64,000 nucleotides of DNA from Octopus vulgaris. Its lineage: Eukaryota. The notes under the pieces are model-generated. The model saw only the letters and a program-made list of their open reading frames with translations, was not told the DNA's origin and ran no database searches. A program made the translations under genes and the position numbers. Every line of letters begins with the position of its first letter. The first letter of the stretch is position 1. Below, one piece after another: positions 1 to 64,000 of the stretch. Location: positions 117,800,001 to 117,864,000 of the forward strand of contig OX597815.1 of assembly GCA_951406725.2 (NCBI GenBank), read 5' to 3'.

Positions 1-216
1 GCCGGTCCGTCGCAGATGGGCTGCAAGATGCAGGAGGAAAGAGTGAGAGAAAGTTGTGGCGGAAGAGTCAGCAGAAGTTCGCCATTACCTTATGCTGGAG
101 CCGCGTGGAGCTTAGGTGTTTCGCTCATAAACACACACATCGTCCGGTCTGAGATTCGAACCTGCGATCCCTCGACTGCGAGTCCACTGCTCTAACCACT
201 AGGCCATGTGCCTCCA
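1..216 (-). mobile_element. tRNA-derived SINE, family D (3' end runs off the window)
   Basis: Minus strand begins TGGAGGCACATGGCCTAGTGGTTAGAGCAG (A box) ... GGTTCGAATCTC (B box); collinear with the full copy at 31423-31717. Confidence 0.85.
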
Positions 217-262
217 CAAAGATATATATGTGTATGTGTTTGTGTGCATCACGCACGAACGC

Positions 263-301
263 GCACACACACACACATGCACACACACGCACACACACAC
301 A

Positions 302-362
<61 letters not shown>
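263..362. repeat. (CA)n microsatellite
   Basis: Directly visible; explains the ORF-track THTH/VCVC peptides. Confidence 0.97.
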
Positions 363-366
<4 letters not shown>

Positions 367-1482
367 AAATGTACAGTTTTATACAGGATGTAAATGCCAT
401 CGTGTCGTGAAAGAGAATGTTGGATTTCTGGTCATTAGGTCAAAGTCGACATCATTTATAACTTATTATTTTACAAGAAAAGTACGACTTTTAATTGCTA
501 CCGAAATAATTGATACTGAAAAGAATAATACAAGATTAACTTTTAACGTTAAGCCCAAATACAAACAGAATGATACACTGTAAAGACGGTTGCGATTTGA
601 AATGAAACATATAGGTGAACTACTTTTTTTTTTCTAACGTGCGCATCAACTTAAAGACGAGAGTTTTGGCAATGGTCCATGCACACTCAGTGAATGTTAA
701 ATTCCATGAAAAACTGACACACAATAATACTGCTTTTCTACATCTGACACATTATACAGTAATCTTAATCATTAATCCGATTCTTGTTTCGTGAAGACAA
801 AGAACGGGTAATTACACAATCAACAAACATGTAAGTATAGTGTAAAGTAAATAGTCACTAAGACACGTGCACGTGTTCTTCTACCTCCATATGCACTATC
901 ATATGTACATTTTGGCTTCTTGGGGATTATGTTCTTGCTCAGGTCACCATACGCATACATAAATTAATCAAATTCATACTTAAAATGAGATACATTCATA
1001 TATATATATATTTACACAAACATACATCAACTAGCTAAAAGTAAATAACGAAAATTACATTGACATCTATCAGTCAATGATCGTGTTAGTGTGAAATGGT
1101 GTTGAGTGACATTGGCACACATATCATGATATTAAGTGACGTCTACCTTACACCTGATAGCTCAGACATGCTTTTCTTCCTGAGTATACAGTGCAGGTAA
1201 CTGTACGCTGTTGAGACGGTAACAGTATAATTAACGCTACTTACAGCAGTTTAATGTTGTCATTGATTCAATCGAGTTGTTAGGTGGAGTCGGTTTGTTT
1301 TAACAAAGTCTGATTCTCGACATTCTAATGGTTTTAGCACATTCACCATTAATGTATGAATTTACATATGAATGTATATAACTTCAAGCGCATGTATGTA
1401 CGTGTGATTGTATACACACACACACACATATATAATACTCTCTCTATATATATATATATTATACACACACATACACACACAC

Positions 1483-1595
1483 TCTCTCTCTCTCTCTCTC
1501 TCTCTCTGCATATATGTATGCATGTATGTATGTATGTATGTATGTATGTATGTATGTATGTATGTATGTATGTATGTATGTATGTATGTATGTAT
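1483..1595. repeat. (CT)n plus (TATG)n compound microsatellite
   Basis: Directly visible. Confidence 0.95.
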
Positions 1596-1913
1596 AAAGA
1601 TTCACACTCTCTATAACTAATGTCTGTTTGTCTCAGATCATGAATGATCTGCATACATTAGTCTTCTCAGAAGATAAAACGCGTTTGTGTAACCAAACGA
1701 TACGCAAACATATTTTATCAGGTGTTGGATCTACTTATCAATATCTCTGATAGATGTCTACTCAGATATTGAAAGTTTTGTGTCTATATATGATTCAATC
1801 AAATCAAAAGGCTTTTTTTTTCTTATTGCTTTTAAAATGATTCAACAACGACTTCGAGTTAGGACGACAAATATACAGCTCCGAACGAGTGTTTAGAATA
1901 AAACCATTTCATA

Positions 1914-3192
1914 CAGGGTGCAGTGAATAAACTGTCGTCTAAATTACGCAAAAATGAAAATAACATTGACATTTCATTTTAACAGATATATTTACCGAAA
2001 TTACATAAAAATACCTTGAAATATTAGAATTAATTTATTCAGTAAAATCGCGATTGGCTTCAACCACGGCCTCCAGACGACTTCGGAAACTCCTGCAACT
2101 CTTCTGGACACTCTCTTTGTTTAAGTTGGTGAATACTGCCATAATCCTTGCCTTCAGTTCATCTTTGGTGTTACAAGGAGTTTCGTTGTCTCTAGTTCAA
2201 CTGCACCCCACACATAATAATGAAGGGAGTTGCAGTCTGGGGGGTTAGGTGGCCAGATGTTAGGGGTAATGTGGTCGCAGCAAGTGTCTGGGTTCTTCTA
2301 CTTGTGAGGCATGGTGCAGAGAGTTCTGCTACCAGACATAGGGTCTTCCAGCAGCCACCCTCTTGAACCAGGGTAGAACGACCTCCTCCAGGTACTTGAT
2401 GTAGGCCTCCGTACTGAATCTGAGGCCGTGTGGGAAGATGAATAGAGGCATAACGTCGCCATCACTTGTGATCACTCCAAACACCATGATGTTGACTGGA
2501 TGTGATTTTTATCACTTTCGGTACATGTTTTGGGGATACGACAAGCCAACGGTTGTTCTGTGTGTTCACCATCTGATCCTGGTAGAAGTTTTTCTCGTCT
2601 GAGAAAAATCAAAGCATGTTCGGTTGGAGGGGATATTTGAGTTTATTGAAAAACTTCGTAGCGCGGTCTTTCTTCTCCTTGGTGGCTTGGGATCAAAATT
2701 GGCCCTTTCTGATGTTGTATGAGGAATACCGAATGTTTTCATACACTACCTACCTGATAAGAAACTCAGTCACTCCCATGTCTCTGACAATGGACCTGAT
2801 TGACTTGGAGGGATCATTGTCAATCATGGCCTGGATCTCCCCAATAAATTCAGTTCTTTATTTATAACGATCAGAATGAGTTTTCCAACCTCCATACCTC
2901 CGTAATTACCATTAGACTCATCCAACTCTTTCTGAATCCTCTGCATTATCCTCAGATTGACACCCAAACACTCTGAAATGTTCGTATTGAAGCTTTCGGC
3001 GCGAATGCCAAGCAGTACAGCATGTCGCTTCCAAATTTCTCGCACAGTGAATTGTGCCATAGTGCTGTTTTTCTCACAGACGGTGCCCAACAGACCCTAC
3101 TACACTGTGAAGTCGACAAAATCAAAAAACAAACAATACGCATGCGTGAAATTAAAAATATAAAATAGCGACAATTTACCCATCGCACCCTA
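1914..3192 (-). mobile_element. Decayed Tc1/mariner-superfamily transposon, maT/DD37D-like, with pseudogenised transposase
   Basis: TA-flanked imperfect TIRs (CAGGGTGCAGTGAATAAACTGTCG vs rc of right end TAGGGTGCGATGGGTAAATTGTCG). Minus-strand motifs: HTH-like N-terminus (ORF 2824-3090), FFSDEKNFYQDQMVNTQNNRWL (~2545-2607), YVW*QNS/APC (~2310-2340), IWPPNPPDCNSLHYYVWG (~2207-2260); stops and frameshifts present. Confidence 0.88.
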
Positions 3193-4298
3193 TATATATG
3201 AATTTTCTCGGAAACACGAATATCACAGCCATTCTTACATCCATGCCATCTTCTAATATCTTCCAAAAATTAATACTTCAAATACTCTTATAACTGAATT
3301 GGAACCCACTACGTTTAAGTACACATCTTGTTCAATTCATAGAAATGCAATTTTAAAACCTGCTCCTGTTTTCTTTTTACTACTACCACAGTCTTGTTTT
3401 ATTTACTAAACAATAAAGTTTGAGGTGACTTAAATGCCTTATAAACTATTAAATTGAATGAGTAGAACAAAGCTCACTGTTGTAATAGTTTTACAAGAGC
3501 TGTGTTTAAGTAGGATGTCCCAGCATTGTGACAAAGGTCATTCATTTTCAGAGGAAGAGGAAATTGACAAAACAATTGAGTAAACTTTGTTATAAATATG
3601 ACACTATACGAATGACTTCCACATAAAGAACTCCATTATTAAGGTACTTATAGTGAGAATTTGTGAAGTGTGCGCAGACCGAGATCGTAAGCGCAATTCA
3701 GTTTTCACTACAGCTTGGCCACATTTAAATCACACGAACATACACACACAAAGATACAGTTAATATGATCATGACAAACCGAGACAAACTTTACATTCCA
3801 TCTCACAGGATTTGATTTATCGATCATGTTCCTTCACTAAAAATTTATGACCTCGAGCCATTGTGGTAGCTCAAGTTATTAATAGAGGGCACCATAGTAA
3901 GCATAATGTCTCCTAATGAGCCAAATCCCAGATCTAGCTTTCAATCCTAGCTTGAACCAGTTCTCTGCTTTTAAGTTGTTAATGCTCCAGGGAAAGAAAT
4001 GACGTTGCAATTTCCCACTTCCCTCAACTGAAAGGAAATGTCAAAATGTGCATTTATAAGAAATCATAATGTTTCAGTTGACCTCGGCATTCGAAGTCTT
4101 TTGGGGTGAAATATTGAATGACGAAGCAGAGTTTATGGATACTGAAACATTTATGAGTAAAAGAAAGCAAAAGGATTAGTATAAATTATATATTACGGAT
4201 GAACCAGGGAAGAAATATTTATATACATATACATACATACGACACCATTTTAAATTCAATATCCACTTCTTTAATGGCGGCTTCTGTGCATGCACACA

Positions 4299-4354
<56 letters not shown>

Positions 4355-4830
4355 TATGCACACTTATGTTAAACGTATGTATGTATTATTGCATAGATTT
4401 CAATTAGGAGATCGAAATCTATATAATCTCAACAAGAACTTAATGTTACTGAGTAAAGTAAGTTTTCTCTGAGGAGACGCGAGTCGTAACATGTGGCTAT
4501 GTTGTATGAAGACGATAAACACAGAGCATACGCCTACATACACACACATACGTAACACTACATTTCTTTAAGTACTATTATATTTGTATCTCTGCACCTT
4601 GCTCTTACAGACACACAGGAATACGCACAGACAGACACACAAGTCATCATCATCAGCATCCTCGTTTTACATATAACATCCACTATTTTAGTCATGGACG
4701 ATTAAACACTTTGTCATGAAATAGAGCATTTTGTATTAAAAACAGAACCAATATATTATTTAGTTTTCGAATAGTCAGTGGCAGGCGCCCACACACGTCA
4801 TGAGATCTATGACAAATTTGGAGCAATCAC

Positions 4831-4845
4831 AGTAGTAGTAGTAAC

Positions 4846-4900
<55 letters not shown>
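4831..4900. repeat. (AGT)n microsatellite
   Basis: Directly visible. Confidence 0.95.
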
Positions 4901-4903
<3 letters not shown>

Positions 4904-5549
4904 TGGGCGTGGAGGTAATAGTACGACATGCTTGTACTGAATGGTGGAGCTTGTAAAACAAAAACGAACGGCGTAAACAGGTTAAATAATTGTAAGATAC
5001 GCCCAAGCAGAGAACGAGAGTGAAAGAGAAGCAATTGTCTATCTATCTGTCTGTCTGTCTATCTATTTATCTATCTATCTATCTATAAATTTTATATATA
5101 TATGTATATATATTTAAACCATGAAACTACCGGAAGCGTGAAACTTACTAACAGCTACTACTATCTGGGAACCTTCAGTTTGTAATAAACTATATAAATC
5201 CCATTTCATGTTTTGAGTACTGTCCCACGGTTTGTGTATACAAACTTTCACCAATACATATAATTCAAGCCGTATCCGTATGTGTGTGCACAAGCGCGCA
5301 TCTATAGACACAAGTGCCATTGAAAAACACGTTTTAATTCGTACAAAACAAGAGAATCTTTTCGAAGGTGCGCCAGGAAATACTTAACGTTTTCCGTCCT
5401 ATAGTAATCGTTTATGAGATAGACTCGATACGAAATTGGGAGAAGAAAATTTATTACATACATAACTGTTGCGGTAAAGTCTCCAAATGAGAAAGACACC
5501 CAAACAGATTAACAATGGTATTTCCGGAGCAATAATTTCATTGGCAGCT

Positions 5550-5675
<126 letters not shown>

Positions 5676-6139
5676 TGGTCATAAAGAGAGAGCTAGATAC
5701 CAAAAAAAATGAAAAGAAAAAGGACTTCCAGCAGGGTTTGTTGATCTGTTTTTACGGTGAAGTCATGATACACGTAGAAACTCGTAAAGTAAAAAGACAG
5801 GGTTATTGGATTATATATATATATATATATATATATATGAATATATACTACGAATATATGTATATGTAAGTGTGTGAATGCATAAAAAGATAATATAAAC
5901 AGCTTTTGCCTGAGTTCAGAAAGTACGAGACATTCTTTTATGTTAATATCGATGTAGTGTAGGTATGAACATGTCTTTCTGGTAACATCAAAAGAAGAAA
6001 AAAACCTTAAAATGCTTTAAAGACAGCTATCATATACTGAAGATTAGTAAAGCAAGGTAGTTTTACTGTTCTTTTCTAGGGGAATGAAAACATTTCCAGG
6101 TTTCAACGTGGTTTTAGGAAATGCAGTTAAGAGTATTTG

Positions 6140-6320
6140 CAGCAGGACAAGATGTTTTGCGGCATATTTTCCGGTCCTTTGCTTTCTAAGATCAAATTCA
6201 GCTGAGCCGGCTTTGCCTTTCATCCTTTCAGTGTAGATAAAATAAGCACCAGTAGAGCACTAGGGTCGACTTCCCACCTCCCATCAAAAACACTGCTGGC
6301 CTTGTGCCAAGAGGAGAAAC
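6140..6320 (+). mobile_element. SINE family B (OK-like), diverged copy
   Basis: Shares CTTTGCCTTTCATCCTTTC...GATAAAATAAG.ACCAG core with other B copies. Confidence 0.7.
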
Positions 6321-6336
6321 ATTATTATGTGTATAA

Positions 6337-6489
6337 CAGGGCTGTGGAATCGGACTCGGGAGTCGTGGAGTGGTAGTCGGAGTCGGTAAAATAGACCACA
6401 ATCACTTAATTACGTGGTGGAGTCGGAGGCGCCAATAGTAGAGGAGTCGGAGTCAATTTTTTTTTTTTTGTTTCGACTCCCCAGCCCCG
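6337..6489. mobile_element. hAT-type MITE with GGAGTC subterminal repeats
   Basis: TIRs CAGGGCTGTGGAATCGGA / TTCGACTCCCCAGCCCCG; 8-bp TSD GTGTATAA (6329-6336) / CTGTATAA (6490-6497). Confidence 0.8.
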
Positions 6490-6539
6490 CTGTATAAGAT
6501 AACCAGTGTAGTCAGTGAACAAATAACTTAACACCTGCA

Positions 6540-6722
6540 GTTGTTGTGTTGTTGACGTAAGCCATTCATCAACCCTAGATTACTCACGATCAATCCTTGC
6601 AAGCTTTCTGTTCTAAGACTATGTTATCCAAAGTGTACCTCCTTTTTCAAAGAGGGTGGATGTGATTTAAGACAGATTTGGTTACTGCGTCGAGCGATTA
6701 TTCAAAGACTCCCTTGTTGGTC
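6540..6722 (-). repeat. Interspersed repeat family F, (AAC)n-tailed SINE-like tail
   Basis: GGATGTGATTTAAGACAGATTTGGTTACT block recurs, diverged, at ~17930-18080, 43437-43520, 44090-44245 and 48085-48275. Confidence 0.55.
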
Positions 6723-6892
6723 TATCTGTTTAGAAATTTAAATGCTTTGGTCATAAAACAAATAGCTCCAGTGACAAAATATGAACCACTGCAGTCTCAG
6801 CCCTAGAACTCATAAGACCGGCTGCCATGGCGTATAAGTGACCGAGATCACAACATTCCTCCTCAATGGGACGCCGGTCCGTTCAAGGCCAG

Positions 6893-7442
6893 GTATTTCA
6901 TTTTATCGACCCCGAACAAATAAAAGGCAAAGTTGACCTCCACAGGATTTGAACTCAGAACGTAAAGAGTCGGAAGAAATACCTATTTCTTTATTACCCA
7001 CAAGGGGCTAAACATAGAGGGGATAAACAAGGACAGACATAGGTATTAAGTCGATTATGTCGACCCCAGTGCGTAACTGGTACTTATTTAATCGACACCG
7101 AAAGGAAGAAAGGCAAAGTCAACCTCGGCGGAATTTGAACTCACAACGTAACGGCAGACGAAATACTTATTTCTTTACTACCCACAAGGGGCTAAACACA
7201 GAGGAGACAAACAAGGACAGACAAACAGATTAAGTCGATTATATCGACCCCAGTGTGTAACTGGTACTTATTTAATCGACCCTCGAAAGGAAGAAAGGCA
7301 AAGTCAACCTCGGCGGAATTTGAACTCACAACGTAACGGCAGACGAAATACCGCTAAGCATTTCACCCGGCGTGCTAGAGTCGGAAGAAATACCACTATG
7401 CATTTTCCCGACATGCTAATGAATCTGCCAGCACGCTGCCTT
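6893..7442 (-). mobile_element. Old SINE-B copy interrupted by a young SINE-B dimer (6984-7376)
   Basis: 18-bp TSD AGAGTCGGAAGAAATACC at 6966-6983 and 7377-7394; two ~185-bp tandem units inside. Confidence 0.88.
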
Positions 7443-9265
7443 AAAAGTTCAGCATCTTGGTTTATTATGATTTCATGCGTTTTTGGAAAACCTGAACGAG
7501 TTTCGATGGTACGAAAAGAAAATTTACTTTGAGAGAAAAATAAATAAGTCACAAAAGATTATTACTCTACTCTTTCTGATAGAATTCATTCATTATATAA
7601 AGTTACATTTTCCCTTTTGGGAGAGGATGCTAGTTTACTATATATAGTCTTTGGTGAAAACATGATACACTTGATACTTGCTACAAAAACTAGAGTTAAT
7701 CTGCTCTTGTGGTTTTTTGTATCCACAGCACAGAATAGTTTATATGGCATAACTATTGAAATTCATTCTTTTAAAGAATTATTTATTTAATGTTATAGTT
7801 AAATGTATTAGAAAAGCATGTCATCTTTCGCCAGTATTTATTTAATAATTTGACACACAAACATACATATATTGTAACCGTTGGTGGTTTGACCAGCACT
7901 GACTATATGTGTGTGTATTATATATATATATTATATAATTTATCATGTATATTACACAATTATACATTACATAATCTATTATATATCTGCATGTGTGCAT
8001 GTAAAAGACACTCCCATAGATTTTGAGATATGGAGATCCAAGAATTCAATTTTAAAAAATCATTTTTCCGCAGAAGATTACTAAGCTATTAGACTACCCA
8101 CACAGATGATGTGGTTACACTGATAAAGGCTAGTACAGGACCGGCCGCATGTTTTAGAGAGTCTAAGAGCAGAAAAATGGTACACGTTCGTACCATGACT
8201 TACCCAAATAACACTCCCCAGACATTATATAAGACTAATTATTTCCTAACGACATACTTTAACGAGAGTTAAAGGGTAGCCCCACTCCTTTGGATTGAAA
8301 ACGTGTTGACACCAAATGCATACATGCACGGACGGTTTTGTTGGTAAATGCCTTAGTGACAATCTAGAAAAGTTAGGGTTTTCAAAAAGGAAATCAACCA
8401 ACTAACGCGAACATTACAAATACAATCTGTAAGCAGAACAGTAAAAGTATGCAAGACTTTTCTCAATTTCAAAATGTGAATTTGCTTTGTTATTTACATT
8501 CCATCGATACAGCTTTGTATCTATCTTCGTTAGAAACAAGCTCCTTCCTTCAAGGAACTTTTCAAATAATTAAAAACAGATGAGAACATACGTACATATA
8601 CATACTGAAATGTGGCAAAATAATTTTTCTAACTTTAGTGTAGTAAATCCTATTTTTCTCGTTTTACTAATTCTTTGGAAACTGTAGTTAATCAAAGTCA
8701 AGTTACTTGTGTGTGTGTGCGATGGTGTTTGTGTATGCGATGACGTCTGTGTGTGCGATGGCGTATGTGTGTGTACGCGTTGGGTTATATATTGACAAAA
8801 TATATTACAACCATACACATATTTAATATAACTGGTTACGGAAACTATAACAAAACACACACGACTTATTAACTCAAATCTCTACGGAATTTTAAGTAAA
8901 ACAAGTGAAAAATATTTTACTACTTTTAGCATAAACAATCTCTTTTAAAAGATTTATGAAAGAAAAAATGCCTTTACTATGCCCAAAGTGATAAAAATAT
9001 TTTTGAAAATACTTCTACCGTTAAATGAGGAAAACAGACAATGAAGGAAGTAGGAAAATATTGAACGTCATCCTTAGCATCAAAGTTGCATACATCCAGA
9101 ACCAAACACAAACACACACACACACAAGGGCATGCGCAAAGAGATCAATACTCAGTATGAGCATCATGGACACCTGTTGTTGATTACTTTCAAAACAGGT
9201 AAAGTACAGCTCACACAGCAACCCATACACCTGCCCCAACATAATAAGCACACGCGCTTACATAT

Positions 9266-9333
9266 GCTTTGGTCCAATGGTAAAACATCTGTCATATCTA
9301 TAGGAGATGTAGGTTCGAGTCCCACTGGCAGCC
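9266..9333 (+). pseudogene. tRNA-like pseudogene or isolated SINE head
   Basis: A box TGGTCCAATGGTA, B box GGTTCGAGTCC, plausible T and anticodon arms, downstream TTTT; 5' acceptor strand is too short. Confidence 0.5.
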
Positions 9334-9668
9334 TTTGACCTTTTCTATTCAAAAGAGCTTTTTCAGCTCATTATTTACATGCTGCTGGTTATAACGTTAT
9401 GTGTTCCCATATTAACTATTCCAAAGAAGAATTATTTCACGTTCTCTATAAAATTCTTATGACGTCAAGAACGTGTGTGTATGTGTGTATATATATATAC
9501 ACACATGCACACTCATATCTGGATACAAGATACACCAAACAAGAGTAAAGATTCGTATTGCATGTAAATAAATAAGTGTTTATTTATTGGTTTTAAGCCG
9601 ATGATGATTCATTCGTCGCTACTCGGAGAATATCGCTTCTCGTAATCCTCCATATGACATCTCTTTTG

Positions 9669-10081
9669 GGATCTTTTCGGTTTGAACGGCAGTTTTTAAC
9701 ATAATTTCTAGGTAACTAAAAAATTTTAAACTTCGTATACTGGTAGAATGTGTTTATAAAACATCTTTTTCTCTTGGCTTTATTAAGAAATTCTATAGTT
9801 TGTAAGATATTTGTTGTTTTTTTTCTTCAATTTCTACCAATCGATGACGTCCATTGAGTTAAAAAACATTCTGTGCCGTATGAATATGTCCCTCGTTTAA
9901 GAAACAGATTGGGTTTATTTATATTTCTGAAGAAAAAAAGATACCCTTCCCCCACCCCTAACCCTAACTCTAACCCTAAAACAGATTGAAATGCAATAGA
10001 TCGATACTAGGGTCATAATTATGGGTGACAATTTCATATGACACCGCTAGACAAAAACTGCCGTTCAAACCGAAAAGATCC
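9669..10081. mobile_element. MITE with perfect 29-bp TIRs and 8-bp TSD (Merlin-like GG...CC termini)
   Basis: GGATCTTTTCGGTTTGAACGGCAGTTTTT / AAAAACTGCCGTTCAAACCGAAAAGATCC; CTCTTTTG duplicated at 9661-9668 and 10082-10089; internal CCCTAA repeats at 9956-9979. Confidence 0.9.
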
Positions 10082-10228
10082 CTCTTTTGTAGTCGTCTAA
10101 AGAAACTGTCTTCAGCTTCGAACGAATATCTATCTATCTATTTAACTGTCTATCTGTCTGTCTGTCTGTCTGTCAGTCAGTCTAACGTACATTCGAGCAT
10201 AAAGAGGAAGAGAGAGAGAGAGACAAAC

Positions 10229-10282
<54 letters not shown>

Positions 10283-10283
10283 T

Positions 10284-10340
<57 letters not shown>
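10229..10340. repeat. (GATA)n plus (GA)n microsatellite
   Basis: Directly visible; followed by a CT-rich low-complexity tract at ~10590-11230. Confidence 0.95.
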
Positions 10341-10345
<5 letters not shown>

Positions 10346-11774
10346 TGAATGTTTCTTAACAAAGGATCATTTGAAATGATCGAAAAACCGTTGTGTAGTA
10401 CTGCACTATGAATAAATTTACAGACAAATGTCTGTATTACAGATACCGGCGATAGAAATGGGGAGATAATAGGAACGAAATGCCTGACTTTCAACAAGTA
10501 AAGTAGGGCAACAGACGATTATTACCAGTGCAGACCGATTGAATGGCACATGTGACACACACATACACACACACACACAGTGCCTTTCAATTTCTGTCTC
10601 TCTGTCCTTCTCTCCTACCTCCTCTCTATTTCTCACTCCTCATTTCTCTTTTTCTCTCTCTCACTAGCTCTATTTCTCACAACCTCTCTCACTTGCTCAC
10701 ACAACCTTTCTCACTCTTTCTCTCTCACATACACATAACATCTCTCTCCCTCACTTTTTCTCTGTGACTCTCTTCCACACAATCTTTCGTTCACACTCTC
10801 CTTTTCTCTTTGGCTCAAACAAACGCATTTCTCCTCAATAACGCTCTCTATCTCCCTCTCTCACTCAAACACAATATTTTTTTCCTCACTCTCTTGCACA
10901 GCTCTTTTCTTTCTCTTCCCTTCCTCTTAAATAGTTTATTTTTTCTTTTTCTCTCCTCGTTCTCTCTGTGTCTGTTTGTGTCTTTCTCTCTCTCTCTCCC
11001 ACACACACACCAATTTTTTACAGTCTCTCCCTCATACGTATAGCTTCTTCTCTTCCTTCCCTCTTTCCTCTTCTCTCTCACTCTCATTATCGCTTCTATA
11101 TCTGTTGCTGTTACTTTCACTTATGTTGATTCAATTCTTTCAACCTATCCCTTGTCTGCCTGTCTGTCTGTTTGTCAGTCTCTTTCTCTCTCTCTCCTTC
11201 CCCCTCACACACACACACACACATTTTCTTCTCAAGTCAAAACTTGACATAGGAATTTCTCTTCAATTATTATTTGTTTTGCTGTTGGAGTGCACTCTCG
11301 AGAATTCCCTGAATTTCAATTTTCTTCCTTTCTTTCTTTCTACACACACATATGCGTGTTTGTGTATGTGTGTGTGTGTGTGTGTGTGTTGTGTATTGTA
11401 GGTACTATTTTCGTACAATTTAACAAAACAGTACAGCAAAGCAAATAGCAATACTAGCTGAAATGGTCACATAATTCTCTATGTTGTTGCCTAGGGACAG
11501 ACCTGATCAAAGGCGTCCCACCCATGACCTCTTGCGTTAAAAATATAGTATATATCATTATTAGAGGCGACTGCTCGTACATCAACCAGAACATGAATTG
11601 TTAAAAATCCCAGCCATATACCGAAATAAGGATACATAGAACATGTGTCTACTTGTTTTACTGGGGTCTCTCATTCATAAAAAAAGGGGGAAATTTATAT
11701 GAAAATCCAGTGTTTATTTGCATTTATTCAAACACATGCACATATACTCATATACAGGTATACATACATACACA

Positions 11775-11860
<86 letters not shown>

Positions 11861-12065
11861 CATACACATATATATATATATACGTTTAAATATTTGTTGT
11901 GCAAGATTTTTTATGTGAAGTCGTGTGTTGAAACAGATATTGTTATATTTCGGAATGGTCATATTGCCAGTTTAGCCAATAAAAACACACGCACTATATA
12001 TTTGGTGTTATTTTGCTTCAGTGATATTTATTTTTTACATTAATCTTAATCTTATTTCGGCCAAA

Positions 12066-12254
12066 TCGATTCTGTACCAACACGCCGAACAAGAACACGG
12101 GGGATCAATCAATAACATAGAGATTAAGATATTGTCCACACATAGAACAGATGCAACAATTAGACAAATTACAGAAGCTACACATATAATAGAAAATAAA
12201 CCTAGCCTGAATAGAAAACTAGAATGGAGCAATAGCGCACATCACAACATATGA
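12066..12254 (+). pseudogene. C-terminal fragment of a PLE GIY-YIG endonuclease
   Basis: SILYQHAEQEH...IKIL...RQITEATHIIENKPSLNRKLEW matches the H-x4-H / R-x3-EA-x2-I-x4-P-x-LN pattern typical of PLE endonuclease C-termini. Confidence 0.75.
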
Positions 12255-12732
12255 CAATAGTGGATCCTGCAAACATAATAAATACACAGGTAATTAAAGA
12301 AATAGAAATGAATATCTATATGTGTATATATGTGTGTATATATGCATATATATGTATATGTATATGTATATGTATGTATATATATGTATGTATATGTATA
12401 TTCTTTTTTTTTTTTTTTTTCGATTAGATTTATTATTATTATTACTAATATTGTTGTTATACATACATACAAGCATATGTAATGATAATAATGGGTGGAT
12501 GTAAACACATGAACAAAATTAGAACAAAAGCAACAACAACAAAAACAAAATACAAATTACAAGAATGTATATAACCAGAAGATACAAATATTACAGGCAT
12601 CCCCCCACACACACTAAATAAACATAGACGCACATAGAGATATAAGCATGCGCAAATGAAGACATACAATAGAAATACAAAATGGCTGACGGTTAGTAAG
12701 GAGAGACACAAGTAAGTGAGAAGAAAACAAAG

Positions 12733-12776
12733 GACCACTGATGCGGTCACAGGAGTGTGACGAAAGAACTTTGGCC
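12733..12776 (+). ncRNA. Minimal type I hammerhead-like motif (core variant)
   Basis: GACCA-CTGATGC-G-GTCAC[AGGAGT]GTGAC-GAAA-G[AA]C-TT^-TGGCC; A9 is replaced by C and stem I has one mismatch. Confidence 0.55.
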
Positions 12777-12894
12777 GAAATAAGATTAAGATTAATGTAA
12801 AAAATAAATATCACTGAAGCAAAATAACACCAAATATATAGTGCGTGTGTTTTTATTGGCTAAACTGGCAATATGACCATTCCGAAATATAACA

Positions 12895-12925
<31 letters not shown>

Positions 12926-13058
12926 TACTTATATACACGCACCTATATACACACAAGCACACATAAAAATACATACACAAATGCACATATATACATCATC
13001 ATCATCGTTTAATGTGATGATGATACATATATGTGTATTTGCGTGTATATATATATTT

Positions 13059-13390
13059 AAGACCCCCTTCGGTCATGAATGACCATGGGATTGCACCTAG
13101 AAAGTTACCCTCCTAGACACAAGTCCGGGCAAGGTTGTTTATGGAAGACCAGCAGTCGCCCATGCATACCAGCCTCCCCTCTCCACGCCACCAGTGTTAT
13201 CCAAGGGAAAGACAAAGGTCGATACAGCTTGGCACCAGTGACGTCGCAACTCATTTCTACAGTTGAGTGAACTGGAGCAACGTGAAATAAAGTGCCTTGC
13301 TCAAGAACACAACACGCAGCCCGGTCCGGGATTCGAGCTCACAACCTCACGATCGTAAGCTCAACACTCTAACCACTGAGCCATGCACCT
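13059..13390 (-). mobile_element. tRNA(Arg)-like-head CORE-type SINE, family C (OR-like)
   Basis: Minus strand: A box TGGCTCAGTGGTTAGAG, TTACGAT anticodon-like loop, B box, CORE-like TGTGTTCTTGAGCAAGGCACTT; matches copies at 23158-23392 and 35506-35788. Confidence 0.85.
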
Positions 13391-13461
13391 AGCCAATATA
13401 TATATATATATATATATACATACACAAACATACATACACACACACACATATACACACACAC

Positions 13462-13837
13462 CTACTGTCTGCTTTGGCATGGTTTCTACAGCTGGATGCC
13501 CTTTTTTATGCTAATCACTTACAGAGTGTAATGGGTGCTCTTTGGTAACGTGCAGAAAGCACCCAGTACACTCTGTAAAGTAGTAGGCATTGGGAAGGGC
13601 ATCCGGCCAAAGAAACCACACCAAAGCAGACTGTAGACCATGGCACAGTCCTTGTATGATAGTTGTAAATGAGTGTCACTGTTATACAAGCAGTGTCATT
13701 CATGTTCACTCTTTTGCAAAAACATGTTTGGCCATAAGAAAATGTTACTTCGCTTAGAAAAAGATGAGGGTCGGTAACAGGAAGGGCATCTGTCACAACA
13801 AACCTTGGATAGGTGGACATTAAAATGATGATGATGA
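13462..13837. mobile_element. Fragments of (GAT)n-tailed repeat family E, including a fold-back pair
   Basis: GGAAGGGCATCC motif present in both orientations; (GAT)n tail at ~13826-13837. Confidence 0.65.
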
Positions 13838-13925
13838 TACAAAAGACATCCTCGATAGCATATAATCTACTAAGGTGTTAATATCAGCAGGTGAGGAAGT
13901 TACCTGTTATATTCTTTTCTTTTAC

Positions 13926-13983
13926 CTAGGCTTGTTATGGAAATATTTGCTGAAGCTATTTCCTGAGGATATAGAAACTTGCA
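13926..13983 (-). CDS. Candidate 58-nt coding exon (hypothetical)
   Basis: Acceptor TTTTATTTCAG and donor AG|GTAAAA on the minus strand; open in the phase that joins the 17350-17383 segment; no homology recognised. Confidence 0.25.
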
Positions 13984-14495
13984 CTGAAATAAAACTGGGC
14001 TGGAGAACTAAATGTCACAATCAACACAATTTTCACATAACTCATTTTTGTACATGACACCTGTGGAGGTTGGAATTGGGGTAGGTTAAGGGGGAATATG
14101 TAGCTGCAACAATTTTAATGCTTATCCATGCCTCTGCCTTATGTTGTATTTCAACCTGTTTAGCAATAACAAATATATCTCTGTCAAATCATACATTTCT
14201 ACTATATATATATATATACATACACACACACACACACACACATACATATATATTCATATATATATATAAAAAACAAAATACAAAATGGGACAAGAATGCA
14301 AAACATCCGGACAACTAGATGATACAAAAAGGGACAACAAAACATCCAGATAGCCAATACAAAAAAACAAGGACGGGTCATTCAAAGCCTTTTATCCTCA
14401 GTCAAGAACCGGATCATCCTCGCAATTTTGGCTGATTAATCTTGAGATTGCTCCAATCTGGCCAGCCAGATATATATATATATATGTAGCATTAG

Positions 14496-14537
<42 letters not shown>

Positions 14538-15510
14538 TGTATATATATATATATACACACATACATACATATATATATTCATATATATATATATATATAA
14601 ACACGTGTGTTTATACAAATATAAATATATGTATATGTAATCTGTATATATGTACATATGAATATATATGTGTACGTATATATATATATATGTACATGCA
14701 TATGTAATGTGTGTGTATGCATATGTGTAGCATTGAAGTATGATTCAATATTTTTAGATAATACATTATATAGCTCTATCTGTCATTATATAAGTTTTCT
14801 CCACCTTTACATACGTTTGTCCACCTTCGTCTCAAAGTTCAACTATCCCTTAGTGAACAATAATTTTCTATGTTCACAATTTGGTCATATCTTTTTAACT
14901 ATTATTACGAAATTAGAGTTATACTCTCTGATTTCTTTGTTACCAATCCCATGTAGAAGAAACTTTTGTTATCAGGAGAAGGAGTTCGAAAGAAGCATAT
15001 CTATGACACATTCATTCTGTTTTGATTCAGAAATATAAGCAATATCAAATGAATAATGCTTCCTTGTAGTCATGAATGGGGGTGTGTCCTACTTTAAACT
15101 CTATTTTATTTCAGGCAACAAGATATGACACAGTCTGATTTTACTAAAAACTCCTTGTTCTGTTGTATACTATATATATATATATATATATTATTTTTTA
15201 TAATTTTTCTTTGAGTATATATATCAATATCTATATATAATATATGGCGCAGCGTACTGGCTTACCAGTCCTCAGTCAAACTGTCTAACCTATGCCAGCA
15301 TGGAACACGGATGTTAAACAATGATGATATATAAAATATATATGTGTGTGTGTGTTAGCTACTCTAATTCTGACCCAGTTTCATTTCCCAGTGGGAAAAG
15401 CTTCATTTACATTGCAACTGAAATCACAAACCTTTATTTCCTTCTTCTAAGAAACTGAGGTCCCATGTTGATGAGACAACAACAACAACAACAATAATAA
15501 TAATAATAAT

Positions 15511-15961
15511 ACTGATGCAGTACCAGACAGTGGCTCCCATGGCTTCTGATCTTAACTGATTGGAAGTGTTATCATGTACATTGCTTTGTCTTGGTATAAA
15601 AGATGGGCTACAGCAAATATTCTGCTCACTACCACAGATTTGGTTGTCAGTTGCTTGACCTTAACCAGTTGACCATGTCCTTTAGTGGCTGACCATATGT
15701 GCTCTTTGATCATGAGCAGGAGTAGTGGGGGAGCATCATAGCTGTGTGTTGAAGGGAATTCTTGGAGGTTTGGATAATTCATCTTTGGAAACATGGGTGG
15801 TTCATACAACATCCTTAAACAATCCTTATTCAGGGACCATTTGAGCTGTTTATCCTGATATGAGATCACTATGTCACACACATATGGTTGTAATGCATGT
15901 GTCAGATGGGTAGTCATGATGGGTATACTGGGCTTCGTGTATTTTACCCCAGTCTTACTCA
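15511..15961. mobile_element. Unclassified insertion within an (AAT)n tract, possibly a Dong/R4-type terminal fragment
   Basis: About 450 bp of complex sequence flanked on both sides by (AAT)n; classification is inference only. Confidence 0.4.
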
Positions 15962-16268
15962 ATAATAATAATAATAATAATAATTTTTTCTACTATAGAC
16001 ATAAGGCCTGAAATTTGGGGGGACGAGAATTGGTAGAATATTAGGGAAAATGTTTCATGGTGTTTTAGTTGTATTCTTTTATGCTCTGACAACAAATACA
16101 GCCAGTGTTGACTTCACTTCTTTCATTCGTCTGGTGCTGTTAAAGTAAGAAACAATGAAGTTATTAAGGTAGATTTAAATCAGTTGTTCCGTCACATCAC
16201 ATGCGTGGCCTTGTGTCTGTTATGTTAGAAGCCATTATACCTTTATGGTAATAAAGATATAATTAGAG

Positions 16269-16544
16269 CAGTGGTTCCCAAACTGGACAGTATTGTCCCC
16301 CTTGGGTTGGCAGAAAGTTCCTGGGGGTGTTGAAGAAATGTGGGGCAATAACGAGGGAGTGATTCATGTAAAAACAACACAAAATAATGGGTTCATTAGG
16401 TTCAGTTTTATTTGTGAAATGCAATTGCTTTGTATTTGCTTCAGAAAGAGGTCCATGGTTGTGATGGTTACTTGGGGTGGAGGTGCTGGGAATGCGACCT
16501 GGGTGTCAAGGGGGCAGTAGCCTGAAAAAGTTTGGGAACCACTG
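16269..16544. mobile_element. hAT-Charlie-type MITE
   Basis: Perfect TIRs CAGTGGTTCCCAAACT / AGTTTGGGAACCACTG; 8-bp TSD AATTAGAG / AATTAGAA. Confidence 0.9.
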
Positions 16545-16665
16545 AATTAGAAGAATTTAGTAATTTTAAGATAATAGCAATATAGTAAATAACTACAATC
16601 ATCATCATCCTCATCCTCATTATTCTCATCAGCCATTGGCTGTTGCTTTGAATTATTTACTGTGG

Positions 16666-16715
<50 letters not shown>

Positions 16716-16884
16716 AATTATCGTGTATAGTGCTCAGGTGCACTTACAACTCATCAAAGGTGAATGTTCAGTACATAGAATTATGTACAAAAGTATGTAG
16801 GCCTTCTTCCTATTTGGGGAGGGTAAGACAAAACTTTAAGAAAAAAAATTGAAATTTCATGCCTATCAGATTCTTTTAATTTTT

Positions 16885-17256
16885 ATTCTTTTATTTGCTT
16901 CAGTCATTTGACTGCAGCCATGCTGGAGCACTGCCTTTAGTTGAACAAATCAATACCAGGACTTATTCTTTGTAAGCCTCGTACTTATTCTATCGATAAC
17001 TTTTGCCGAACCACTAAGTTACGGGGACATAAACACACCAACATCAGTTATCAAGCGATGGTAGGGGTACAAACACAGACACATACACATATATACGATG
17101 GGCTTCTTTCAGTTTCCCTCAACCAAATCCACTTACAAGGCTTTGGTCAGTCTGAGGCTATAGTAGAAGACACTTGCCATGCAGTGGGATTGAACCCGGA
17201 ACTATGTGGTTGGTAAGCAAGTTACTTACCGCACAGCCATACCACTCCTGCACCTA
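16885..17256 (-). mobile_element. SINE family A (tRNA-like head, CORE-like block, internal microsatellite; OR-like)
   Basis: Collinear with the copies at 39515-39930, 46550-46984 and 55006-55440. Confidence 0.88.
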
Positions 17257-17349
17257 TGTTGATATATTGTATCAACAATTGACTGTTGACTCATTATTAC
17301 ATTCAATCTTTGTTAGATATTTCTACAGATCTACCAGGGTACTACTCAC

Positions 17350-17531
17350 TCAACAAAACCGACCAAGAAAGAGTTGCTGGCATAGTTATTTCAAAGCGAA
17401 CAGGTCGTACAAGTTTTTCAAAGATTCTTTTCTTTGTTGTAATGGATTATAAATTTGACATGGCATGATATTTCCAATGACATTATCTTTGAGTTGTAAT
17501 GTTGAATGTTCACATATACCTGTACATGCTT
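17350..17531 (-). CDS. Candidate exon (5'UTR plus start MPATLSWSVLL), hypothetical
   Basis: Acceptor TGTTTCTTTTGCAG, donor GTGAGT at 17349-17344, ATG at 17383 with A at -3; upstream ATGs weaken the call. Confidence 0.25.
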
Positions 17532-17656
17532 CTGCAAAAGAAACACATTTTACATTTTCTTAGCATAGACATACCAAGGAGTTTCCACATTGTCATGGAA
17601 CTATAGAAAGATTTAGCTCCAGCAGAGCATAGTAATAAAACACTGAACAGTTTATA

Positions 17657-17687
<31 letters not shown>

Positions 17688-18220
17688 GTTACTGCTGTTG
17701 CTGCTGCCTTTATGGTGATTTATATTTCTTCAATTTGTCTATTTACTGTAATGGAATGGAACTGACAAACAATATGTACCATCAACCTTCCAGTCAGCAG
17801 ACTGGCACCCGACTGCGGTTAGTGTTTAATTGCAGTTAACACCTTAGAGTAACTTTCAAAATATTGTATGCAGGTGCACCATTAATTTTCCAGCTCCATT
17901 GAGTCTGATACTTCAGCCATATTACTGTTTAACTCCAGACCAATTCTGATTATGTTACTTGCAGTATCTATGACTAAACTATCTGATGTTTGTACCTTAT
18001 TTAAGACAGTGAAATGCGACTTGAGGGAGATTAGGTTGTTATTTCTAGCAGGAAGGCAAACAAATAGAGGATTCCTTTGCTTTGAACATGTTATGTTCTC
18101 TGTTGTTCCTACATAACAAAACAGATTTATTCATTCATCAATTTTAATTTTGCATAACAATTCACGCTATCCTACGTCTCAATTGAATATACTTTGGTTA
18201 GAATACTTGATCTTCTAAAG

Positions 18221-18477
18221 CAGAGGTTCTCAACTAAGGTCCTCATGACCCTTGGGGATCCATATATAATTTTCGTGTTAAAATTCATGTGTGATAAATC
18301 AGTTATACTTCTATAATACACAAAATATTTTAGCAATTTTTTAAATACATTTCCTAATATTTAATTACAAAAATATAATGGAATCTTTTAAAACTTCAAA
18401 TGGCTAGGGAAAGGGGTCCAGTAGAATAAAATGGAAATTAAACAAGTCCAGAGGTCAAAAATGGTTGAGAATCACAG
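18221..18477. mobile_element. hAT-Charlie-type MITE, diverged
   Basis: TIRs CAGAGGTTCTCAAC / GTTGAGAATCACAG; left flank TTCTAAAG resembles the Charlie target. Confidence 0.7.
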
Positions 18478-18504
18478 GTTTGAAGGCAGAATTTCAGTGT
18501 TTTT

Positions 18505-18982
18505 CGATGACTGGCATCCATGTTAGTGGAGTGCTAAGAGAACCATACGAGTGAGATCGGGGCCAGAGCAACAAGCTGGCCTCCGAGCCAATGGCACATT
18601 AAAAACACCATTCCGAGCGTGATTGTTATCTGTGTCGCCTACTAGCACTTGTGCTGGTGGCATGTGAAAAAACATTCAAGCAAGGTCATTGCCAGTGCGC
18701 TGGACTGGCTACTGTACAGGTGGCACATAAAAAGCACCATTTGAGCGTGGCCGTTGCCAGTACCGCCTGACTGGCCCTCGTGCCGGTGGCATGTAAAAGC
18801 ACCCACTACACTCTCGGAGTGGTTGGCATTAGGAAGGGTATCCAGCGGTAGAAACTCAGCCTGATCAGATTGGAGTCTGGTGCAGCCATCTGGTTTGCCA
18901 GACCTCAGTCAAATCGTCCAACCCATGTTAGCATGGAAAGCGGACGTTAAACGACGACGATGATGATGATGATGATGATGAT
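18505..18982 (+). mobile_element. Repeat family E (SINE-like; internal TGGCACRTAAAAAGCACC tandem units; (GAT)n tail)
   Basis: Four internal repeats of GGCAYRTAAAARCA, then GTTGGCATTAGGAAGGGTATCCAGC and a (GAT)n tail; related pieces at ~20155-20375, 21860-22084, 27110-27320 and 34478-34578. Confidence 0.75.
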
Positions 18983-19127
18983 ATATGATATTTACCATGT
19001 GAACTACAAGAAAAATATATGGTATATAATTTTTTTTGTGCAAGGGTTCCTTGAGACATGTAATTTATTCTAATGGTTATACAAGGGTAAAAAAGGTTGA
19101 GAAACACTGATATAGAGATATATACTA

Positions 19128-19327
19128 ATGGTTTCAAATTTTGGCACAAGGCCAGAAAGTTCAAGGGAGGGGGTAAGTTGATTACATTAACCCCAGCGTT
19201 CAACTGGCACCTCGAAAGGATGAAAGGCAAAGTCAACCTCGGTGGAATTTGAACTCAGAATGTTAAAGATGGATGAAATGCCACTAAATGCCCAGTGAAA
19301 TAATGGTTCTGTCAGATAATCACCTTA
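19128..19327 (-). mobile_element. SINE family B copy
   Basis: GAAAGGATGAAAGGCAAAGTCAACCTCGGTGGAATTTGAACTCAG. Confidence 0.8.
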
Positions 19328-19499
19328 TAGAGATAATAATGATGTCTTCTTAGGTGCAAAGCTACATGGCAGAGAGAACAGTCAATGACATTGACTTCAA
19401 AACTTGCCGCAGTATTTTTTCACCTGGCTCTAGAAGGAGGAAAGGTAGTTAACTTCACTGGGATTTGAAGTTTAGGGGCTTAATATTAAAGAGGTATGA

Positions 19500-19835
19500 T
19501 GGTAAATGTAGAGGCATAACTGTGAATATTGAGGTATATTAGTAAATAGAGAAGTTTTAGTATGTAAATACAGGTTGTAACAGTAAATACAGAGATATAA
19601 TACGAAAGATATGACTGTAATAGTAAATATTACAGCATAAAAGTAAATATAGAAGTATTAGCGTAAATACAGAAGTGTATAATAGTAAATACAGAAGTAT
19701 TATAGTAAATACAGAGTTATATTTGTCAATAAAGAAGTAATTGTACTAAATGTAGAGATAAAATAGTAACTATACAGATGTAAAAGTGAATATGGAGATA
19801 TGATAGTAAATGAAGAAGTATAATCGTAAATATAC
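19500..19835. repeat. Degenerate ~20-22-bp minisatellite (TAGTAAATAYAGARGTATAA); resumes at ~20588-20656
   Basis: Recurrent AGTAAATA(C/T)AGA units are visible. Confidence 0.75.
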
Positions 19836-19916
19836 TTATATAATAATAAATATCCTTGCCATCGTCATTATAACAATAATAATAATTATTATTATTGTTA
19901 TTATCATTATTATTAA

Positions 19917-20122
19917 AGGTAGTGAGATAGCAGAATTGTTAGCATGCTGGACAAATTGCTTAGCAGTATTTTGCCCATCACTATGCTCTGAGTTCAAATA
20001 CCGCTGATGTCAACTTTGCCTTTCATCCTTTCAAGGTCGATAAATTAAGTCCCAATGAAACACTGGGGTTGATGCAATCGATTAGTCCCTCCCATCAAAT
20101 TTCAGGCCTTGTGCTTATAGTA
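19917..20122 (+). mobile_element. SINE family B copy (CpG-decayed)
   Basis: AGGTAGTGAGATAGCAGAATTGTTAGC...TTTGCCTTTCATCCTTTCAAGGTCGATAAATTAAG. Confidence 0.8.
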
Positions 20123-20125
20123 GAG

Positions 20126-20156
<31 letters not shown>

Positions 20157-21601
20157 TAATGTCCACTTTTCAGGCTTGCCTGTGGTCAGAGTTATTTGAG
20201 GCAGATTTTCTTCAGCCAGATGCTCTTCCTGTTGCCAAACTTCACCTGTTTCCAAACAAGGTATATTTTGCCATGACCAGACATCTTTCTTCAGGATATT
20301 AGAAATGAATGACACTGTTTGTACGACAGTGACACTCATTTACAACTATTATGTGGTGTCAAGACAAAGAAACACAAACATACACTTAAATACACATTCA
20401 GACATAAATATGCATGCATGCATGTATGTCTGTACAAGTGATGGGCTTTTTCTGTTTTCATCGACCAGATCCATTCACAAGGCTTTGGATGACTCAGAGA
20501 CACTTGTTGAAGATGCCACAGTGGAACTGCATCCAAAACCATGTGGTTAGGAAGCAAATTTCTTAATGACACAAGTATGCCAGCACCCTAAATATAGAAG
20601 TATAATAGTGAACATAAAGTTTATATAATAAATATAGAAGAATAATAGCAAATAGATATATATATATAGAGAGAGAGAGCAACAGTGTGGTGTAGACATC
20701 ATAGAATCTGTACAGATGATCAGCTTGTACTTTCCTATTTCATCACACTATAAAATGCTATACTAGAAAGGGTTTAACATAGTTGTAACATGATGTATGA
20801 ATGAATAAATTACAAGGTCCTACATTATATATACAAGTTATAAATACAAGTTGTCTGTTAATTTGGTTTCTGAATATCTGATGTCATTTTATTCTATTCA
20901 CTCATGGATAACCTAATAAAAAAAAATGTAAATGTTGCTTTGTAAAGGGGTATTTCAATAAGAGGGTATTCAGCTGTCGTTCAATAGAAAGTTAAAAAAA
21001 TAAACAAAAAAAACCCCTGATTTAATAATCAGATTCCTTTTTAGCTGTTTCTACATTATTACATAAACAAATCACATAAATTAACTTAATTTCAACTTGA
21101 CATATCACTCAGTTATACAAGAAATCTTCCCTCTATCCACAAATCATGATTCATTATCTAACTAGGCATTAAATAATTATATTTTAACCTAATTTTCGGA
21201 GGCCCTGTGCTAAATTAATGATTTGACCAATAAACATAAAGCAATATGAAATACATTGACTCATTACACATCAACTGTACATGCTGTAGGATACTGAAAA
21301 TGCATAAACTGATAACACAAAATATGAATCTGCTATAAGTGTCCATAATCATCCATGGTATGTTCATCACACACTCTTCACTGCATATTCTTTCTCCACA
21401 ACAGAGAATATCAGATTTAATAGTTGACAATTTTACAAGTTGGTCCAGAACAAAAATTTGTCCAGTTGTCTGTCACAAGTATGGCACCTTAGGCTAGTCT
21501 GTTCTACTATAGACCCAGGCTAACTAAAGCCTTGTAAATGAATTTGGTAGATAGAAACTGATGAAAGAAGCCCATCGTATGTGCATGTGTGAGTGCAAAT
21601 G

Positions 21602-21638
<37 letters not shown>

Positions 21639-23004
21639 CATGTATGTATGTACGTACGTACGTACACTCATTTTGTCTTACTCTCTAACTCACTCTCTTT
21701 TCCTTTTCTTTCCAGCAAGCATCTTCTCAACAGCAAGACATCTATCTCTATCCCTCTATACTTTTGATCTCCCACCAACGATACAAAACCACCTCCTTCA
21801 ATACTACTATCCCCTCCCAGTTGAAGAATTTTTTTCTTCCAAGTTAGTTGGAGACCTCATAAAAAGCACAAGTACACTCTGTAAAGTGGTTGACATTCCT
21901 ATTGATGTTGGTGCCACATAAAAAACATCCAGTACATTTCTGTCAAGTGGTTGGCATTAGGAAAGGCATCCAATTGTAGAAACTATGCTAAAGAGAACAG
22001 TGGAGCAGGATGCAGTCTTTGTACTTATCATTTCCCCTCAAGCCATCTGATTTATGAAAGATGTTCAAGTGACAATGATGATGACTATTAATATTCTTTC
22101 TAATTATAGGACATGACCAGCAGTTTTAAGGTGAGAGGAAAGCTGATTACATCAACCCCCATGCTTAAATTGATACTTATTTTATTGACCCAGAGTGTAT
22201 GAAAGGTAGAACTGATCTCAGCAGCATTTGAACTTGTAACATAAAGAGGCAAAACAATGACTTAATATAAAATGAATATAACCAATTTTTCAAGTGTAGG
22301 AACAAGGCTTGAAATATTAGAGTAGGGGTTAGTTAATTATATTGCCTAGTACTTGACTGACATTTTTATTGCATCAACCTCCAGAATGATGAAAGGCAAA
22401 GGCAACCTTGATGAGATTTGAACTTGCAGCATTAAGAGCCATGTGTGTGTGGGGGATGAGGAGGAGCACACAAGGCATTTTGTTCACTGTGCTAACAATT
22501 CTGCCAAGCCACTGTCATTTTCTGCCAATAATAATACGGCTAATGTATGAATAACAAACAATATAGCTGAAAGCAATTAGGGAAAGAGACGACAGAGCAA
22601 AGCATTAACAACTGTATCAATTAAAAGAATTGCCAATTATGCACTTACACTAATAATCTGTGGCCAATGCCAACACACTTCATATAGGTTGTACACTGGG
22701 GAAGTAAGTTATAAATATCATGAAAACTAATTCCCCTTCTCCTCTACGAATTTTGGTAACCTTGCATGTAAATAAGAAATTAATTATTCATGAAGCAACA
22801 ACTATAGAAGCCTACACAAGTGAGAAGACATTAGTTTGCATAAATAAAGCAGTTATTTCCTCATTGACAGAACTATCCTTAAAATAGGCTTGACTCTGTT
22901 AATTTGCCAGTATATTTACTATAGAATGTAGTTTTATGATAAGCTTATGTAACCCTTGCATAATATATAATGCTCCTTTGTGTGCATGCACACAGAGACA
23001 CAAG

Positions 23005-23392
23005 CAAGGATGCATGGTTAAGAAGTTAGTTCATCAATAATGTGGCTTAAGTTCAGTCCCAAAGTATGGCACCTCAGGTGTCTTCTACTACAGCCTCAGG
23101 TTGACCAAACCATTTTGAGTGGATTTAGTAGGCAGACACTGAAGGAAGCCCGTTTGTGGAAGACCAGCAGTCGTCCATGCAAACCAATATCCCCCTTTCC
23201 TCACCAATGATGTTGTACAAGGATACAGTTTGGCACCAGTGATGTTACAACTCATTTCTACAGCTGAGTGGAGTGGAGCAATGTGAAATAAAGTGTCTTG
23301 CTCAAGAACACAACACACAGCCCAGTCTGGGAATCGAACTCACAACCTCACGATTGTAAGCCCTACACTCTAACCACTGAGCTAATGCTTTC
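23005..23392. mobile_element. SINE-A 5' part (+, ~23005-23152) abutting a SINE-C partial copy (-, 23158-23392)
   Basis: Similarity to the other A and C copies in the window. Confidence 0.75.
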
Positions 23393-23839
23393 ATTTGTGT
23401 ATGCGTGCGTGTGTGTGCATGCACGTGCATGTGTGTGTAGCTAAACAGATAGATAGGTATGTGTGTATGTGTGCATTTATGTGCTGGTATGAGATTGTAT
23501 TTTCCTCTCAAATTCATTCACTGGTAGTTAAGAAAGGATATTGTTTGCTTGCAGTCCATCATAAAAGCATCTCCAGGATTCTTGATGTGTTATGAGATTT
23601 TAATATTTAAAATGTACACAGAATACAGTGCTACATTTGTATTCAGTTTCTCATGTAAACATTTCTGGGCTGTTTGCTGTTTGATAGACTGGAAGAGACT
23701 ATTATCGCTCAACAGGTGAGAGTTGGTGACAGGAGGGGTGTCTGGCTGCACAAAATATTTGCACCAATGGCCTCTTATCTGACCTATGCAAGTATAGAAA
23801 GTAGACATCAAAACAATGATGAAGTGATCACGAGGCTGA

Positions 23840-24216
23840 TATACACACACATATATGTGTATATTTATATATATATATATAACACATATATACATATATA
23901 TACATATATACATATACATATATATACATATATATATACATATACATACATATACATATATATATATACATACATATATATACATATACATACATATATA
24001 TACATATACATACATATATATACATATACATACATATATATACATATACATACATATATATACATATATATATACATATACACATATACATATATATACA
24101 TATACATATATATACATATATATATACATATATATATATACATATACATATATATACATATATATATACATATATACATATACATATACATATATATATA
24201 TATACATATATACATA
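23840..24216. repeat. Long compound (TA)n/(TATACA)n microsatellite
   Basis: Directly visible; source of the 216/223-aa YI-rich pseudo-ORFs. Confidence 0.97.
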
Positions 24217-24306
24217 CTTAATCCAAACAAGAAAGCACAAAAAAACACAACAACGCGAGGACGTGGAACAAATATAGTATTATTGGACGCTCAGGAAAGA
24301 AGGAGG

Positions 24307-24341
24307 GTTCAACGTTTCGAGTGGAGCTCTTCGTCGGAAAC
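24307..24341 (-). ncRNA. Minimal type I hammerhead-like motif within a PLE-type terminal repeat fragment (~24218-24420)
   Basis: Minus strand: GTTT-CCGACGA-A-GAG[CTCCA]CTC-GAAA-CG-TT^-GAAC; U4 is replaced by C. Confidence 0.65.
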
Positions 24342-24472
24342 ATAGGAAAAGGAAAGATCCAGAGAAGGGAAGACAGAGGAAAAAAATCGCCAACGGTACA
24401 CACAAGGTCACATTTTGAAAGACCGGAAGGAAACATATACATATATATACATATATATATATACACACACAC

Positions 24473-24662
24473 ATCATCATCATCATCATCATCATCATTT
24501 AGCATCCGTTTTCCATGCTAGCATGGGTTGGACGGTTTAACTGGGGCCTGTGAAGCCGGAAGGCTTCATCAGGCCCAGTTAGATTTGGCAGTGTTTCTAC
24601 GACTGGATGCCCTTCCTAACGCCAACCACTCCGCGAGTGTAGTGGGTGTTTTTTACGTGCCA
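24473..24662 (-). mobile_element. Repeat family E, 3' part
   Basis: (CAT)n then TTTCCATGCTAGCATGGGTTGGACG...GGATGCCCTTCCTAACGCCAACC. Confidence 0.75.
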
Positions 24663-24667
24663 CACAC

Positions 24668-24698
<31 letters not shown>

Positions 24699-25166
24699 TC
24701 TGATGGAATTTGTTCAATTTCTATGAACCAAATTTACCCACAAGACATGGATGATCTCAGGGCCAAACTAGAAGAAATTGCTTGGGAGGATTTGGTCTGG
24801 CTGTCTGCACTCTGAGTTCAAATCTCATAGTCGTTTAGGAGCCAATAAACAAAGTATCAGTCAAGAGCAGTGGATTGGCAAAATTGTTTAGAGCATCAGA
24901 CAGGATACTTTGTGGTATCTATGTATCTGTGTGTTAGCTTATTGTTCTCTATAGCAGCCCAACAACTGGCAGCAGAAAACGAGAGTCCAGAGATGACTAA
25001 GCCATAAATAAAAATAGAAACATCTAGATATAAACCACCTGTAATACATACACACAACCATTTAGGATTAGACAAACTCTCACATGCAATTCTATAAACA
25101 AACACACACGTACACTTATGTGTTAACGTATATATCTAACTATATATGGAAATATGTGTGTGTGTG

Positions 25167-25217
<51 letters not shown>

Positions 25218-25452
25218 GATTTGGATGTATATGTACATATATCAACTGCAGAGATACAGATTAGTACATATACTCCAACATATTAAGACACGGATACACA
25301 CATGTACACACATGCATAAACATGTGCACACACAGCAGCTGTATCTGGCTTTGCCCACGTCTATTTACACCTAATATATAATCACATGAATTTACTTATA
25401 TTTTTGATAAATTCCATTTTAAAAAATGCGTGTAGTAATCTTTAAATAGCTG

Positions 25453-25665
25453 AAGGCAGTGAGCTGGCAGAATTGTTGTTAGCAAGCCAGTGAAAATGCT
25501 TAGTGGCATTTTGTCCATCCTTACATTCTGAGTTCAAATTCCACTGAGGTTGGCCTTTCATCCTTCCAGGGTCAATAAAATAGGTACCAGTAGAGCACTG
25601 GGGTTGATATAATCAACTTACCTCTGCCCCTGAAATTGCTGGCCTTGTGCCAAAATTTGAAACCA
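25453..25665 (+). mobile_element. SINE family B copy (CpG-decayed)
   Basis: AAGGCAGTGAGCTGGCAGAATTG...GAGTTCAAATTCC...CCTTTCATCC. Confidence 0.82.
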
Positions 25666-25788
25666 ATAATCCAATATTCTATCAGTGACTTTTGTTAAAC
25701 TGCTTAGTTACAAGGATGTAAACAAACACTTGTCAAACATGTCTTTGTTTTTCCAAAATATTGTACTAATTTCTGTGATTATTTTTAA

Positions 25789-26289
25789 CTAGCTTAAGCC
25801 ACCCTATTGGACATCTCTTAAGCTAGGATATAGGTTTTAAGCTACTGACCCTAAATAGGAAGATCTGCGAACAGAGCTCTGACTTGTTTTGGAGAATTTG
25901 GTGCAATTGCTTCCTCCAGAGTCATATCCCCAAAATGATCATATTTGTTGCAAAAAATCAATTAAAAAAAAAAAAAAATTGCCAAAAATAATCCCTAGAT
26001 TTTGCAATTAATTTTAATTATTCCCAAAATTTATTTCCAAGTTATTAAAATTGTTATCGTACAAGAAAATTTATCACAAAAAAAATCATGTAAAAGAATT
26101 ACCGAAAACAATTGCAGTAACTTCAGAATCCAAAATTTCAGGATTGCGGGTCCAGATTTGGCCTGGAATATTTTTAATTTACTCACCAAGTTGGTCTGAT
26201 TCCAAAATGGTATGATATTTTGGGCTACAGCCTCTAGGAGTAAAGTTGAAAAAGTGTAACACACTGACATTCACATTTATTATGTTAGA
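25789..26289 (-). mobile_element. Non-autonomous Helitron-like element
   Basis: Minus strand starts A|TCTAACATAATAAA and ends CTAG|T, i.e. inserted between A and T with no TSD; inverted repeat CTAGCTTAAG/CTTAAGCTAG at the 3' end. Confidence 0.55.
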
Positions 26290-26498
26290 TGATTTATTTT
26301 TTTGATTAGTAAATTTTTTAATGTCTATTTCAATACTTGGAGTTGAGGGGAGTATAAAATACTTTTATATTTTTTCATGTGTTAAAAATTAATAAGAAAA
26401 AATTTCAGGAAAACTCACTTTCCTGATGCAAAATTTCAACCATCTAAGAGCAAAACCAAGGCCTATAATTAGGAACATATTTCCAAAAATTCACTTAT

Positions 26499-26535
<37 letters not shown>

Positions 26536-26685
26536 AAGCTATAAATAGAATCAGATAAAGCTATAAATAATAGCGTGTTAATATTGGGTTTTAAAAAATC
26601 CTTGGATAAATTACACATATATGTGAGTGTGTAATTTATATATAGATATATATATATATTGTATGTATGTAAGTGCAAATGTGTG

Positions 26686-26725
<40 letters not shown>

Positions 26726-27960
26726 CAAGTAGGGGGTTAATGAAGTATATACTGCTTGTGGTACAGCTGTATTTGTATATCTGAGTGGTACATGTATGTA
26801 AACAAATGAAGCTAATATACAAGGTATTCGTAGACATGTGCAACACATATGCATGTGACACAAGTGTATAGAAGTACATACATGAGTATGTATAAAGAAC
26901 TTGTATATATTTGTATTTGTGTGACTATATATGTTTATGGTGATTTGAGCATGTGTGCCTGTGGGTTCTGTGTATGAGCATGTGTCTGTGTGTATTTTTG
27001 TCATTACTCAGGCATTTCAAAATAAAACACAATGAATGAAAAGAAAATATAAATTAATTTGAATCAGGGACAACATATTAATTATGCCTTCTAATTTCAA
27101 ACAATGATGCAGCATCTTGGCATTAGAAAAGGTATCTTAGCAATTGGGTGAGTATTTTGGTGTTAGGAAAAGAATCAAGGGTAAAAATTGATGCCAAAGG
27201 TGACATTAGTACTCAAGGCAGTCTCATAGCTTGCTGGAACCTGTCAAACCATCCATCCATCCCATGCCAGCATCGAAAATGTGGAAAATCATGATGATGA
27301 TGATGGGGATGATGATGATGGTGTATTCTTTCTGATGAATACGTCTTTGACTCAATTTACCAAGCCCAAGAATTTGCGGTGATTCACTGTTTTGATAATC
27401 AAAAATAACGATATATTCAATAAGAAAGCAGCAAATTGATTTTCTTCAAACATTATATTGTATGGTGGCTATTGTTCATAATTTCCAAAACGAATTCTCC
27501 GTAAATTCTAATTTGTAATGAAGAGTCTATATTTTGAGTTCTGACACAAGGGTCTATGAAAAATCAAGAAAACTTACCCCATCAAAAAATAAATAAATAA
27601 ACAAATGATATGATGTGGGTGAATGAAGAAGTAAGAAAGGATGCTTGCTTGAAATGCAGATGTGTGTGTGTATGTGTGTGTAGTCTACTATATAACATAG
27701 GTATATATGTGCTGCCTGTATATATGTAAGGCAAATATGAATAAAGGTAATATGTATAAGAAACGTGTGTGTGTGTGCCTGTGTGTGTACCAAGTAACCC
27801 AAGTTAGCTTCAAGCAATCCATAGTAAATATAAAAAAAACAACTTTCAGGGACAATAGTGGTTTATTAAGATGAAAGGTTGTGGATGATTTTCATATTGA
27901 AAAATGAGGGTAGAAGGCCAGAAATTTGTATGGGATTGGGAATAGTCATTCCATAACTCT

Positions 27961-27999
<39 letters not shown>

Positions 28000-28208
28000 C
28001 ATTCAAATAGAGGTTATATTGGCCTCATGAAGGGATGGTATCATCCAAAAAAATACTGGTTCAATACCTAATATTTTTGGTGGCAGGTTAATATCCATAA
28101 ATTAATAGGTTTATATATAAACGATGGTTTATAGTCATGCACATGAATGAGAAAATGGAGATATTGAAGTTAATAAGAGTTTATTATCAGCAAAAATATC
28201 GATCATTA

Positions 28209-28274
28209 TCCCTTACAGCTGTTTCAATTAAGCTTATTAAAATCATATTTCTGAGCTTAATCTTTTCAGAGGGA
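28209..28274 (-). ncRNA. Type I hammerhead motif, core-mutated copy (G8A)
   Basis: Minus strand: TCCCT-CTGAAAA-GATTAAGCT[...]AGCTTAATT-GAAA-CAGCTG-TA^-AGGGA. Confidence 0.65.
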
Positions 28275-28357
28275 GAAAGAATACACCCTTAGATATAATG
28301 TGTGTTTTTTTTAACCCTAAAAACTAACACACAATATGTCTAAGGGTATATTCTTTT

Positions 28358-28440
28358 TCCCTCTGAAGAGATTAAGCTGAAAAATATTATTTTAATAGTT
28401 ATTTAAATTCACTAAGTGTAATTGAAACAGCTGTAAGGGA
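28358..28440 (+). ncRNA. Type I hammerhead ribozyme motif with canonical core
   Basis: Stem I TCCCT/AGGGA, core CTGAAGA (28363-28369), stem II GATTA...TAATT, GAAA (28424-28427), palindromic stem III ACAGCTGT, GUA cleavage triplet (cut after 28435). Confidence 0.75.
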
Positions 28441-28614
28441 TAATGGTCGATTTTTCTTTATGATAATAAACTCTTATTAACTTCAATATCTCAATTTTCT
28501 TATTATTCATTTGCATATATATGTATATATATATATTGAAGATGTGACTAAAGCTGAAATATATTTCTGGCACATACATATAAATAAGCTACTATTATTA
28601 AACATACATTAATC

Positions 28615-28800
28615 ATCATTATCATCATCATTTAATATCAATTATGCATGCTGGCATTGGTTGGATGGTTTGACAGGATTCATTGAGTCCAAGAACTACA
28701 TTAGGCTCCAGTGTCTGCTTTGGTATAGTTTTTACAGCTGGATGCCCTTCCTAACCCCAACCACTTTACAGTGTGTACTCGATACTTTTTCCAAGACACC
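28615..28800 (-). mobile_element. Repeat family E, 3' part (CpG-decayed)
   Basis: (CAT)n ... CAGCTGGATGCCCTTCCTAAC. Confidence 0.7.
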
Positions 28801-30069
28801 AGCAATATCGCAGTCATCATCATGTAACTCACCAGTCTATAAACCCAAGGAAGGGTCTGGTACTACATCCTAATGCTTGATGGTGTGGGAGTTAAGATAG
28901 GAGAATGAGAGAAGTGGTTGTGGTTGAGCAGATTCTTAAAATTCTGATGTGCATGTGTGTTTGTATGTATGACCCTTAATGCAAGTGCACAAGTACTATG
29001 TGTATGTAAGTAGTATGTAATATTGAAACAGAGACATGTAGCACATGTATACCTAACTTGCAGGTGGAATCATATGAGATGCATACATGTTTCAAAGTGT
29101 GTGTGTGTATACATGTGTATATATATGATGATGATACACACGTGTGTGTCTGTGTGTGCATATGTATGTGTGTGTAGTGTGGTTGACAATTAACTCACAC
29201 ATAAACCTATGAAGACTAACAACTTATGAATTAGCTGCCACACAACTGCTAGATTTAAACAAAAGGCATTAACTATATGTACAGAAGAAAATAAGAAAGC
29301 AACTACGAAAAAATATACAAAATTTAAAAAAAACACAGGAATCTGTCACAAAGAGCAAGGTTAGATTTGAGATGCCATTGAAAGATCAATGAAAAAGCAG
29401 AGTATAATCAGTGTTTACTATAACTGAATCAGTTCAACTCCCTCAATTTATAAGTCTATTTTTACTATCAACTTGCTGGGTGGTGGCAGCCATGTTGACT
29501 GTAGCTGATTTTTCATTAACATTCAGCCTTAAAAGATATACTAATATAAAGTAGTAGTTGTAGTAGTAGCAGTAGTACCAGCAGTGGTGGTAGTGGTGGT
29601 GGTGTATAATTGAAGCTTTTCTAGTAATTAGTTCATGCCAAACAATTCAAGAGTTGGGGGATCTAAATGTATGTTGAAAGTAATATTGAAAATAGTGTTT
29701 TGTCTGTTTGTGTGTGTGTGTGTGTGTGTTTTCAGACAGTGAGCAAATGAAGAAAGATAACTAATGAGATAACTAATGAGCATATAGATAGATAAATAGA
29801 TAAAGAGCTAAATAGATAAAGGGAGAGTGAGAGAGAAAGAGAGAAAAGAGAGAGAGATCAGCAGGTTGATATGGATGATTGTAGATAAGTATGAATGTAG
29901 AAGCACACATATCTATACATATGTATACATATATAAATGTGTACACACACATATATTTTCTACACTTATGTGCACTATATAGGAGTATATGTATGCACAC
30001 ACACACAACGATGATGATGATATATATATATATATACAGACACACACACACACATGTATATGTATATAC

Positions 30070-30117
<48 letters not shown>

Positions 30118-30564
30118 TTAAGGATTGACAGACTATTCAGACAAATAGGTGGATAACTATAGACAGGCAATGAGAAAAAGGGAAAGAAAGAAAGAAAGAA
30201 AGAAAGAAAAAGAGAGAAAGAAAGAGAGTAGGGCATGAAAGAGGAAGATATAAAACAATGTCCAATCATTGTTGTTATTTTAAAAAGAAAACAATCGATT
30301 CACTGTGTACTTAATGAACCAAGGTAAAGTGAAACTAATAGAAGAAAACTGGAACATACAGGTTAACATTGAAGAAATTGCTCTAATCTAACCAAACAGA
30401 AGAAATACATTAGAGACAAGGCATTTATTTTCTTGTTTGGGAGATTTAACGATGCTCTCCCACACCACCACCTTCCACTATTGCCTTGTTAATCTTGTGG
30501 GTTTTTTTCTTTTTTTTTTTTGCTTCCTGTCTCTTTTGTTCCATTTAATGTCATTAGAATTAGG

Positions 30565-30930
30565 TGCTGTTACAGGTATGTGGTTTACCAGCCATGTTAG
30601 TTCTGGGTTCAGTCCCACTGAATGCCATTTTGGGCCCTCAGGTCAATCAAAGCCTAGTAAATTGATTTGGATTGGGTAGATCATCATCATCATCGTTTAA
30701 CGTCCATTTTCCATGCTAGCATGGGTTGGACGGTTCGACCGGGGTCTGGGAAGCCAGAAGGCTGCACCAGGCTCCAGTCTGATCTGGCAGTGTTTCTACA
30801 GCTGGATGTCCTTCCTAACGCCAACCAATCCATGAGTGTAGTGGGTGCTTTTTACGTGCCAGGTGAGGCTGGCAATGGCCACGATCAGTTTTTACGTGGC
30901 ACAGGCACAAAATTGAAAGAAGCCTGTCCT
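30565..30930. mobile_element. SINE-A fragment (+) interrupted by a family E copy (-, 30680-30900)
   Basis: A-type sequence stops at GGATTGGGTAGA and resumes at AAATTGAAAGAAGCC. Confidence 0.7.
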
Positions 30931-31422
30931 TAGGTTACATATATTATACCATACTTTGATTCTGTGTGGACTGAAATCCCTGTTGACAGGCTGCTGATAT
31001 TAGAATAAAGTGTTAAAGACTTATGGTATGCAAATTAGTCACTCCACTTCTCTGTAGCTACTGGATTTCTTGAGTGTATAAAAAGATTGACTACTTGTCT
31101 CTCTGAGGTTGGTCAAGTGATGCAGACACCCAAATAAAGTTCAAAAGTTGATTACAGGAGAATAGTTAAACTTGCTTTGTTTGTATGTTTACTTTATAGG
31201 TTACAAACGCACACACATATTTATGTATAAATATACATATAAATACACACACACCCATATATGCATACATGTATTAACATATAAGTATCTGAATTATGCA
31301 ATAGAAACAAGCTCTTCAATAACAACATTAATCAATACAACATATGTGCGTTGTTTAAACACCAGAAGCTATGGATTTTTGACCTGGAAAATTCTCTTTA
31401 AACATCAATAATGTTAAAAGCA

Positions 31423-31717
31423 TGGAGGCACATGACCTAGTGGTTAAAGCAGCGGACTCGCAGTCGAGGAAACACAGGTTTGAATCTCAGACCGGGCGAT
31501 GTGTGTGTTTATGAGCGAAACACCTAAGCTCCATGTGGCCCCGACAGAAGGTAATGGCGAACTTCCGCTGAGTCTTTCACCACAACTTTCTCTCACTCTT
31601 TTGTCCTGCATCTTGTAGCTCACCTGCGATGGACCGGCGTCCCATCCCGGTGGGGAACCTATATGCCAAGGAAACTGGCCCTATGAGCCAGGCATGGCTC
31701 AAGAAGGAACAAACAAC
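31423..31717 (+). mobile_element. Full-length tRNA-derived SINE, family D
   Basis: A and B boxes; (AAC)-rich tail; 13-bp TSD AATGTTAAAAGCA at 31410-31422 and 31718-31730. Confidence 0.92.
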
Positions 31718-32634
31718 AATGTTAAAAGCACAATATACTTCAGAGCAAGTCAAAACAAAGTCACCCCAGAAGTGATCATGAGAGTAACAATGAGTTCAAA
31801 TCCTGCCGAAGTAAACTTTGCTTTCCATATTTCTGGGACTGATAAAATATAGTATCAGTCAAGTACTGAAGTCAACAGAAGTGACTGTTCCCAATCCTGT
31901 ACAAATTTCTTGCCTAGTACCTAAATTGGAAACACTTATTAGTATTATCATAATCATAACTGCTACAAGAACACTTAAAATCTATTATTTGTTTTGTTTT
32001 TTCATCTATTCTAGATCTAAAAAATATTTCTATTTTATTTTTTTTTATTTGTTATCAGCTAATACATTTCTGAGATTGACTTTGAAGATAAAACAATTAA
32101 CAGCTAATTAGTAGGGTGAATGTTTTAGCTGACTCTACAAGATATTTGTATTGTGTTGAGTCAAAGAAATCATAATGAAAATTCCTTCATTTGGCACAAG
32201 GCCAGAGGTTGATAGGGAAGAGTGAAAGGGCGAAAGGGTAGAGTTAATTGGATTAGTTCCAGAGTGTTATAGGAACCTTTGATATCGATTCTTGACCCAT
32301 GAATGGAAAATTTAGCATTGGTGAAGGTTGAACATAGAAATAAGAGAAACAGGTAACTAAATAAACTCACATTTCTACCAGATTGCTATCAATCTAACCC
32401 AGTGCTCCACAAGTAGTATTCTGCAGCGCACTGGCATGCCATGAGACGATGCTAGATGTGCCACAGTGTAACATGGATATCATTTTTTCCCTACAACAAA
32501 TGACAGCAGATGAAAGATTTCCCAGTTCTGTGAACAAGGGCAATAGTCATGTAGTAGAGGAAGAACAGAAAGTGACTGTTGTCAATGATTTTCTGGTTCA
32601 TAACTCTTCTGAATGCAGAGTTTAAGATTTTGGT

Positions 32635-32890
32635 CCGGTACTAGCGGTTAGGTTGTTGCACTCATGATCACTAGACCATGGGTTCAATTTCCCAACTGGT
32701 TGGTGCATTATGTTCCTGAGCAAAACACTTCATTTCATGTTGCTCCAGTCCCCCTTCGATCAGAAGGGAATGCTGCCCTGCTCACCTAGCCAGTGGGGCG
32801 GTGTCATTTGAAGGCTAAAACAATGCAAAAGTGCATTGTGATCAGCGATGTGTAACAACATCTGATAGCTTGGTCAGTCATGTGGTCATT
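32635..32890 (+). mobile_element. SINE-C-related copy with a different 3' tail
   Basis: tRNA-like head and TGTTCCTGAGCAAAACACTTCATTTCATGTTGCTCCAGT core. Confidence 0.6.
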
Positions 32891-33689
32891 AACAAAGTGG
32901 TTGGAACTTTATATTAGTAATGTGAAAAGGAAACCACAGATCAGTGTGATCTCAGACAGATCTATACATATCAAACCAACTCTACTGTATGCTACACATT
33001 AGAGGGAATGTGAATGGCAAACTTGATTTTGATGAGGATCAATCAAAAAGATTTTAACAGGGTATGAGTAGTGTGGAAGACAAAATATTTTCCATTATTC
33101 ACTATAGCCTTTTACATTTAGAGTTCCAATCCTACAATAGTCAACTTTACCTTTCATCATTCTGGAGACAAGGCAATGAAATAAATAATTACCAATCAGG
33201 AACTAGAGTTAATGTAAACAAGCAATACCTTTGCTGAAGCTTCACATACCTTATTATGGCTTTGTGTAGGAGGACAGCAGAGAGACAGAACCGGTAAGAT
33301 TTTAGATAAAATACTTTGTGGCATTCTTTTACGTGAGAATTAAAAAATTCCAGTGAGAATGATTTAGTCTTTCATCTTTCCATGGCAATAAATGTACCAG
33401 CCACAAATGGAATTGATTAAATAAACTACACCCTTCTGCTAAAGTATGCAGTCTTGTACCAGTAAGAGGAGTAAGTGTGTGTCAATGTAAAAAATTATTA
33501 TTATAAACTGGAATGTCAGGTAGGTTGTGTGGGTGGTGCAGAAATGGTGGAGTGCCATAAATACATGTGTATGTGTGTGTGTGTGTGTGTGTGTATGTGT
33601 GTGTGTGTGTGTGAGTGTGCGTGTGTATGTACATGTAAGGAGCATGAGACAGGCAGAATTTTGAAATGAAACTGCAAATTCTAAATTAT

Positions 33690-34260
33690 GGTTGAATCAC
33701 ACCTTCATAGCTGTGAAGTATGGCGTTTCCCTCATCCGCTACCATAAACCGATGAGCACATCTAACCATAGCAATACGAGAGTTTTTTTTTCAGCTTGAT
33801 CTGTTGTTAAGGAGTTGTTGGTTGATGGGGGAGAGTCCGCCTGTGGCACTCCTATAAACATTGAATATTTTGACTATGTCTCCAATAACTGTGATAGAAA
33901 GAGCAAATAGCCAGAGCATCAAATCCCTAATCATTGGACATCATCTTTGATGAGCCAGTCATATCATCAGGATGAACAATGAATGATTTCCTCATCAAAT
34001 CCTCTTTAGCAAACTGACAACCAGGAAAAGATAATGAGGAGCCCCTCTTCAACACTACAAAGAACAGTTCAAATCAACTCCAAAGCAGACACATAACCAA
34101 CCGTCCCAGTTACCAACAGAACATAAACAATAATATAATATTGTTTCAAAGACAAAGAATAAGAAAAGATGAGTAGAGACAATGGCAATGGAGGGCCAGA
34201 CAGCAGCAACCACAAAGGACTTTGACATTCATATGGGGTCAATTCAGTTGTGTGTTCTAT
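33690..34260 (+). mobile_element. Decayed RTE-clade LINE 3' remnant
   Basis: Broken reading gives SCEVW, ERANSQSIKSLI, ASHIIRM, FPHQILFSKL, GAPLQHYKEQFK, resembling the RTE post-RT region (LRWAGHVxRM...PKQILFGEL...GxPxxRYKD). Confidence 0.7.
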
Positions 34261-34764
34261 GTGAGGATTGGCTTTGTTAACCATATTCACCATTAATGGT
34301 CCAAATATTTGACTAGGATAACAAATCAATCCTTGGATTCAAAGGATGAGCTGATGATGATGATGACACATACATACACACACACACACATGGTATGTAC
34401 AGATTTAGCAGTGTGACTATGCAGTTTGCTCCTGATTGTAGAACATTAGGCTATTGAGAAACATCTGGCCATGGTCAAACAGTTAGTGATAGGAGGGGCA
34501 TCTACTTATAGACAAATTACTTCCGTCTAACCCATGCGATCATGAAAAAGTGGGCATTATAACAATGATGGTGATGATGAGGATAGATATACAGATATTG
34601 CTTTGCCTTATCTTTGGGCCCTTAACTCCTATGATAGAATCATAAACATGCCATCATAACATATGGTATATCTTGGGCATTTTTAGACCTGGTGGAGTCT
34701 ATCCTGCTCCAGGTCTGACACAACCATTTTCTTCCAGAAAACAGAAACAGAAAGTAGAATCATT

Positions 34765-34910
34765 TCACCCAAGTACATGACTGGCACTCATTTGACCCCA
34801 GAAATGATGAAAGGCAAAGTTGACCTCAGCAGGATTTGAACTCAGGACAAAGGGCGCCAGAAAAATTACTATAAAACAATTTATCTGCTGCTTTAACAAT
34901 TCCGCCAACT
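34765..34910 (-). mobile_element. SINE family B copy
   Basis: GATGAAAGGCAAAGTTGACCTCAGCAGGATTTGAACTCAG. Confidence 0.75.
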
Positions 34911-35147
34911 TAAACTCCCATCTCTCCTCCCACCCACCCACACATATACTAATTTGAAGCAAATATAAAAGAAAAGATAAGTTATTGCTTGTTTGCAGAG
35001 CATAATATATTTTTTTAAAATTATTAACCAAATGTTATAAAGTATCATATTACACTTTGGGTTTCACCTTTCCATGGCATGTCAAGTACTAATAACCAGT
35101 CATGGAATTGTGATACTCCCATGGTAATGTGATACTATAGTGTTCAG

Positions 35148-35182
<35 letters not shown>

Positions 35183-35470
35183 TACAACTTTTATTAGCCA
35201 CAAGAGCATAAATGAGGAAGGACAATACACACAGCCATATGTGTGTTTGTGAGTACGGATTTATGTTTGTGTATGTGTGTGTGTGAGTATATATATATGC
35301 ACACATGTATGTATAATGGGTATATCTGTGTGTGTGTGTGTATGCATATACATGCATGTGTGATTGTGTGGGTGAGCACGAGATTGTGAGTATAAATATC
35401 ATAAGAATTCATCTTTAGAATTTTAAATGCATGCATGACACAGAAACATACACATACAATCACACAAACA

Positions 35471-35504
<34 letters not shown>

Positions 35505-35505
35505 G

Positions 35506-35788
35506 TGAAGGCACATAGATCTGTGGTTAGAGCGTCAAGCTTACGATCGTGAGGTTGTGAATTTCACATTGCTCCAGTTCACTCACCTGTAGATATGTGT
35601 TGCGATGTCACAGGTGCCAAGCTGTATCGGCCTTTGCCTTTCCCTTGGATAACATTGGTGGCATGGAGAGGGGAGGCTGGTATGCATGGGCAACTGCTGG
35701 TCTTCCACAAGTAACCTTGCCTGGACTTTTGCTGGGAGGGTAACTTTCTAGGTGCAATCCCATGGTCAGTCATGATCGAAGGGGGTCT
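35506..35788 (+). mobile_element. SINE family C copy with internal deletion
   Basis: Reverse complement of 13059-13390, lacking the B box/CORE start. Confidence 0.85.
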
Positions 35789-35797
35789 CAGTATATA

Positions 35798-35851
<54 letters not shown>

Positions 35852-37256
35852 TAGATAGATAGATAGATAGATAGATACATATATATATTTACATATATAT
35901 ATACATATATATACATATATACACATATATATATATATATATATGCATACACACACATATATATATATATACACACACACATATATATATATACTTATAT
36001 ATATATATATGTATATATACGCACACAAATAGATGTAAGTTTCTTTCAGTTTATATATAGCAAACCACTCACAACACTTTGGTTGGCTTGGGGCCACAGT
36101 AGAAAACACTTGTCTGAGCTACTGTGTAGTGGGACTGAGCCTAAGACCACATATAACTGAAATGGTGTTAGAGTCATATACAAATTAGTGAAACAGTAAA
36201 ACTTGTGTAGTGATGGTTTGTGTTTCTCAAATGGTGCGTTGTTTACATATTATGCATGACTGTTCCTCCAAGTATTTGTTACTGAATATCTTGCAGTTAA
36301 GTTGATTCTAGTTATATATCAATGTAAGTGAAAATGCAACATACTAAATGCTTTTTCCTTCCTTTTCCAAACTGTTTTTGTTGATTAGGTTCATTTTCTA
36401 CCCATTAGGTTTCAGCCAACAATTTTTTTTGTTTTGTTTTTTTGTTGCATATAAAAAAAACGTTGGGTTCTGATACAAAAACCTTGAGCATGTTTAGTCT
36501 AGAAGTCTAGATCAGACAATCTTTTGGGTCAATGACAGCTAGATTATTCTCATGCAAATTTAACTAAAAATGATGTAACAGGAGAGGCAGCTGTTTAGTC
36601 AACTAAATACAATAGAAAGAGAAACAAAGAACATCTTATGTCTAACAAGCTAGCCCTGCAGTAAAAGATAGATTAAAAATGTTATCTCTAAGGTCGACAA
36701 ACATTTGTCTGACAAAAATACAATGACTATTAGGCAATGGATTGGGTGTTTGATGTCAGATAATTTAGCTTTCCATTCAGGATATAATATTGTCTGATGT
36801 GAGAAGTCAAGTCATTTCTATTTTATTTAATTTTACTCCATTTCACTTTGCTTTTTGTTTTCATCTGACATCCTAGAACAGATGATAGTTTTATCTCTCT
36901 ACACTGTACGAACCTTATCACTTATTCACTAGTGACCATCCTATAAATATTTCTTAATGATACTCCACTTGTTGTAGTAGAGAAATCTATTTCCCTATTT
37001 TCCTTTTATATTTTTGATTCTATTTCTAGCATTTTTGTTTTGTTGTTTTCATTTTAAGACAAATTCCCTTTCTATATTCTTTCCTTCTATATTTCAAAAC
37101 ACATTTCACACAAGCAGTTTATTCAGTGCATAGGCACTAACAACATTAAAATACAATTATAATGCTGAATGAGTTAGTTACCCACACTATAAAAATAACT
37201 ATGCTGACATTTTAATCAGTGTAACTTCTTGGAGTTGTTTTAAATTTTCATTTCAA

Positions 37257-37614
37257 CATGCAAGTGTGACTGTGTGGTAAGAAGTTTGCTTCCCAACCAC
37301 ATGGTTCTGGGTTCAGTCCCAATGTGTGACACCTTGGGCAAGTGCCTTCTACTATAGCCTAAGGCCAATTGAAACCTTGTGAGCAAATTTTGTAGACAGA
37401 AACTGAAAGAAGCCTGTCATATGTGTGTGTGTGTGTGTTTTATTTGGCACCCACTACTGCTTGACAAGGTGTTGGTTTGTTTATGTCCCCATAACTTAGC
37501 AGTTCAGCAAAAGAGCTTAAAGAAGCACTGGGGTCAGTTCATGCGACAAAAATTCTTCAAGGTGGTGTCCCAGCATGACTGCAGTCTAATGACTGAAACA
37601 AGTAAAAGATAAAG
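37257..37614 (+). mobile_element. SINE family A copy (CpG-decayed)
   Basis: Collinear with 39515-39930. Confidence 0.85.
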
Positions 37615-38154
37615 TATGCATACATACACATGACCATATATATAAACTGAAACAAGCAATTTCTTAAAACTGGCAATTGATTACTTTCATTGATTGATTA
37701 AAGAAGATGCAAGCTGACTTTTCTCTTCTTTTTAGAAGCCACCAGCATTTCTAGGTTACAACGTAAATATTTGTAAGGAAGTCTAATGATTATGGTTGTA
37801 AATGTAACTATGAGTAAGAATGAATATAAATAATTTTCTATATCATCATCATCAACTTAGAGAGAAAGAAAGAATCTTAACAGATTCTTTTCCTGCTTGC
37901 ATTAATGCTTACTGCAACAGTCTGTTTGTACAAAGTTTATAGCATCGTTAATAAAAAAAACAAAGCTAAGTTTGTTATGTCTTCCTAATTATATTACTTT
38001 TTTCTCATTATGTTTCATTCTCAAAGGTAAAATATCAATCACTCTTTTTCCCCAAAATTGATCCTTCTGAAAGACACTATTTCTCATTCATCAATTTTAA
38101 ACTGCTATCTTCTTAAACAAATTTTAAAATCATATTTTCTTATATATTAATATC

Positions 38155-38232
38155 GTGTCTTCTGCTATAGCCTTGGGCTGACCAAAGCCTTGTGAGTGGA
38201 CTTCATAGACAGAAACTGAAAGAAACCCATTG

Positions 38233-38279
<47 letters not shown>

Positions 38280-38915
38280 GAGCAAAACGCCCCCCCCCCC
38301 GTCCAGTGGATGGTGCTGAGTTGTCAAACATTTAAACCAAATTTTCTCAAAACAACTTGTCTGACCATCCCATTTTGTGGCATTATTTCAAGCCAGCTGG
38401 CTTTTTTTGCGCAAACTGCACGTGCATTTTTCTCATGTATGCATAGTATCGATTGCAACAGCTGATGTACTTGCGCATATAAAAACAAATTCCCACGGCT
38501 TTATCGATCGCATTCTCACCTGGAATCGATTTTTGTAATTTTTTCAAGACTTATACATGCCCTGATACTGTCAGTGTCTACATATCAAATTTGAGCGCAA
38601 TCGGATGGAGGATTCCCGAGATCCTAGAAGACACATACAGAGACAGACGACAGATTTTATATAATATATATATACATGTATATGTGTGTGTGTGGGTGTG
38701 CATGTGTGCTTCTGTATCTGTGTTTGTCTCCCATCACCGCTTATCAACTGGTTTTGGTGTATGTATGTACATGCGTGTGTGTATAGATACGGATAGCACA
38801 AGTGCCAGGCTTTAGAAGAATAAGTACTGTTGTCGATTTATTTGAATAAAAATTCTTGAAGGTAGTGCCCCAGCATGACCACAGTCTAATGATTGAAACA
38901 AAAGATAAAATAAAG
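38155..38915 (+). mobile_element. SINE-A copy split by a Helitron-like insertion in its internal (TA)n
   Basis: 5' half at 38155-38235, 3' half at ~38700-38915. Confidence 0.78.
38279..38668 (-). mobile_element. Non-autonomous Helitron-like element
   Basis: Minus strand: TATATTATATAAAA start, GTCT microsatellite, CCGATTGCGCTCAAATTTG block, GC-rich subterminus and CTCG|T end (CTAG variant). Confidence 0.6.
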
Positions 38916-39514
38916 ATATCCTTAATAAGTGTTTTCTCTAATAAAATCTTCTTTGAGCTCAAATCTTTTAACTTCAAACATAGCTTTAATCTTTAGTCAC
39001 AATCATTCATCCTTGATGTAATGACTATGGAGTTATATACATGGATCATAGCAGTAAGTTTTGGGGTGGGGGGAACCAAAACTGAACTCAAAGACCTTTA
39101 AATTCCAATACTGACACCTTACATCTACTCATCTCTCTTTCCATATTCTCATCTTTTTTCCATATTCATATAAATAAGCATAAAGATGCTCATACATACA
39201 CACACACAAAAAGATAGAGTGAAGATTTTTCAAAAATTGTGGGGATTCCCCATCTGGAGCTTCTGACCTGAAGACATGCACACAGTTACATAATAATTAT
39301 GGAACACACAGACACACGCATGCACTTGTGTTCTTAAGTGACAGACACACCCACTACGTGAGCGTAAGTTTATCCACATACATGCACCCCCCCCCCAAAC
39401 AATTAGCTTCAAGTGATGTCATCAACAAAAGAGCTTTGCCACTTTGGAGACAGCCATGGATTCAGCACATGGATAAAAAATATAACTAAGTCTCATAAGA
39501 AAAATTTACATACA

Positions 39515-39930
39515 TAGGTGCAAGAGTGGCTGTGTGGTAAGTAGCTTGCTTACCAACCACATGGTTCCGTGTTCAGTCCCACAGCATGGCACCTTGGGCA
39601 AGTGTCTTCTACTTTAGCCTCAGGCCGACCAAAGCTTTGTGAGTGGATTTGGTAGATGGAAACTGAAAGAAGCCCGTCGTATATATGTATATATATATAC
39701 ATGTATGTGTGTGTATATGTTTGTGTGTCTGTGTTTGTTCCCCCAACATCGCTTAACAACCGATGCTGGTGTGTTTACGTTTCCGTAACTTAGCTGTTCA
39801 GCATAAAAAGACCAATAGAATAAGTACAAGGCTTACAAAGAATAAGTCCTGGGGTCGATTTGCTCGACTAAAGGTGGTGCTCCTGTGTGGCTGCAGTCAA
39901 ATGACTGAAACAAGTAAAAGAGTAAAAGAG
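39515..39930 (+). mobile_element. Full-length SINE family A copy
   Basis: TAGGTGCAAGAGTGGCTGTGTGGTAAG head, GTTCAGTCCC B box, ACCTTGGGCAAGTG CORE-like block, AGTAAAAG tail. Confidence 0.9.
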
Positions 39931-39957
39931 TATACATGTGTGTATACTGTGTGTATA

Positions 39958-40554
39958 CTGCTCCAGCCTCTGGGATGTCATCCTCACTGTATGTGGCCGA
40001 GCATTATCCTGATGGAAGAACACCTTTCATTTTGAAACCAAAGATGGTTGTTTTTCTTCCAGCACTGACTTGAATGACTGGTTGAATGACCAAATCCAAG
40101 GTTCTCTGCTAGTTCCTCAACAGTTATGATGGGATTTTTTTCCAACAGGGTTTGCAAGACATCCTCATTGAACTCTACAGATCTTCCAGGATGAAGCTTG
40201 TCTTCTAGGCTGTAGTTTCTGGCTTGGAATAATTTGGAATTACCGTTGGCACTGATTTACGTTGTCTGATTCCCATATACTGCATTAAAATTCCTTGCAC
40301 TTTCCATCGCGCTGTTACCTTTACTGAACTCATAAAGCAAAATATGCCGAATATGTTCGTTTGTCACTTCCAATATAGCTTTGAAAAATAACTGCTGAAA
40401 TCAAATAGCACTCTTCAAAACTTGCACTAAGAATAAGTACAAGGTGAAATTACTACCTGCTTTTATAGCAAGTTGATACATGTAGTTTATCCCATCCCCC
40501 TCGGACTTTTAGTTCATGCAACTGAAAAAACGCATTATTTACGGGATGACCCAA
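39958..40554 (-). mobile_element. Mariner (DD34D-type) transposon remnant, internally deleted and 3'-truncated
   Basis: TA|TTGGGTCATCCCGTAAATAATGCG terminus; minus-strand EHIRHILLYEFSKGNSA, SLEDKLHPGRS, TVEELAENLG and FFHQDNARPHT motifs. Confidence 0.88.
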
Positions 40555-40620
40555 TAGATGAAGCTATAAATAATAGCATGTAAAATGTTGGATTAAAAAT
40601 CCTATTAGATAGAATATATA

Positions 40621-41060
40621 CAGGTGCAGGCATGGCTGTGTGGTAAGAAGCTTGCTTTCCCCACCACATGGTTCTGGTTTCAGTCCCACTTCATGGCACT
40701 TTAGGCAAGTGTCTTCTAGTATAACCTTGTGTTGGCCAAAACCTTGTGGGTGGATTTGGTAAATGGAAAATGAAAGAGATCTTTCATATATATGCATATA
40801 TGCATATATATATATATATATATATGCGTGTATGTGTGTGTGTCTGTGTCTCTGTTTGTCCTCTACTGCTTGACAACTGGTGTTGCTGTGTTTATGTCCC
40901 TGTAACTTAGTGGTTTGGCAAAAGAGACTGATAGAATAAGTACCAGGCTTAACAAAGAATAAGTGCAGGGGTTGATTCATTTGACAAAAAATTCTCCAAA
41001 GCGGTGTTCTGGCATGGTCACAATCTAATGACTGAAACAAGTAAAAAATTAAAAGATAAA
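40621..41060 (+). mobile_element. SINE family A copy (CpG-decayed)
   Basis: Collinear with 39515-39930. Confidence 0.85.
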
Positions 41061-41424
41061 ATGATGTGTGCACACGTATGTGTGTGTGTGTGTGTTTTGT
41101 AGCATTGATTAAACTGCAGGTAAACTTAAGTGTACAAGCAGATTTGAATCCCAGCCGCAGCTGGTTCACTGATCTCTCAAACGTCCTTGAAAAAGAGTTG
41201 AACGATAAGACTTCTATATACCCAGTCTTTAATCAATAATGCTGATCATAAAAGGCCATGCAATTGATTCTGTAGTAAATGTTTATTTTATTATAACTGC
41301 ACACAGGCACATATGGAGACACAATCATACTCCCTCCCTACCAACTATCTACCAGCCTACCTATCTCTGTCTATCTATCAATATATATATATATATATAT
41401 GTGTGTGTATATGTTTGTATATCT

Positions 41425-41930
41425 TTTATCTTTTGTTTCAGTCATTTGACTGTGACCATGCTGGGGCACTGCCACGAATAGTTTAGTCCAGACTTGGCCA
41501 ACTTGAATGACATTGCGGGGCTACCTTAATCACAGAAAGTTTTTTGAAGGCCTCTTGTATACTGACAAAATTGAAAGCATTTTGCTTTCTCATGCTATTA
41601 TTACAATAATGAATGAATAATCATTGATTCAACATGAAACATTATCGTTGCAAAAACAGTAGTATCTTTCTTTTTTACTTTTCATTACAATATTTAAGTT
41701 TTGATAAAATTTTAAAAATGTTTGTTTAGATAAGCCCATTTCAAGAAAGTATCAAGCGGGCTGCAAGATAAAAGTCTGCAGGCTGTGGGCCTCAAACAAA
41801 TCAATCCTAGTACTTATTTTATTTTCAAAGCTTAGTACTTATTCTAGTGGTTATCCTTTTACCGAACTGCTAGGTAATGGGGACGTAAACAAACCAACAC
41901 GGGTTGTCAAGCGGTAGGATGGGAGCAAAC
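41425..41930 (-). mobile_element. SINE-A 3' half interrupted by a hAT-like fragment (~41488-41791)
   Basis: A tail at 41425-41487 resumes at 41792; insert begins CAGACTTGGCCAAC and has GCGGGC-type subterminal motifs. Confidence 0.65.
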
Positions 41931-42070
41931 ACACACACACACACATTTTTTAAAATTAATGTTTAGCAGAAGCAACAAGGGCCGAGTCACTGTTACTTCT
42001 GTTAAATATCAATGAAAATATATACATATACTCATGTCTTGAGTTCTACTTTTTCTGCTTGTATCACACA

Positions 42071-42105
<35 letters not shown>

Positions 42106-42621
42106 GAGAAGGGGAGAGAGAGACTTAGAGACAGGCTGATAGATATATACATATATAATGATAGAGAGAAATTTAGTATATATTCATTATCACACTTTAT
42201 ACACACATATATATAGAGAGAGATAACGTATACACACTTTCTCTCTCTCTCTCTCTCTCACTCACACGCACACTCATATACACATGGCACTTTTGGCAAC
42301 TGATTGATAGATAGATAGAAACTTATGTAGAGATATGAATACACACATACACACACATCGTCAAATATAAAATACACGCATTCTTGTGTAAAGACCAGGT
42401 TTGGCGTAGTTACATTTCATTTCAGTGCAAAAATCTAGGTTAATGAGTTGAAAATAGATTTTTGTTGTGCATTGAATTTTTTTGTTAGCTTTACATTTTT
42501 TTTTGTTTTTGCTTTGATAAAAATCAATAAATTCTAAGATAAATTTCGCACATGGAATAATCGGTCGATATGAAAGTTATTATAAAAGCTTAGAATAACA
42601 ATCAACAAACAGGTGACATAC

Positions 42622-42850
42622 CGCGAAAAGAAAAGTTGAAATCCTATTTCCTCAAACATGTGTAGTGGTTGAAGAAAAGACGAAAAAGACAGACCTCCTC
42701 TGGACTGCAAGCAGAATTGGAAAGAAAGACTGCGACCAAACAGCAAAGTGAAATAATTTGTTGAAATTTGCAGCACATGTTTTTCGTTGCTTTTGTTTTC
42801 CTTTTGAATTTGTTTTTATTGTTTTTTTTCTCTCTCTACGGAGTGACATT
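42622..42850 (-). promoter_or_regulatory. Candidate non-coding first exon / promoter region
   Basis: Non-repetitive CpG-containing stretch at the edge of the CpG-depleted domain; minus-strand donor CG|GTATGT at 42621-42616. Confidence 0.3.
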
Positions 42851-45610
42851 TAGTTAACTTGGGTACGAAAAAAATAAATAAAATAATACAATATGAACAG
42901 AATTGTGTTGAACTGCTTCATTTAACACCCACTCATTCGCGCTTCTAATCTTGTGAACTGACATAGTATATAAAAAGTTTAAGAATTCACAAGGACTGGT
43001 AGGCAGAAGCGATTAAAATTGTAGATTTTTTTTCCACACCAGCTTGCTAGATAGATACATTTGACAGCTTATATATATATATGGGAATACGACAGGAGGT
43101 TGGCGAGTTCATAAACGAAACTGAAACGGACTGACCAAAAATTCTGTTTACAATGAAAGTGGTTTTGTTAATTGTTCTGTGTTCATGTGAAGATTTAGAA
43201 CTTGATCTAATTACCTCATGCTTATGTCTTTCCCTACGTGTAAATTACGTAAGTTAATAAAGAAGGTTGTTAAAGTTAAATTAGACAACAATGTAACCAA
43301 AAGAATGCCAAGAAGCTAGCATTCTCATTGTGAAAAGCCACTGATCACGCTGCATTTGTATTAACACAACCCAACACTCCAGTGCACGTCCACTTAATGC
43401 ACACTCCGGACTTTATAATTAATGCGATGCCTAACAAACGAACGAGGAAGCCTCTACCTGGACGTTCCGCTTGCTAGGAATATTAGCCAATATCTCTCAA
43501 ATTAGATAATACTGTTTTAAATATATAGGAGGCCGGATAGGGTAATGGTTTCAGAATTACGCAAAAGCTAGCAATTTTCATGGGAGTGGTTTAGTCGATT
43601 AGATCAACTCCAGTCGTACACAGGTATTTTATTTTATCGATCTCAGCGGAATGGAAAGCAAAGTTAACCGCGGCGGATTTGAACTCAAAATGGACACTAA
43701 AGGGCAATCTTTCGGTATTTGTTGACGACATTATATAGCCAACAACGTTTCCTCATGATATAGATAAAGAGGCTAGGCTGAAAAAAAAAATAATAAAAAA
43801 GGGTGAATGATGTCTCCTCATACCGGCAATCTGCATACCGATACCGAAGCATTGCCAACTAGAGATACTGAAACAACGAGAGAGCCTGTAAACTGGTCGC
43901 CCAATATCATAGAAATAACAAAATTTCCTCTAAATTCCATCTTATCGTCTTTATATAGACGGAAGGTTACATGTGTTGATATGTATTGTTTGAAAGACAG
44001 GAGAGTCATAAGTAGAACGTTTCTCATCAGAGATTTACTCGATCAGGGTTGATCTTGAAATTCATCAAGGAAAATGTGCTCGAAGGAAGCATTCTAGAAA
44101 TAGCAACAAAACTCTCACAAATTATACCTTTAGTGCTTTAAAAAGAAAGGGCACTATATCCGAAGAATAAATTAAGACGGGGTGGTCGCAGCTGGTCTTT
44201 AATCATAAATATATTGGTTCACATTTGAACTGTTGCTAAACAACAATGCTAATAAAAGAAGGGTACTTTGCCAGAAAAATAAAGAGGGGGTAGTTACAGA
44301 TGAAATGTTTCCTACCATAGGTCAGCTGGTTCAAAGCTGAGCCTGGGAGCTTAACGACACCAACGTTAAAAAAATCTTGGGAAAAAGGACAAAGGTCACA
44401 CATTCCTACGTCATTGTGCTTAGCAAGAAATATTTCAAAGATTCAGCTAATATCATACATAATTACATAAAACCAATATCTTTTATATCAAATATTTCCC
44501 AACTTTATTCCAAGGTTATATAGCATATTATTACAATAATTTTATGAAACAAAAATTCCCAGTAGTGAGTAAATGAACAGGTTTTTCATAATTTCTTTTT
44601 CACTACAAATGAATGCGTTACACCGGATATCACTTCATTCACCCTTTATTGAGAACAAAATATTTCTGCACTCATAGTTAGTAGTATAGCTTTCACTGTA
44701 ACTTTATACTGATAATATCTATGTTTATTAAAGTAAAACTTCAACATAACAATGGGCTTCATTGTATTACTATATATATTAACTGGGTGAATCTCGGTCA
44801 GAATATCCGGTCACGAGTGTTCAGGTGTTCGATGAACTAAACTACCAGGTTCACTGAATTAGCGTGAAAGTGGCTGAGTACACCACAGATATATGTACGC
44901 GTAATGCAATTTAAAGGCGGAATCAAAGTGAAACAGTCTGACATGGCTGAACGTTTGACTTCCAGGTATAATCCATCCGACGGGCTTCTACACAGCTTTC
45001 GTCCACCCAATTCTACTCTCACAAAGTATGTGTCAGCTCGAGGTTATAGAAAATGGCACTTGCCTACGATGCTACGCAACGAAATCGAAACTGAAACTGC
45101 ATAATTGCGAAACGAACTTCTTAATGATTTGGTCATGTGTTATTTATACAATTGTATTACATAATGTGTATCTACTGAACAAGCATACTAAACGAACATT
45201 ACACACACATTTAGCCTTTTTGTGATGGTAATGGGGTGATAGTAATAGTATGAACTGTAGTTGTTCGTGATAGAGGCGGAGGCGGCGGTGATAATGGTAG
45301 TGGTAGCCGAGGCGGTCAGGGATGACGGTGAGAGTAAGAACTGTGAAAGACAGTGATGATGGTGGTGGAAGGGAAGGCGGCGAAATCAAAGATATTGATG
45401 GTGGTGGTGTCAGAAGTCTGAATGGTTTTATATGGTAGATGTGGTAGCGATGGTGGTGGTACTGTTGTTTATCATGCAGCTTTGCAATAAGTTCTAAGTG
45501 GACAAATTATATCATTGTTTTGATGGAAAATGTTCATTGCTTGAAAAATATTATCCAAGTTTAATAAAATTTGATATGTACTCAATGCATGAAGTGTCAT
45601 TGTTGGGCCC

Positions 45611-45682
45611 AAGGCCTAATGAAGAGCCCTCCACAGAAGCTAGCTTAAAAGCCGCCCGATAGGCTCGAAACGTTAAAGCCTT
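45611..45682 (+). ncRNA. Degenerate hammerhead-like motif
   Basis: AAGGC-CTAATGA-A-GAGCC[33 nt]GGCTC-GAAA-CG-TT-AAA-GCCTT; G5 is replaced by A and stem I is offset. Confidence 0.45.
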
Positions 45683-46549
45683 TTTCACTTCCCGAGCATT
45701 TACATCTGTTTGTTGTCTACACCACCTGTCTTCGTCTTTTGTCTTTTTTTTTTGCGAATTCTCCCCCCCCCCTACACACACACACACACTCACAGGTGTA
45801 ATATTGCGAAATTTGCTTCGGCTCTCTACATTCAAAGACGTCCATCCCAACGAAATTTCTGGCCTTGTAGCCTATGTTAGAAAAGAATATTTATTGCGAA
45901 ATTCAAACAAGAAAACCTTATCGAACATACGTCGGATCTTGTGTTCGAAAACGTTTAAACTAACAGCCAATCATATGCATTCCATACATCTTGGTACAAG
46001 AGCATCCAAACTAAATGCATATTCGCCACCCACACACAGGCGATGCCTAAGTATCCATACATAAAGAAACATACGAAAATATGTCCGATTATATCCAGGC
46101 TTACTGAACCTCAATGACTTATAGCTAGCTATCAGTAAACGTTCTGAATTCCAAGATATTTGAATGTGTATGTGTGTGTGTGTGCTCGCGCGCTTTTAGC
46201 AATCAGTAACGTTCTGAATTCCAAGATATATGAATCTATCCACTGCATACATACATGCATATTATATAAAATATGTAGTATTTTAATACACTTAGTTACT
46301 AACGCTTATGAACCGGATCAGAATCTATATCAATATTCATTCGAGGGTAACACTCGCAGACAGCTCCATAACTGATTACATCCATTGTGTTATCTTTCTG
46401 TGAGACATTATGTAACTATAGAACATACAGTTCGTCTGACTAGTTTACAGGAAAATACTTAACAACGGTGCCGCGTTTACGCTAAGCGATAAAGTCAAAG
46501 AATACGAAGAAGCTTAATGTAATTGGTTTAAATATTCTTTTCTACTCTC

Positions 46550-46763
46550 TCTTTACTCTTTTACTTGTTTCAGTCGTTTGACTGTGGCCACGCTGGAGCA
46601 CCGCCTTTAGTCGAGCAAATCGATCCCCAGGACTTATTCTTTGTTAGCCTAGTACTTATTCTATCGGTTTCTTTTGCCGAACCGCTAAGTTACGGATATG
46701 TAAATACACCAGCATCGGTTGTCAAGCGATGTTAGGGGGACAAACACAGACACACAAACATGT

Positions 46764-46806
<43 letters not shown>

Positions 46807-46984
46807 CATACATATATATACGACGGGCTTCTTTCAGTTTCTGTCTACCAAATCCACTCACATAGCTTTGGTCGGCCCGAGGCTAAAGTAGAAGACACTT
46901 GCCCGAGGTACCACGTAGTGGGACTGAACCCGGAACCATGTGGTTGGGAAGCAAGCTACTTACCACACAGCCTCTCCTGCGCCA
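46550..46984 (-). mobile_element. Full-length SINE family A copy; a second partial copy follows at ~46998-47240
   Basis: Reverse complement of 39515-39930, CpGs retained. Confidence 0.9.
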
Positions 46985-47501
46985 TATATGTATTTTTTTC
47001 TTGTTTCAGCCACGGGACTGCAGCCATGCTGGGGCACCGCCTCGAAGAGGGGTTTTGTCGAACAAATAGCCCCCAGTATCCATTTTTAAGAAAAGTACAT
47101 ATTCTAGTGTTTTCTTTTGCCGAACGGCTAAGGTACAGGGACATAAACAAACCAACATTTGTCGTTAAGCGGTGAGTAGATGTTGGACAAATCCAAAACA
47201 TACACACATACATACAACGGGCTCCCATACAGTTTCCAACGGGCATCCATACAGTTACTAAATTCAGTCACATGCCATTGCACATTTCTTGATAGTTTTG
47301 TCACAAGTTCGCCTTTATCTTGATGCACAGAGACGCACCTTTGCGGTTACTGTTAATGAAACCAGATCCTTAAACTTAAGTCTTCTATTACAATTTCATT
47401 CGCATCAACGTTACTTTATATGGGTATGAAATCGGCTTCAGTACTCGAATAGGATTACAGGCAGTACGATAGAATATCTTCTATTGATCATAGATTAAAT
47501 A

Positions 47502-47702
47502 GTTTTAAATTTTGACACAAGGCCAGCAATTTTAGGGAAGAGATAAGCCAATTACATCGACCCCAGTGCTCAACAGGCACTTATTTCATCGAGCTCGAAA
47601 GGATGAAAGGCAAAGTCGACCTCGGCAGAATTAAAACTCAGAACCTACAGACGACGAAATGATGCGAAGCATTTAGTCCGCCGTGCTGACGATTCTGCCA
47701 GT
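47502..47702 (-). mobile_element. SINE family B copy
   Basis: CGAAAGGATGAAAGGCAAAGTCGACCTCGGC. Confidence 0.85.
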
Positions 47703-48566
47703 CATAAATATGTCGATAATAACGATTCAACTTCGAATGCTCATTTTTCACCCTCTCAGTAACGCAATTGCCATCACAGAATTTCTTCCACCACAAATGA
47801 TCTCATTCTTATAACATCGTTGTGACCTAGGTTAGGTGGTCAACCATGACCTGTTACACAACACACCTACTGAGGAAATGAAGAGTCTTATTTCTACTTT
47901 CTCTGTTAACATGTCAGAAAACTAATAACTGAAAAATCTGGATTTTACGCAGTTAGAGCGCAATCGTTTCTGTTCAAAAAATAGTATCCCTACTGAAACA
48001 AGTACCAGGATAATAAAAATGAAATAAACGTGCTATATATACATGTGTGTGTATGTGTGTGTGTGTGTGTGTAACACTATGAAGACCTCGTCGGATGCGG
48101 CAAAAGGCAACCAAATCTCCCTCAAATCACACCTTGCCGTCTTAACAAGTATAAAAAGAAAACGACACATTGGATGATATAGTCTTATATAAATCTAAAA
48201 AGGCGAGATGGACACAACTTGAATGTCTTTGACCATAGGTCTACTTTATCAAGACCTGGTGCCAAACAACAACAACGGCACTAGTAACAACAGCAACAAT
48301 TTGTCTTTAACAATTGGATGAGACATCGAGATATGCTAACCAGAATGCAGTCTATCGATTGATTCACCATGGTAATAAATACATTGTTTGTTCATATTTG
48401 AGTTCATAAGAAACAGACCAGAAGACTCTCTTATTATTATTCGTACACCCACTGTAACGCAGTGCCAACACTGTTTATGTATCAACATCGAATCAGTTCT
48501 ATTAATAAAACTGTTCCAGTTTGCATTGTAGTATCGTTCAATTATTGAAACTGGCCATGAAATGCT

Positions 48567-48603
<37 letters not shown>

Positions 48604-48734
48604 ACTTGATAGATTTCAATATATTATGTTAACGAGTAGTATTTGGTTTATTGTGACCTGTGTAGCGTGACTAAGCTATATAAGATATTAATTTATTTAA
48701 TCATAATTTCCACTGTTTTATTATTATTAATGTC

Positions 48735-49235
48735 ACCGAGGCCGATTTGGGTTTTCATCCTTTAGGGTCGGTAAAATAGGGATCAATCAAGTACAGAGGT
48801 CGATGTAATCGACTTCCCCTCCCATCAAAATTGCTGGCTTTGTCTCAAAAATTAGAAGGAAATTATTAGTACTATATCAAATTCAAAATTTTCTACTTAT
48901 GTTAGCTAGTAGGCGTAGCTGTGTGGTTAAGCAATTCGCTTGCTATCAGTTTCCGTGTTCGATACCTGGGGTAAGTATCTTTTTGACCAAAGCCTCGGGT
49001 CGACTGAAGTTTTGTGAGTGGAGTTCGTCTGGTCTATAATATTTGTTTCAAATTTTGGGGAAGCGAGTATGTTGATTACATCGACCCCAGTACTCAACTG
49101 GTGCCTTTTTTTTTTTATCGAACCCGAATGGATGAAAGGCAAAGTCGACCTCGGTGGAACTTGAACTCAGATCGTAAAGACGAACGAGAAGCCGCTAAGC
49201 ATTTTGCTCGGCGTGCTAACTATTCTGGCAGTCGG
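48735..49235. mobile_element. Cluster: SINE-B (+, 48735-48860), SINE-A head (+, ~48909-49030), SINE-B (-, 49043-49235)
   Basis: Similarity to the family cores. Confidence 0.78.
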
Positions 49236-50144
49236 CCCGGTTTATAATATTACCACCTGGCTCTTTGGTGCATTTACGCCTTCCATCTAAAGATAGGTTC
49301 CCTCCCCACAAGTCATGAAAGTCTTGAAAAAATTTATGGGAGCTCCCGTTCCTCCTTTAAGTCATTAAATGCAATAATCAAAACAGCATTTGGGATTCAT
49401 CTTTTCTAGTTAATAACCATAAAGCGTGAAAGGTATCAGTCATCCTTCATCGTCCGACTAATAATGAATCATATCTGAACCCGGAAAGGGTACCCTTTTT
49501 CTTTGAGTATTTTTCTTTTATATTTGAAGAATAATTTACTTCTAAAGAAAATTGCAATCATATGCTTGAAATTCACATTCATTCAAGGAGCATTATTTTG
49601 AGTGACATCCTCCGTTTTCTTTGTTTCCTTTCATCTCTTCCTTTACTTCTTTTTGTGTTACAGATGAAAAGAAACACCCACTTTTATATTGAGAGAGGAC
49701 TCAACGAAAGATTCACCTTTAACTGTACTGAAAGTAGCAGTGTTGGCCTCGGTTACTTTTGTGCAAACAGATGAAAGGAAAGGAGTGGATGAAGAAAGAA
49801 AACGAAATTGGACTGTATATTCTGTAAGATATAATCCAGTTTTTTTTTTTAAAACTTAAGATCTTGCAGATTATATAAGTATTTTGTCGGCTGTTGAAGA
49901 AAACATTAGATGAATATAAATCTTTTTTTAAAAATCACAAAATAAAAAAATAGCCATCTATGTATCTTACACTGCTGATAGGCCAGTTACTACTGTGTTT
50001 GTGAGAAAATAAAGATTAGAAAACTAGCATTTAGAAATGATAGAAAAGATCCGCTTAATAATCCCTTTAGTAATGAAGTTTAGACGTTTCTGTAAAGAAC
50101 TGCAGTGGAACAGACAGTGTTATTACTTTCTTAAGACACAATTA

Positions 50145-50355
50145 AGGCGGCGAGCAGGCAGGATCGTTAGTACGTCGGACTAAATTGCCTTGTTGCATTT
50201 CGTCTATCTTTACGTTCTGAGTTCAAATTCTGCCGAGGTCGACTTTGCCTTTCATCCTTTCAGGGTCGATTAAAATAAGTACCTGTCGAGCACTAGGGTT
50301 GATATAATCGATCAGCCCCGTCCCTTAAAAAATTTGATTTGTGCCTAGTGGAGAA
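50145..50355 (+). mobile_element. SINE family B copy, near full length
   Basis: AGGCGGCGAGCAGGCAGGATCGTTAG...GAGTTCAAATTC...GCCTTTCATCCTTTCAGGGTCGAT. Confidence 0.88.
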
Positions 50356-51507
50356 AACAATATAAAAGATACGATTTACAGATAAAAACTCGAGACTAAT
50401 TTATACAATTAACAATGTTTTTCCAACAACACGTTCGAGTGTACCAAGTGAAAAGAAGTTCATGTTACTATTAGAAATAAGAGTATTATTTTCAATAGAA
50501 TTACGAGTAAGCAAACGATAATCTGAAGCTTTCTCAACTAGGAAGTTACTCCTACCGAACAATCTGTCACTAAATACTCTTGATCGTATACAGATCATGT
50601 TCTGAAGATTAATAGTACTTTGTTTTAATCCTGTTAAGCGAGATATTTTGTCGACTGACCTTGATCTTCTTGTTACCTGCCGTGCTAAGTTGACCTTTCT
50701 CTGTCAATATATTGCTTCAAATGTCACTGCCATGACAATCTAATTAGTTAACCAAACTTTTCTAATTATACCATGTTCAGTTTGGTATTCTACTGAATGA
50801 TATATGTTGCTAGCTTGTCTGGTCTCCCTGTTTAAGTAAAATCTACTGATTGGCACAAAGCACCAAATCTACAGAGGATTGATAGTATGAGAGTGTATGA
50901 GATGTTAATACATTTTCTTTCTATTGGTATCAACGGCACAGAAGAAGTGAATTAGCAACGAGTGGAAATAGAAACCGGGTCACGGACTCAGATCGCACGG
51001 AATTTACTGCTACTGAAGGAAATAGATTGGCTATTTAAGCCAGGATCCGAACAAAAGCACCCATGGAACAAAAGAAAAATTCTCTCCCACTCTATGAGAA
51101 CACCCCCTGAAGCAAAACTCCTTTGCAATATCCCCTGCTCCGTCTCTACGTGCAAAGAATAATAAAAGCTCCTTGGTTAAAGTTTTATTATTTCATCTGC
51201 AACATTTTTCGCTCTATTCCTTCCCTAAACATTTTCCCATCAAAATAACGAAAGTACGGCTCGCTGTATTAAACAAAAGTAAATGTCATATACATCAGTA
51301 TAAGTGTTCATTCTCTTCCTATAACTATACGTTACGGAAATCAGATATATAATTAATAAATTGATAATTTAATTTTATATAATTTTTCCTTCTGAAAATC
51401 TTAATGTTTACATATTCATTTATTTATTCTTTTATCGCAGATGTTCTTTCCTACTTATGTCTTCAACGTTGTGGGCATTTCCTCGACACTAATGTAATTT
51501 CATATTC

Positions 51508-51640
51508 GGTCCAGTTGTTATTTAACAATTTCATAGGAATCATTACCGTTAATAGTGCTGCTTTTACTGTGCCTACTTGTTAATTGATAACAGATGCGAC
51601 AACGTATTTGCCGACGATTTATTAATATATAAACTTATAA
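51508..51640 (+). pseudogene. Highly decayed LINE reverse-transcriptase fragment
   Basis: GP/LLFNNFI (with a frameshift) followed by VFADDLLIY at 51604-51630, matching the RT GPxLFxxFI...FADD signature. Confidence 0.45.
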
Positions 51641-51762
51641 CGATGCCGAATCCATCTCATCAAGAGCAACATCTCTGGACTATACTTGTAGGGTTCATAC
51701 CAACTAGAACCAAATTCTCTTCCCATTGTGTCGTCTTCATTTCATTATAACATCGGCTATTA

Positions 51763-52340
51763 AGACGGCCAGCCGGCAGAATCATAAACATACCAGGCAA
51801 AATGCTTTGCGGTATTTCGTCTACCGTTTCTCTCTGAGTTCAAATTTCGCTGTGGTCGATTTTGCCTTTCATCCTTTCGGGGTCGATAAAATAAGTACCA
51901 GTTGATGTAATTGACTTACCCATTCCCTAAACTTCCTAGCCTTGTGCCAAAATCAGAAACCAATATAACGTCAATTATTAGAAACTGGTTTCTTACGAAG
52001 GTGCAAGAACGCAAAATTATAAATGTGATGCTTTCTATTTTTTGTCTTCTTCTACTTGCTACAGTCATTGGGCTGCGGTCATGCTGGGGCACCGCCTTGA
52101 GGAGTTTAGTCGAACGAATCGACCCCAGTATTTATTTTTAAAGTCTGGTACTTATTCTATCGGGGACGCAAACCAACCAACACCGGCGGTTATTAAACGA
52201 TGGTGAGGGAACACACACCAAATTTACTCGGAAGGCATTGATTGGTCGGGAGCTATAGTAGCAGACACTTGCCCAAGATTCCACGCAGCGGTACTAAACT
52301 CGAAACCACATGATTGCAAAGCAAGCTTTGTTAGCCACAC
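51763..52340. mobile_element. SINE-B (+, 51763-51964) and deleted SINE-A (-, ~52055-52340)
   Basis: Similarity to the family cores. Confidence 0.8.
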
Positions 52341-54234
52341 AGATTAATCCATAATATCACTAAAATATGCATGGTTTTCTTTATATAATTATCTAAAATA
52401 GTTCTTGGGAGGAGATGGCCAAAGCAGGGAGCACCGACTTAATATTTCACTTCATTTAGTTCAATGCCCAAGCATTCTGATTAAATCTTAACTGATTTTG
52501 CTCGTTTCTGGAGTTCAATAAAATTCAGTCCAACCAATAGTATGCTGATTTCGATTCTCAAGGGAAAAAAATTCCAATATAATCATAATTACTTATTAGG
52601 CTTTCTCACTCCACTTGACATTTTCCATTGGCATTCATTATATGAAAACACAAACTTAGTAATATACTTAGAGTCATTAAAGGCCACACTGGAATCGCAC
52701 TTCTGCATGAGGTCACCCACCACTACCTCAACATCTATATATGCATACGTACACTCACACTCAAACATATATATACTTAAACACACTTAACAAACTTTAC
52801 TTCCATTTTAGTAATATTGATTTCTTGCATAGAAACAATGCTTTGGATTGGATTTATGGAGAAAATATTGTGATATCGTGTGATACTTGTAAATTTTTTT
52901 AAAGCATTAGCTAAATGACTGATACCAAGATTAGAAACCCATATTAGCTCAAAATTGACTCTCTTTTTCAGTGCCAGAAAAAGCGGCGTAGCTAGAGTGT
53001 GTGCTGCCCAGGACGGCCCTTAAGTTTGTCTCCCCCGACCTTATAGGAGCTGGAGGAAAGTCGGGAATAAGTTTAAGAAGATGCAACGGTTTAATTTTTA
53101 TGCTTGAAGAAACGTTACACGTGGAAACTCAAGAGTAACGACTCGTTGTTTTCAGCCGTAAACACACACACATACGCACACACACACACAAACACACACA
53201 CGCACGCACACATAACACATACTTACACACATATCATCATCGTAATTACCAACATGCATGTATATAAATGTGTCCGCTCCCGCAGTGCCACTGAAATCTA
53301 CAAAACTGGTGTTATTTATTAAGAAAGGAAATCATCCACCATGCTGATACAAAGAAAGAAAATATGGTACCTGATCGCAGAATTGTGTTTAATAGAAATA
53401 TAAGAAATATCCGAGAACAATTTTAAAATGTGTGTATAGATTTTCCAACAGAACAGCATGTTACGTTTGAGATATAGAGAGTCACCAGTTTCTTTGAAAA
53501 ATGTCTTAGATATATAGTTCAGCCGGAAGCTGACTTTGTATAGTTTTGATGTTTGCCGCCAATGTTTCGATATGTTATCGATCGAAGGTAATTCAGCTAA
53601 GTAAGGCATTTGTAAATGTCAGGTACTTGAAAGGGTAGTGGTGGATATTAACATGTTACAAATGCGGCTAAATACCTACATATTAAGAGTTTTGTAAACG
53701 TCAGCATATATGTATATTTTTTCAAAATTCCTCAGAATTTATCAAATAAGGAATTCAATACACCCCATGTCGATTTTACACATACACACACACAAATATT
53801 TTTTAGAACTTCTTTAGAATTATAGAGTAAGGAGGAATTAAATACACCCCACGTTGATTTTTATATATATATAGTGTTTATGCATACGTATATATTCTTA
53901 TATGTATATATTTATATGTACGTATACACACATACATATATATGTACGTATGTGTGCAAATAGTTAATATATGTGTAGGCGTAAAGATCTATGACGCATG
54001 CGTGAAATTATGGCTGTCAGTATGTTCATTTTTGAAGAATTCTAGAGAACATGAGAAATGATCTTCTGCATTTATAGAAAAGAACCAGAAATAGCGGAAC
54101 TGCGAATATACGCAGTTGTAAATGAGAAATACGGTGACGAAAAACAGATAATCTTGCAGACTTACAGACATCCAACCACCTGTTACTCACATGCGCAGTG
54201 TTCTATATATACGGGTGTGTGTATGTGTGTGCGG

Positions 54235-54289
<55 letters not shown>

Positions 54290-55005
54290 TGTATGTACGT
54301 GTGTGTATGTATGTGTGTGTGTATGTATATTCGTGTGTATGTATATTCGTTTATTTGCTTATGAATCTACATTTAGTTTGAGCAAATCTAATTCTAATTA
54401 AACTTTATTTAATTTGGAATTCGGTATGCAGTTTTCCTTTACAGGTGAGGGCTGTGGGATTAAAAACAATAGTTCCATAGACTCGGGAGTAGTCTAATAT
54501 TTGCAGAACCATAGATAGGAATTGGCTATCGTCTAACCAACTTTGGAACGCAGCGCAATCTGCCACTCATTTTGTAGGCAGTTGCTAATTCAAGACATTA
54601 CCTCAAAATATATATATCTTTGTAACGAAGGACATATTAGAAAAGCTTTCTTCTCATACCATTCCCAGTAGATTTATTTTTGTTGTTGTTGTTGTTTTTG
54701 GTGAAGTCGGCAAATATATTTTCTCACACACAATAGTAAGAGCGGTGATTATACAAATTATGTAGCAGTCAGACATAATTTTGATTGGGTTGATAAGTTA
54801 CTGAGAAAACATTTCCATATCGTGCTTGTCTATCCTGCGCAAAAATGTAATGCTGGTTGCACACACACACACACACACATACACACACGCCCACAACACG
54901 CGAAACACTCCCAGACACATATACACCCACAGACAGACAAACTTAGTGATGAGTTAAAACTGTTAAGAATATACAGTTACATTTAAACTCCATGCGTCGC
55001 AGATA

Positions 55006-55216
55006 TACTCTTTTACTCTTTTACTTGTTTCAGTCATTTGACTGCGGCCATGCTGGAGCACCGCATTTTAGTCGAACAAATCGACCCCTGAACTTATTCT
55101 TTGTAAGCCCAGTACTTATTCTATCGGTCTCTTTTGCCGAACCGCTAGGTGTCGGCGACGTAAACACACCAGCATCGGTTGTCAAGCAATGCTAGGGGGA
55201 CAAACACAGACACACA

Positions 55217-55272
<56 letters not shown>

Positions 55273-55440
55273 TATACAACAGGCTTCTTTCAGTTTCCGT
55301 CTACCAAATCCACTCACAAGGCATTGGTCGGCCCGGGGCTAAAGCAGAAGACACTTGCCCAAGATACTACGCAGTGGTACTGAACCCGGAACCATGTGTT
55401 TGGTTAGCAAGCTACTTACCACACAGCAACTCCTACGCCT
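55006..55440 (-). mobile_element. Full-length SINE family A copy
   Basis: Reverse complement of 39515-39930. Confidence 0.9.
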
Positions 55441-55569
55441 GCAAACAACATGAACAGTCACTCAACATCAAGCAAACAAACAAGGAAATAACAAATTTTA
55501 AATCCCCCTAATACTTTCAGTCCCGGTCAATATACATCTCTTCCCACCTCCAGACACCCAAACACATCT

Positions 55570-55848
55570 AAGCGCAGGAATGGCTGTGTGGTAAGTGTTA
55601 TAGAGAAGCAGAGGGTCGCCGGGCGCTGTCTGTCTTCTCCCATCCTTATCATCCTTGTATCGTTCTCATTCATTTCATTAATGTCTCGTCCAGCTCGCAA
55701 AGCTACCTTACTCTTTGTACTGTCTTTATGACAAATTTAATAAAATAAGTAGCTTGCTTACCAACCACATCGTTCCGGGTTCAGTCCCACTGCGTGGCAC
55801 CTTCATCAAGTGTTTTCTACTATAGCCTCGGGCCGACCAAAGCCTTGT
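55570..55848 (+). mobile_element. SINE-A 5' part interrupted by a 150-bp insertion
   Basis: GGCTGTGTGGTAAG ... TAAGTAGCTTGCTTACCAACC is continuous once the insert is removed. Confidence 0.85.
55596..55745 (+). mobile_element. Probable solo LTR
   Basis: Starts TGTTAT, ends ATAAAA (one change from the inverted ATAACA); TAAG duplicated at 55592-55595 and 55746-55749. Confidence 0.55.
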
Positions 55849-56039
55849 TCGGTCAACTACATACGCATCATGGTTGATACGCATTGTATGGTTGACTTGG
55901 AACCATACAATAAAAACAATCCGTTAGTATTACATACGTACATATACACCCATACTTATTATATATGCACACAAACATGTATTGCGTATTGTTTATTTCA
56001 TTCGTTCTGCAAGTATCGACGTTTGTTTGTTTGTTTGTT

Positions 56040-56081
<42 letters not shown>

Positions 56082-56189
56082 CATGTGTGTGTGCACGCGC
56101 ATGTGCCCAGGTTGAGAAAGGCAGAGAGAGAGACAATGAGGAATAATATATGAATAGGCAGAAAAAATAGAGACAGAGGATAAAGGAAG

Positions 56190-56249
<60 letters not shown>

Positions 56250-57124
56250 GTATTAGAAAGAGAGAAAGGGAACATCATATAAAGGATAATACAAACTGAA
56301 ACTCCTGAATGGGAGAATGAAAGTGGAGAGTGTTTCCCAGGAAATTCCACAGACATGTTATAACTCTGGGTGTGTCAGTATTACAACACTTAGACGTCTT
56401 TATTTATTACATAGTACATAGGGCGAGACAGCAGTAGATTATACCTATATACCATGTTCACCAGGGTGTATATATATATATATACATATATGAGGGGGCT
56501 ACATACACATATTATACAGACCATGTATGGGAGTGGGGTGTACGCACGCTAGAAGTACATTCGTAGGAGACCGTGTCTCGCGGTCGTAAAGCATGAATGT
56601 CAAGTATTCGATTCGCATCTGAACCACCCACTTATATTTTTATCAGCTAACGTTGTAAAACTCGGAAGAATTATGGTATTCTTGATATATATCTATGGGC
56701 AAGTCTCTGTCTGCCTGTCTGTCTGTCTATCTGTCTGAATATAAGGGTGGTGGAGTTTGTTGGACACTCTGCGGGATGGAAATCAAAACTTGTCAACGAA
56801 CAGATGAACTCAGTAGAGTCAGAGGCCATCTTAATAGCTGGGAGTCAAGGACCCCTTGTCTTTGCTTAGACATCTCTCTGGAAGAAGGAAAACTCTGATA
56901 TAAAGCTGTATTTTGTCTGCACCCAATACTGTAGAATAGTTCTTTTAGACAAGATGTATACGTTGCTTAGAGCGTGGGATTGGCCCCGTGCAACTAACTT
57001 TAAAAGGTTTCAGGCACAAGAATCGCTTGATATTTACCATTTCAGCTGTGTGTTGCTTAGTATGGCGGGCCATAACCAAAAAAAGAAAAATGCCTTGTGA
57101 GTGGATTTGGTAGACGGAAAACGC

Positions 57125-57285
57125 TCAATAAAAAATTCCATAATGGAATGAAGGCACGTGTCTGAGTAGTTGGGAAAGTACATTTTGATACCTGCTGCAA
57201 AAGATACTCGTCACTACCACATCGGAAAATCTGTGCAAAAGAGTGTAGGTCCCTAGGAGGGCTGAAAAGTCACATCTGGGATGGC
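57125..57285 (+). mobile_element. RTE-type LINE fragment
   Basis: FHNGMKARV (RT-like) joined to a [18 protein letters not shown] zinc-finger-like C-terminus. Confidence 0.55.
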
Positions 57286-57379
57286 ATTGCCCGAAATCGA
57301 GTCGCAACCATCATACATGTATGTATGTATGTATGTATGTATGTATGTATGTATGTATGTATGTATGTATGTATGTATG

Positions 57380-57730
57380 AGTTCAGAGAATAATTTAGTG
57401 AAGTTCCGAAACATCTTTCGGGTAGGATGGCAAGACATTCAAAAACAAAGTCTTGTAATAACAGGCGAACCAAGAACCTTTCAAAACCAAGATCAAGAGA
57501 AGGAATTGGGGATTAGCTGGGACACAATCTGTTTCCAATATCATAAGGCAAATTCTTCGAAGATAACTCAAAGGAAACGCAAGCGTAGTAGGCCAAAAGC
57601 AACGTTGTGAAGGTCGACAGAAACGGACGTAGCGGTAGGCGGCTATACCCGGAGACAGCTGCAATCTATTGCCAAGGATCCAGACAGATATAGATCTCTT
57701 GTTTCCACGTGGTGCTAAAAGATTAAGAAG
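57380..57730 (+). mobile_element. RTE-type LINE 3' remnant (second family)
   Basis: [48 protein letters not shown]; resembles the RTE C-terminal GKRxRGRPxxTW...AxDRxxWRxLV pattern. Confidence 0.65.
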
Positions 57731-57945
57731 ATGTCCATCAGAACTTGATTCTCAGTACTTGTGGTTCATTATAGTCTCTTCAAGGTCATAAAAGATTTTT
57801 TAAACCAAGTGTCAGTTTTGAGAAGCTAACGCCGCTGTAACTTTGATGCCTTGATGCCATTATTAACAATAGTTATTACTGATAATATAGTAATGCATTT
57901 ATATATTATGTGTGTGTGTCTCTTTCTCTCTCTCGCTCTCTGTCT

Positions 57946-58001
<56 letters not shown>

Positions 58002-58337
58002 ACACACACACACAGCTTCTACTTCACGGCCACACGTTAGTTAGTTTCTAGTTTTCTGTAGATCTGTTTCTACTTTGTTGATTAGGTTAAACGACAGGTC
58101 AATTCACGTGAGAAAATCTACCAAACGAACAAAGAGTGTATTTAATATCCTTTTCACAAACAGCTTATGTATTTCAATGTATTATTATATATGTGTATGC
58201 ATGCTCTTTAATGATATATCAATGTAAAATGACAAAGATTTATTCGATGTCTGCATGGGTGAGATATGACGTAGTTGAGCTTTGTGAACTAGCACAATTG
58301 TGCACTCTTGATAAGCTAACAACTGAATTCGTTTTTT

Positions 58338-58376
<39 letters not shown>

Positions 58377-58681
58377 CACAAATAATGAATGTCTCAGTGA
58401 AGTTAACAGTCTTTGTGTGTTTTTCAATGGCTAACATGCTTTCCGCGCTGTAATCGTTTTCGTTTCAACATACTGTCTCAGATCAAATCACTTAGATTTA
58501 CATACAAATATACCTCTCTCCCTCTCTCTCTATATATGTGTGTGTGTGCGCGCGACTATCAGTGCAGTGATTCTCCGTACAAATGACTTGGATATAGTAA
58601 AGACCTGATAAACTCTTTTAATTATTTCAGCCTTAAAATGACTCATAATAATTATTTTTCTACAATTAACATAAAACAAAG

Positions 58682-58720
<39 letters not shown>

Positions 58721-58721
58721 T

Positions 58722-58754
<33 letters not shown>

Positions 58755-60429
58755 CAACAAAGACATCCACCCATTTAATATTTATTTAGTAATATAAGTA
58801 AGAGCATATTATTAATTAGTATAACGTTTAGTTAGTAAGATAAGTAGGGGAATAATATATCTTCCTTTCGGCCCTACTTTTAATTAAGCTGGTTATATTT
58901 ACAAAGACGCCTTGGAATGAAACCGTTTAAAGGAGGTTTAAATTCTTAACCAGACACAAGCAGCAGTATCGCATCACCAAACCAAACTGGCAAACACACA
59001 CATGGTTCGTTCAACCCTTTGTTCTTAAAATAACTAATGCCAAATGTTTCTAGGGATTTCTCAGATTCAACCAGAGAACATTTTCCCATCCAGCCACAAC
59101 AAACAACTATCAAGGTCGGAGCAACAGTTGCAGAAGAAATATAATATAAAACAAGCTTCAAAGATCTAACTGGAACCCGAATGTAATTGTAATCATAAAC
59201 TGTCGATTCAATGGTAAACGCCTAAATATAACAATAGTTTATTTAGACAACGTAAAATAGAGCTCAGTGAAACGCTGAAGAGAATATATCGGAATGAGCG
59301 ATGGTTGTCGTCGTTGTGGTGGTTTCTGTCAGCACTAAGTCAGCTTTGATTCAGCGTAGATTTCGCGATAGGGTAGTTTAAAAGCTGAGTTTCTCAAACT
59401 AGTAAATACCAGTGCTTCACCCATCAAAAAACACATTCGTGAAATTTGTTTTTCCTCTCCCTATTCTCCATTAGTTGTATTTAACTTAGGCGCAAAGCCA
59501 TTTAAGAAAAGGTGATTAGTTGATATTGTTGACCCTTGTACTTGAATTGTACGACGACCCCCGAAAGGATGAAAGACAATGTTGATTTCGGTGGGATTTT
59601 GAACGTAGAACGTAAAGAACCTCAACAAACATCACAAGGTATTTTATTCGACAAAATAAAGTTTTATCCGTACAAACCTTCTTTCGTCATGGTGTTGCAG
59701 AGACCATCTTGCTTTTATTAAACATAGCAATTTGTTTAACCATTTTTAAAATCCTCACAGTCCCTGCCTCCACCACAAGAAGTTGGTTCCATATTACCAC
59801 CTTCGAGATGTGTAGAGATAAAAGATCAAAGAGTGAAAGAGATATTGAATGATCAATAGCTCTATACCACAGGATCAATCCAATGATAATTCGTTAAGTC
59901 TTTGAAGTACATATTGATACAATATTTCGATATATTACATAAAGGAAAATAATAACTCGATCGAAATGGAACCACGGAAAATAAATTATACCTTAGCAGA
60001 AAGATAAAGTTCTAAGTACCTTTCAATGTAATTCCAAGAAAAATTCTTTGTTAAAATATCATTTTAGAAATGTCTAGTCGATCAGTGCAAATCTTAAAGT
60101 AACTTTTATGCAGTCAACTTACATATACACATTCAAATATACGCATATTACATACGTACGTACATACATACATGCATACATACATACATACATACATACA
60201 TACATACATACATACATACATACATACATACATACATACACCAAGGATGTGGGACTGGCGCAAGGAGTGGTACTAAATAAATGAATTGCATTAGATAGTT
60301 CAATACTAGAGATCATAGTCACTTATAAAAGAAATATATACTTATATCCGGTTAATTCAACAATTACATCAATACTTATAACTGTTACTCTATAATATCC
60401 GTGTGTGAGATATATATATATATATATCA

Positions 60430-61288
60430 ATGGGCGGAGAAAAAGCAATATAGTTCTAAATGAAGATAAGTTCAATTTGATCCACTTTGGAAAAGTGGAT
60501 ACTCTGAAACATCCATATGCTCTTCCCTCGAGTGACTCCCTAGTGTCATCCAACAACACCAGAGACCTTGGAGTAAATGTTGATAACAATCTAAGCTGGA
60601 GTTCCCACGTAAACAACAAGGTTGAGTTGGCCCGCAAGATGTGCCCTTGGATTCTGAGAACTTTCAGGTCTAGAGATGCCCACACCATCATCCTTCACTA
60701 CTCTACTTTTGTCCGACCCCACCTTAAATATTGTTGCTCACTATGGTCTTCCCATGTGAAGCAACTCATTATTAAAGTGGAAGCACTCCAGCGGTCAATA
60801 ACAAGAAAGACAGACGGCATGAGAGGCATTGACTATTGGGGTCGACTAAAAAAACTCAATCTCTACTCTCTCCAACGTCCCCCGGAACGCTACATCACTT
60901 GTGTGATGTGGAAAATATTCCATCAATATTGCACAAATGATGTTGGCATCAGTTTTAAAATCCACCCAAGACTTGGCCCCTGTGCTATCTGCCCATTACA
61001 AAAATCGAACTCAGGACACATAACTTTACGTCACAACTACGTTACCTCAATCAGTCCAGCTCTCTTTAATATCATACCATAATACGTCAAAACGGAAACG
61101 GATTCCATAAAATTCAAAAGTTCACTGGACAAATTTCTTCAAAAAATCCCAGACCAACCTCCTACACCCGGATATGTCTTCAACAATAATAACTCTTTGC
61201 TAGAGTTATATATGGTGCTCCATATATGACTAAAAGACTTCACCAGGTGATGCTATTAAAGTTAGACCTGGCCTGAGCCTACAAGTTA
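60430..61288 (+). mobile_element. CR1-group LINE 3' fragment (ORF2 post-RT region, pseudogenised)
   Basis: ORF 60405-61082: LNEDKF, RDLGVNVDNNLSWSSHV, FVRPHLKYCCSLWS, RLKKLNLYSLQR, LFNIIP; after the stop, FKSSLDKFLQKIPDQP; 5'-truncated at a (TA)n. Confidence 0.9.
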
Positions 61289-61296
61289 TATATATA

Positions 61297-61728
61297 CAGA
61301 GTGTGGTGAATTAACTGCTGTCTAAATTACGCAAAAATGAAAAGAACACTGACATTTCATTTTAACAGATATATATACCGAAATTACATAAAAATATCTT
61401 GAAATACTAAAGAGTAAATGTATTCAATAAAATCGCTATTGGCTTCAACCACGGCCTCCAGACGACTTCGGAATCTCCTGCAAGACCTTGATGTTGACTG
61501 GATGTTTGATTTTTTATCACTCTCGGTACATGTTCGTATTGGAGCTTCTGGTGCGAATGACAAGCAGTACAGCATGTCGTTTCCAAATTTCTGAGTGCAT
61601 TGCGTCATTGTGTGGTTTTTCTCACAGACAGTGCCCAACTAACCCTACAATACTGTGTAGTCAAAAACACCAGCCGCATGCGCGAAATTAAAAGTATAAA
61701 ATGGCGACGATTCACTCATCGCTCCCTG
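61297..61728 (-). mobile_element. Internally deleted non-autonomous derivative of the 1914-3192 maT-like element
   Basis: TA-flanked; both ends and short internal patches match the 1914-3192 copy (e.g. GGCTTCAACCACGGCCTCCAGACGACTTCGG). Confidence 0.88.
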
Positions 61729-61802
61729 TATAAGAGTAAGCATATAACTGCGAAGCAAGATGGAAAAAAATAGTACTCGAATACCGGAGGTAGAGTAATA
61801 TG

Positions 61803-62505
61803 ACTTATTAATAAAGCAGTAAAGACATCACAAAAACTGTTACTCAGAGTTTCACGTTCCCGTTCGTGGGATAGTTTTGGTTGAGAATGGAACAAAAAGA
61901 AAGGTTACATGTATAAATATACAATTACCTTGATAAATACACATTTGAAATTGGTTTTGTTTCATTGGTATCTTTCAGCTAACGGTCTTTTCAATAATCG
62001 GTTATATTGTCTATTAGTTTGTTTGTCCGCAGACAGGACATCTCGAGAACCACTGGATGGATTTCGATGAGACTTTCAAGGATGTTTAGCCTCGTGACTG
62101 GCACGAACTGATTAGATTTTGGGGTCCATTCGGTACCGGACAAGGATTCTGGATTATTTTTCCTGCTTTTTTACTTAACTTTTGAGAACGGTCGGGTTCA
62201 TTTTTAGTATTCTCGTTTGTGAGAGCAGTCGAGTTCATTTCAGATATTCTCATTTTAAAAAGCATCTCTGGCTAATCGTTGAGAGGACGTTGGTGCTGCA
62301 TTGGCAGAAGTTTGCGCTCTCTAAGTGCTCTTGTTCGTAATTTTAATTTCATATAACCAATTTCAAGTGTATATCAATTAACGTAATTGTATATTTATAC
62401 ATATAACCTTATATGTAACCATTCTCAACCAAAACTATTCGACAAACAGGAACATGAAATTCTGAGTAACAGATTTTGTGATGCCTTTGCACTTTATTAA
62501 TAAGT
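61803..62505. repeat. ~150-bp inverted repeat (61803-61956 / 62356-62505) of a PLE-type terminal sequence; each arm carries a degenerate hammerhead (61833-61878 on -, 62431-62477 on +)
   Basis: Left arm, minus strand: AAAACTAT-CCCACGA-ACG[GGAA]CGT-GAAA-CTCTGAG-TA^-ACAGTTTT; right arm: AAAACTAT-TCGACAA-ACA[GGAA]CAT-GAAA-TTCTGAG-TA-ACAGATTT. Confidence 0.75.
62016..62335 (+). mobile_element. Helentron-associated (HINE/DINE-like) non-autonomous element, 5'-truncated
   Basis: GTTT repeat, CCACTGGATGGATTT block, 3' GGCAGAAG subterminal motif, GCGCTC...AAGTGC hairpin and T-rich end. Confidence 0.55.
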
Positions 62506-62526
62506 GTATATATATATTATATAATA

Positions 62527-62565
<39 letters not shown>

Positions 62566-62569
<4 letters not shown>

Positions 62570-62812
62570 CGTAGGAGTGGCTTTGTGCTAAGTAGCTTCC
62601 TTACCAACCACATGGTTCCGTGTTCAGTCCCACTGCGTGGCACCTTGGGCAAGTGTCTTCTACTATAGCCTCGGGCCGACCAAAGCCTTGTGAGTGGATT
62701 TGATAGACAGAAACTGAAAGAAGCTCGTCGTATATATGTGTGTCGATTTGCTCGACTAAAGGCGGTGCTTCAGCATGGCCATAGTCAAATGACTGAAACA
62801 AGTAAAAGAGAG
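62566..62812 (+). mobile_element. SINE family A copy with central deletion
   Basis: Head and tail match 39515-39930; the middle is missing. Confidence 0.88.
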
Positions 62813-62847
62813 TATATATATAGAGAGAGATATAGTAAGAGAGAAAG

Positions 62848-62912
<65 letters not shown>

Positions 62913-63762
62913 CACTCTACACAATCAATGATGATTTTATGGATACAACAATCCCAGTTGTAGAGATAACCCTTTTTTTCTTCTGCTAATCTGTCATTGC
63001 TGATTTTGTGCTCTCAGGGCAGGGCGTCCGTGAGAAATTTGGGTCAGTGCGAACAAGACTGCTTTTGGGTCCTGAGAAGATGGGAGGACGAATCTTCTCA
63101 AAGTTCAAAAGAACAGTAATTTCTTTATTTTATTTTATTTTTTCCTCTTTACGGGGAAGATCTCAGCAGTCATTGGTCCGACCTTGCTATACGGACTTCT
63201 GATCAATTTTGTGGATGTGTGAGATTGTGAACGCGCACACACAAACACGAGGAAGGGAATGGGAGACAGAGAGAGAGCGGAGGAAGAGAGTGGAGGGAGA
63301 GAACGGAGGGAGAGAGCGGAGGGGAGGAGGGAAGGAGGTAGGCCGGCATAAATCACACATATATACATACAGATTAACCCCATTCACCCACTTCATATAG
63401 GTCCTGCCCCCATATAGCCTTATCCTATGATTAGGATCTAGTGTTTTGAAAACCACCATAGAGACTCAGTACTCTTGTTACGCTTCCCTTCTCTCTAGTC
63501 TGAAATCATCGTTATCCATACAAGAAAGCTAATGAGATCTTGATAAGTTTCTTCCAACCACTTAAAGTATTCCAAAATTTTATCAGATTATTTTATCAAA
63601 TTTTCTACAGTGATGCAACTTCTTTGTTATTAATTTCTAGAAACAAATGAATGTGATTTTCATCAACAGTGTGCAGAACTATATTTAAAAAAAATAATTT
63701 GCTGATAAATAAAAGTACTTCAAGTGGTTGAAAGATAATTAACGAGGTTGAAAGATAATTTA

Positions 63763-64000
63763 TAGGCGCAGGAGAGGCTGTGTGGTAAGTAGCTTGCTTA
63801 CCAACCACATGGTTCCAGGTTCAATTCCACTGCGTGGCACCTTGGGCGTGTGTCTTCTACTATAAACTCGGCCCGACCAAAGCCTTGTGAGTGGATTTGG
63901 TAGACGGAAACTGAAAGAAGCCCGTCGTATATATAGATAGATAGATATATGTGTGTGTGTGTGGGGGTTGTCTGTGTCCACCCCAACATCGCTTGACAAC
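63763..64000 (+). mobile_element. SINE family A copy, running off the window
   Basis: TAGGCGCAGGAGAGGCTGTGTGGTAAGTAGC head. Confidence 0.9.

Follow-up and report, generated by a model that had tools for sequence, protein, structure and literature searches.

Head-to-head pseudo-LTRs (pLTRs) with a tail on one side only have already been described in Penelope-like retrotransposons, or PLEs (PMC3846280, PMC8557442), and pairs of hammerhead motifs lying on opposite strands have been published as well (PMC4209133; PMC8557442 supplement). In Schistosoma mansoni, for instance, dual hammerhead motifs are reported 100-700 bp apart on opposite strands (PMC4209133). PLE hammerheads are described as cleaving weakly even as dimers (PMC4209133), and one of them needs the help of a protein and is dispensable for insertion in vitro (PMC11167929). 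The Hydra clade, exemplified by Hydra-1_Obim, Penelope-1_NV and Penelope-13_HM (Craig et al. 2021, PMC8557442), is defined by a change from DKG to DKT, a divergent RT4(B), an N-terminal RWK motif and a CxCX5C linker, together with the absence of CCHH, the presence of CxxC and CxH motifs flanking the conserved E and N, and insertion into (TA)n (PMC8557442).

Here we analyse a 64-kb stretch of Octopus vulgaris DNA (the window, whose numbering is used throughout), in which a first-pass annotation had singled out a 380-bp palindrome carrying two opposed hammerhead motifs. We consider it probable that the insertion at 28001-28516 is made of two 5'-truncated PLE pseudo-LTR ends set head to head in (TA)n, likely produced in one event in which both cut ends of the target acted as primers. 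The copy is very likely a dead relic with no present function and, being one decayed copy in a published arrangement, the locus is of little import when taken alone.

The insertion and its two hammerhead motifs

The palindrome is present as first described, its inverted-repeat arms being identical at 174/192 aligned columns with a single 17-nt gap (Table 1). The insertion exceeds the 28137..28516 initially delimited, as its left arm extends a further 136 nt to 28001, and (TA)n borders it on both sides. Candidate target-site duplications like the one flanking it were found at 2/20 loci (flanks were obtained for 20 of the 21 listed) against a control mean of 0.63, and 261/2,000 shuffles reach 2. 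Contigs from 4/4 sequencing runs, belonging to four studies, span the centre of the palindrome, two of them without any difference -the best-matching DNA run may itself be the source of the assembly-, so the palindrome is real DNA and not an assembly artefact. A second allele of the junction region (28254-28376), with a 2-nt deletion at 28305 and A>G at 28291, is found in runs X2, X3, X4 and X8. Telomere-repeat addition was considered for the central TAACCCTAA and rejected: its 3' part is family sequence, and it is absent from other junctions. Elsewhere in the window, a very abundant SINE-like repeat starting with (ATC)n is present in three copies (24482-24662, 28615-28763 and 30680-30861).

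Table 1. Features of the insertion and of its borders, in window coordinates
Feature	Position	Strand	Basis or remark
(TA)n microsatellite, left target flank	27965..27999	.	sequence
Left copy of the candidate 14-nt target-site duplication	27986-27999	.	not distinguishable from microsatellite chance across loci
Tail, 136-nt pseudo-LTR 3' extension, left arm only (family positions ~505-641)	28001..28136	-	family mapping
Left arm, 5'-truncated PLE pseudo-LTR end, beginning near family position 312-320	28137..28312	-	family mapping
Left type I hammerhead motif, G8A, 17-nt loop II deletion, predicted inactive	28209..28274	-	
Left core box CTGAAAA (G8A), same layout as right arm	28269-28263	-	
Head-to-head junction, ~2-4 nt in neither arm, locus-specific	28313..28316	.	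junction list; crossed by other-run contigs
Right arm, tailless 5'-truncated pseudo-LTR end (family positions ~310-504)	28317..28516	+	
Right type I hammerhead: core intact, GUA site, stem II weakened past five pairs	28358..28440	+	
Right stem I, TCCCT / AGGGA	28358-28362 / 28436-28440	+	
Right core boxes, CTGAAGA and GAAA	28363-28369 and 28424-28427	+	
Loopless self-complementary stem III ACAGCTGT, right arm	28427..28434	+	
Predicted cut at the right GUA site	after 28435	+	
(TA)n microsatellite, right target flank	28515..28537	.	
Right copy of the candidate 14-nt target-site duplication	28515-28528	.	same 14-mer as 27986-27999

A type I descriptor of our own, run on both strands of the 64-kb window, recovers the two opposite-strand motifs that had been noticed, one per arm and the left one with G8A, and no other. 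The right arm has the CUGANGA and GAAA boxes and the NUH site of the type, while the left arm departs from them at G8. The 17-nt gap is read as a deletion in the left arm because most family copies have a long loop II. As the two motifs lie on opposite strands, a single transcript cannot carry both. A non-LTR retrozyme was considered and rejected as an identity for the locus, the window having two motifs only, on opposite strands. The right motif is canonical in its core but not in stem II, which drifts beyond its five proximal pairs with private changes relative to the family majority at 28379, 28381 and 28417-28418. The Rfam scan, which had been suggested as a check, gave no hammerhead match at E<=1; the miRNA matches that it placed at 28250-28382 are under their gathering scores and were discarded as hairpin look-alikes.

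The dispersed family and its parent element

Counting genomic copies, as the first-pass annotation had proposed, revealed a dispersed family: the 380-bp query has at least 1,002 candidate matches in the genome. Family pieces from 81 loci were mapped on a 641-nt reference taken from one of the copies (L014), in a sample that is enriched for palindromes by the first query and was fetched in part with tail or palindrome queries. Identity to the majority sequence has a median of 88.5% (range 70-94%, n=80 arms), in 52/81 mapped loci the DNA retrieved contains no inverted partner, and 20/77 ribozyme-spanning arms have stem III and the two core boxes intact; the copies thus appear old and decayed. 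Family 3' ends lie at ~500 or ~640 and are followed by microsatellite in most copies. Among the 5' ends inside the reference, 22/99 fall at 293-297 and 3/99 at 421-430, around the cleavage site. The majority sequence at 293-297 is TCAGTC, which we take to be an initiator-like (Inr) motif, and we infer that transcription would start at this position. Both arms of the window copy begin downstream of it.

In the 2.8-Gb genome (227 contigs), exact matches to the pattern CTGANGA-N35-60-GAAACAGCTGTA number 1,932, against 0 for its reversed control, which argues that the motif is not there by chance. These intact cores amount to a large hammerhead population; the motif at the window locus went undetected by Rfam. 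Stem III ACAGCTGT is common to the 1,932 exact cores, as the search pattern required; they belong to many families, whose stems I and II are unrelated. Relatives with other palindromic stems III are found in L225 and L139. We sampled 40 of the 1,932 cores (taken alternately from the first 79 listed on contig C1), and their stems I and II differ widely in sequence. In this cross-family sample, in which related copies are not independent, stem I has 3.6/5 positions paired versus 2.56 when shuffled and stem II 4.4/6 versus 3.49, values that 0/2,000 partner shuffles reach in either case. Within the family, 84.2% of fold cells are paired versus 30-42% when slid, in 69 copies (the 77 ribozyme-spanning arms minus 8 with large deletions), and there is one clear two-sided change between subfamilies (A-U in 24 copies, U-A in 22). 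RNAalifold returned no consensus structure for the same 69 copies. Stems that differ in sequence and yet pair better than in all 2,000 shuffles argue that the hammerhead fold would have been under selection in the parent elements, and the proposed check of stem covariation came out in favour of the ribozyme. In these elements the hammerhead would be functional, probably as a dimer or assisted by a protein. That the motif is a product of chance, or the locus of misassembly, could be suggested by the silence of Rfam and by AT-rich, repeat-rich surroundings, but the contrast with the reversed control, stems that pair above every shuffle and a junction present in four runs leave practically no room for it.

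Long copies hold broken coding remnants upstream of the pseudo-LTR end, with ~3 kb of microsatellite-rich sequence in between. In L137, an RT remnant, an endonuclease remnant and the family pseudo-LTR follow one another in this order on one strand; L222 and L227 show the same order of RT remnant, endonuclease remnant and end on one strand, with more diverged ends, and L139 has an endonuclease remnant and the family end. The window copy itself is without RT or GIY-YIG sequence. These same-strand remnants, and the covariation of stems I and II, bear out the proposal of a PLE terminus with a dimer-type hammerhead. Of the attached RT/GIY-YIG ORFs that were to be looked for, broken remnants do exist upstream of the pseudo-LTR, but no intact ORF of the family was found in the long copies.

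The remnants carry Hydra-type motifs: a CxCX5C linker in L200, L202, L209, L213, L214 and L215 (CxCX4C in L199), KKCxxC..E and CxH in L208, L214, L215 and others, and, in the one readable GIY-YIG core (L215), a single Cys between the VVY and YIG boxes, with CCHH absent. RT remnants have a GLY(R/K)D(D/N) box, and in one decayed copy, L221, DKA stands at the place of DKT and the RT4-5 region is like that of the Hydra rows by eye. The N-terminal regions of L221, L226 and L219, the site of the RWK motif, are broken or missing, and Pfam gave a sub-threshold GIY-YIG match in 1/4 remnants only. Hydra-type insertion into (TA)n is seen at the family 3' flanks and at both flanks of the window copy. The parent is in all likelihood a Penelope-like retrotransposon with Hydra-clade motifs, the clade being called from these motifs.

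Another PLE frame sits nested inside a (TA)n tract belonging to a long family copy (L136:3457-5740, minus strand; G000:C19). It encodes RT and GIY-YIG over 688 aa without stops, is followed by its own minimal hammerhead-like motif, and by its motifs is presumably a Neptune-like PLE. We rejected it as the coding partner of the family, because it is on the other strand and ends in a sequence of its own, unlike that of the family. In L226 (~3150-3500, plus strand), a diverged hammerhead end in direct orientation lies just upstream of RT remnants, with (CA)n between them; a full-length element may begin in this way.

The window copy was also examined through RNA folding. The hammerhead-compatible fold of its right arm (-6.9 kcal/mol) is ~7 above the minimum-energy fold (-13.7 kcal/mol), and in the same model it lies above the minimum in 20/20 intact-core family copies. 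Between two molecules, stem III is predicted to form an 8-bp helix (-11.1 kcal/mol). The long hairpin foreseen for a read-through RNA holds in silico, with the intact core buried in a duplex with the left arm, and stem I has a pairing probability of 0 in the read-through RNA as well as in transcripts starting at the centre. The left motif is predicted to be inactive by analogy with G8C, which is reported to abolish hammerhead cleavage (PMC11167929). A self-cleaving RNA from the window copy seems unlikely: both arms begin downstream of the 5' end common in the family, the predicted minimum is another fold than the hammerhead, and in a read-through RNA the core is paired with the left arm. We give very little credence to the idea that the copy is kept as a working host element, whether as an active ribozyme on the plus strand or by supplying long double-stranded RNA. 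Its right core is intact when only 20/77 family arms are so, its junction is found in runs under three organism labels and read-through is predicted to form the long hairpin; but arms that are ~9% diverged, the deletion, G8A and the changes in stem II are what is expected of neutral decay, stem I does not pair in the modelled transcripts and there is no Pfam match in 22/39 stop-free window frames scanned. Short contig pieces, 1 from one run presumed to be RNA and 5 from another, are in no case unique to the window locus and carry no weight either way.

Arm anatomy and the formation of the palindrome

Among 30 head-to-head junctions, 23 are one-tailed, one is two-tailed, none is without tail and six are unclassifiable. 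One-tailed pairs are therefore 23/24 of the classifiable ones (p=1.5e-6 vs 50%), for tail classes that were defined after the data were seen and with one 'pair' that contains an 870-nt gap. In eight long loci outside this sample no far-end arm was found, which makes them uninformative about the one-tail rule. The tailed arm consists of tail sequence only, with nothing shared with its partner, in 3/23 pairs. The arm that extends further 5' is the tailless one in 11 of the 23 and the tailed one in 4, the two ending within 10 nt of each other in the remaining 8; the 11 vs 4 bias is not significant, and with such a split no single fold-back direction explains all junctions. Arm-to-arm identity is above the median identity to other copies in 14/18 pairs and did not discriminate between explanations. 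One diverged copy (L222, ~2900-2990, minus strand) folds back tail to tail around a centre that lies a few bases 3' of the cleavage site, the sole such case seen in the family.

Junction sequences and arm lengths vary by locus, so the palindrome would be remade at each site. The same observation makes it very improbable that the 380-bp palindrome moves by itself as a non-autonomous unit, MITE-like or retrozyme-like, being copied whole. Several palindromes are indeed alike, with both arms starting at 293-297, but the variation of junctions and arms, the many mapped loci that have no inverted partner (52/81) and the lack of a retrozyme-type tandem array speak against it. In the sample of 40 intact cores of mixed families, 2 have a partner in direct orientation and, within 800 nt, a head-to-head partner is present for 10, overlapping the ribozyme in 9 of them; the genome therefore likely has hundreds of head-to-head palindromes. 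Other repeat families also have long palindromes adjoining microsatellites, in L026:344-1199, L177 (~190-610) and L150 (~7970-8100), which are likely the same kind of insertion.

The strict tail asymmetry and the long tail favour priming from both target ends, a mechanism towards which we lean slightly. In it, the PLE protein would nick both strands of a (TA)n target; one target end would prime at an outer start site on the RNA (~640) and the other at an inner one (~500), matching the two family 3' ends, ~140 nt apart. Both cDNAs would extend towards the 5' end of the RNA (~294), across an uncleaved hammerhead, and would then be joined into a head-to-head palindrome. Work with a purified PLE protein provides the elements of such a process: it nicks and extends both target strands, and on uncleaved RNA its starts in vitro are at two internal positions, which delimit the tail (PMC11167929). 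In the same paper the two strands did not differ in start site, so that it leaves the pairing of the two sites unexplained. In the literature searched, consisting mostly of papers outside subscription, no statement of a two-ended model for Penelope was found.

Arkhipova et al. 2013 (PMC3846280) have instead proposed, to account for the head-to-head junctions of PLEs, that the inverted arm arises by self-priming, a fold-back of one nucleic-acid strand, possibly antisense RNA. Short arm overlaps are seen at several junctions, although the overlap estimates come from local HMM ends and are fuzzy, and fold-back on an antisense template would give both the tail-only arms and the 11 cases with a longer tailless arm. 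The 4 loci with a longer tailed arm would nevertheless require the opposite fold-back direction, and the template copied in vitro, from nicks in the two target strands, is sense RNA (PMC11167929). All the junction cases are accounted for if both target ends prime at the two RNA start sites; antisense self-priming accounts for most of them, and we see it as possible but rather doubtful. 'Fold-back', as in the first-pass annotation, is hence one candidate mechanism besides two-ended priming, with which the arm anatomy agrees at least as well. More tentatively, the palindromes could be the record of an integration intermediate, with a fixed pairing of the two ends, start sites ~140 nt apart and copying up to the Inr-like start without cleavage, in which the conserved, loopless 8-nt stem III could be the RNA-RNA contact keeping two templates together in a dimeric complex.

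Comparison with known systems

What is new in this set of copies is a Hydra-type family unlike Hydra-1_Obim, a tail of ~140 nt and a tail asymmetry that has been counted. The set has modest value for the question of how PLE inverted ends and tails are formed: the nearly strict one-tail rule, the clustering of 5' ends at a single site and a tail of unusual length offer cheap genomic tests of two-ended priming versus self-priming.

As regards coding capacity and targets, the family resembles the Hydra-clade PLEs with a C-terminal endonuclease domain (EN+), which have RT followed by GIY-YIG, the CxCX5C, CxxC and CxH motifs, (TA)n targets and a type I hammerhead near the 3' end (PMC8557442). Penelope-1_NV is close in its ribozyme, with a tccc/ggga stem I, an acag..ctgt stem III and an A at the cleavage site, and in Penelope-13_HM there is an inverted copy, truncated on its 5' side, so that both strands carry a hammerhead (PMC8557442 and its supplement). 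The stems differ from those of Hydra-1_Obim, however, and the family is set apart from the clade by a long loop II (54 nt separate the core boxes), a loopless stem III, a microsatellite-rich 3' region of ~3 kb and a tail of ~140 nt instead of 30-40.

The ribozyme also recalls the minimal, dimer-type hammerheads of PLEs (Cervera and de la Pena 2014, PMC4209133), which are of type I with a long helix II, a short helix I and a palindromic helix III. Its stem III, an 8-nt perfect palindrome, is longer than in the minimal form described there, and position 10.1-11.1 is G-U in 57/69 family copies, not G-C as in those hammerheads. Non-LTR retrozymes (bioRxiv 10.64898/2026.07.22.740005) are likewise related to PLEs, non-coding and endowed with a type I hammerhead, but they are described as head-to-tail tandems with two motifs on the same strand, whereas the window holds a head-to-head pair. 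Counterparts in arrangement are the inverted pLTRs of EN+ PLEs (PMC3846280; PMC8557442 Fig. 2), with which the family shares the head-to-head disposition, a tail on one pLTR and an Inr-like motif in the pLTR; the differences are that both copies at the window locus are shorter than 350 nt and have no ORF, and that the tail asymmetry has here been put into numbers, at 23/24 classifiable pairs.
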